A stretch of DNA of 64,000 nt, from contig MU057357.1 of NCBI GenBank assembly GCA_013239625.1, forward strand, positions 21,713,298 to 21,777,297, written 5' to 3'. Numbering within the stretch: position 1 is the stretch's first letter; every line of letters starts with the position of its first letter. The translations under genes were made by a program, and so were the position numbers. A model generated the notes under the pieces. It saw nothing but the letters and a program-made list of their open reading frames with translations. It was not told the origin of the DNA and ran no database searches. Origin of the DNA: Lama guanicoe (taxonomy: Eukaryota). Below, one piece after another: positions 1 to 64,000 of this stretch.

Positions 1-1611
1 TGGATAGTCATTGAATATCTCAATCATTTCCAAACAAAATACCAGAACATTAGTCCTGAACATAGGTTTATCTACTTTTGCCTTCTTATTACATAGAGAA
101 ACTTGAGATATTTGGACTTACTAGTAAACATGGTTTGGTTTTTTTTTGCCACATTGGAAAACTTATGAGGAAGAATATACTTCTAGAGATTATGAATTGT
201 ATTTATAAATTTGCCAGTCCACAGAATGCCAGTATAAGAGACAGTCCACAATTTTTTACTTCTTAGTTTTCACTGTGAATTAAAGATGCTAAGTCTTGTT
301 TTAATCAATATATGTAATTAAAACTACTTAGAAAAAATAAGGATGAAGGAAAACAACTGTGCATGAAAAAGATAAGGAAAGTAAAATGACTGATTGCTCC
401 AGAATGAGAAAGAGGAAAAACAAACGGGGGGCAAAACTGTGGAAAGTCTGTGGCAAAGGAATCTTAGGAAACAAATTTTGTGTGTTATCAGGCTGGCTAA
501 GATCAGAATGAATTTATTTAAGTTAAAAAAATGAGCTTTAATAGCAAAAGTACACTGGTACAAAATTAGAATTTGGTGTTCTCTGGCAAAATGACAAGGT
601 TTTATTGGACTTTTGGTAAATCTTTTGATAACAGATTGTGAAATTTTCCTAATTTTTTAAGTAACCTGCCTGTACAGTGAAGATTTTGTATCTTATCAAA
701 ATAACTTACTGTCCTTAACATATCTTTATCAGATCTTTGACTACTTAGGAAAACCCAACCTTCTCAATATTAAAAGAGCCAAGTTTTGCTTACAACTATG
801 TAACCTTCTACATTTGCCTGTAACAGAATCTACTGTCACTTTGGTTAAATGGATTATTTTTGACAAATTTCCCCCAAATCAAATTCTAAATGAAGTTTTT
901 TGACCTCAAACTATATTGGGGATTTTCCAAACGGCCCCTTGAACATTTCAAGAGATCTGTTCTCTCTCCTTATAAAACAAGAGATGTTAAACTAATTAGG
1001 CTTATTTGATATGTTTACATTGGGAAACACTGTCAAATACGTAATACTAAGCCTTCTATAGGTGTATATCATAAGTGTTCCAGAAATTGTATGAAATGCT
1101 TGGAAATCTTATATGTTCTGGTTAATGTTATCAGTCATGACTCCAGGTACTATCTTAAAATGTTGTATATCGCAGAAATAAATACATTTCCTTAGCAAAT
1201 GAGTTCTCACCAGATTTTTAACAATGGAAATTTTAAAATATTTTGTAATTTACAGACAGTTACTGTTTTTTTTGCAAAAGCAAGACTCACGAAAAGGACC
1301 TTATCAAGTGCTCCTGACCACTGACACTGCTGCAAACCTAGAAGGCATTAAACTCTGGGTACACATTTCACAGCTAAAGAAAGCTCCACCTGACATTTGG
1401 TCCAGGACAAACTCTGGAGACCTCAAGTCAAACTGACCAGAAAAAAAGAGAATGACCAACTTAAAAGGTGTGAACCTTAAGTCATGACCTGTGAATAGCA
1501 CTCAGGGAATTAGCAAAAACTGCAAGAACTTCAGAATAGTAGCTGGGGGTAGTGCTAATGCCTTAGATTTTGATCACATCTCTCAGGCTAAGAGTCTCAT
1601 CAAAAGAGAAT
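1..1611 (+). mobile_element. Degenerate ERV1-class internal sequence with integrase C-terminal remnant
   Basis: 1293-~1390 encodes KGPYQVLLTTDTAANLEGIKLWVHISQLKKAP, the GPY/F-type integrase C-terminus of gamma-like ERVs. A purine tract precedes the LTR. Confidence 0.8.
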
Positions 1612-2010
1612 TGTTTTAAAAAAAAAAAAAAGACAACTGGCCCAAAATGGAGTCATTTGTGCTAAGCCCCACTTCACCAAACTGAAACTTAATACCTTAT
1701 ATAGTTTCAGCCTCCCCCAGGATGGAATCTTAAACCAATCAACCAGGAATTATCTGGTCAGCACTAGTAAGGTAATCTGCCTGACAGACCCCTTGTCATC
1801 CCCTAAAGGAAGATGACATTTGCCACAATCAGCTCTTTACTGCTATAACTTCCCTGTCCTACCCTCTTCTGCCTATAAAAGTCTTTCATTGTGTACAGCA
1901 CTTCAGAGTTCTTCCCTATTTGCTGGATGGGATGCTGCCCAACTGATGAACCACTGAATAAAGCCAATATGATCTTTAAAATTTACTCAGTTGAATTTTG
2001 TTTCTTAACA
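1612..2010 (+). mobile_element. ERV1 3' LTR (MER4-group-like)
   Basis: TGTT...AACA inverted termini, TATAAAA at ~1875 and AATAAA at ~1957; follows the purine tract aaaagagaa. Confidence 0.8.
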
Positions 2011-4389
2011 CTCTGAACGTAGCCTGGCATGTAGCAAGTGCTTTATAAGTATTTGTTGAATAAGTAAATTATATTTCAAACTTTAAAGAACTTTCATTAC
2101 ATGTATAAAATGAACACTTTTGTTTGCCTCTTAAACACTACAATCATCTTTTTGTTTGTAACATTTTTTAGCCACCTTCCCATTTAAAAACAAACCATCT
2201 CCCTAAATCCTAATTAAACTAAGATATTTTGCCACATCTTGATTCATAATGACTTGCCCCAAAGCAGATATAAAATGCTAAGTGAACTGCACACTCGTTT
2301 TATCTTCTCACCTGAAAAGCATACCTTTACATCCTTCAGTGCAAAATCTAGAATGTCCTCATCACCACCCATGGATTAGGGTAAAGCAATTGCAGTCAAC
2401 AGACAGAGCCCTCCAAGTAGCACAAGAGGAACATGGCCTCTCTTCTCCCTCTTCCGTGACCAACAACCAGAGATTTCACTGTTGGCTTTTGTCCTGACTT
2501 TACCAACGTGACTCACTTTTAACAGTGTAAATATGGATCCACTTTTATATGAATTTCCGTATTAGAAAAGTCTGCTCACTTAACACAAAGCACTATTTGA
2601 ATCACAAGCTTTTTTTTTTTCCTCAGAAGTGATTAAGAATTGTGGAAAATTATTTTTTTCTCTTTTTGAATAGAAATGACTAACGTTTTAACAGAATGAT
2701 TTTTGCTGAAAATAAGCATAATCAAGAGATTTAAAAAAAAAAAAGAAAAGAAAACTGGAAGTGAGGGATTCCCCTGCATCAAACTATAAGGGTTATTTAG
2801 CTGTCTCCAAGAAGATGAAGAAAACTATGAACATAATAGCTGAATTATTGAGAAAGAAAAATATATTATACAAAGACCAGAAAATAGAGTGGGAGAGAAA
2901 GGTCTGTAATGGCTTGGCTGCTAAAGGACATTTTTAAACTCCTGCCAGCACTAAGTGCTCTTCCCAATGAATAAACCATATGCCCATTTTTATATGCTTC
3001 CTTTCACTAAGATTCTGCTACTTCACAGTATTCCCTTTGTCCCAGTCCCTGCCTCATCTTCTGCCCACCCCTCTGCATGGTTACCCCATCCCTCACTTCA
3101 CCTCCTTGGGCAACCAGTATTTGTGTCCTCGCTACCAACTTGAACATCTGCTACCTGAAAAAAGAAAAATCACCTCATTGCCCAACATCCTCCAGGGCAA
3201 AAAGTTTGAAGGATTCAGCATCCTCAAAACACAGCCACAGAAGGGGGAAAAAAAAGAAGAAGAAGAAGACGCATATCTTTTCCAGCTCAGTAAATTCTAT
3301 CTATATAAAGATCAAGCGAATAACACTTTTAAAAATTCTTCAATGCAAGCAAATCCATGTTACCAACAACATACTGTCTTTCTTTATGCATAGACAGAGA
3401 CCCACACATTTTATTTTATTTCGTCTTTGCAAGTGTGTCTCTTTTTCAACATATTACCATATAGAAGAGATAGAGCATATATATAACTCTAGAGAACAAA
3501 GCGCCAATATTTCCCTTCTTTCTCCTGGATGGTTTTCTGTCTTTCTCTCTCCCTCTCTCTCTTTTTTTAATGTCCCAAAACACTTCCTCTGCTGAAAGAT
3601 AAGAAAATATTTTCACTGAATTAAAGTGAGCTCTGTGTTAAAACAGCTTGCCTGAATCCAACCGGAGCCCATGTTTTTAAACTTCTTCTCAGCATTTGGT
3701 CAGTGGCTCTCCCCACTCCACTCACTTCTATCAGAAGACTCGTCTCCAACCTGAACTCCCATCACCATTTACCTTTGCCTTTAAGCTTTTACTAGTCCAC
3801 TTCCTTGCTATGTCTGCACTTAATTTGATTCTGTCCTTCATGCTTTTTTCATTATTCTTAGTTCATCCACATCACATAAATTATCACCTTTGTTTTCAGT
3901 TCCCCATGTGCCCCCTTCACACTAATTCCAGATAAATACTCCTGATTCTTATCCATTTAATCCAAATTAATTCATATTCCCTCTCCGCATCCTCTATCTC
4001 CACCTCTACTTCTCCTCCTGTCTATTTCTTTTTCTTATAGCACCTGCTTTTCCCTCCATGCTTGCCTCTGCAGAGGCTTTACTGACAAAATGCTTCCAGA
4101 GGGTGCAAGGCGATTGCTGCCTGTGATGTTTTAGGAAAGCCATGCTCTACATTACTGCCAACTGCACTGGTCCAACAGCTGCACATCCAATTTCACCCTC
4201 CACGACTAGTGTCCACGCATCATCACCCCCACACTGAAATTTTGGAAGTGAGGAGGAAAAAACTTCTTCCTTTTTGGTGATATTTAACTTCAAGTGGTTT
4301 ATTTCTAGTTTACAGAAAGCTCTTTTCACAAAATCATCACTAATCTATCATCAGCACTAGTCACGACTACAACCAACCCTATTACCATC

Positions 4390-4612
4390 TTTAATAAGCT
4401 CTTACCATCTGCCAAGTATTTTACATATATTTACTCATTTAATCTTCAAAACAAGCTAGGAGGCAAACACAATTATCCCTATTTTACAGATGAGGAAACC
4501 GAGGCTCAGGGAAGATAAATCACTTTTCCAATTCATAAATCTAAGAAGTGGCAGGGCCAGAATTCACACCCAAGTCAACCTGACTGCAAAGCCCTGTTCT
4601 TAACCACTCTAC
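4390..4612 (-). mobile_element. MIR SINE
   Basis: Core attttacagatgaggaaaccgaggctcag, and an end resembling the reverse complement of the MIR 5' part (cttaaccact). Confidence 0.85.
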
Positions 4613-6796
4613 AGTCCTGCCTTTCTAATAATGCATGGTGCCTTCTGGGGTAAATTCCCCACGGGGAGGAGTCTTTCCGCTTTAATCCACTATAAGGCAA
4701 GTGGTTGCAGGTGCTGGGAAACATAATGAGCTCCACCTTGATAATCGCTCTGAACAGACAACGCCCAAAAAACAAAGCAAACAATGCGTCACTGCTAAGA
4801 GTTATCCCTCTAAAGCATCTGTTGGAAAGAGGGGATAAGAAAAAGAAGAAAGTGCTCTGGAACCCCCCAGAGAGGAATCTCTGCCCCTCCAGAGCTGTCC
4901 AGCCTCCATACTAGGCAGGATGTAGTCTGTCTTCATGTCGGTCATTCAGAAATGTGCTCATAATGTGAATTCCACACCCGCAACAGAACTCCACCTTCTC
5001 CCCTCATCCTGCCTTCGTATCCGGGGGGAGGGGGAGATGAGTCATGGCTGAAGTTGGGAGCAGTGCAATTTTTCCCTTACTTTACCCACTGACTTGAGAA
5101 AGAAAGAAAGAAATATACATAAAAATAACCTTCAGGACAGTATCAGAGAGAAAAAAAAAGCTGACAACAGCAGGAAGGCTTTGCCTTGATGTCTGTGGAC
5201 TGGAGGAATCGATCCCAAACTCCCGTGGGAACCACGAGTGCAATCTGTGCCTGAGCCACGGGTTCGAAAGTTACTGTACAGACCTTCCCATGAGCCAAGC
5301 AAGGGCCCTGTGGGAAAGCGAGTTCGGAATTCGAGAAGAACACGCCCGAGTCCTGTGCTGTGAGGACGCATCATCTGCTCTCGTCTTCCCATGACAGTCC
5401 CTCCAAGGTCCAAGGTGGTGACTGCGCCTAGTCACACATTACACACTCCTGCCTCAGGAAAGCTCCTCTGTCCTGCACAAAGACATGTCACATCCTCTCC
5501 TCCTCCAGAATCTTAGAGCTGAGAGGGGCCTTATGATTGTTTGGCAGATGTGAAATATGAGGTCCAGTGAGGTCCAGGGATGCACTCAAGGTCACAAAGC
5601 AGTTAGTAACAGTGTTAGAACTAGAACCCAGGTTCTCCCAATTTTCCAGCCAATCAACTTTGCACATGTGTTTGATGGCTCAGTCCACAAACCACTGCAG
5701 AGCACCAGGAAGACGAGCTGTGAGCCCTCTCACAGACACATCTCCTAGCTCAGATCCAATCACCCATTTCTTCCTGACAGCACTGCTTCTGCTGCTTACA
5801 CTTCCAGAGCTTCCCCCCGTTCAGCTTGCCTTGTGCACGCAGTATGCAAAAAACTATACCAGCAACACACTGTCGGGGACTCATTTAAAAACCACCAATG
5901 ACAGTAATTGCTCCTGCGATGCTAACCTCAAGAAGAGACACCAGCCCTCAGCTTCCGCCTCAAAACAGAGAACAAAGACCAGATTCAAGGAAAATGCCAA
6001 TCTCACTCTTTTCTCTACAAACCCCACTCTTCCAAATGATCCCATAGCTCCCAAGATCGATGTGATTCCTGGGAGTCACCACAGAAGTCCTGAGTGAAAT
6101 ATCCAGTCCCCATCGGTCCCCACTGCCTTTACCACACACATAGCAATGTAATCACTTTAGCAACTTCTCCGTAACAAGCTCATTNNNNNNNNNNNNNNNN
6201 NNNNNNNNNNNNNNNNNNNNNNNNNNNNNNNNNNNNNNNNNNNNNNNNNNNNNNNNNNNNNNNNNNNNNNNNNNNNNNNNNNNNNNNNNNNNNNNNNNNN
6301 NNNNNNNNNNNNNNNNNNNNNNNNNNNNNNNNAAAAAGAGTGAATAGAGACACCCTGGCTACCTTGTTCAACCGTGAATTCTTTCAAATATACCTCCGCA
6401 GATTCCAGCATTGATCAAAACTGCAGAATTACACTCCTGAACACAATGAAAAGTGTCAGGAAAGTGACAAGCACATCTGTCACGTACGTCGGGGACTCAC
6501 ACCTCCAGGGCCCCTGTTCAGGCATCCTTAAGAGTATTTGACTCTACACTGTGGTTGGCATGGCCCCTGAATGTATCTCCGAGCCAGCGAGTGACAAACC
6601 CATGTCCTGTGCTCGGGACATCTGGAGACCTTAAGGTAACAAGGGAGTCACCCTGCTTCCCCACCCAGGCCCTGCTGCCTCTCTACACCTCCTAGTGGGC
6701 ATGGAAGCCCCTTCTGGGAACAGAGAGAAGCCCTTCCCACCATGAGGCTAAAGNNNNNNNNNNNNNNNNNNNNNNNNNNNNNNNNNNNNNNNNNNN

Positions 6797-7427
6797 NNNN
6801 NNNNNNNNNNNNNNNNNNNNNNNNNNNNNNNNNNNNNNNNNNNNNNNNNNNNNNNNNNNNNNNNNNNNNNNNNNNNNNNNNNNNNNNNNNNNNNNNNNNN
6901 NNNNNNNNNCCTACCCCGCCTTGTTCACTGTCGCTCTGTCCACTCTTAACTGTCCCAGCTGCCGTCACGGCTGCCGCTGCTGTTGCCACCCCTCCCACCT
7001 TTACTGAGCNNNNNNNNNNNNNNNNNNNNNNNNNNNNNNNNNNNNNNNNNNNNNNNNNNNNNNNNNNNNNNNNNNNNNNNNNNNNNNNNNNNNNNNNNNN
7101 NNNNNNNNNNNNNNNNNNNNNNNNNNNNNNNNNNNNNNNNNNNNNNNNNNNNNNNNNNNNNNNNNNNNNNNNNAGAGAAGAGCTGGTCGGCTGGAGGCTG
7201 AGGCAGGTCTCAGATAGCAACTTGTCCCGAGAGAGCAAAATGTCCACTGCTGAGCTCTTCTCGCAGATGGTCGCTTCCACTGGGAGCAGCAGGGGGTCTA
7301 AGTGCCGGAAGCTCTCCTCAATGCACGGGGGAGAAGAAGCGTGCAGGAAGCAGTCCAAGTCCTCCCCGAAGGTCTCCGAGATCCTCCTAGGCTCCGTCTG
7401 TAGGTAGCGTTCCAATTCAAGGCATGT
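6797..7427 (-). CDS. KLF7: KLF7 coding exon 2 (end of activation domain, Ser/Ala-rich region, NLS and zinc finger 1; partly masked)
   Basis: Minus-strand translation TCLELERYLQTEPRRISETFGEDLDCFLHASSPPCIEESFRHLDPLLLPVEATICEKSSAVDILLSRDKLLSETCLSLQPTSSS...SVKVGGVATAAAAVTAAGTVKSGQSDSEQGGVG is recognisable as KLF7 from about residue 35. A polypyrimidine tract and ctgcag|ACATGC give a phase-0 acceptor at 7428/7427. The 3' end lies in the N-run 6754-6909; 6797 is inferred from the recalled 631-nt human exon. Confidence 0.96.
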
Positions 7428-10129
7428 CTGCAGAGGGGAAGGAGAGAGGGAGAGAAACAGCCATCAGAGGCAGAGAACACCACGGGACCACATGCTGACA
7501 GGCAGAGGAAGACACGGGAAGGAATAGAGAACATTTCATGGCTCGTTATCTGAAACTCTCATGTTGAAAGGGCTGACCTTGTTATTTTCTCCCTGGACAC
7601 TTCTGATGGGTTCATAAGGGTCACATATGAGCTCAACTATTATAATTGATGGGGAACTGGAAACCCAGAAGGGCTATCTTACACCATCAAGTTCCCTGAG
7701 AACATTCGATGTTAAAATGATCTCATGCCCAACAATTCAGTTCAGCAGGTGAGATGCTCGGGGCCTCCCTAGGAGTTCCCATGAAAGCAAGAAGCAAATA
7801 GAATCAGACAAGGCTTCCATATCAAGATAGGACTCCCCACAGTCCAACTTCACTTTTCAAAAAGACTTTTTGCAAGTTACAAAAATAAGTCAGTTTTCCA
7901 ACTCGCTCTGAAAGCATAAACGATGCCCACCCAAACTAAGATGTGACTTCAGCCAACAGCAAGTCCTGCCCTGGGAATGGATTCCCTAACCAGTAGGGAT
8001 GGACATTGTTCTAAAGAACGCCTCTTATAAAACCTTTGATGCACAAGACAAAACCCCTGTTGTTTATAGAAAGTTATTCAGAATACAGTTGCTACTCATT
8101 GTGGGGCAAGGAGCGTGAGTCCCATCACAATAGTTTAACATCTCTGACTATGTGATAAAAATAAGTTCAGACACAGCTACCTGAATTGGTAAAGATAAGA
8201 CACAATCTATTTCAATATAAAGTTCTTCCCTGGTAAAGAAATGAGGGGAAAAAAACCCAAAAAGTTTAGAGTTTCAACAAATCTTCATCCATGGTGCTCA
8301 GAAGTCTTTGTAAGATGGTGGAAGTGCTTTTACAAAAAAGCGGATATTTAAGTTTGTAATCTAAAAGCTCTTCTCATTTAAAATCCTACTCTTCCAGAAT
8401 TCGGTAGAAAATCACGATGCTAACTCATGCCATCCATTCAATTTGCTCTAACTTCTGGGCTTCAACAAAGAAACACTGATGGCAAGTTTAAAATGTGACT
8501 AGCTCCTAATTTACTGCCTCCGTAGAGCTTCTACGTTTTCAACCAGTGTTCTGATTCTAGGCTTTTATGCTGTGAAGAATATATTTTAATGATATACCTA
8601 GTTGTGTTGTATCTGTCAAGGATTTTATTTTGGTGACATTTCAAAAGATTGGTTTTTACTCAGCCTTCTGGTAAAACCCTGCATTCCTGAATAAGAAAAA
8701 CAGACTTTTAACGATGAATCACCTTTGGGTCTCACTGTTGATTTTCAACAGTATAAACTAATGAATGGTTCCAATCTTCATTCAGCACTCAGTTCATTCA
8801 ACTACTGTGCTCACAGCAAGGTGCAAGGCTTTCTATGTGTTAGAAGGAGAAGCCACAGAAATAGATTCATGTGATGTAGGTGCAGAATAAACAATTACAA
8901 GCTAAAAATTACATGAATTTACAAGCAGGTGATACTAAATAACATAATAATAAAGTATGTTGATAAGTTCCTGGGGGATGAGTGGACAATGAATTCTACA
9001 TAACATGGAGGTATTAATCAAGGAAAGCTTATTGGAAAAGTAACTTTGATTCTATTTACTTATTGATTAAATAATAACTCTTGCTGAGAAGCTTCTCATC
9101 ACTTTAAATTCAAAACCAACATTACCACCTTCTCAGATCTAGGAATCTACCTTATCCTTATTTGCCCCTTTTCTGAATTCCATGTTTCAAAGATTTTCCC
9201 TTTCCTTTTTCCATCTCAATGCTAGAAATTACCCTTTACTTCTTTCCAATATTGAAACCCTTGGTCTTAGCTCCAATCAATTCACTTCTGAATTTTATAA
9301 GATATCACCCCTGAAACCTCCCTTAAACCTCCCCTTCCCTTTTTAAACCATCATCTACCAAGCACAGTGTCTGCCACTCAACAGGTACACAATGCCTATC
9401 AAATCAACTTTACACTGTTATTTTGAACATTCTATTCTACTCCACTCCTCAAAGGCCATCTGATGACCCTAACCTGGACTAGGCTGAGGCTAGCAATCCT
9501 AGAAATGACCACTAATACATGTTCTGGAATACAACTGTAATGCTCCTTGAGCTTTGCTTACAGAGCAGCACCAGACTTCTGAGACACAGATATGTTTCAG
9601 GTAGAAGTCAGCTGAATCATGGGTTACAAGAGGTCCTTGAGGCAGTTCCCTGCCTCACACACAAGGACTATTTCTTACCCACAGTCACCAATGTCTATGG
9701 ACAAAGCTTTCAAATACCATGTGCTCTTACATAGTTTCTAGCTCAAAGATTCAAAAGTCACTAAGAAATTGTGATTGTTAGTAAGCTCAGATCTCTTCAT
9801 ATTCAGATTTTTAAGGAACAGATATTCTAATGCATTTATATACATACTTTTCAGGGAGGATTAAAAAATAACCCACCCAGTATGCCCTAGTTTGCATCCC
9901 AGAGTACATGGATCACACTAATGATCTAAAGATGGAGATACTTCCCATCACTAAAATGTGGGAAAATCTGGATCACTTAAGAGAGGCTATCACTTGCAGT
10001 CCTAACACAAGGCATTCTTATTCCACCTGAGAGTTACAGAAGCATGAGTGCCCATCAGTATGTGCTGAATAGACCTCTGAAATCATGATGGAATTATTTT
10101 TGTCTTGAGAAATCCACTTCTTAAAATAT

Positions 10130-10690
10130 NNNNNNNNNNNNNNNNNNNNNNNNNNNNNNNNNNNNNNNNNNNNNNNNNNNNNNNNNNNNNNNNNNNNNNN
10201 NNNNNNNNNNNNNNNNNNNNNNNNNNNNNNNNNNNNNNNNNNNNNNNNNNNNNNNNNNNNATGGATGGACCTAGAGATCATCATTCTAAGCGAAATAAGC
10301 CAGAAAGAGAAAGAAAAATACCATATTATATCACTCATATGTGGAATCTAAAAAAGAGAAAAAAAGAGGACACTAATAAACTCATCTACAAAACAGAAAC
10401 AGACTTGCAGACATAGTAAACAATTTTATGGTTACTGGGGGAAAGGGGATGGGAAGGGCTAAATCTGGGAGTCTGAAATTTGCAAATGTTAGCCACTATA
10501 TGTAAAAATAGATTTTAAAAATTTCTTCTGTATAGCACAGGAAACTATACTCAATATCTTGTAATAACCTTTAATGAAAAAGAACATGAAAATGAATATA
10601 TGTATGTATATGCATGAATGGGACACTGTGCTGTACACCAGAAATTGACACATTGTAACTGACTGTACTTCAATTTAAAAAAAAAGAATT
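10130..10690 (+). mobile_element. L1 3' end (artiodactyl/camelid type), 5' part masked
   Basis: atggatggacctagagatcatcattctaagcgaaataagccaga (ORF2 end), a 3' UTR with gcacaggaaactatactcaatatcttgtaataacct, and an A-tail at ~10677-10685. Confidence 0.9.
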
Positions 10691-10899
10691 ATGTTTGAAC
10701 TGGAATAAAAAAAATAGTATCTGCTGGTGATAAAGCTTAAGTAGAGAAAATTTTGTCAATCAGAAACTCATCAGGAGTGTTGGAAGTTAAAATGTCAAGG
10801 ATGAGGAGGATTTCAATGTTAGATTATTTCCAAGCAAAAGAGTTAATCTCCAATGTTCTTAAAAAATAATTGTAAGAACTCCCTTAAGAAACGCCTATG

Positions 10900-12220
10900 A
10901 TGTTTAATTGGAATTTGAGTATTAGGGTATTTACCCATAGATTTTAATACACACACACACACAGGTATATATAGAAATAAATGTGTATATACACATGTAA
11001 GTATACATACATGTACTTCCTAGCTCTGTCAATCAGGAGAAGAGTCTATGAGCAAAGTCACCCCAGTGGCAATGAGCCTGCCTGGCATGAAGATCTTGGT
11101 TTCTAAATATCACTATCCAGTATAGGGATAAACCAGGTTGCCTTGGGGAAATAGTTGATTCAAAGGCTGAGGCAAAGAAAATAAAAGCTGAGCCTAGAAT
11201 AACCAGTGGTACCAGAAGGTAAGGAAGTGCTCATAAAGTGATGAAGGTTGGTCAGGAAGACTGAGGAGCCAACCTGAAGGAGCTCTCAAAGCCCAAATCT
11301 AGGCAATCTGAACAATAAAAATCAATAATGATAATAATAAATAAATAATAAATAATGATAACAATAAACAATAAATGATAATAATAAATAAATAATAAAT
11401 TCTAACCCATGGAATAAAATTAATATCTATGAATCCATAGTGATATAAACAAATGGTTGAACAAATACACTAATGGAGGAGATAGATCAGCTGCTCCTTA
11501 TAGTAAAATTATAATTAATAAACATAGAAGGAATGTTGGAAACAGAAAATCACCATTAGTCAAATAACAAAGTAATAATGACTACAGGCAAGAATCACCA
11601 ATGCATGTTAAAATTAATAGATGAAAGTATAATGAAAAACCAAGATATTTGCCTAGCCTCAAAGTATCCCCCCCACAATGAGACATTTATTAATTACAAA
11701 GACAAAAATAATAATTTTACAGTAGGGAAACCTGGCATGTGACACCTTAACCGTACGATGAAATTTAGCAGCATATTGACATTATGTTCCCCTGACACCA
11801 CAGGCTGAAAGGACATGACATTATTCTGTGCCATTCTTGCCAAAAGTACACAACCTCAATCTAATCATGAGAAAACATCATCCAAGTTGAGGGCCATTCT
11901 ACAAAATAACTAGCCAAAATTCTTTAAAAGTATCAAGGTCATAAAGAACAAAGAAAACTGAGAAGCCGTCACAAACAGAAGGAAACTAAGGAGATAAGAC
12001 AACTAAATGCAAAGATCTCAGCCTGGATCCGGGATGAGAAAAAGGATATTGGTGGGAAAAAAAACAATGTAATTCAAATAAAGTGTATAGATCAGTTCAT
12101 GGTATTGTATCAATGTTAATTTCCTGTACTATGATTCTGTAACATTAGGGAAACTGAGAAAAGTATACAGGAACTCTATGTGCTATTTTTGCAACTTTTC
12201 TGTAAATCTAAATAATCTGA
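10900..12220 (+). mobile_element. Old L1M (L1MC/ME-like) 3' fragment with internal AAT-rich repeat
   Basis: Typical 3' UTR motifs: aatctaatcatgagaaaacatca, ggaactctatgtgctatttttgcaacttttctgtaaatctaaa. Confidence 0.75.
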
Positions 12221-12661
12221 GAGAGAGAGAGAAAAAAAATATCCATCAACAAACCAGGAGTGTCTGCAGACTGCAAATTTCAATATAGATGCAAATGTTC
12301 GTTTGTCCACCAGAACAAGAGATTTACTCTGTCCCAATGACACTCTAGCCAGCAAACTCCAAATTGGTGTCGGCAGGTGTCAATATAATGACATAAATCA
12401 CGGCTGTCTGGTACCTCACCTTGGAGAAATGAGGCTTCCCTCAGCCTGACCTAACAATACAGCTTAAGGCCTGACCCACCGGATCAGCCTCCAGCTTCTT
12501 AAAAATCCACTACAGTCAGCAATGGGAAGGAAATGTGCCCAAGTGCAGAGTGACTTTCTTATTATTTATGAGTCAGATGAGTTCTGTGAAGGCTCTCTGG
12601 TATCTCAACTTCAGAATGCATGGCTGCTGCTTCTCCTAGTTTTCTAACAAATATCACCTGG

Positions 12662-12855
12662 GTTTTTTTTTTTAACATTTTTTTTTATTGAGTTATAGTC
12701 ATTTTACAATATTGTGTCAAATTTCCAGTGTAGAGTACAATTTTTCAGTTATACATGAACATACATATATTCATTGTCACATTTTTTTTGCTGTGAGCTA
12801 CCAAAAGATCTTGTATACATTTCCCTGTGCTATACACTATAATCTTGTTTATTGA
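12662..12855 (-). mobile_element. Short camelid L1 3' end
   Basis: Poly-T followed by tttacaatattgtgtcaaatttccagtgtagag...tttccctgtgctataca, similar to the reverse complement of 10520-10690. Confidence 0.85.
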
Positions 12856-15800
12856 ATTTGGTTTTGAAAATAATCACCCTGAAATCTTTTAAAATACTCT
12901 CTCCATTCTGTTCGCAGCCTTCTTGTTGAAGGATGCTTATTAAAATTGATAATCCAAGACTTAGTTTAAAAAAAGAAAAAAATTCAAACCTATTACTGCC
13001 ATGTCTGCTACTTCAATAGGCTCCAAAGGCAGACGTTGACAGAAAACAGGATAACCCAAGTCTTGTAGCACAAAATAAGCTCATCAAAATCTCCCTGCTG
13101 TTGGCAGCAGATAGTTACCTTCACAGGATCAGCAAATAAGAAATTTGGTCATATGTGGGCATGATGATGCCAAGGTCACCAAACAGCTCTTGTTCAACCT
13201 GTCCTTATCTCATCATAATTTACATGAAAACTGCCAGTGAGGACTGCAAATGAATCCAGGCAATTTGGCCATTTCCCCTACAGCCCTCCGATAAAGGGTT
13301 TCCCTCACCTAATTTTTCTCTCCTTACTTTACTTCATGTCCATATGATTGACACGAGCTTTCATTTTCTCTTCGACTAATCATTCTTTCATTCAAAGTTC
13401 AGCACAAAGTCTCTCTCTTTCAGGAAGCCTGGTCTAGGAAAAAATAGAGTTAAAAAAATATGCTGATTGCCAAGTGCTGAGAAACACCCCTCCTCAATCC
13501 TGCACAATTAAACAGTATCTTCAAAATGAATCTAAGAGTCTGCCAACTGGTGGTATGTCTGGCTTACTAAGATTGTGATCGCCTAAAAGCAACGATCATA
13601 TTGCCTATATCACGTAAGTCTCAGACAATAAAAATAATCTTTTAGAGCTAAATTCGACCTCTGCTATCTCAGATGGGACATATACCTAAGTGTTTGAAGT
13701 GGTGTAGAGTTGTTAAGAACTTTCCAAAAAATGAGCTAGAATCACTTCACAAGTCCTGTCCACCACCACCACTGTAACTACACCCACTGTTTGGTTGGGG
13801 CAAACTAAAGTCCAGGGTCCTCAAAAGCCACTGGTCCACATTCTCACCACCACTCATTACCTATGTCATTATGAGTAGTTATTTGGAGTCTTTGGATTCA
13901 CCTATACTTGAGTTGGTGAATGAAAAAAAAAAGAAATTGTATTTTGCTAGTGATTTTTTTTCTGGAATAATAGAGTCAGTGAAATACAATGCCACCTACT
14001 ACTACCTATGTTTGTAATCAATTATCAGGGATTTGTATTCCCTTTAGCCAGCTGCCCTTCATTCCAAGCATTCTACCTATTTCGTTCACCTAAAAGACCC
14101 AAGAGTTAGAAGAACAAAGAGATAAAAGAAATTGGGGAAAGAATACAGATGCAAAAATATGGGGAGATATAACGTTCTCCTTTGTGGAAACCTGTAAAGT
14201 CATGCTTCTTCTGAGATCAGACCTTGACCCGATGATGCTGATGATAATGATGCTGCTGGTGCTCCGGCAAGGAAGGGGTGGACTTCGGTTCCCAGGAAGC
14301 ATGCTCACCCAGGTAACTGCATACGCAGGTGAACTACACTTGGCTGCCCATGGGAGCCCCTTCCTGACATTTATTATGTGTGTTTTTGTCACGTGCTATT
14401 AACCATGGTGCCACAGTCCCCAAAGAGTCTGAAGGATAGAAACAGGGAGACGAATCCCTTACCTTTCTCCTGGGAGTGTCCTAAAGCTTAATTACTTTTT
14501 TGTGCTTTAAAACCATCACATACATCCCAGAATGAAAATTCGAAGTGACAAAACAAGCTAGTGACAGTAGGGTAATCTGGGTTTCTTTGGTAAAGCAACC
14601 TCCTAAAATACTCATTCTTTCCAGTTTATTAACTACACTCACACTTCACGTTTTTTAGCAAAATCTTTATTCTTCTGACTCCTGAAACCAACTTGAAAAA
14701 CTCTCTAGGACTGCAAAGATTGATATTTATGGGAACTTTGTGATTTTTTTTTCTCCCTTCAAAGGATGATATGATATAATGGTTCTGACACATTTCTAGT
14801 CTTTTAAAATTAGGTCAGAGTTGAAAGATGGGAAAGGAAGTGGAAAACATGGCCAGGGAGTTCTGCACAATTTTTCTCCAGGGTTGGAGGAAGACGATGG
14901 AAGCACCAGGATTAATCAGCTCAGTGAGCCTATGGGAGAACCTCACACATCAAGCAACTCATTTTTCTGTCCATTTTCCTGGGTTTCAATATCTCAAAAG
15001 CCGGTTTGAGGAGAAGAATGCAGCAATGAAATGTACTCGTCGCAGAGAGGTTGCATGAACCAGTGAAAAGAATCGACCTTGTAAGAAAAACCTAGAAAGT
15101 GATTTCTCTAATTAATATTCACTTTTTCTTGACTTTCATCGCCAGAAAATATTAGGATGGGAGGTAAGGAGAGTATAAGTTTTGTCTAGAAATTGTGGGT
15201 AAGCAAGGATATGGTATAAGTGAAAATCTCTTACTGCATTTTTTAGCTATTAGGTTAAAAAAAACCCACATCAATAGCACACCCCAGAGGTACAACAATA
15301 TGACACCCCACTGTCAGAACTGCTGAGCCCCAAAGAATAACCACAGCACTGTGACCACTGTAAGACCGCATTCCTTCCCACTGTTTCTCACATCCACTGG
15401 TTGCTGGAGCTGCAACCAAATTAAATATTTCCCTCTAGTAATCTGTAAATTCGGAGAGACAACGCTGTGAAAATTAGCGGAATTCTAAACACACATGAAA
15501 GTTGGGAAATGCCTACGAAAACCTCTTCAGTGTTCCTCCTCCTCAAGCTATTTTCAACATACAAAGAAACTATTTGTTGTATATTTTTCCTCGGGGAGGC
15601 TGGGGAGGAAGGGGACAAGATTAAAGGCCTGGGGAGAGGGTGATGTCTTTGAAATAAGCAGCCTCAAATACTCCTTTCATCTCCCAAGGATTCCTTAGTT
15701 GCAGCGTATGAAAGAAATCCCCCAAACGACTCAAATCCAAGTTCAGTGTCAAGGCAAGTTTCAAAGCCGCATAACCTGGGCAGAGTTGGGGGCCAGGTCT

Positions 15801-16960
15801 TCTGCTCCTTGAAGGAAGGCACAGGGTCCCACACAACCTCCGACAACTTAGAAAAGCATTTTCCTCCTTCACAGTGTCTGGACCCTTAAAATCAAGTGTC
15901 CACTAGAGATAAAGGGACCCATACCTGAGAGGCCTTTCTATCCTGGTTCAGGGCTATTTTTCCATATGTTGCTTTTCAGAACATACCAACTCTAAGGCTA
16001 CTGCTCTGGCCTCTGCTCACAATGACTGCACCTACCCTCCCTCCGCCTTAAGAACAGTCCCTAGCTATTACTTGGCCACTGGATTAAGACTAAATTCAAC
16101 TTCTGACTGGTGGAGAGACACCGCTGCCCTTCACAGCCAAATCACCTAAGATGCTGGCATCCACTGTCACCTCTTCTCCCACCTAAGCCTCGATGTAGCC
16201 TGATATACACTGGAGGAAATCCCATTTGTTATTTATAGCTTGAAAATAAGTCTCATTAGATGTCCCAGCTTCGGTCATTATATTTTCATGGACAAAATAT
16301 AAATCATGCCTTAATAGTCAACGAAAAATCATCCTACACTAAAGCAAAGACCTAGATATTGGCTGAAAGTGTGGTTTAGGAAAGAAAAAATGCAGACGGG
16401 ACACCCGTACAGGCAAAACCCATCACTGTACATAAGAGCGCCAGTCAGTCCTCACTCAAGAAGGAGGGCGCTCCGTCCAGCAACTCATGAGAGCCCAGGG
16501 GCTCGGGAGGAGGCTCCCCTCTGAGGGGTGATGGCGTCCCAGGAACAACAATGGTCCTGACAGTTGTTCAGTTTCACCATTCATTTTCCATAAAGAGCAG
16601 TTTTTTTTGCGACGAGCAAAGTGGGGTGGGGTGGGGCAGGGGAGCCTTCATGGAAAACCCAGACCCACATTATCTGCCTCTTCTTCCAAAATGCAAACAC
16701 AAAACAAAAAATTTTAAACTCACCCATCTCACCCTCCTCCCCCAACGGGTCTTGCCAAAAGAAACAAATAAACATTAATTGGCTAGAGAGCCTTCATTCA
16801 AACCCAAATTACTGAAAAACACAGTAACAGAGAAAGGTCTGACAAGGGGTTATTAATCCTGTTTTACAACCCGCTCTTCCTCACCCCCCACCCGCTCCCG
16901 TTAACTTTGCACACACATGCACACACCCTCCCCAAACTCCCCAAGCCCCTCTGCACTGAG

Positions 16961-16978
16961 TGGCCAAGATGGGAACAT
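16961..16978 (-). other. KLF7: Candidate homologue of a KLF7 alternative first coding exon (MFPSWP), copy 1
   Basis: Minus strand reads ATG TTC CCA TCT TGG CCA, ending in phase 0 and so compatible with the exon 2 acceptor. It matches a recalled human alternative N-terminus. The following bases are CTCAGT (no GT). Confidence 0.6.
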
Positions 16979-18570
16979 GCCGAACCCATTACATCATCTC
17001 CCTTTCCTCTCCCAAATCACTTGCACAGGCTGACTCAGGCTACTGGGTTTTTGTTGTGTGGTTTTTTTTTTAAAGCAAACTCATTTCATTGACTCCCTTC
17101 TGGAACATTGTTCTACCCTTCTCAGTTGGGTTAACGAAATATATCCTCCTCTACCCTCCATAAAAAACACATACACGTACATGATTGCTTTTTTAACCCT
17201 GAAGCACAGTTGTCCACATATACAATACAATCAAAGCCGCATAACCTGGGCAGAGTTGGGGGCCAGGTCTTCTGCTCCTTGAAGGAAGGCACAGGGTCCC
17301 ACACAACCTCCGACAACTTAGAAAAGCATTTTCCTCCTTCACAGTGTCTGGACCCTTAAAATCAAGTGTCCACTAGAGATAAAGGGACCCATACCTGAGA
17401 GGCCTTTCTATCCTGGTTCAGGGCTATTTTTCCATATGTTGCTTTTCAGAACATACCAACTCTAAGGCTACTGCTCTGGCCTCTGCTCACAATGACTGCA
17501 CCTACCCTCCCTCCGCCTTAAGAACAGTCCCTAGCTATTACTTGGCCACTGGATTAAGACTAAATTCAACTTCTGACTGGTGGAGAGACACCGCTGCCCC
17601 TTCACAGCCAAATCACCTAAGATGCTGGCATCCACTGTCACCTCTTCTCCCACCTAAGCCTCGATGTAGCCTGATATACACTGGAGGAAATCCCATTTGT
17701 TATTTACAGCTTGAAAATAAGTCTCATTAGATGTCCCAGCTTCGGTCATTATATTTTCATGGACAAAATATAAATCATGCCTTAATAGTCAACGAAAAAT
17801 CATCCTACACTAAAGCAAAGACCTAGATATTGGCTGAAAGTGTGGTTTAGGAAAGAAAAAATGCAGACGGGACACCCGTACAGGCAAAACCCATCACTGT
17901 ACATAAGAGCGCCAGTCAGTCCTCACTCAAGAAGGAGGGCGCTCCGTCCAGCAACTCATGAGAGCCCAGGGGCTCGGGAGGAGGCTCCCCTCTGAGGGGT
18001 GATGGCGTCCCAGGAACAACAATGGTCCTGACAGTTGTTCAGTTTCACCATTCATTTTCCATAAAGAGCAGTTTTTTTTGCGACGAGCGCNNNNNNNNNN
18101 NNNNNNNNNNNNNNNNNNNNNNNNNNNNNNNNNNNNNNNNNNNNNNNNNNNNNNNNNNNNNNNNNNNNNNNNNNNNNNNNNNNNNNNNNNNNNNNNNNNN
18201 NNNNNNNNNNNNNNNNNNNNNNGGCTGGGGCTGGGGGTGGATGGGGCAGGGGAGCCTTCATGGAAAACCCAGACCCACATTATCTGCCTCTTCTTCCAAA
18301 ATGCAAACACAAAACAAAAAATTTTAAACTCACCCATCTCACCCTCCTCCCCCAACGGGTCTTGCCAAAAGAAACAAATAAACATTAATTGGCTAGAGAG
18401 CCTTCATTCAAACCCAAATTACTGAAAAACACAGTAACAGAGAAAGGTCTGACAAGGGGTTATTAATCCTGTTTTACAACCCGCTCTTCCTCACCCCCCA
18501 CCCGCTCCCGTTAACTTTGCACACACATGCACACACCCTCCCCAAACTCCCCAAGCCCCTCTGCACTGAG

Positions 18571-18588
18571 TGGCCAAGATGGGAACAT
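18571..18588 (-). other. KLF7: Candidate homologue of a KLF7 alternative first coding exon (MFPSWP), copy 2
   Basis: Identical sequence in the second unit of the tandem duplication. Confidence 0.55.
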
Positions 18589-18837
18589 GCCGAACCCATT
18601 ACATCATCTCCCTTTCCTCTCCCAAATCACTTGCACAGGCTGACTCAGGCTACTGGGTTTTTGTTGTGTGGTTTTTTTTTTAAAGCAAACTCATTTCATT
18701 GACTCCCTTCTGGAACATTGTTCTACCCTTCTCAGTTGGGTTAACGAAATATATCCTCCTCTACCCTTCATAAAAAACACATACACGTACATGATTGCTT
18801 TTTTAACCCTGAAGCACAGTTGTCCACATATACAATA

Positions 18838-18853
18838 CACACACACACACACA

Positions 18854-18890
<37 letters not shown>
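18838..18890. repeat. (CA)n microsatellite
   Basis: Interrupted CA run directly at the right end of the duplication. Confidence 0.95.
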
Positions 18891-18893
<3 letters not shown>

Positions 18894-19269
18894 TCCACTC
18901 AAAGCTTGAATTTCCCAAGAACAATGGTTCAGATCCCACTGGGGCCCTCGGTGGCAAATGCAATTTAGTGGCTGGTGATCACAGAGGATATTTCCAAAAC
19001 CAAGAGAGTTTACAGGAACTTCCACTGTGGAACGTTAAAGTGGGGGTGCTAAGAGGAATGTTTGTCCTACTCCTAGGACTGCGAAAAATGACAGCCAAAA
19101 ACATCATGAAACCAAGCCCCAGGCCGCTTTTCCTGACATAGATGGTCAAACATCTACTTAATTCGAAGTACTTGGAATCAACTTCCCAAAATATTTAAGG
19201 TGGCTGCGTGGGTGTGCCACTGTGTGCTCAGCCCGGTGAAGGAAACTGGCTCTGTGTACACTGTGAGGC

Positions 19270-19520
19270 AGGAGAGAGGGGTTAAAAGCTGGTCCTGGAG
19301 GCAGGCTGCTTGGGTCCAAAATCAGGTTACACTACTTCTCAGTAGCTCACATCACTGTTGGGCCAGTTGCTTGACCCCTCTGCCTCAGTTTCATCACCTG
19401 TGAAATGAGATAACAGTACAGCCTACAACACAGAAGTGTACAGGAGTTCAATCACTCTCAAGGGTCAGGTGTTTACAACAGGGCCTGACACACACGCTAC
19501 GTATGCTGTAGCCATTACAG
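19270..19520 (+). mobile_element. MIR SINE
   Basis: ctgcctcagtttcatcacctgtgaaatgagataacagta core. Confidence 0.75.
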
Positions 19521-20339
19521 AATGTGTTCTTTTCATCCCATGTCTAAGATGAAAATATCATAGAAGAAAACATATCAAGGGCATGGAAAGGGAAAATAAG
19601 AAACACCCAATAATTATCAAGGTAAAGCAAAGCTGTGGAGTAGAAAAGGCTGAGTAAGCAGGGACCCTGGCTGTGTGACCTGCCCCATGGGGCTGTTTTC
19701 TCATCCACCAGGTGAATGGATGGGGGTCTCAGGATGCTACTAGTCCGCATGCAGTTTCAGGATGCCATGAAACAGTGGCAGAAGGATGACGACTGAAACA
19801 TGGGAATGGCTCATTCAGAACAGGCTCAAAGGAACTGACACATGGTTCTGCTGCTCAACTGGCTGGTGAAAGGAAGGAGGCTGGAGAAGGTGGCCTTTGG
19901 TCACCCCTCACAGAGACCTCATGGCCTCACTCAGAAAGCCTAACACACTCACTAACCCAAGTTTACAGGATACTATGGAATCCATTCTCTTGCTACACAC
20001 GGATATCAGCCTCACCAGCATCTAAATACATTCTTCACTAGAATGTGGGCTCCTCAAAGACACTGGACCTGTTTTTGACTTATGGACTGGCTCAAGCCTG
20101 TGTCTCGTTAAATGAATGAATGAATGAAGCAACTCTCAAACAATTTGGTCAAAATATCAACAGTGATCACAATTCTGGTCAGATAGGGGTCCAAGAGCAT
20201 GCTGAAAGCCAAAAATTCTTCCTTGTTCATCAAAAGAACATCAGAAAGAATGTGTATGCATTTATTACCAACAATCCTTGTAGGATTCAGCAGTATTTTA
20301 ATATTTAATTACAGGTGGTATTTACTTGTCTCTTCAATT

Positions 20340-20600
20340 TTTTTTTTTTACAATCTTTAAACTTTTTAAATTTCTTGTTGAAGTATTGTTGATTTACAAT
20401 GTTGTATTAGTTTCAGGTGTACAGCAAAATGATTCAGAATATATATATTCTTTTTCAGATTCTTTTCTACTACAGGTTATCACAAGACACTGAATAAAGT
20501 TCCTGTGCTATATTCACTAGGTCCAAGTTGCTTACCTATTTTATATACAAGTAGTGTGTATCTGTTAATCCCAAACTCCTAAATTATCTCTCCCTTCCCT
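20340..20600 (-). mobile_element. L1 3' end fragment
   Basis: gttgatttacaatgttgtattagtttcaggtgtacagcaaaatgattcag...gtgtatctgttaatcccaaactcct. Confidence 0.85.
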
Positions 20601-21049
20601 CCTTCAATGTTTCTCATTTAAAAACTAAACATTTAAATGCTTTCTGTTGGGACACATCCAGCATTCCCAAATGAGAGGCACATTTAGATTCATAAAAGAC
20701 CATAGGGCAGCCTTGTGTAGGAAGTAAAAGCCACTTCCTCATCACAGAGAGTGCCCCTCTCCCTTCTGTCACTTCGTCTTTTCTCCTCTGGCCTCCAGAA
20801 ACCACCAGGAAGAGAAGCAATAAACATAAGTGGACAAGATGCTATTTCCAACTCTCATTTTTCATTGGTAAAAAGAACGTGGTTGGGACTCAAGGTTCAG
20901 TGCCTCCCTTTCCAATGCTCCCCTCCCCACTGAACTACTAAACCTGAGCAGGGAGGTCATTTCCTTCTCTGCCAAATGAGTGATCCACACTCTCAAAAAT
21001 GCCTTCCAGCTCAAACTTCTTGCTGATTATCCTTCAGTGGCCTGCCGTC

Positions 21050-21520
21050 ACACTTACTCCCTCACCATGGGAAATCAGATCCTACGTGATCTGGCCTTGC
21101 CTTCCTCAACTCTTAACCCTATTCACAAGCTCATCTCTCTCTCAGAACCATAATCTCTGCCACTCCTTCACCCCAGAATTCATACTCCCCAAGTCACGGC
21201 ATACCTGCTTCTCTTTACTCTATCATGTTTTGGTTTAACTGCCACCTATTCAGAGGGCCCTTCTTTAATCTGCCTAGATAAAGGAACCCAAACACCCTGT
21301 TCATTCTCCATCAGGCTACCTGTTTCATTTGTTTTTTAGTTACTCACCAAGCCCTGGAGAGATCTAAGTTATTTGTTTGCATGTTTATTGTCTATCTTTC
21401 CTACTACTTGGGAAGTTCCAGGAGAGCAGGGACCTAGTCTTATGTGCTAATGAATCCCCAGCACAGAGCCTGGAAAAGGCATCCAAACATACTAGTTTAA
21501 TGAGTAAACGAATCAGTGAA
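21050..21520 (+). mobile_element. L2 3' fragment
   Basis: ccaggagagcagggacctagtcttatgtg...tccccagcacagagcctgg-type L2 terminus. Confidence 0.65.
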
Positions 21521-24500
21521 GCCATTAGTCAATCCTGAATTCCAGGGAGAACATTAGTGGTCTCTCCAGCCAGGGAGTCTTTTCTAAAACATCTACCTTA
21601 TTAGGTCAAAGGGCTCCATCAACATTTCTCCTCAGTTCACATTTCAGCACTGAGAAAGCATTCGCTGATTCATACTCATCAGACCGAGTGAAATGGAGCC
21701 TCTTCTCAAGACAGAGACCGGTCTCGGGTCCTCACATCTGCCCATTTCAAACAGATGCAAAGAGAGCATTTCTTCTCAGGCGTCAATATTGCATCATGTG
21801 CTCTGAGTGTCGCTCAGATGAATAAACCCACCCTCTCCTGGTCTCCGCACCAGGTGCTTATTAACTGGTGCCCTGAGGGAACAGATTAAAGATAGAGGCT
21901 TAACCATTTTATATCACCAATCCCCATTTCTATCACCCAAAAGGACCTCCCTGAGAAAGACAACTCTGGCCACTGGTCTCTGAAGCACTTGAGAGTCACA
22001 TCTATTTAGTCCCCAACACTAGCATCTCCACAATCATCAGTCCATCAGTGATGGAGTCCACTCATCTCTCGCAGTCAGCGAGGACTCATATTTTCTTTCA
22101 TCCTAAATAGCCCCACACCTCACTTACACTTGTGAGGTCCTTGGAAATCTCTGTTTTGGCTCATTCTGGCGACTTTCCCATAAATTCCTAAACACAGAAG
22201 CATTTGGTTCCTCTCCATTCCCTTTAAGAATTTTACATAAAAAGATATCTCTACTGAGAGGTGCTATTTATTTCAGGATCATTATTTCACAGATACAGAG
22301 CCCTCAAACACTGAACCTGGAAGCAGGCCAAAATCCAATTAAGAGGGTATGGCGTTTGAACTAGGCAAGCACTAAGGGTGAAAATACTGAATATAAGCTG
22401 TACAGGGTTCCTGTGTGTGTGAATGCGTGTGCACACGTGTATGTGTGCACACCACCGACAAGGCAGTGGAGGTTCTTTTTAATGTCGTTCAGATGCCTTT
22501 CTCTAGAACTGTTGTTCCCAGAGTCACAAAGCCATTCCGCTTCATGTTTATTATGTTTGGCAATGGGAATCTTTCACATGCTGGCTGGAAAAAGATGAGG
22601 GAGAAAGGAAGAGAAGGCTCTCTATCAGGTAAAGAAAAGAAAAATGTGCTCGGTGCATTTTGGAACCACATTCCGATGTTGCAGATTTCAGATTAACAAT
22701 TCAACCCAACTTGACAGGGAAGAATCAAGAGCTGAGGTCCTGAGTTTGGTCTGCGGTAGCTCTCGCATCTCATTTAACTTTAGGTGGCTCGCCTGACACC
22801 ACATGACGTGCACTTTCAGGCACCCCAGACTCTCACTGAAGAAGAGACACTAATTTGAATCATCACCACCATCCCCTCTCCCCTTGGTTCCTGTCTGAAC
22901 CAATTTCCATACAGTTTCAAAGAAATCATCAGCCCATGCAAAGGGGAAATCCCAATGGAACAAGAACTACATTAGCAGCATAAGGGGGAAAATCTAATTT
23001 CCAATCCAGTTGCTTTGTTGTTTCAACCTCCAAGGAAGGTGGCTACATATGCACAACATAAACTGAGTTTCAAAACGCCACTGTGATTTAAAATTAATAA
23101 GAACTCTCATGGGGAAAAGGTGGTTCTTGGTACAAATCTCCTTATACAACTGAAGGTCAACTCCACCAGAGCTTGTGGGTGGTCTGGGTCTTTGAGGTCT
23201 CAATCATCTCAGCCAACAAAATATTTTAGAATGGCATATATTCATTGAAACCCATACACAGGCCACGTGATAGTTTATGGTGAATGAATTCCCAGTGTAA
23301 GGCAGTATCCATATTAAGAATTCCCAAACTACCTTGTTGACAGACCTCACTGAGATGTATTTCAATGGTCCAAATTAAGGATCCCACTTTGGCATGACAG
23401 GATATGCCAGTGAGATTTCCTAGTGCCCTACTTAATGGAATAAAATTCATGGCAAGACACCAGTGTGACTACATCATTAATTAACCTGAACCACATACCG
23501 GAACATTGCTGCTAATAAAACTCCCCTATAAAGAAAACATGTTTTCTCTACTGAGAATCCTGGAATGTGGGCCCCAGCAGAGCCACTGCCTTAATTAAGG
23601 AGATATTTTGATACTGTGTCTCTATCTGCAATTGCCATGAAATTTGGTCATATTTGGCTGGATCTTCAATAACTTGAGGTCTTGAATGTACTTTTTGGAA
23701 AAAGAAGATAAAAATGGCATCCACGCTGTCAGGATTTGCAAACAACTACATGAATGAAAGGATCACTTCTGCGAAAGCAGGGATGCTTTATCTGTGCTGT
23801 TCTTAAAAGCACACTCTGAGCTCTGAACCCGTAATGCACTGAATCAGAGATCTATAGAAGCCTTCCATCTTCTCTGGAAAACAGGCTGACGGAATCAGGA
23901 ACAAAGTCATAACTACAGCAGCCAGATGAAACTGGGACTTTCCAAACCCAGTCCATATGAAATGACGTATGCTTTTTTACGGAGAATCCTTTTGTGAAAA
24001 GCGTCTGAAAATACTTGTCGATATTTTCACATGACCTTGGAGTCCCCCTTTGAGACCAACTAAACAGCAAGGATTAAAATCCCCAACCTATTGCTGGGGA
24101 ACCCAAGTTAATAAAGGAAACTGGTTTTTCCATACCTCTGTAGCATACTAGCAACAAGACCAGAAACAGAACCAAAAGTTTCTTGTCTTTTTTTCTAAGG
24201 CTTTTTTTCTGGTCTAACTCTCTCACCACGATCTCAAAACATTCTAAAAAATTCAACAAACCATCATCCCCCAGTAACCTTGCAGGAACACAATTTCTGA
24301 CAAAGGTTCAGGATCTTCCCAAACTGTAAACACAATACTGGATCCCAAATTTGATTTCACAGACTTTTCAACAATGTATCTCTATGTAGTGTCTTCTGGT
24401 GAGAGCAAAACAAGAGGTCTTAGTTTTGACAACCCCCTTTAACAGGAGGTTTCTGAATTTTCTCTAGCGATTCCGTATCTTGGTTGGATTGTTAAAAGCA

Positions 24501-24871
24501 AATAGGATTTCAGTCATTCCAATCTCTCAACATCAAGTGTCATCATCGAGATAGAAAGAAATGGACTAGTATCATTTTTTAAGATCTGAAGTGAGAAAAT
24601 GTATAATTACAGTTTACTGAGGACCTAAATTTACTTGTTTCTTGGATTAATGCCAAGTGTGCGAAAACTGTAAGATTTTTTTAAAGGGGGGATTTGAACC
24701 TGTTATCCAACATTTTAAAAACCATTTCTTAGTATTAATAAACACAAAAGTGCATATTTGACTAAGCCAGATTCAACATCGCCCCCATACCCAGTGCCCT
24801 TCAGAATAGTGGATCTTAACCCATTTTCAATAGCAGTATTATCAATCACTCATTTCTTTTGTTCAAGATTC

Positions 24872-24901
24872 AAAACAAAACAAAACAAAACAAAACAAAA
24901 C
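24872..24901. repeat. (AAAAC)n microsatellite
   Basis: About six perfect units. Confidence 0.9.
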
Positions 24902-26399
24902 ATACAGCTTGAAAAAGAACCTGAAAGGAATAGAAGCAGCGAGAAGAAGAAAAAACAGCAGCAATCGAAAACAGATGAAGCAAGTCTCTCATTCCTGTGT
25001 AAAAATCCTGGATGCCAACGCTCTTATCAGGTGACGCACCTCTGACCAAGGGGATTCATCAGCCTTTGGGCAGCAGTCAGCTCAAGGGCAAAACGGACAC
25101 TTGGCCCTGCTCCCTACATGGAACCTAAACATTAATTTTAATGTGATTTTTGTCTATAATCATTTGGTAGTAAACTAAAAAAAGAAAGATGACCAGAATA
25201 TTATTGAGATTCAGAAATGTATGGTTGAGGAAGACCATCTTCAGTAAAAATCAAGTAATTTACAATTTAAAAAGAGAGAGAGAAATTATTTCCAGAAATA
25301 AATTTTTTTTAAAAAATCAAGTAATTTAGCATCTCTTTGGGGTGTATGCCTAATCAATCTTGGAGATCAAAATCCTTCAACCTTGGGACTTTTTAGAGGT
25401 ATATAAAATCAAGGGCAATGTGGTGTCACAGAGAGAACTCAGACCAAAGTCACGAGGACTTTTACCAGCTCCTCCTATGTAATAGCTCTGTGGCCTTCCT
25501 CAAGTCACCTCCTCTTTGGTCCTTGGTTTCTCACGATCAAATCTTGCTTGCCTAGGGGAAGTAAGGCATGAGGAAGATGGAATTTACTAATCCGAGCTCT
25601 CTGCTTATGGGAGTGCCACATCTTCAGGGATCTCGATTTCAGACTCTGGACTGCAGTTTCTGCCCAGTCTCCCAGGACGTCTCCTGGCACAAGGCTACAC
25701 GGTTGTCCTTGGGGTACTGGGGTAGACAGGTGTTGTTTCTAAGGATCCCTTCCTATAGAAGTTATCGATGCCCTTCCTGATAAACCTAGGTCAGAATTCA
25801 CAAAACTTCAATACCTACAGAGACCAGGCAGCTAATATACATCAGTGAAAAGAATATGACAGCAGGGACTGGTAAGAACTGAGGTAAATACTTCCCACAA
25901 AGTTTCCCTATGAAATTGCTTATTCGAGGAGAGACCTGGCTGGAAGAAAGCATGAATGAGCAGTGCTTTCATTTGTCAGCTCAGTTACTCTTGTCCAGCA
26001 TCACGCAGCTGGAATTCCTGCTCTCAAGAAGAATCTTGACCCAAGAAAGAGAAATCTGCGGAGATGTCACCAGGAAATGTCCCACAGGAGAGGGTAAGGA
26101 CTGACAAATCCACAAGAGCCTGGAGGTCTGACAGCAGGTTTCAAACTTCCTTGAGCAAACCACAGTGCTTGGTATACTCAGTAGCTGCTCAATAAATACT
26201 TCTTAAATGAATTTTTGAAAAGTCTTGATAAGGAGCCATTATAACTTATCATTATGTGCTCTTCTCAAGGGTGACTAAATCAGATTGGTAGCTTCATCCA
26301 GCAAGATAATGGCCAGGGAGAAAGAACTCTCCTAAGGTACAAAGGTTATACCCGTTTGAACTCTGTTGGCCTTTCAAGGGGTGGGTACTGTATCTTGTA

Positions 26400-26800
26400 C
26401 TTCTTTTAAATTAATTTAACAATTATTTACTAGCTTCTATTTTATATTGGACATTTTGCTAGAGATTTCAGGGAATCCTAGGGCTCAGTATCTGCCTACA
26501 AGATGTTCATGGTATAGCAGGGGCAGAGAGATAGAAATATACATAATTAAAGATAAGAGGGTATATGTATGTATGTGTGTATATGTATATGTGTGTGTGT
26601 GTGTGTATATATATGACTAATAACTAGGACAAACAACATGCTATGGCAACATGGAACCAACTGACTCTCCTGGAGAGGTCAGTGAAGGCCATGTGAAGAA
26701 GTCACATTTGAACTAGACCCTGAACAAATGAGTGAGCTTTTGTCAAGTGGAGAAAAGGAACAAGGACATTCTAGAAAGAAAATGTGACATGAGCAATGAT
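26400..26800 (-). mobile_element. L2 fragment with embedded (TG/TA)n
   Basis: gaagaagtcacatttgaactagaccctgaacaaatgagt L2-like motif; microsatellite at ~26563-26613. Confidence 0.55.
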
Positions 26801-29800
26801 ATAGACCCATGAAAGCCCCATTGTGTGCTTGGAGAAGGAGGAGCAGCCTAGGGGTTCTGAGACATGGGGTATCTGTAATGGGGCAGCAAAAAATGCATCC
26901 CCAGGGCCTAGAAAATGCCACACATTTTTTAGCTGACAATGATGTTGCTAGTTTGTTCTGGGCTCAGCTTTGCCAGTGTACTTACTTAGTAAACAGCAAT
27001 GGCTGTTTCTCTAGATTATCAGTGGTAATTCAAGGAAAGATTAAGAGCTCAAAAGATACCAGTGAGGCTCAATGGTCATATTAATGCTACTGAGTAACAT
27101 TCCTGAACCCAAATGTTTTACAAAATCACTGAGGCATTTTCTACTTCAGATTTATACTCCTAATTTAAGTGACAAAATAAATAAAACTTAAAATGAGAAC
27201 AATAGAAGACAGGGATAAATGTTACCAAAAAGAAATCTTAGCTCAAAACAAACAAAAAAAAGCTATTGGATCAAGCATAGAATTAAATTCAACCCTGAGT
27301 TTCCTAGCAGCCAAGGCAAAAAGATCAATAATGAGTTAAATCCTCATCATCAAATAAAAGAAACATCAGTTCTACAGATACCAGGTGATCTGTGCATGCC
27401 AAGATGAAAACAGGAGAAAAAGGAAGACGAGAAAACGTAAAAGAGAAGAAAGAACAAGAGGCAGAAAGGAGATGATTGAAAAATGTATCTCCCCTTTTTA
27501 AAAACATGTGAAATTCCTTCACTAAGAACCATCAAATGTTTTGTTGGTGAGGGGACCAAAGGTTCAGTGCCTGGGTATGTTTTTCTCCTTTCAGCCCCTT
27601 TCTGTTGATGTTTTTCTGGCTTTCTAAGCAAAGAGGAAACCTCACCCATTCCTGTAGACATGCATTTATGACCACATTCTCCTGGCCAGTAACCCTCCGA
27701 GGCTCCTTTTGGCACTTCTCAAGGGTGGAGCGGCAAGCAATTGGATCTGGTTATGAAGTTGCTGCTGCTACCACTCAGGTTGAACGCTGGCAGTTCAGTG
27801 AGGGCTCCAGGGCAGAGCTAACTCATTAAGGACAAAATGTGCAGGCACATTTGACCTTTGGAAATCCAGCCCTGGTTGGAAGCTTCCAGATTCAAAACAA
27901 AAGCTCCAGGGCTGGAAAGAGTTGGAGGAAGTGCACTGTGAGCGCTGGACCCATCCCCCACACATTCCCCTGTGACTGAGAGGCTCACAAAATCAATAGA
28001 GCAGCATTATTAACTCTGCAATATCATAAGACAGGGCTTCGCTCTCTGCCTTGGTGGAGAGCGAAGACGGTGGGGAGGCAGGCTGGCTCCAAGGGAAAGG
28101 ATGCTTCATTAAAGTCAACTCTCGGGAGGCAAATGCGTGTAAGATCAACAGATGAAGCCAATGTTGATACAGCACCTCCCCCCATAAAAATCTTGCCCTT
28201 GGTCAAGGAGTTGTCCTAGCAGAAGAAAGTACAGTTAGGCCAAGCAAGGTATGAATGACAAACAGTTTGGTGTAGATTTCCAAAAAGTCATGCCAGGGGC
28301 TAACCCAAAGCAAAAGTTTCACAAGCATCATATAAATGTGACACTCCTTCATCTGCAGTCACAACTTTTATAGCATCTCATTCACCTTGTTTACCTGGGT
28401 CACCCACAAGTACCAAAATGAACATTTTCAAATGTTTTCACCAGAAGAAAATACAGACCTCTTGCTATACCCACATTGAAATGAAACCACCAACCTCTCT
28501 TTTTGTCTCTTCTGATTTGCTAGGTCACTGCTTCCCTCTCATAGGTCTCATGACCCAATTCAACTGCCTCTGTCACCAACTCAGTGTCACCAACAAATCT
28601 CATGCACACTCGATGAACAGAGTTCATTTCGTCCTCCTCGTCACATGAAGCTCTACCTAGGTCTCTCTAATATCCTGCCACTATCCCTCAGTAATGCCAG
28701 TAACTGTCACTGCAAGGCTGAGAACTGGCAGACCTTAAAGGCAAACAGAGTCAGTTTTCAGATACATCTTAATCCCCAAATCCCTCCTCCAATCATGCAG
28801 ATCAAGCAAAGTCTTAGCTCTGTAAAGTCGTCGTTGTCTTTAGCGTCTCTGATTCTGGCATTTGATTCCAGATAGAAGGCGAAGCAACCCCTGTTGCAAA
28901 TCATACCTACATCAGTTCGATCCATTTGCTGTTAAAGAAGCTTCACTCTTCCCAGAAAGGTTTCTTCCCTTTAACCACGTACCAAGCCGGAATCAGACAA
29001 ATACGATCTGATATGCTGATCGGTATTATTCACAGCACTCACCAAGGCACAATGGTAGCTCACCGATCAGTCCCAGGGCAGAACTTAACCAACAGAATGC
29101 TCATCATATCTGTGTTTTTAAAAACTGCCACCACAGATGACCATAAATTACCTGCTGCTTTTATGTATACAGATTCTGTAAGGAAGTGCTGTACGGTAAT
29201 GTATCATTAAAGCCTTAACTGACGTGCTTAGTCAAAATCTCTTGCCTGCCATGATTTGCTGTGGGACGTGAAAAGAGCCATTAGCTTTTCCTTTTCTTTA
29301 CTTCCCTCACTTCTTTTCCCATGAAAGGGATAACATAAATCTATCTCTTTTTTTAATTGAGGTTAAAAAAAAAAACCTTTAACAATAATATACCTACCCA
29401 AGCACTAGCACTATATATAGAATGTGGACCGTGACGACCTCTTTGCTTGGCACATTTCAGACTCCAGCTACACACATAGAGGAGAATTCATAAACCCAAG
29501 AGGAGACTAGTAACAAATGACATACAGGTGTCTAAAGGTTGTGAGTGTCCCCAGTCTGAAACGTCTGTTTTATTTTAGATTTCTTTTTGAGTGGTTAACT
29601 ATATGCTTCCAGGAAAAAGATTTGAGAAGAACATTTTGGGAAGTACATAAAAGAGCTATGAGGTGACTAGGGAAATTCCTTAACTATTTCAGATGTGACT
29701 GGGAAAGTCACTGAAAAAATGTTCTCTCTTTGCCCCTGTTCTTTTCCTTATATGGTGATCACGATGCACACGTCCACCCGTATCTATCTTCGGGGTCCAC

Positions 29801-29974
29801 CTCTAGACTCTAAGCTCCAGGAGAGCAGGGATAATATCTGTTGGGGTTGCTACTACATTCTCAGCACCTGGCACAATGCTTGGCACAGCAAAAGCCCTCA
29901 AGAAAGGAAAGAAGGAAGGAAGAAAAGGAAAAAGAGAGGAGGAATTAAATGAATAAATTAAAGATAAGGAACCA

Positions 29975-30120
29975 AGAGAGTGACGTCACCAAGATGGCAA
30001 CATCAGTGGTTCCTAACTTCACTCCCCCTCACAAGAAGAACAATCAACAACTATTTGTGGACAAGACATCACTGAGAAAATCCTAAAGAAAGAGAACCCT
30101 CCCCACTGAAAAAAAAAATC
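29975..30120 (+). mobile_element. Putative L1 5'-UTR start fragment
   Basis: gtgacgtcaccaagatggc (YY1-type AAGATGGC at 29991-29998) resembles L1M 5' termini; ends in an A-run. Confidence 0.5.
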
Positions 30121-33100
30121 CACAGAAGAGTAATGAAGCACAACTACAAAAACGAGCATTCTCTACTTTCTTCTCAAGAATCCCAAAGGCTTATAATGGA
30201 CAAGTGTGACTCTTCCAATGCCTCATCCCTTGTTGATGGATGACAGACTGATCAGCAGAGCCAGCTGACTTCAGAGGTGAGGAGTGAGTTCTGTTCTGAT
30301 GTAAAGCGGCCAAGAAGAGGCAAGTGGATGGGGGCACAGGTAAGGGACGAAGCAGTCTCCACGGCCAGTGTGTTCTGGAGACACAGGAGTCTTCAGTTCT
30401 CATCTCTCCACCTCCAACAGTCTTTCGTCAAGGCTACCTGCCTGTTGTCCTCATGTTCTTTCCATTTTTTACTTGCAGGAGAGGTGAGGGGAATTCAGGA
30501 ACAGTGAAACCGAACACACTCTGGGTCACTCCCCTTCCCTGAGTGCTCCCGGTTCCTTTCTGGCCAGTGTTCCTCAAGGACCAGGGTCTGGGACAATGTA
30601 CCTTTGAGCCCTTCCCTTGAGTCTGACCAGTCTGAAACCGTCACTGCTGCTTCCTGTCTTCCACCTGCACCCCGAGCCCTTCCCCTTGCTGTGCTGCGCT
30701 CCTCCCTCCCTTCCTCCGGCATTCCGCAGCAGCACAGTGCTCCCTCTTCCAAAAGTAAACATCTCCCAGGATGTCCTGCAAGTAAAGCTTCCAAACTTCC
30801 TTTTACTCCTTTCACTCACTCCTGCCCAAGAAAGCAAGTGGTCGGTGATACTGGAAGAAAACACGTCAGGAAAAGGAAAAAGAAAAAGTCCTGTAGCCCA
30901 TGCTCCTCTCTGGGGGTCCTGACCTCATCCCAGAGGGCTCTGACCCCGCTGTGGGGGCCAGGTAGGCAGGGCCACCCTGGTGACCTGCTGTTCTGTGGAA
31001 CACACACGTCCCCACGGATGGGTCAGCCCACAAGCTAGCAGGGGGAGGGGACAGGGTAAACACTGGGAAGCCAGAATGAGATGGTACTTCCCCACGGGGT
31101 CTAAATCCGGCTTTATCAATTTTAAACCTGATATTTAACCTCTATCTCTCTGGTTCCTCTGTTTATTTTCTCAAGTAAGTTAGGGAAGGGAGAAGTAGGG
31201 TTAATTTATTGGCCCCACTGAAAAAAAAAAAAAAACAACAATCATGGTATAATTATAGACATCTGTCAACAGTCCAAATTATTGATCCTCTCAAGAGGCT
31301 TGACATTTTTTAAATAAACGTAACAACAAATATATATATATATATTTTGTTTTATATATATATATAAAACAAAGAAAATGCAGGTGGTCCATCACTCCAT
31401 CATCACCAGGATTGCTCTTAAAAAATTAAAAGTAATGAACATACATGAAAGTCAAAAACATTAAAACAGAACAGAAAAGGTAGATAAGCAAAGTCTCCCT
31501 TATTTCCCTGCACCCACTCCACCTTCTCTGCAAAACTGTCAATAAGTACTTATGTGTATCATTTTGCTTGAACTGTTACTTATATCAGCATATATAACAG
31601 GCATTTTTATTTCTTCTTTTTTCTCATTTACACGGAAAGTAATTGGCTTTTCATTGTAACATCTGAGAGGCCTCACATACAAAGAGGCTAGGGCGGGGAC
31701 GGCCTGGATTCACCCTCAATCCCCCCTCTGTCCACTGCCCACTGCCCACTGCCCACAGCTCCCTTTGCCCTGCAAGGATCTCACCCCTCCTTTGTAAGCT
31801 GCTCGCTCCTACCACAGCCACCCCACTCACTCAGAGCTAGTGCCTCAAAATGCTCTAAGTCGTCTGACAGCTGTCTAATAAGATGTTGCCACCAGGGGAA
31901 ACACAGGACTCTGTGTTTTATTTTTGCCACTTACCATGAGTCTATAATTATTTCAAAATAAAAGGTGTTTTTAAAATGGAGTAAGTAAGTCAGCGCTCGA
32001 TGGGGAAAGCCACAGCGGAGGAACCCGAAAGTGAGAGGGCAAGGAGAAAGGGGCGACGGCAAAGCTCTCCCATAACAGAGTGTGTGCAAGGCCGACGCCA
32101 GCCCCGGCCTCTGCTGCTTCCGCGGTGTTTGCTGGCCGGGCCGGTACCATCAGCCGTTTCTGGAGTGTCTTACGACGGGTGTGACTTTCTTTAAAGGATA
32201 AAACAATGTTTTCCAGTAAATCTATTTGTTGTGAACTTGAAAATGTTACCAGTGGACCTGAAGCAATTTATATATATTTATATATATTTTAATAGTTTCT
32301 ATCCTCTTTTTAAAAAATCAAAACTAAACCTTAGAAGTATATGAATATTTAATTTTGCAGAGGAAGGTATGGCTTTCCAGATGGGGAGTCTGTCCAATTC
32401 ATGATCTCAAGCATTTTATGGCCACACTTCCCTGCAAATCACACTGATGGCAAAAATCCAGCTGCAAACTCAAGTGTTTTGTCACATTCCTGACCCCAGA
32501 ATCAAATTTCTCATGTGGGAAGTTGAGCCAAAGGTACGCCCTGACAAATCCCTACAGAAGTAGACTGCCATCCCTCTCCATCTCCACTTCCCCTTGGAAG
32601 TCCCGACCCAGGGCAAATGAGAAGCTATGAGGTTCAGGGACCCCCATCCAACTCCACCTCGGGTGAGGGGACGGCTGTGTCTGCCATCTGACCCAGGCGG
32701 GTAGAGCAAGAGAGGCTGGTGCCAAGTCACCACACGGGCTGCTTCCCAGGGCCGTCCTAGATGCACATCTTTGAATGGATGAAGGCAGAGTTACTCAACC
32801 CAAGAACACAAGAGACGGGCTAAAACCTTGGTGGCCCTCTCACAGACCAAGATCCAGCTGTGCCCTCATTTCCACCAGTGCTCCAGATGAGGCGGAATGA
32901 GAGTGGGCCTTTGGACCTGACACTATGGGCTTTACAACTCTTGTCAAAATGGCACATGTTTTAAGCAGCATGGAGATCTGAGCATCCTCAGTTGACGAGT
33001 TCCTAGGGCTGGACCACATAGTGCAATTCTCATGTCAGAAAGGTCAGCCTCCCTTCCCTTCTACAGTTACCTCCTCCCAGAGCTGTCTCAGGCTGGGATA

Positions 33101-33450
33101 AAAGTTCATGTCCCAGAGAGCACACATGCTGCTCTGTCCCTCCAATCCCTGTGTGGCAGAAGCTGGGTTTCCCCGGAAGCCAGGCTGAGAGGTCCTGGTA
33201 AGTCTAAGACTTGCTACCCAGGCAAATCCCCATCTTTTAACCACATGTGACAGCCATAGTTAATGAGTCATTTTAGCCACACAGACTTCCACTTTCAGAA
33301 GCAAACTGTCCCAAGGGTTCTCACTTCCACACGAAACCCAAACTTCCTTCATCCCTGAGCATCAACACACACACACACACACATACACAAATGTACACAA
33401 TTGTTTCATGAGTGCGGTCAAACACTGTAATGTTTAAAAAGTTACCTAAG

Positions 33451-33590
33451 GAGAGGGAGGGCATAGCTAAGTGGTAGAGTGTGTGCTTAACATGCACAAA
33501 GTCCTGGGCTCAATCCCCAGCACCTCTGTTAAATGAATAAATAAATAAATACCTAATTACCTGCCCCCCACAAAACATGTTTTAAATCTA
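33451..33590 (+). mobile_element. Camelid tRNA-derived SINE (Vic-1-like)
   Basis: gggagggcatagctaagtggtagagtgtgtgcttaacatgcacaaagtcctgggctcaatccccagcacctc, then (AATA)n and cctaattacctgccccc. Confidence 0.9.
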
Positions 33591-35298
33591 AAAAAATTAA
33601 TTAAGCCCAATGTACTATCTTAATCCAGAAGTTCTGACATACTATATACTATAGACTAAGTTTACTTTTTCAAAATTTATTTAAAAGCTAACACACACGA
33701 AGAAATGAGAAAGTTTCATGTCCCCAATTTTAGACACCAGTAGGAAACTTTCTCAAAGTGCCGTAAGTAAAGCACAAGAAAGAGCCCCATTTGAACAAGT
33801 AAGAAGCTACTATATTTCTGCTCAGAAAACTGCGTAGAAATCGTAAGGAGGAAAAAAGTCAACAAGGAGTGCTAGTTTAAGATTTGAGACAAAAGGCTCC
33901 ACTACCATAGATTAGAAAACAGTAATACTATACAGCATATGACAGTTTAGAAAGCACTTTCACGGCCATATAGCAATTGATTATAGCAATTCTGTCATTA
34001 TAAACCTCACATTTAAGCTGGGAAAATGCAGCTTAGCAATTTGCTCTGGTTTATGCTTACAAAGTCAGGACTAAAGTCTAGTTGTCTAATTCCAAGTCCC
34101 TTGATTTTCTACGACACCAGCATTCCTCACACTTCATTTCATTCCACCTTCGTGCATTTTTACCAAATCAGCATTCCATCTGTACCGTCATTTCCCTATT
34201 ATTTTCATTTGTAATTGCCTCACTAAGGCGTTATGTATTAAAGCTGCATATATTTTAAAATACTCTTCCTGTAAATGTTCATCAGTAAAAGATAATCATG
34301 AAATTAAAAACAATAAGATCAAAATGATAGTATTAACTTTAGCTGGATATTTGCCTATCAAAAGCCCTGGGTCTGAGATCGGTTCTCTCTTTATTAAAAA
34401 GAAGGAAAGATGGAGGGAGGGAGGGAGGGAGGAGGGAGGAAGTACAAGACAGAGAAGAAGGAGGAAGAGGAGAGATTATCAGGACTTAAAGACCTGCTAA
34501 CACAAAGCTGAGTCTTTCTCCCTGAGTTGGTCAGAAGGATTGAAAGAAAACTGAGAAGGGAATAACACACTGCCTCCCAAGATGATTCTGCTGTTATTTA
34601 ACGCCGTGCACACGAAGCCCACAGAGCGCAGCCCACCCTTTGAGAAGCGCTGCCTTGAGCCACGCTGCACTCTCATTGTGTTAACGTGCGAATGCATTTA
34701 AAACATTGAAGGGGGCTCACAATTCTTGAAGGTCCAATACTGGCTTGGACTTAAATAATGATTCTGAAACTCAGGCAGGTTATCGGCAAACTGAAGAGGA
34801 GGAGGAAAAGGGATTGCAGTGACATGTCTAATGGTCTTCAGATTCTAGTATTTGTAAAATCCTAGTCTTTATCATAAGGGAGCATAAAAAAGAGATGGAT
34901 GCAATAACAGGAGGAAAAAGTAGGCAGGCACATCTTGGATAGGAAGACAAATGGTTTGCATTCTGTTTCTTTTTCACAGGAAAACTGTGCAAGGACACCT
35001 GAAGTCCACATAATGTCTGTCTTCCCTTTTCTTCTTTCTTTTCTTTCATTCTTTTCTTTTCTCTTTCTTTCTTCCTTTCTAGAAATATGTTCTCAGAAAC
35101 ATTTTAATAGTTGCTACTTCACACAGTAAGATCAACAGCTACTAGTTAAAAAAAAATAATATACATATGTTAACAAGATAATGACCCCTGGACCTTTACT
35201 TAGCACTCAGACGTTTTTAAAAAAGAAAAAGTAACTGGAGATTGGAGGAAAGGAGGAGGGCACCCAGCATCAAGTAATTCAAAGAATGGCTGGCTTTT

Positions 35299-35466
35299 TA
35301 AAAATATTTTATTTATTTATTATTGTATTATTTAATTATTTTAGTTTGGCGGGGGGGGGGAGGTAATTAGGTGTATTTACTTTTACAGGAAGTACTAGGG
35401 ATCAAACCTAGGCTCTCGTGGGCGGCTAAGCATGCGCTCTGTCACTTGAGCTGTACCCTCCCCACC
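35299..35466 (-). mobile_element. Camelid tRNA-derived SINE (Vic-1-like) with 13-bp TSD
   Basis: Reverse complement of the same family. ATGGCTGGCTTTT at 35286-35298 and 35467-35479 flanks it. Confidence 0.92.
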
Positions 35467-36404
35467 ATGGCTGGCTTTTCTAACAGGAAAAGAATGACCC
35501 TGAAAAATCAGCATCTGGTCAACCTAAATAACATCCTTAGTAATATCAGGGAGCCAATATAAAAGAATAAAATTTTTTAAATACCCCTAATGTAGACTAG
35601 CATCCTAAAAGCATTAGAAAGTTAAGGCCAAGTACCTTACTGGCAGTATTTGAGTGCCAATGGTAGGAAGAAAGCAAATTACTTGGTTCTCAGGAAAGTA
35701 CTTTATTATAATACCTCAGAGTTCTTCACACACAAAAGCATTACCTCCTCAGTGAAACAAGTCATATAAAATCCACTTCCACAAAAAACACAGTTAAAGC
35801 AGTTAATGGGATTCTGTCCAACATGCTTCTATGTCAAGAAACCTCAGAACTGGTTACATGTTTTTCTTCCACAAAAAGGAGTTTTTCCCACCACTGACCA
35901 GCTGGGTCTCCAGAGTGACAAAAGGAACTGTGACAATGGCAGTCATTTGTTAATGAGGGCTGTTTGACCAAAAGAACTTTTTGTCTGGTATTGTCCCATT
36001 TTACTCCCACTTCCACCAAGAAGGTGCTGCAGGCTCAGGAAACTTAAGAGTCAGTTTCCAAATTGGAAAATGTTGCAAATACCAATAAGGAATAAACATG
36101 CTCTGGAGCAACTGCTCAGCCCAGGCGGGGAGAGGGGTAAACCAGATGGTCTTTTCCATCCCAGATTTCGATGATCTACAACAGAACCTGGATGACTAGG
36201 AGAAATTGAGACGCAGTTTGGAAGCTGCTTTATAAAATAGAATCCCAAACAAAGACATTCAACAAGGCAGAGGAATCTAAAAAGAAATGGAAATGGACTC
36301 TAGGTGAGAGTAGAAAGCAAGCCAGCTTGAGACTGATAAAGAAATAAGGTTGTCCCCAAATCATACATTTTGGAGGGGAGGGTGCCTCAGAGAGCTGCCA
36401 GTCT

Positions 36405-36608
36405 CAGGGTCACAAACCCAAATGTATGCTCACCAGGCCAGAGATCAGAAATGAATCGAGGTGGAAATCGTGGGGACAAGGTTAACTGAAGAGTGCATGA
36501 TCTGTCCAGAAATATTTCAATTAAAAAGAAAATGGAAATACGTATGCTGGCCGAATAAAACAGCTCTTGAAGCCGGTTCAGCCTAAGAGCTTCCTGCTTG
36601 TATCTCTG
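36405..36608. mobile_element. hAT-Charlie-like MITE
   Basis: cagggtcacaaacccaaatg...ggccgaataaaacagctc...tatctctg; a related fragment lies at ~25790-25890. Confidence 0.5.
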
Positions 36609-36928
36609 ATCATCTGACTGTTCCTAAGTCTAACCTACTGTATACATGTGAGGAAACTGAGGACCAGAGAAGTCACATCATTTGATAACAAGCCGGGACT
36701 AGTCGTTGTATATAACAGAGCCAAACTGCTAGGATTATGTTACATGCTAAGATGATGTCAAATAGAAAAATATTAAGTGAGATTAAGGCAAAAATCCTGC
36801 ATGCCTTTTGGATCAGGTACACTAAATTCACCTCGTTTAATTATTTCACAGGCCAAATTATATTATCATCTTGCTAAAACACAAAGCTACTGAGAACTGG
36901 GGGTAGATGTATGCAGGGAAAGACTCTG

Positions 36929-36971
36929 CAAAAAAAAAAAAAAAAGAAAGAAAGAAAGAAAAGAAAGAAAG
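36929..36971. repeat. A-run/(GAAA)n
   Basis: Visible simple repeat. Confidence 0.9.
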
Positions 36972-38240
36972 ACCCTAAGTAGTCAGAGTCAGATATTCAA
37001 TGTTTCAAAAACAACTGTTATATTCATAATTAACTTGGTCACAATGGTCCTAAGTAAGATGGCAAATGGAGCTCCTAACTTCTATTTTCCAGACAGGAAA
37101 AACAAGACACACAGAACCCTCACAGCTTGTTTTTTTAAAATGGATTCTTTAAAATTATGTATTCGTGGTTCCTTCTAGGTACACCTCAAAAAGCAAGGTA
37201 AGAAAAATCCTTTCCATGGTTGGTACTGGTGAATGTGTATTTTTTTAAAAAATTGGATAAGCTTAAGACTTTGTTTTTAAGTGAAATTCCAAGGAAAAAA
37301 AATCTCATTGAGATATGTTAAGTGGTGTGAAATCTTCCCAGGAAATCCATGAAGTGCAGAGAAGGATGAGAACATCCCCCCTGGGGGCAGCTGGAAGCAG
37401 AAGAGACAAAGGAGTGGAAACGTCCATTCGCGGAGCCCCCCCATGCCAGCCAATGAGACTCTCCTTCCCTGGTTTCTGTGTATCAGAGAAAACACAAATA
37501 CACACTCCTGAGAAGCAGGAACTGCAGTCCGCACACAGGGCTGGCGTCCCTGAAATAAATCTCTCCAGAGGTGCTAGGCTAAACCATCAATATGAGGAAA
37601 TCATCTTAAGAGTCTGATAGCAGCATATGCATGATTCTTCCCCCTCCCCCATAAAACTCCCAACACCAACAGCCACATCAAATGACTGCTTTTCAGAGGC
37701 CAATTCAAAAACACCCACTTTATCACAGAAAGAGTATTCCTTGTATANNNNNNNNNNNNNNNNNNNNNNNNNNNNNNNNNNNNNNNNNNNNNNNNNNNNN
37801 NNNNNNNNNNNNNNNNNNNNNNNNNNNNNNNNNNNNNNNNNNNNNNNNNNNNNNNNNNNNNNNNNNNNNNNNNNNNNNNNNNNNNNNNNNNNNNNAACCA
37901 GCACTGCATTATAGTACATGTGCCTAATTCTGGCTCTTAAGTAGATAACCACATGCTGGAAAAACTTAAGACAAGTCAGTCATAAATAAAACTAGAAAGA
38001 AAGGGAATGAGCTGGACATTTGTGTGAGCAGCCAACCAAATTCCAAGGATGTCAAAGGAGGCCGAGTTTCCGGGGGGCAATGGATAGGGCTAGTGCTTCC
38101 TCACTTCTATAGGTAACCCCATGAGAGCTGCTCCACGGGCCTGCCTTCCATCATTCACCTTCTCTTAGACACTCGAGGCACTGTGATGCTAGAGAGACCA
38201 GTGATACACTTTAGAAAAAAGAGCACTGTGCCACTCGATA

Positions 38241-38403
38241 CTGTATGTATGAATGTATGCATGTATGTATATATGTATGTATTTAATTTGGGGAGGGAGG
38301 AGGTAATTAGGTTTATTTATTTTTAGAGGAGGTACTGGGGGTTGAATCCAGGACCCTGTGCATGCTAATCATGCACTCTACCACTTGAGCTACACCCTCC
38401 CCG
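38241..38403 (-). mobile_element. Camelid tRNA-derived SINE (Vic-1-like) with (TATG)n tail
   Basis: ggaggtaattaggtttatttattt...ggtactgggggttgaatccaggaccctgtgcatgctaatcatgcactctaccacttgagctacaccctcccc. Confidence 0.92.
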
Positions 38404-38819
38404 CTGTGTACTGTTTTTAATGGGAGGAAGGATGGTTGAAAATGGGGAAAGAAAGAGCGCTTGTTGAATGGATGCTACGTGCCAGACACTGGACCAGAGA
38501 GTCAACACTCCTGCCCTTACTTGGGTATCATGAACTCCATTCCACCGATGACGGAATGAGACTCAGAGATGTTAGGTGACTTTCTCAAGGTTCCAGCTCT
38601 GCCTGATCTCAAGCCTCATGTCATTTGACCACTAAAAATACTATGACCTTAAGGAGATCTAGCACAGCCAAGTTCTTTCTCAGATGAGAAAACCAAGGAC
38701 CAGAAAGCAGACAGACCACAGAGCTATTCAAATCCATACCCGCTCCACTGATTCCCAGGCCATGACCTTGGGCTTCTGCCCTGGTGTCTCCTGCCTAACA
38801 AGGAGTAGGTATAAATGTA

Positions 38820-39060
38820 AAATTTCAGAGTCCTGAGCAGGCTGCCTGGGTTTGCATTCTGGCTCAGCCACTTCCAAGTTGTGTGACTTTAGGCAAGTCA
38901 TTTTATAACTCTCACCTGAACATCTCCATCTGTAAAATGGGGATAAGGAGAATATGTACCTCACAGGGTTGGTGCGAGGATTAAATGAAATGAGGCATAG
39001 AAGGTGCTCAGACAAGGCCATCTCTAGGAAGTATTTGACAGATATTAGATGTTATGATGA
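38820..39060 (+). mobile_element. MIR SINE
   Basis: ggctgcctgggtttgcattctggctcagccact...catctgtaaaatggggataag...acctcacagggttggtgcgaggattaaatga. Confidence 0.9.
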
Positions 39061-40674
39061 TGCTTATCATGATGACAGGCAGAATAGCCAAGTGGAAAGA
39101 GGGAAGACGGAAGTATGTTCCACCACTGGTTTTGCAACTCAATTGCTCTGCAGCCACATTAAGACAACTTGCTTAATCTTCCTCTGCCCCAATTTTCTCA
39201 CCTCTGAATGGGAAATTCTGTAACACTGGCCTGTTTCTTAGTTACAGGAACGTGCCAATGGCAGTGATCATGAGCAAAACGCTCCGAGCCCTTGAGAACA
39301 AAAGCTCAATACAGATGCTTGTTAGACTCTCACAGGCCAACATGAACGCCCCCATCATGGAGAAAATCATCTCTTGGTCCACATTAAAGAAAGCAGGAAC
39401 ACTGATACAGGGAGGTCAATGCACAGGCGAGGGCCGAGCTGCCTTGAAAGGCAGAAAGCAAAGCCTGAGATTCAGTGTGACATTGAGCAGCACCTCAGGT
39501 GGCTCACAGGGGCTCAGTCCTGCACAGGGGCCTCCTCACAGAAGACACCCTTCACCCCACAGGCAGGAACTGTGCTCTGTTAACAAGGCCTACCATGGCC
39601 ATATGAACAAACACTCGGAGCTCAAAAGGGAGGGATGGGGGAATCTATATTCACTCCTTTGTCTGCTGAGCAAATTTGTTGCCCTCCAAAAATAAGAGCC
39701 GGCACTCTGACCACCCCGTTGAATTCCTGCTACCTCGGCTCTGGAAGGTGTGTGTGAAAGCAGGGTCAGGAGCAAGCGGGCCCTCCCTTGCAGAGCAGTT
39801 GCTCCACGGCTAATTGCCGTTTTCACAGCTGGGTTGAGCTTTCCAAAAGCCATCCTTCAACCCTAAGCTCTGAGCTCCTCTCATGATGTTCTCTCTTGCC
39901 AACCGCACCCCCTTCAAAGCCAGTTTATACATGAAAGGATGCAGCTACAGTACATCCATTTTTGCAAACATCACAGTTTGAAATAGAGGCATTTCTAAGG
40001 CTTCTTTGTGAACATCGCCACATGCCCACAGTCATGACCACAAGAGCTAAGCCTTCCATGGACGAGGAGGCAGCCTCCTTGCCTGAATGTCCTCAGCAGC
40101 AATTCTTCCCCAGTTTATTTTTGCTTCTCTTACTAGAAACATGGGTCCTTTGAAATTCTTTATAAACACAGTCTACTTCCAAACAGTGAGGTCGGTAAGA
40201 AATATGTAGAGCTGCTACCTAATACCTCTCTGGCATCAACCAACAGATGTTCATGCACGCATCCGTCCCTTTAAAACCACAGAGCAGGCTGAGGTAAGTG
40301 GAAAATCGTGGTCGAGAGCCTGCCGAGAAGGAATTATTTGAAGCACGGCATGGCAGGAGTTTAATGCCCACCGCCACAAAGGTACCAGAAATGGAATTTG
40401 ACCAGGTTAAGCAAACCTCTAGTGGGTCATAGGAAATGTGGGCCAGATGAGGCTGCATTAGACACTTCAGGGTAAGGAAAAGCAAAACAAGAAGGATGAA
40501 ACAACACTTGGACAGTTGCTATTAACCAAAGAGCTGGATGAAGTACATCCACCAGCACCATCCTGCTTCATTATAAACCTCTATTACACTTAGATTCCAA
40601 GTTATACAAGAAATAAAATATTTGGAGTAGGAACCTGCAACTCCAACACACCTGCTATGAACCCTCTATAGATT

Positions 40675-40805
40675 AACGGCTCAAAATCTTGGCTACATAT
40701 TGGAATTACCCAGAAACTTTACAAAGACACTGATGCCTGGATTCCACTCAAAGGAATACTGATTTAATTGGTTTGAGGTGCAGCCCCAGTTGTGAACCAT
40801 TACTA
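40675..40805. mobile_element. MER5-type hAT MITE
   Basis: ctcaaaatcttggctacatattggaattaccca...gatttaattggtttgaggtgcagcc. Confidence 0.7.
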
Positions 40806-41179
40806 CAGACGTAGTCAAATCTCAAGTCACAGTCATATCATAAGTCCTAAATACCTACTGAATATCTACCAAGTGTGAGGCTCTCTAAGAACCTGAAGGG
40901 TTATACATTAAAAGTTCATTATCAAAATTATAACCAGGCATTGACTCTGCTCTAAATCATACAACCTAACTGGAANNNNNNNNNNNNNNNNNNNNNNNNN
41001 NNNNNNNNNNNNNNNNNNNNNNNNNNNNNNNNNNNNNNNNNNNNNNNNNNNNNNNNNNNNNNNNNNNNNNNNNNNNNNNNNNNNNNNNNNNNNNNNNNNN
41101 NNNNNNNNNNNNNNNNNNNNNNNNNNNNNNNNGAAAACTGAAAAGCATCAAGAGGAAGTTAAAAAGTTCTACACAGGAG

Positions 41180-41900
41180 TGTAGAAATACTAGCAATTAC
41201 TGTTGGCCAAGGGAAAGGGAGGGAGTTTCCTGGAAGATGTGGCAACCATCTGAGAGTTAAAGGATGGGTAGAATTTGAACAAAGAGACTCTGAGGGGAAG
41301 AGGGAATAAGAAGGAAAAGGCTGAAGGAAATGACATAAATGAAGACAGAAGCAGGAAAGGCACAGTCATTCAATTTGAATGGCAATTATCGCACGTAGTA
41401 ACAAGGGGGAAACTTGTGACTATTACCTAGGTCCTATCTTGGAACATCTTGACTCTTAGAAGTTTGTCATCACCCTAAATAGAAGAGGGAGCCATTGATA
41501 GTCTGAAAGCATGGTGATGGAGGCAGAAAGTCAGTCCAGGGGAGGTGACGGGGCTGCCCTGGGGCAATAGCAGAGCAAAAAGACAGTGGAAGACCATGGT
41601 GAAGCACTGAAAAGCCAGATCAATGGGATTTTTCAATTGTTTAGAGTCAAGGGAAAGAGAGGAGCCAAAGATGACTCGACCTTCCAACCCGGATCACAGA
41701 AGAAAGGTCATGTCGATAAAAGAAACAGGGAAACCAGGAAAAGAAGGAAAGAAGTTGATGAGTCCAAGCTTTGGGACATATTCAGTTGAGGTCCTCATGG
41801 GATGACCGAAAAAGCGTTTATGGTCAGCCCCATGTTTCCAACTCAAAAATGTGGGCCTGAAACTCAGGAAGACATTGAAGTTGGAGATGTAGATTACAGC
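41180..41900 (-). mobile_element. L2 fragment
   Basis: agggagtttcctggaagatgtggca, gagtcaagggaaagagaggagccaaagatgactc and tttgggacatattcagttgagg motifs. Confidence 0.65.
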
Positions 41901-44900
41901 TCTGAGGAAATAAAGAAGAACACTTTTTGTTTCAATGTGTAAAACATTACAACCTCACTGCCTATCCAACCCTCGCAAGAAATTTTAAAATCCTTCAGAA
42001 AAGATTTTCCTGAATTGGCACATGGAACTGCTAGTTTCATGCAGTAACTTTGTTGGCAAGTTGTCAGAGACAAAGCATTTCACCATTTCTCCTTTGATGC
42101 TCCGCATAAAACCCAGCTCGATCATCCATCCAACTCCCTACCCTCTTTACCCTCATCTGTTCTCATTTAGGTGACAGCATTCTTTTTCATTTGGCTGGAG
42201 TTGTAATTAGGGGCTTTTGTTTTTGGGGGTTTTTTTTCAGTAAAGTGTACATTTTCCAGATTACCACACATTATTAAAAATGGGAAAGAGATTAAATTAC
42301 ACACATTAGCTTTCTCCAAGATGTTCAATAGCATGGTTTAGGACCCAGACAATTCCAAAATTCCATGTACTAGTACTGTTCAAAGGAGAAAGGGGATTGT
42401 CTTGCCTCTCTTTAAGGAGAAAGAGGGAAAGAGAGAGGAGGAAAGATGAAAAGTGACTCAAAATATATCCAGAACAACCATTTGATGCAAAGCAAGCAAA
42501 CTGATTTGAGCAACTGAAAGAGTCCTGAGTCTGGGACCAACATCCATGCTAACAACAGCTGGTTCAATGCCTTATCTGGCTTCAACAATCACTTGGTCCA
42601 ACCCTAGTGTTTTAGAGTTGAAGAAACCAAGACTCTTTCAGGATTTGAAATACTAAGATTCTCTGCATCTAGCTTTGGTATAAGGCCTGGGGCCTGACTT
42701 TCAATATGACCCTCAGGAAATGTCGATAAACCCATATTCAGAAACAGATATTGCATATGGCTCCACATTAATTATTTCAATTACCTATAATCATTTCCGA
42801 ATGACACAGACATGGATGCTGTTTCCTGGCCATTATGGACATGTGTATTCACGCTGTACACTCATCTGCCCTGAAAGGGTCACCAGCCCCAATATGCCAT
42901 TAGCTAAAAAAAGCCTAACAGAACTTGATAAATCTCAAGCACGTGTTATAAACAATGTCACAACAAAGTGGGTAAATACAGAGAGGCAAGGTCAGTGTTC
43001 AAACACTCATGGGACTTAAAATCTCTTTTTGGGCAATTGTGTTCTAATGCTGTATTACTTAATTTTGAACATGCTCCCTCTCCCCTACTGAAGTCAAGCT
43101 CATAGAGGGTAGAAGCTATATCCAATTAAACCCTGCAGCACCCAAACAGTGTTCTTCATATAACTAGAATGAAGGAATGAAGTACTAACCGTGAAATATT
43201 TTCCATATTTTAATATAAACAGAGAAAACCCCACAAGATGTGACTGGGTGCACCCACCAGCTCAATCAGGAATGGTATCACTATGAAGTCAGAAGTCACC
43301 CACACCTTCAGCAGGTTGACATTGGACCCATATTCTGAGGCTGCTGCTGCCCCCGAGCTGTACACCTGTGTGTCAAACACACGGGGGAAGGGGCAGCTGG
43401 AATGGAGACTGCAATGGCCATAACACACTTAGCAGGGCCAAGTTCTCAGGGTCACAACAAAATACCAAGTGAGGAAAACAAAAAGGACTCAAGGAAGAAG
43501 AAACGATTCTCTAAATTAACAGCAGAAAATGAAGGCAAAGAAGAAAAAAAAAAAGATCATGACCAAATTTACGTGAAACCAGGTCCTAGTTACACAGTAT
43601 TTGATTTGATTTGGAGAACTCTTAAATTGAACAAGGATAGTTTCTCATGTGGATGCTCTAAAATGAACACACAATGTAATTGGGCAGAGGAGTGTTTCTA
43701 AACTTGCGGCTGTCATACGTTACATTAGTGTATCTTGTCCCACTAACTTTAACACCATTCTTACTTGTAGAGCTTCCTAATCACTCTGCTTGGTAAGATT
43801 TGGCAATTTGGGTTAAAATATTTCCACCAGTTTATGCTAAGCAAGCACTTAGCTGATTCGGGAAAACAAAGAGGTTTATTTTAGAGAGATAAATCTCCAC
43901 CTCCTCACCCTTCTGGCACTGCTCAGGTTACGTTGGGGAGCTGTCCTCAACTTTCAGCAAATCCTAATTCCAGCGTACAGGCTGGTAGATTGTGTGAACG
44001 GGAACCACAGAGGCATTCTCTGCATTCACCAATCATGGAGTCCAGTGAAGGTGGTGAAAACCTCCTGCACGCTACTACAGGCTGCAGAGATGGGGGTGAC
44101 TGCCAACCCGTCTGGTCAGCTATCCTATCACATGGGCCAGCTGGGACTGGCCAGAGGAAACGGTTTTCCCTCCTCAATATGCATAGAGTGATTAAAGAAG
44201 GCTGCACTGCCATCTTGTACTCAAAAAGTTAAAATACAGAAATTCTCTGAAGGGAGAAGAATCTGAAGATTTATAAGAGACCGACTACTAAAAGCTCCAT
44301 TAGGACCCTCTCTAAACTATTCCCGTTTAAGTGGAGAAGCAAATAGCCCCCACTGGCATTTATATTTAGAATGGGTGGGGAGAGAGGAAGAGCCCATTTT
44401 GACCGCTGAAGGTCTCTGACATACCCATACATAAATCATTTCAGGGTGAGGTGTCACAGTGCATCTTCCACTCTGCCCTTTAAATGGATTGGACCCCAAC
44501 ATCCCATTCTCCTCAGGGGAGGGAGTGGGGGTGGGAGGTTCATGGAGAACAAAGAAGCCACCACTTCCTTTATCCCCCCAACTAAAGACAGATGTAGTAA
44601 AAATATCTGCGCACACTTTAAAATACCAAACTGCAAACAGGTAGACTAAATGATAATGTTTGAGAGCCCCCAAACCTACACAAAGATGTATCTATTAAAA
44701 AGAACATGGAAATGAATCTACTAAAGAAAGGCTAAGTATGTGATTGATGGCATTCACATGTGCTTTCATTTGTAAGGCTACATTTATTTAGTGAGTGCAT
44801 CCTTATAAAGAAAATCTGGATAACAGGGGGAGTTCTAATTTTATTTTTTTCATCTACCAAGTCACTGTTTCAAATTTTTAAAAAATAGATTTATGATAAC

Positions 44901-47900
44901 TAAAGAGCACACAAATCACATAAAAAAAAAAGCTAGCTATTTTATCCTTTCAGTGTGGTTAGCAAGGCTCCTTTGTGTCTACAAATTTCCCTGGGTGGTG
45001 CTGTTGCCAAGAAATTCTAATTCATGACAAGGTTTTCTGCAAATTGGGGACAGAGGCAAACCTGCGGATGCAGGGAACCTACAGTTCGCTTTGTCTTACT
45101 GGCTGAGACAGCACCTGGCTGCTCAGGCCTGTAGAAGGTAGTGCAAAGGCAAGATCTCCATAGAGAAGGAGAAGCAGAGATCAAATCTCACCCCTTGCAC
45201 CATGAGGCTATTCTTGGAAGGCAACCATTTTTGTAGGTTGCCCCCCAGAGATGCTTCATACCAAAGACTCTTGTAAAAAGTGTTTCAGGGTGCCTGAAAC
45301 CAAGATGAAATTGCAGTGTTATGGGGACGCTGTAGTTCTTACAGTAGCCAAGTATGCCATTAGTTTAAAACAATGGGGGAATNNNNNNNNNNNNNNNNNN
45401 NNNNNNNNNNNNNNNNNNNNNNNNNNNNNNNNNNNNNNNNNNNNNNNNNNNNNNNNNNNNNNNNNNNNNNNNNNNNNNNNNNNNNNNNNNNNNNNNNNNN
45501 NNNNNNNNNNNNNNNATTCCAGAAGAATTTTCAAGTAAATATACCATGCCCCTCAATGGCGTGAAGCAAAGCTAAGTGCAAATAAGACAGAGAACATCAT
45601 CACTTGACCTGCACTCATGAAACAGGAGCCTAGCTGTAAAGCATATATCCAAATTCTGAAAGTCTTTGTAGCTTCCCAAACAAAAATAACCAAATAAAAA
45701 AGGATTATACCAAATCCTTTTTTATTTTCCAAGTCAGCAGTGGGTCCAGAAAAATATTGCCATATTCTTATGGCAATAAAACTCATGAACGGGTCCCCCT
45801 TTATTCATCATCAAGTGGTACCAGATAAGCTATTCTAGCTTCTGTCCTACCTTTGACTTTTCCTACTTTTGCTCAGACAGCTCTTGGAAATTTTCCTGCA
45901 AGTTTCCAAAGAGCTTAAGGCTGGTATCCTTAAGAGTTGTGCGTCAGCTGAATTCCATAAAATAATAGACCACATAAGCACAGTGTAATTTACAGTTATA
46001 TGACAGGCAGGGATGATGTTACTTGGTCCAAGTGCTTAAGTATGCAGTCAGAGCCCAGGAATGGAGAGCTGTTAATGTAGAATGTGCATCTGGATTTTTA
46101 AATTACACCAGCAATGATTTTCAGAGTTGGAGCTGTATGTGGCTAAGACATCACTGCCTGAAAACCCAATGTCAGAATGATAACCCCTGAGACAGGAGGG
46201 CCATGACAGGCTCACTGACTATCAAGCAGGACAATTATCTCAGATGAAAGTTTAAAAGAAAATCTCCAAATAGTCCATCCTTAATTTTCAAATGTACAGA
46301 TGTCTTGGGTTTATCGTCCAAGCCACTCTTTCTTAGGAACCAAATCAGATTACTGGAATATCTGTATTTCGCTCATCTCAAGGTACACTGTTCACTTTCA
46401 GAAGTACATCTAATATTGCTCCTCATATGACCTCTAAAATCTGATTACCCCAGAGCATCAGGAAACGTCCTCCTGCCTGGGGTTCTTTGTAGCAATCTTC
46501 TTGAGCCGATTTGAGCAAAGGAGCCTTAAAATTTCACCATCAGATGGCTGATTTGGAACCAACAGTTGCATATAACCACACTCCCCTCCTTTACACTCAG
46601 AAGAGGCAAGGGGGGAGGGGGCAGGGAGAGGGAGGAAGGAAGAGATAGAGGTTGGAGGTTATGTCATCAGTATGAACTCAGAGTCACAGTCACCTTTACA
46701 AAAAACATTTGTGACTATAGAGTCTAGGGAAGAAAGCTCCTTGGGGTGATACCTCACTTAGAACTGTGTCCTCACAAGTTATGTTTCAGTGTGAACTAGG
46801 AGCATGCCTCTGAAATAGCTTGGCAAAGGTTTCAAGGTGAGGGTAGTTGTCAGTTGGAGAGGATTAAGGCAAGAAGTAAGGAGGGGGGTGCAGGAGGACG
46901 AAAACTTCTTTGCCCTCAGATAGAAACTAAGCTAGAGGTTCCTTGAAGGGGGTGACATGAAGCAGGGGAGGGGAGGAAAAGCAGAGAAGATTTTTGAGGA
47001 AACAATAGATTTAATACATCTTTTAATTATCAAACCAATGGTATTTCTTTACAGATCTAGACTGTCTCATGGATGGTCTAACCAGATCTAGAAAAGCAGG
47101 TTTCTTCTGGAGAGGCATTCCCCAAAAGTAGGCTTTACTACTGTGAAAACTTGAACCAAAACAAAGTTGTGTGATTCATCAGGAGAGAACGTTGTAACAA
47201 ATAAAGCCAANNNNNNNNNNNNNNNNNNNNNNNNNNNNNNNNNNNNNNNNNNNNNNNNNNNNNNNNNNNNNNNNNNNNNNNNNNNNNNNNNNNNNNNNNN
47301 NNNNNNNNNNNNNNNNNNNNNNNNNNNNNNNNNNNNNNNNNNNNNNNNNNNNNNNNNNNNNNNNNNNNNNNNNNAAAATGAAATTCTGGCAACCTTTTGG
47401 TGTAATTAGCATGGGAAATAAAAGGAGGAAAAAGCTCTGGTGAGACCCTTCATGAGATAGTCTTGTTAAGGATGGGGAAAGGATGCACTGGAGAAATGCT
47501 TTATGCTAAAAACACGTGAACTGTATGTACATTTAGAGAGACAAAGTCAAACACATCTGCCAGCATCCTCGGGCAGGAACACATGTGCGGACGCACAGAC
47601 ACTGGGGACCAGTGCCTGGAGAAACTCACAGCCCAGAATCAAGGGAGAACAGCAACTAGTAATGGTACCGAGGATCGGCTTTGCCACTGGGCTTGGTACA
47701 CCAAAAGCCAAACCTCACTTGCTAAGGCAGCAACTGTTACATCCCAGGCTCAAGCTGGCAAATCCTGCTTTGGATCTTGGCAGAGGAAATTCAGCCGTTC
47801 ATTAGCCTTAACAAGCTGCTGTCACGGAGCAGAGAAGTTACATGAACAGCCACACACCAAGCCTCTCGCAGCCCTCCCCAAGGGCAAGCACGTTTCTCCA

Positions 47901-48639
47901 AGACGGACTGTGCATGTTCATGCTTCCAATGTGCAAATCCGGACTGTCTTCTTGGACTTTCCATGATACACATTGTACAGTTTTGAGAGAATACCCGTGT
48001 CCCTCCACCTACCCCCCACCCCCCATCTTTCCTGCAGAATGTCCCCTCAGCAGCTCCTAATCCTTACTGAGAAAACCACTGTTTCCGCCAGCAGGTCTAG
48101 CACTTTCCACTGACCAGTACTTTCTTTATTCCACTTCACAAAGCCCAGTGAACTTGTCACGAGCCCTATTTCGCCTTCACTGGGACACCCAGCCAACTTG
48201 GCATTGGTGCCCTTCAACATCCTAGGAGTTTCTTAACTAGTCCTCTAAGACAAAGTCAGAGGCATGGAAGCACACATCACCCTTTGTCGGAGGTTGTGCT
48301 AACTGGAGAGGGACCCCAAACGAAAGAGAGAAGCAAGGACACACACACACAGTGTTGTCTTCCTCAAGACATTGCACTAAGGGAAACCTACAATGCACGG
48401 TCAGCATTAGACAGATACAAAGGTACATCTTCCCATCCTCCTGGGAGAAATCCTTGAGTATCTATTATCACCGGAGTCCTCTTCCTTCTGCCCACCTTCT
48501 AGTTTCAAAATCGAGTTACAGTTTTTTATTGATACTCGCTAATTACCGGGAAAACACTCTGTTTTGCTCCTACCCCCGTCGCCCCCCCACCTCATCTGAC
48601 CAGCACCAGTTGAAAGAGATGAACCTGAAAAGGTACCAA

Positions 48640-50830
48640 GTAGGTAGAGCTCGTGCATGTAGGGACACGGTACCTGTCAGTGACAGCTCGGAAAGCCCCA
48701 AACCACCTTCCAACCCGGCTCCTCCGAACCCCAGAAGTTAAGCAGGTTTCTGCTGGGGGACAGTGAGCCCGACAACGTGTGCGCAGGGATGTGTGTTGGT
48801 GACTGAAACGCAGGCAGCTCGGACCGGCTGCTCAGCTCGGCACGCTAAGGGGTTAGGGGGTGGATGGAGAGGTAAGCAGATGACTATTTCCCAAAACATT
48901 TTAAACAACAAACAGCCAAAAAGGGGGGGAAAATAAAACAAACAANNNNNNNNNNNNNNNNNNNNNNNNNNNNNNNNNNNNNNNNNNNNNNNNNNNNNNN
49001 NNNNNNNNNNNNNNNNNNNNNNNNNNNNNNNNNNNNNNNNNNNNNNNNNNNNNNNNNNNNNNNNNNNNNNNNNNNNNNNNNNNNNNNNNNNNNNNNNNNN
49101 NNNNNNNNNNNNNNNNNNNNNNNNNNNNNNNNNNNNNNNNNNNNNNNNNNNNNNNNNNNNNNNNNNNNNNNNNCGAANNNNNNNNNNNNNNNNNNNNNNN
49201 NNNNNNNNNNNNNNNNNNNNNNNNNNNNNNNNNNNNNNNNNNNNNNNNNNNNNNNNNNNNNNNNNNNNNNNNNNNNNNNNNNNNNNNNNNNNNNNNNNNN
49301 NNNNNNNNNNNNNNNNNNNNNNNNNNNNNNNNNNNNNNNNNNNNNNNNNNNNNNNNNNNNNNNNNNNNNNNNNNNNNNNNNNNNNNNNNNNNNNNNNNNN
49401 NNNNNNNNNNNNNNNNNNNNNNNNNNNNNNNNNNNNNNNNNNNNNNNNNNNNNNNNNNNNNNNNNNNNNNNNNNNNNNNNNNNNNNNNNNNNNNNNNNNN
49501 NNNNNNNNNNNNNNNNNNNNNNNNNNNNNNNNNNNNNNNNNNNNNNNNNNNNNNNNNNNNNNNNNNNNNNNNNNNTCGCTTCTCTCCCCCCTTTCCTTCC
49601 CTCCCCACCCCCCACCCCATCCTTTCTCGTTTGTAGTCTCTCCCCCCTCCTCCTTTTCTCCTCCTCCTGCTCTTCCCCCTCCCCAAACTCCCTCCCTCCG
49701 CCCGGCTCTCCGCGCAGCCGTGGGATCTCGGAGGAGGGCGTCCATTAGGCCGCGTGTGACCATGTAAGGTAAACAGGGGGCTCATGAAGTCACTGAGGGC
49801 CAATGGGGAGCGCGGNNNNNNNNNNNNNNNNNNNNNNNNNNNNNNNNNNNNNNNNNNNNNNNNNNNNNNNNNNNNNNNNNNNNNNNNNNNNNNNNNNNNN
49901 NNNNNNNNNNNNNNNNNNNNNNNNNNNNNNNNNNNNNNNNNNNNNNNNNNNNNNNGAGTGCGAGGGACGGGGAGGGCTCGGCGACACTCGCGCTGGCTCC
50001 CGGGACGCCGAGGCGACCGGGTTCGGGCTGCGCACCAGCCTCCGGCCCTCGCTTTGGTGCCTGGCGGAGCCCCGGGCGTCCCGAGCCGCGCCCTCAGATG
50101 GGAGAGGGTCGTGTGTGGCCCTTCTGGCGTGGACGCAGCCGGTCAGGAGGTGAAAGTCCAGAATGCTGGGCTAGGATGCCTCCTGGAGGAGGAGCAGTGC
50201 GGGAAAACGGTGGAGCCGGCTTGGGGAGGAGGGCAGGCCACTTCCCACCCCACCTCCCTCCCAGGCCCGGGGGCGGGGAACCGCGAGGGAGGGGCAGCGC
50301 TAAGGAGTTCCTCACTTCCTAAAAAATAAACCGGGAGTTAAAAAGAAGAAGTCACCAAAAGCCCCTTCACGAATTCCCCACAGGCTGCCAGGGTGCAGAG
50401 AAGAAGCGCCAGAGGAGAAAGTGGCACACAATGGAGCAGAACAAAGGGGAGGGGGGCGCGGAGAGAGGCCTGGGCCCGCCCCGCGCGCCGCGCAGTCCCC
50501 GCCCCCTGCCCGCCAGTGCCCACCCCCGCCTCTGTCTGCTGACCCCGGACGGGGGCCGGGCGGGGGTCAGACTCCCAGTTAGAGTTGATTGAAAGGGGAC
50601 ATTTTGCTGGAGTGTGTGTTAAAGACAATAGGGGGGAATCCGGGTAGACAGGGTGCAGGCGGGAGCCGGGAACTTACTTGGAGGCTTAAACGTGAGGCTC
50701 CCCATGTGGCTTGGAGGGTGTGCCTGCCAAGCTGTGGTGGTGAGAGGAGGAACCGGATTGCGATCGGGCGCTGACTTACAGAGACATACAGTTACAGATT
50801 CTGTTATCAGAAGAAACGCCTGCACGACGC
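48640..50830. promoter_or_regulatory. KLF7 CpG-island promoter
   Basis: Highest GC and CpG density in the window. GC boxes (GGGGCGGGG ~50269; CCCGCCCC ~50475), CACCC boxes (~49603-49618, ~50244-50255), CCAAT at 49800-49804 and Forkhead-type GTAAACA at 49769-49775. Confidence 0.9.
48946..49575 (-). CDS. KLF7: Inferred location of KLF7 exon 1 (5' UTR plus first ~34 codons), fully masked by N
   Basis: Not readable. Inferred from its position inside the CpG island, its distance of ~41.5 kb from exon 2 (similar to the recalled human intron 1), and the T-rich intron-like sequence immediately downstream on the minus strand (48945 and below). Confidence 0.65.
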
Positions 50831-51444
50831 ACATTGTTAGGACTGACCAGTTGTTTGCTTGACCTTAAATGGTTAGTGTGGTTCAAGCTTCCCCAAAATG
50901 CACAGTGAGCTGAACTTCCACTTTTGGAACGATTGCAGAATTTGGTACTTACTCAGAGATGAGAAACTTAATTCAGCCCCCAGTGGAAGAAACACATCCA
51001 CCATAATCGCCCTTCTCAGTTGTCTCATTCTGACTATGTGGGACTCCGTATTACAATATTTGAAAGAGCCTACTTTAACAAACATAATTTGAAAGTCAAA
51101 TTCTGGGGAAATTAAAAAGGAATTATGGAGTTGAGAAAAGTCTGGTTTCTTTACTTTTTGATGTCTGGAGCCTGTTGGTCAGATCTATAGCATCCAGTGT
51201 ATGTGTATAAGCAGTGCATTTACTGTAAGTGCATGTAGTCTGTGCATGGAATGCACAAGGGTCTTGGTGCTAGGGGATAAATGGAAAAAAAAAAAGGTTA
51301 AAAATCCTACACAAACAGATGATATGATAGCACACATATAACTGCCAGTATGAGACAGCTACATGGGCCTTTCCCAGAAGTAGAAAACCACTTAAAGTCA
51401 TCACATCCCAATTAGTGCATTAACTTGATCCGTATGGCCATTGA

Positions 51445-51645
51445 TACTGCCACTTACTTAGCTGTGTGACTTTGAGCAAATTACTGGCTCAGACCCTCTG
51501 GCTACCCATCTCAGAAACAAGAATAGTGGTATCTGCCTTGCCTGGTTGTTATGAACAGTCAAAGTGTTATAAAATAATGTCTGTAATTCACCTAGCCTAG
51601 CTTCTGGTGCTGTTAGGTGAATACTAAGTGTTCGCCATCATTATT
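51445..51645 (+). mobile_element. MIR SINE
   Basis: ctgccacttacttagctgtgtgactttgagcaaattact. Confidence 0.75.
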
Positions 51646-52039
51646 TCCTGGCTTTAGCTAAGTGAACTAAATAATACGTAAACTAATCAGACCCATGGGG
51701 GGATATACCAGAGTCTTGGAGAAAGAGGGAGGTAGAAGTCCTTTGCCAATTTAGAATAAGGTCTCCCTCTATCCCCCTCAAAATACTATTCCAATTGTGT
51801 GTGAGGATGGGGAGGAGGCCATGGAGAAGTACCGGGGCAGAAGACATGTTCAAGAGTAATAGGGGAAGGAAAGGAACTTAAACATAGGAAACTCAAGAGG
51901 CAAAAAAAGGCAAGGCAAGACCAAAGAATATTATTTGATGTTTGAGACTCAAGTGAACTTATTTTTTGTTTTTGTGTTACACTGTTACCATTCTGAACAA
52001 ATATGACATACCTGTTAACTTATAAGTTTGAAGATTCTA

Positions 52040-52280
52040 CAAATAATAGTTATCACCTATTAAGTACAATATGCCAAGTTGTATGGGCAAATAAATGCTT
52101 TATATGCAATGTCTCATTTCATCTTCATGACAGCCGCAAGGTAGGTATTTTTATTATCCCCAGCTTTATGGATGAAGATACCAGGCTTAGAAATATTAAG
52201 TTGGTCAAAGTCACACAACCAAGAGGCAGCCAAACAGGGTTTCAAATCCAGGAGAATCTGACTTCCAAGACCGCTCTGCA
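52040..52280 (-). mobile_element. MIR SINE
   Basis: ggtaggtatttttattatccccagctttatggatgaagatac...aaagtcacacaa. Confidence 0.75.
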
Positions 52281-52694
52281 CAAATCTCTCTGCATGGTGA
52301 AAGACTGAGTCCCTTGGTTTTAAATCAAGATTTGTTTATAAAAATTGGGTGTGGAAAAGGGAGGCTTCCACCACTGAGGTTTATCCCACATATGTATCAG
52401 CCATCGAACATACAGAAGAACTCAACCGAAATTTTACAGTGTAAATCTTAAAAGCCTCATTATGACTTTTTTCAGTGCTTTATAGATTAGAATTCATTTT
52501 AAGAGATTTATGCAACAAGGCACTCCTAAAGGCACATTTTCAATATTAGTCATATTTAGCTACTTTTAATAGCCTAGAGACCCTTGGTTCACATTGCAAA
52601 GCGCATGCAAAGACTCCAAATGTACAAAATAATCAACAAATTAAGATCACAAGGGAACTTTGGCACTCAAACAAACCAAAAATAAATAGCACTG

Positions 52695-52910
52695 CTATAG
52701 CCACCATATATTGAATGCCTTCTCTGTGCCTGACATTTTATGCATGTTCACATCTGATCTTCCCCACAGACTTGTGAGGGAGCTATCATTGCTCCATTTT
52801 CCCAGATGAAGATACCAAAGTTCAGAGTAGGCACACAATTTGCCTATTGTCATATGTCTCTTAAGTGGCAGAAGCAGATTCTGACTCCAAGTTGACTCCA
52901 AAGGTTGTGT
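52695..52910 (-). mobile_element. MIR SINE
   Basis: ctccattttcccagatgaagataccaaagttcagag. Confidence 0.75.
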
Positions 52911-53139
52911 CATCTACATATGCTGCCTTGGAAGACACTGATAATACTTCTCATGATATCACCCTTTGGAAGTGATCCTATAGGAAACACCTAACAGTCA
53001 ACAGTAAGTCACCCTCCACCAAGAACTCAGAAATGATGATATTTTATGAACAAAATAGTAAAAATTTAATATGTAAGTAGAAACAATGAAGGGATCAGGC
53101 TGTTACTATAGGAAAAGTTTTGCTTCATTAGTAGGAAGT

Positions 53140-53720
53140 CCTTATTATCCCAGTGTGATTAGAGTGGGAAAGCCTCCTTAAAGTAAGTCTACTTAAAACA
53201 GGGACTAAATTTCAGAAGTTAGTGAAAAAAGATTTTCTGGGAACTTTTTTTGAAAATAAAACTCTAGTATTAAAATATATTTATTCTATCCTATATTGAA
53301 CAAAATTTATAAGTACAACTATGTGCTAATTATAGAATGAATAAATGATAAATCAAGATGATTACTGTTGGCTTAATTTTCTTCTACACAGTGAAGCACC
53401 TTACAACACACTTTATTTCATATTTGACCTTTAGAGAATAATCAAAACGAGGGTCATTTCTGTAAAAATGTTTGAGGGCTACTTCAGTTTTCCCCAGGGT
53501 CTCAATTAATTCTTTGATATTCAAACTGTTCTTTTCTGAAGCATCAATATAGTCATCATTCCAGTTGATTTTTGCCTTCATTCGTTTGTTTAACTCTGTA
53601 GGTCTTTGTTTGCTAGTTTTACCAACTTCACTTTCATTGACCTTACACCTTTTGCAAGATTTGCAATTTCACTTTATAATAGAATTGAATGTATTGCATT
53701 GTATTGTAAATGTTTGCCAC
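53140..53720 (-). mobile_element. TcMar-Tigger-like DNA transposon remnant
   Basis: ORF 53384-53581 (LNIKELIETLGKTEVALKHFYRNDPRFDYSLKVKYEI) resembles the C-terminal segment of pogo/Tigger transposases. Boundaries are approximate. Confidence 0.55.
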
Positions 53721-56700
53721 CATGGGGTTGGTGGCAGTGGTGTTTAAAAGAGATGTTTGAATGGGGGAGTAATTTATAATTGGCCATATCGTTAGTAAGT
53801 ACTTTCATTATACTATTGACTTTTGCTTCTTTTTAAAATCTTACTGTAGTGGAAGAAAGTGTGAACTTAGGGAAGAGGCTTTGTATCAGAGAAAACAAGA
53901 GTGCCAGAGAGATGGAGGTTTGTAAACAAGACTCTCTGAGAGACAGTTTGAACCTGGAAGAAAATGTATGTGGCCATTATACACACATACACACAACCAG
54001 ATAGTCATTTCGTGATTTTTAAAAAATAGTGGCAGCTTCATCAGGCCTCCCATGTCCTGGATAAAATACTCCTTGAGAATACATATCTCTTCTTGTTTTC
54101 ATTCTCTGCTTACTCTCTGCTCATGATTTGGCTTCCTACTTGTTCTACCTACAGGGAAAGAATGTGCTGGTTACAAGCACAGGAGCCTGGTGGTCGTTGT
54201 GACAGTTCTGGCTGTTACTGTCCATGGGGAGTTATTTTAGTTATACATGTGTTCCTTGTGAGTTTAGTGAGCATGGGTCTGACTCCCTGAGCATGTTCAG
54301 TTTTGAGACTCTGACATATTGAGGTTTCTGGACATCGTGGGCAAAAAAACAAACAACAAAAAACCTGTTTTTGGTAAATGAACCAAAAACTCTTGGTATG
54401 TGGCCTACTGATCAGAAAACATCCCAATCTTGCCATTGACTTTTCAGAATTCTATGGGTATGTTACAGTTTAATAAAAACATTTATTTTTTAATCAAATG
54501 TTAAAACCAACCCTGAATGTTGAATTTGCATTGCAGTGGGTTATACTCAAGGGGTTAAGGGGATACCTGGGGTGCACATAGTAGGTTGCTCTGATTCCAG
54601 TAGTCTGTCTATTGCTTACCAAAAATTGGCTTACTATAATGATAAAGGTAAGAAATTCAAGAATTCACAAAAGTTCACTGTCAGGAATGCCCTGTCCAGA
54701 CCTTCAAATGTTGGACATTTAATGCCCTTATGACCTGTGGCGCATAATTCCTATGGAGATTAATGTCTGCAGTCACTTTTCCAGTCTGGGCTACCAGCAC
54801 TTAGAAGCATCAATATTCTCTAATGAAGAACAAAATCATCTAAATTCAATCAGTCATTCAACATATATTATGCAAGATATTTGGTCATTCAGCATATATG
54901 ATGTAAAACATTTGGTCGTTTAACATACATTATGCAAAGTGCAGAGGGTGAAAGTAGAATGGTAAACACAGGCACATTGGCAATGTCAGATAGTAGCACT
55001 GCATCTCAGAAGTTAGGAAAAGCACTTGAAGCCTAGTCCTACTTTCACAGATCCACTGCTTCCCTCTGCAGCATTCCTTCCAGGAGATGCCCAGTTCCTC
55101 CAAGGATGGGGATATCCCCCGCAGGCACTTGGATAAACCACCCTGACTGAGTCTGGCTGGCTAATTTTCCCCATCTGACAATAGTATCACAAGCTATTCA
55201 GCGGTTCCTGGACAAAGATTTTGGGGGGGAAAAAAGCCAGTAGAAAATGAGAAAAGATTTTAAATAATAAAAAGAATTCCTTTGGCTATGTAATGATAGA
55301 AATGCCAAGACAGTTGTGAAGCTAGTGAGAAATTAAATTGCTAATGTTTTAGGGATTATTATCCTTTGTGAGGCACAGTTTATAAGATTGTGTTGTTTCA
55401 ATCTGAGCAATATTTATTGTGACATGTTCAATACAGCACAGCATTACTATTAATGTATTAAATATCACTGTCAATGTTTTATCAGGACATTATCACTTTT
55501 CTTTTAAACATACTATTTCCAAAGGGTTTGGTACACACTTAATGGGATTTAACAGCAGAATGCAGCTCATATTTGGTAATGGAAATCAATGGGAGAATAA
55601 GATTGATTTGATAGGAAGTCTGGACTGCAAACTTTGCTGACAATGACCATTCCCTTAAGTGAGGGATACCTATTCTACAAGTGCCCAATGATGAGTTTTT
55701 ATGTGGATGATAGATCTGGGTAGTTTGGAAGATTAAAAATGTCATCTGCAGTTTTTTGCAGTCTGGTTGCTCATTTGAATTTCACTGAATTTTCTTTACC
55801 AGAAGGATGCTTATTTGAATGGTTAGAAGGAAGAGTCAGCTGAGTCACAGGTTTTAATACTGGTTGCTGCTTTTCTCAGAAGTAGGCAAGGCAAATGCCC
55901 TGAACTCCCATTTATGCAGCCCAAATGTGGGGGAGGATACTTGTGTCCACCTCAGACTGCTTCACAACCCTCTCCCAGCTCTTAGCCTCTTCTCCTACTG
56001 CTTTGCGATGCTCAAAGATCCTTCTAAGCAAACATGGCCATGCTTTACACAGGCTTATCTCATTTTGGCCTCGCCCTAGCTGGGCCCCATGTGTGACATG
56101 CTCTTCTGCTTTTCTGGGAAGCTAGGGAAATCCCATTTGTTGCAGGCCCAAAGTCTGTGTAACTCAGAGAGGCTCACTCCCTCGACCCAACTTATTCAAA
56201 AGTGAGATCTGACCCAGCTCTCTCTGTGCCATACATTCACCCACCCTTTGTTTTTCTGCAGTATCGATTCTTCATCTTTGAGGGATGTCTATGTTAAGCC
56301 CCTCTTAATTGCTATTGTCCTTTCCACGTGTCCATGTGCATCACTGCCCTTTTGAGACTGTAATTCCTAGGAAACATTTGTCTGATCACCTTTAGAGAAT
56401 CCAATATCTGTTATGATAAGCACAAACTTTTTTAAACCAACTTTAAAGAGATCATATAAAATATGTTTAATAAAATTTTAAAACAATATTACTCTTTCTC
56501 CAGTATTGTTTGGACACTTTATTGTTTGTACTGGCTTCTGTTAGGCTGGGGGAAATGGCATTACCTAAAATGATGTCAAATGTGGTTGAAAGAAAATAGA
56601 TCTAAGGTTCCTAACAAAATTCTCTGTAATTAAAATTACCAAAATCTACATAAAGTATATGAGATATGTTGTCAAAGAGAACCCACTTTACAGAGTTTAC

Positions 56701-57869
56701 AGTGGATTTAGAGCTAATTTAAAAAAAAATAAGATACTACCCAGTCTACCAGGAAACAGCTCCTGTTACTTTTGTTACATTTTAAGAGAGGCTGTAATCT
56801 TGAATATTGTAATATTTCACAAAGTGATGTAATAACAGACTTATCTGGGAACTGGTAACAACAATAGCAAAAGGAAAGCTGGAGAACAAGAATTTGTCAA
56901 ATTCCAGTTTCTTTTATTACTGTCCTGGGGTAGAGGATGCCCTGATGCTAAATGACCTTTAAAGATCAATTAGACAGAATAGAAAGAGATCTACTTTAGT
57001 AGCTTGAAAGTAACTTATTTGGCAACCTCGAATTTCCCCTTTCTGACTTGTCTTTACCATGGCAACCTTCTGATCTGCAATTTGGTCTTCTGAGTGGACT
57101 TACTTATACAAGATGGCCCTTTGTAAATACGTAGTTTCAATTTTTATTTATTTACCTACTTGTTTATTATTTCTTCTACTTCTAGAGAGGAAGTATGAAT
57201 AAAAACATAGGAAACAATACAGAAAACTATTAGCATTAAAGAAAGACAGACATTAAGTACCAAAGGATAAGGAAAGAGGAAATATAGTAGGGATCCTTTA
57301 TCATTCCAGCTGTCTCCCATTAAACACTGATGAAGGTATGTTGTTTATAAATTAGTTTCTTGTAAATTTGCCTAGCATGAACCAATGCACAGAATCTTGC
57401 CTCTGTGAACATAATCATTTGTTTTTTAAACTGGCAAAACTGAGCGTCATATTTTTCAGTTCTAGTGGACCCACTAACATGTGCCCAGGTGGTCTCATTT
57501 AAAGCTAATTTCATTTACTCAACAATTATTGAGCACCTATTTTGCCAAGCACTAGGGTTGGGGATGGAGCTAGAAGTATGAGTGAGAGATGATTCTTTCT
57601 CTTGTGGAACTGACATGTTAAGTGAAGAGAGATTTAAATAAAAAGTAACATGGGTAATATGGCAGACTAGATAATTGGGACAGATTCCTTTCATGAAAAA
57701 CAACCAAAATGCTAGGACATAAGGCTTGATGAGCTGACAAGATAATAAGGAATTATTGGGCTAAAATCTAAGTGAAAGCAAGATTCAACACCACTTTTGG
57801 CAGTGGGCACTCTTAAACTCAATATTCCCAGCACTAGCTGTATATTAGAAAGAGCTTTAAAATTACCAT

Positions 57870-60800
57870 GTGTGCTTCCAGCAAAGGTAGACTAGCTGGT
57901 GTTAGATGAACCCCTCCCTTCTCTGCCTCAAAGAACAACTAGAAAATCTAGACAAAATATAAAAACTACATGATGAAGGGATTAGAGAAGTAACAATGCA
58001 GAAATAACTCATCAAGCCTAGATCCTGGAGGCAAAGGAAGCCCAAAGAGATAAACTAAAAATCAGCATGATTTTATCCCACTGGAAGTAATTACCTAGGA
58101 GAAAGCTGAGAGGCTATGAAGCTGAGCAGAAAACACAGCTGAAAATCAGGAAGATGAGCAAAAGATTTGGTAAATTCAGAAGGTGGGAATATAAATATTA
58201 GAATTTAGAGTTGACTAGGAAGTTGAGGGAGGGGAGGTGTGGAGGGCAGAAATGAACTCCCCCTTACCAAGACAGAAGTCTGACTTTGACATATCACAAC
58301 ATTTGACTGGAATAAAGTCATCTACCCCTAGTCAAGCTGTCTTCAGGAGAAAAGAATAAATCCTCTCTGTAAAAAGATAATCCAGAACCTTGAACTGATC
58401 GGCAATTTCTTTTATATTTAATGTCCAGCACTCATTTAAAAACAAATAGGAATGAAAAAGTAAAACTTCCCCCAAATCAGGATTTTAAAAAAGGCAGACA
58501 ATAGAAACAGATCCATAAGAAATCCAGATGTTGTCATTATGAGACATACACTTTAAAATAACTATCATTAAGGTAGCCAAGAAATTAAATGACAGGATGG
58601 AGAAGCACAGAACTGGAGACTGTAACAAAAGAATAAAATTCTGGAAATAAAAATCACAATAATTGAAAACGAAAATGTAATAGAAGCGTTTGTGATGGTT
58701 AATAGTATATGGCGACTTGATTGAATTGCATGGCTCACAAAGATTTGGTTTAACGTTGTTTCTGAAAGTGTCTGTGAGGGTGTTTCAGGATGAAATTAGC
58801 ATTTGAGTCAGTAGACTCACTAAAGCAGTTTGGCCTTACCGAAGTGGATGGGTATCATCCAATCCCTTGAGGGCCTAAACAGAATAAAAAAATGGAGGAA
58901 GGAAGAATTTGGCCCTTCCTGCCTGCTTGCCTGAGCTGGGAAATCAGTCTTCTCCTAACCTTGGCACTCCTGGTTCTCTGGCCTTCAGACTTGGACTGAG
59001 TTATACCATGGGCTCTCCTGGGTTTCTGGCTTCTAGATGACAGAGAATGGGGCTTCTCAGCCTCCATAATTGTATAAGCCAATTCCTTATAATAAATTTA
59101 TATATACATATACCCTGTTTCTGTACAGAACCCTAACCCACAGTTTAACAACAGATTAGACACAGATAAAGAGAATTTGAAGTTGATTAGAAGAAAATCT
59201 TCAGACAAAAGTATGGGGCTGCAAAAGATGGTGAAAAGGAAAAAGAGCATAAATGGCAAGGGGACAAGATGAAACATTCTCTCATATGTATAACTGGATT
59301 CCATAAAAAAGAGAGAATAGGAGAGAAGCAAATATTGAAGGGATACAGACTGAGAATTTTCTAAAATTAAACAAAAGATATCAAAAGTCATGGGCAACAA
59401 AGAGCTACAGACCCTGAGATGGGTAAATACAACAAAATTATTTGTAAGCAATTCATAGAAAAATTGCTGACAACCAAAGAGAAAATTCTGAAAAACATTT
59501 AAGTAAGAGAGATTTTACTTTCAAGAATATAAAAATAAGATTGAATTACTTATTCTTAATAGAAACATTGGAAACAGAAGGCAATGGAATGACATAGTCA
59601 AAGTGCTGAAGGAAAATAACTGTCAGTTTAGGTTTCTATACCCAGTGAAAATGTCCAAGAATTGTTGAGGGCAGATCCGCCCTAAAATATTACTGAAGAG
59701 ATGTCTAAAATCAGAAGGATAATGGTACCAGATGAAGATGTAGAGATGCAGGGAGTGAATACAAATATTGATTCTATAAAACAATAATAATAAAGTCTAC
59801 AAGGTTTTAAATTATGTGGAATTAAAATAGCTCAAAAGTAAGGAAGTAAATGGAGTTAAAATATTCTTATACCCTTGCATGGTCCTAGGACATATTAAAA
59901 AGATCAAATGTGTATCAGACTTTAAAAAAATCAAAGAGAAATGTTATAATTTCTAAGGTAATAGCTAAAAGAATATTTAAGAATGTTAAATAACAAACTA
60001 ATAAAGGGGGAGGAATAAAATTATTAATCCTTTAGGAGAACTAGAAAGGAGAGAAAAAGAAATAGATTAAGTAGTACAAGCAGAAAACAAATAGTAAGAT
60101 GGTAGATTTAGGCCCAAATATATCAGTTACTTCAATAACTGAAAAGAGACTAAAATGTCCAATTAAAAGCCAGTATCAAACTAAATAAAATAGAAAATTC
60201 AAGTACAATAAAATTTCTATTTTTGTAGATCAGAAATGGTCTAATATTGACAGTGTGAAATGCTTCAACCTGAAATGTATGTTGCTTACAAGAGATACAA
60301 GGAAAAAGAAAGGTTGAGAGTGAAAGAAAGAAAAAAGATAAATATGCATATATAATCAAAACAAAGTTGGCTTAGTTCTAAGAATATTAGGCAAGTTAGA
60401 CTTTAAGCTAGTAAACTAGAGATAAAAAGGATAGTTTATAATATAGTTCACCAAAAAGATAGAACACTTCCAAAACTTTTAATGTAGACTCAAGATAATA
60501 CAGTCTCAAAATGATAAAGTTAAATGGAAGAATTAAAGGAGAAGTAGAAAAATTTACAATCATACTGTTAGATTGTAAAATTCTTTGAGCAACAAGATAT
60601 CTGTCTAATTGTCCAGGAGAGAATATGGCACTTAATGCCTACAGAAAACTTATTTTCAAGTTTATGTGGAACATCTACCAAAATAAACCTTCTGTTGTAC
60701 CATATGCAAGTCTCAGTGAATTCAGAGTGAAACTATACAGAGTAGATAATTTTACCATCATGGGAATTAAACCAGAAAACCACAGCAAAAAGATCCCGTG

Positions 60801-60890
60801 TGTTTGGCAATATATTACTAAATATCCTTTGGGTTAAAGACAGTATCACAATAAAAATTTTTAAAGTATATTTTGAACTATTTAAATATG
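57870..60890 (+). mobile_element. Ancient L1M fragment (5' UTR, ORF1 and start of ORF2), interrupted by MLT2
   Basis: A-rich degenerate L1 motifs: gcaatggaatgacatagtcaaagtgctgaaggaaaataactgtca; tatgttgcttacaagagatac; ttattttcaagtttatgtggaacat. Confidence 0.8.
58691..59142 (+). mobile_element. MLT2 (ERVL) solo LTR
   Basis: Starts tgtgatggttaat, contains gtgtctgtgagggtgtttcaggatgaaattagcatttga, and ends gaaccctaacccaca. Confidence 0.9.
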
Positions 60891-61109
60891 GTATGTAGGC
60901 AGAATATGTAATAAAGCAAGGATAGCAAAATGGTAATAGTAGAATCTAGATGAATACATGGTTATTCACTGGAAATTTTTGTTACATTCGGCTCAAGTTT
61001 CCTTTCTGTCAAAAAATCTAAACCTAAAATGTTCTTGATTTTTGTAGTCTAACACATCTGCTATCCCTCTCAATTAATTCCATGTCATCTACAAATGGGA
61101 TAGGCCTAA

Positions 61110-61345
61110 CAACAACAGCTAACATGTATGAAGTTTCCCACGTGCCAGGCACTGTTCTGGGTGTTTTACATGTATTACTTCATACTCATAATAGTACCCT
61201 GAGTTAGGTACTGATTGTATACTCATTACATACACAAAAAACCTCAAGGCGCAGAGAGATTAAGTAACCAGCCCTGGGCCACACAGCTCCTAAGTGATAG
61301 GCCACATCTGAATCCAAGGCCTGCATGCTTAGTCACTACCCTATG
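61110..61345 (-). mobile_element. MIR SINE
   Basis: gtgccaggcactgttctgggtgttttacatgtatta...aaggcgcagagagattaagtaacc. Confidence 0.8.
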
Positions 61346-62166
61346 CCTTGTCCTTTCAAATCTCTGAGGGCAATTTATACAGACAAGACTAGAACGCTAA
61401 ACACTTTCAAAGACTACTCTCCAAGTTGAGCGCCCTTGATGGAACTATGAAATCAGTGTTTCGGTTAGCACACATTCTGTATCTTTCATCTTGTCCATGA
61501 GGATACATGAAAGATTTTGTTGGCTGCTTTGCATAGATGTGCTGTTTCCACAGTCTCTCTTAAATAGTCTCATCACTTAAACAAGCACTTTGGGCTGTTT
61601 CGGCCTTATTCAATCTTGGGGCATAGATGCTGGTTCCCAGGGATTGTGGCTTCCCTTTTTGGATCCATATAAATTATTGGTTTAATAATTAATTCTAGAA
61701 TTTTGCTAAGAAATGATGTCAAGATTCAAAATACAATCTGACCTAGGAGGGGATTTCATACAGACATCCCTCAGATAGACAAATAGTACTAAGGAAAACT
61801 GGATTCTTGGCCATGCATCTGTCTTCTGGGTACCTTAGCATTGCTTTCTAAAATTTAACTAATTTTTAAATAACATGAAAATGACTTTTAAATAACAGCT
61901 CACTCTGCTCTAATGCCTTCTAGACAAGCCTACACCATTTGTCTATAATTGTCCTTGATTATATGTCTCTCTTTCCAAGTTTTACACATCGATTTAGAAG
62001 CTGAGCTTATTGAAGCTACTCTAAGACAGTCAAGGCAGTGTCTTTAGACTCCTTACATTCTTACCCTTAGTAGAGTCATTCATCAATATGTTGTCAGAAT
62101 TTCAGTTTGGAAAAATTCCTATTTATCCCTCTTGGTTTCAGCTTCCCTTTCAGTGATGTACATTTT

Positions 62167-62331
62167 GCTGTTCAAAGAGTGAGTCATCCTTGGACCAGTG
62201 GCATTGACAACACCTGAGAGCTTGTCAGACTTGCAGAATGGCAAGCCACACTCCAGGCCTACTGAACTGCAATCTGCATTTTAACAAAATCCCCAAGTGA
62301 CTTGTGTGCATGGAAAGTATGAGAAGCACTG
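62167..62331. mobile_element. MER5A-type hAT MITE
   Basis: cacctgagagcttgtcag...cctactgaactgcaatctgcattttaacaaaatccccaagtga...gagaagcactg. Confidence 0.85.
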
Positions 62332-62918
62332 ATATAAGCCAAGGACTCATGACTTCTTTTTCACTGCACTTGTTAAAAACGGCTTCCTGAGGCCTAGAGC
62401 CAACTCCATCTGGCTACACCCACCTACCTGACACCTACTTACTCTGAGATAATGGAGTTGTTTCCCATAGTGTCACTACCACTTCATCAAGTGGTGCCTT
62501 CTTATTGACAGATTTAGAGGAAATGCTGTTCCCCTTTCACTTCCTCCAAGAGAAGTCTATTTTGTTCCAACTTTCTTTCATTTCCAAGACACAGAAGCTG
62601 AAATATCTCCTTAACTATCTTTTTACATCTGAACAGACTATTCAGAATGTACTGTATGCCAGTTGAAAGGTCCTTTCATATCTGCTGTTTCCACTTGTCC
62701 TCACAACAGGTTTATGACGTAGCTCGCATAAAAATACTCAGAACATAGATTATTATTCCCATTTGTGAGATTACAAAGCTGAAGTTTGAATGTTAGTTAA
62801 AGCAACTTGTGTGAAATCACATAGCAAGTAGTGGCAATGTCAGTGCTCGTATGCAGACCCCTTGCATTCTTGCCTCTGCTCAACCAGATCTGCAAGGTAT
62901 TAACTGAAATCTCTGAGC

Positions 62919-63862
62919 CATGTTGGAGGGAGAGCTACCCATCCTAGCACCACTTACCAAGCACAATACTGTCTCCTATGGACAATGCTCTTGCTTATCT
63001 ACACGATGTCCAATTTCCTTTTTAAAATTTGCTACCAGAATCCTAATGCTTTGGTTGGATTATGTTCAGCTACATACATACTTGCTCAGCCTCCCTTACA
63101 GTTAGAGGTGGCCAGGGGCACGCTTCTGGCCAGTAAGATGGAAATAGAAGTTTTTTGGAACATATTTGTTTGCTAGGGCTGTCATAACAAAGTACCACAA
63201 ACAGGGTGGCTTAAACAACGGAAGTATTATCTGACTGCTGTGGAGGCTAGAAGTCTGAAATCAAGGTGTTGTTAAGGTTGGTTCCTCCCAAGGGCTATGA
63301 GGGAAGGATCTGTTCCAAGCATCTCTCCTTGGCTTGTATTTGGCTGCCTTCCTGTTCACCTGGTATTTTCCCTGTATGAACATCTNNNNNNNNNNNNNNN
63401 NNNNNNNNNNNNNNNNNNNNNNNNNNNNNNNNNNNNNNNNNNNNNNNNNNNNNNNNNNNNNNNNNNNNNNNNNNNNNNNNNNNNNNNNNNNNNNNNNNNN
63501 NNNNNNNNNNNNNNNNNNNNNNNNNNNNNNNNNNNNNNNNNNNNNNNNNNNNNNNNNNNNNNNNNNNNNNNNNNNNNAGGGGTCTCTGGGGAAGCTTCTG
63601 CTTTCTTCATAAAAGGGGACAGTCACAGTGTGCCGTCTTTCCACCCTCCTTCCTTCTTTCTGTCCCATATTCTGTCTCAGTAGCTGGCGCTCCCTGACCT
63701 TATTGGTATTAAAGGGAACAGACCCAGAGAACTAAGGAGTTGAGCCAACATTAAGAACTGCCTGACTCTTCGCACCTTGCTACATGAGCCAGGTTAAGCC
63801 CTCTGCTAAAAGTCCTTGTGGTGGGCTTTCTGTTATTTCTAGCCCAACACACCCTAATATAT
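62919..63862 (+). mobile_element. Old MLT1 (MaLR) LTR split by a second MLT1
   Basis: ctcagcctcccttacagttagaggtggcca...ttctggccagtaagatg, and the terminus gggctttctgttatttctagcccaacacaccctaat. Confidence 0.65.
63161..63577 (-). mobile_element. MLT1B/C-like LTR nested in opposite orientation, partly masked
   Basis: ttgctagggctgtcataacaaagtaccacaaacagggtggcttaaacaac...ggaggctagaagtctgaaatcaaggtgt. Confidence 0.85.
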
Positions 63863-64000
63863 CACATTCTCCAAGAACAGGCTTTACACGATTTTATCAA
63901 GTAATACCAATTAATCCAGAGTAAAAGTGCTTTGTTACAAATGATTTAGATTGAAAACCCGGTTGACTGAGTTGAATAATGAAAATATTGTATGTTTCCA

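Follow-up and report, generated by a model that had tools for sequence, protein, structure and literature searches.

A KLF7 intron 1 site in Lama guanicoe matching the start of human isoform 4, and a probable splice-site gain in great apes

The stretch of DNA analysed here (the window) comprises 64,000 nucleotides of Lama guanicoe (hereafter camel; contig MU057357.1) and contains exon 2 and intron 1 sequence of KLF7 on the minus strand. Exon 2 starts at 7427 (acceptor 7418-7445, minus strand, placed by sequence and by protein match) behind a polypyrimidine tract and CAG, and opens in phase 0 with TCLELE; its readable part (84 residues) shows 100% identity to a Camelus dromedarius KLF7 record, one of 126 hits among 205 candidates, and further downstream L008 and L007 contain exons 3 and 4, with a 100% match over the aligned parts. 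At a distance of 9.5 kb from this acceptor, the codons for MFPSWP stand on the minus strand at 16978-16961 and continue with CTCAGT (16960-16955), which direct reading of the letters bore out for an earlier, sequence-only reading of this DNA, and the six codons can be joined to the phase-0 acceptor of exon 2, as that reading had also proposed. CTCAGT itself is no donor in camel; translated in frame it gives Leu-Ser, the residues found as codons 7 and 8 in gene models of monkeys and siamang. Without use of a donor nearby, the frame that starts at the MFPSWP ATG runs for 25 codons (16978-16901) and would be an upstream open reading frame within a longer exon; a further ATG, out of frame and in a favorable start context with G at both -3 and +4, is found at 16989-16987, 11 nt upstream. 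Matches expected by chance in the 40,608 readable intron bases amount to 8.6e-5 for MFPSWP and 8.9e-7 for MFPSWPLS, so that the occurrence of this peptide in KLF7 intron 1, on the strand of the gene, cannot be attributed to chance.

The human isoform that the sequence-only reading named, in which MFPSWP replaces residues 1 to 34, exists as NP_001257873.1 (isoform 4; P0148), a record of 274 residues common to chimpanzee in which MFPSWP is joined directly to exon 2 and everything from residue 35 of isoform 1 onward is retained unchanged. A partial record with the same start (P0203) represents a UniRef cluster of 8 labelled Hominidae. With the domain limits given in the accessible part of a review (PMC10281879), residues 1-47 for the acidic domain and 59-119 for the MoKA-binding zipper, isoform 4 loses 34 of the 47 acidic residues and keeps the remainder, in agreement with the suggested truncation of the acidic activation domain, and its predicted product retains the zinc fingers. 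The same review, in its accessible text, gives the number of human KLF7 proteins as at least four, does not contain the word "isoform" and reports a higher protein level after deletion of residues 1-76, a result that concerns 1-76 and not 1-34. Methionine occurs in human KLF7 only at positions 1 and 298, and in a Camelus model (P0190) only at 1 and 282; as exon 2 has no ATG, any first exon joined to it must supply one. This sets KLF7 apart from the short isoform of RBM20, which, as far as the available text describes it (PMC13198548), is likewise the product of a regulator gene with a start site in the intron that separates exons 1 and 2, and has a shorter N-terminus, but uses an ATG inside exon 2. 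Human isoform 4 (NP_001257873.1; partial UniProt entry C9JX20) and the camel site share the six residues and the phase-0 join to exon 2. Since the monkey and siamang models carry MFPSWPLS exactly like the camel frame, the camel site is very probably orthologous to the human isoform exon, as had been supposed, and very probably the counterpart of the intron 1 site that gives isoform 4 its start.

The element lies in the first copy (15761-17229) of a near-identical tandem block of about 1.5-1.6 kb, found by comparing the window with itself. The second copy (17231-18839) repeats MFPSWP at 18588-18571 (minus strand), again followed by CTCAGT, exceeds the first by about 140 bases and has a CA microsatellite at its end; there is one extra base at the junction of the two blocks. 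Identity is 99.3-99.8%, the aligned parts differ at six places, three of which cluster beside a run of N in the second copy, and a 301-base probe of the element has exactly two matches in the genome, both in these blocks. The longer second copy, its microsatellite end and the extra junction base resemble a mis-joined assembly, and we lean towards that explanation of the duplication. A systematic false duplication along the scaffold was considered and set aside, as none of 20 flanking 10-kb stretches has an internal repeat of at least 100 bases at 97% identity or more; this result also speaks against a mis-joined assembly. The C at +1 is found in both copies, so the conclusion on the donor holds whether or not the tandem copy is real.

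Directly after codon 6, camel has neither a GT nor a GC donor, both copies reading CCA/CTCAGT, and because of the C at +1 the MFPSWP junction cannot form there as a GT or GC intron. In this the camel site differs from human isoform 4, and the MFPSWP exon is used by none of the six camelid proteins seen (P0001, P0188, P0190, P0198, P0200 and P0224). The sequence-only reading regarded the donor as broken, either lost in this lineage or created in primates by a single substitution. We classified 330 proteins by their N-terminus: 143 have the canonical start, 114 another start, 60 no exon 2 start, 8 begin with MFPxWP, and 5 are of a type that ends the first exon at a downstream donor; species labels are those among the cluster members listed (at most 15 per cluster, with up to 40 read, for clusters of up to 299), and additional MFPxWP records may be present among the remaining members. 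No MFPxWP representative was added by further searches with the first 40 residues of P0149 (114 hits and 4 hits), nor any MFPxWP record, among the members listed, by a second and a third round of cluster look-ups. All eight MFPxWP proteins and all five of the downstream-donor type come from annotation sources, and none from assembled sequencing runs.

Only two of the eight MFPxWP proteins (P0148 and P0203, labelled human, chimpanzee or Hominidae) pass to exon 2 after Pro6. The other six, all from non-great-apes among the members listed, have Leu at position 7, followed by Ser in colobus and mandrill (P0149) and siamang (P0153), by Cys in Eulemur (P0191), Rousettus (P0145) and Pipistrellus (P0141), and by Gly in serow (P0199); the camel frame reads MFPSWPLS. 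A GT straight after Pro6 would encode Val, and Leu codons start with C or T, so lineages with Leu7 have no GT at +1 and +2. The variation of codon 8 among Ser, Cys and Gly suggests a variable +4 position, as would be expected where no selection acts on a donor. Leu7 in siamang, Old World monkeys, lemur, bats and serow, together with the C in camel, points by parsimony to one gain after the gibbon split. The alternative, an ancestral donor that was lost in camelids, would explain why the camel site is one base short of a GT donor with its ATG and frame kept; it would also require that siamang, Old World monkeys, lemur, bats, serow and camel had all lost the donor independently and had all ended up with Leu7, and we regard it as very improbable. 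None of the six non-great-ape proteins has G at +1, a donor being found in no outgroup on either side of the camel branch, and the donor described as broken was likely never present in camel. The other half of the proposal was probably right in assuming a gain and too wide in assigning it to primates, as siamang, Old World monkeys and lemur are also without the donor.

We therefore favor the explanation that the camel no-donor state is likely the ancestral one in mammals and that great apes are the likely group in which the human junction arose; in gibbon, monkeys and other mammals, codon 7 of the predicted proteins indicates indirectly that the donor is absent. Taken as a whole, with the camel site as counterpart, an ancestral state without a donor and a great-ape gain, we consider this explanation probable and the best of those weighed here. 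A change of C to G at +1 would give a weak GT donor in apes, and this donor would convert a small upstream open reading frame into a coding first exon. As the +1 base in apes is read only through protein, the ape junction may instead have arisen by a small deletion or be of a non-standard kind. The gain may also be confined to human, since the human model may have been projected to give the chimpanzee record and the Hominidae cluster. Gain of splice sites in single lineages is a known general class of event in alternative first exons, in which one base change in transcribed intronic sequence yields a donor and a new N-terminus; KLF7 resembles this class, and differs from it in that the base change is deduced from proteins only and the function is putative.

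The six proteins with Leu7 can be read in another way. They join exon 2 in frame after codon 8, which implies a GC donor at a position that in camel reads AGT/GCAGAG (16954-16949, minus strand), and the short coding exon could thus be old and functional in camel as MFPSWPLS; great apes would then only have removed two codons from it, by acquiring a new GT or by deleting 6 nt. The identical open frame and the GC are kept in camel, the peptide varies across species at positions 4 and 8 only, and a junction placed by six separate models may be real. However, when donors are scored by a simple count of matches over seven consensus positions (not a trained model), the GC after 16955 reaches very weak 2/7, whereas GC donors normally need a near-perfect context. 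If the human model was projected onto other species and moved on to the nearest following GT or GC in frame, exactly such models would result, and this is the probable origin of the eight-codon models; none of the six records has a sequencing run as its source, and none of the six camelid proteins seen uses the site. We thus hold an old, functional eight-codon exon to be unlikely. A GT at 16957 that would bring the ATG at 16989 into frame (MGSACSHLGHS) was rejected as well, with 1/7 and with no record that has such a start.

Two further observations concern transcripts of this region. The letters TGCAGA occur both just past the MFPSWPL codons (16955-16949, minus strand) and across the exon 2 acceptor (7432-7427, minus strand); shared letters of this kind can favor template-switch artefacts in cDNA, and a join made in that way would be out of frame. 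In a search of sequencing runs, the stretch was present in 21 of 24 rows, six of which are recorded as RNA with shares of 0.19-0.75 that are not usable as splicing evidence.

Downstream of the six codons, camel has an intact donor that had escaped the sequence-only reading: TGG/GTGAGT (16726-16718, minus strand), with the exon end at 16724, 237 nt beyond the end of MFPSWP. It scores 5/7, a value reached by 6 of the 53 GT sites in 17100-16400, among them a second donor, AGG/GTGAGA, with its exon end at 16733. The segment 16775-16724 (minus strand; MFICFFWQDPLGEEGEM) is the orthologue of the first exons in models of ferret, rabbit and hare (XP_044934587.1, XP_069926405.1, XP_069926406.1 and XP_062046316.1), which map to it and terminate where camel has this donor; the first 13 of 13 residues are identical to the ferret model (P0122). 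The two rabbit records and those of hare and ferret begin MCICFPWQDPLGEGLRL or MFICFFWQDPLGEGMRL, and a Pteropus model (XP_023392021.1), which begins MRL and matches over three residues only, has the same first-exon end, so that this end is found in 5 of the 330 proteins. All five models are in frame, whereas camel is one base out of frame, with the segment in phase 1 at the donor. Camel has no in-frame ATG for this donor, since both open ATGs are in phase 1 and the phase-0 frame is free of ATG back to its stop. As KLF7 has no further Met before its last five residues, a camel transcript using the 16724 donor would be non-coding and would give no KLF7 from an ATG. The older first exon of a putative intronic promoter would extend to this donor, and in such a transcript the MFPSWP ATG would open the 25-codon upstream open reading frame.

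From the models of other species only, we infer that the site is an intronic promoter in camel. The indicators in camel are the intact donor at 16724 and matches to transcription factor motifs, and the models that start here in other mammals are predicted ones. The motifs noted earlier are present where they had been placed, AP-1 TGACTCA at 17031-17037 and RUNX TGTGGTTT at 17057-17064 (both plus strand, as sequence matches to the consensus only), but the window has 10 AP-1 sites (0.16 per kb) and 24 RUNX sites (0.39 per kb), and the pair was chosen after looking; we therefore take it as weak support and do not accept that it proves a promoter. What camel has here is probably a conserved intronic regulatory element, with at most a non-coding first exon. 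At the level of the intron, we also note that intron 1 of mouse Klf7 holds a cluster of retroviral integrations, according to the available part of one report (PMC4098794).

A conserved element of this kind could likewise be the source of low-level splicing noise or of a rare cDNA, so that the human MFPSWP junction would be canonical and no isoform of consequence would exist in any species. In line with this, models of other species start elsewhere in the intron, e.g., near 44502, 29882, 22551, 21112 and 16580, the MFPSWP codons in camel are preceded by an out-of-frame ATG, and a literature search within titles and abstract openings returned nothing on isoform 4 or its origin. On the other hand, the isoform has an accession of the curated type (NP_) and a second, partial UniProt record, and lagomorph and ferret models start in the same element. 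We judge splicing noise slightly less likely than even an old eight-codon exon; it is compatible with the history of a gain in apes.

Other alternative starts were matched in or near the intron. At 44502-44425 (minus strand), 25 of 26 residues match a musk deer KLF7 model (P0201) in its first exon, and ATG, open frame and a phase-0 donor TGG/GTATGT are intact in camel; as a candidate coding alternative first exon, this segment is superior to the MFPSWP site. The start of a cattle model (P0144; MVKLSNCQDHCCSQEA) is matched at 16580-16533 and 18051-18004 (minus strand), a third annotated start less than 400 bases from the element, in which the camel frame diverges after about 16 residues. An 11-residue local match (score 47) to the N-terminus of a finch model (P0087) at 18076-18044 (minus strand) may mark an element conserved to birds or may be due to chance. 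The odd N-terminus of the dromedary model P0001 has its source at 14303-14223 (minus strand); as the window matches it in two different frames, there is a one-base difference in the model or in one of the sequences. The first exon of the Camelus model P0190 (MATPTTPLGLCSQVSFL) is matched exactly, with a CTG/GTGAGT donor, in L018 at 8612-8562 (minus strand), about 79 kb beyond the window end and far upstream of the window.

For camel, these results are of little consequence, as nothing has been lost. Their main value lies in pointing to a probable ape-specific gain of a splice site in human KLF7, an event of a known kind whose function is putative. The curated human isoform is apparently of recent origin; the "orthologues" annotated for monkeys, bats and ruminants may have come from projecting it onto a very weak GC site. 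As a speculation that we consider doubtful, isoform 4 could be an invention of great apes, perhaps of human only, in which a conserved upstream open reading frame at an old intronic promoter became, by one base change, a coding first exon; it would yield a KLF7 with zinc fingers and without most of the acidic activation domain, maybe more stable, and could tune a regulator of neuronal morphogenesis in a way that other mammals cannot. KLF7 is required for neuronal morphogenesis according to the accessible part of PMC1636432, and if the isoform is expressed, it would represent an ape-specific alteration of one base in a factor that this process requires.
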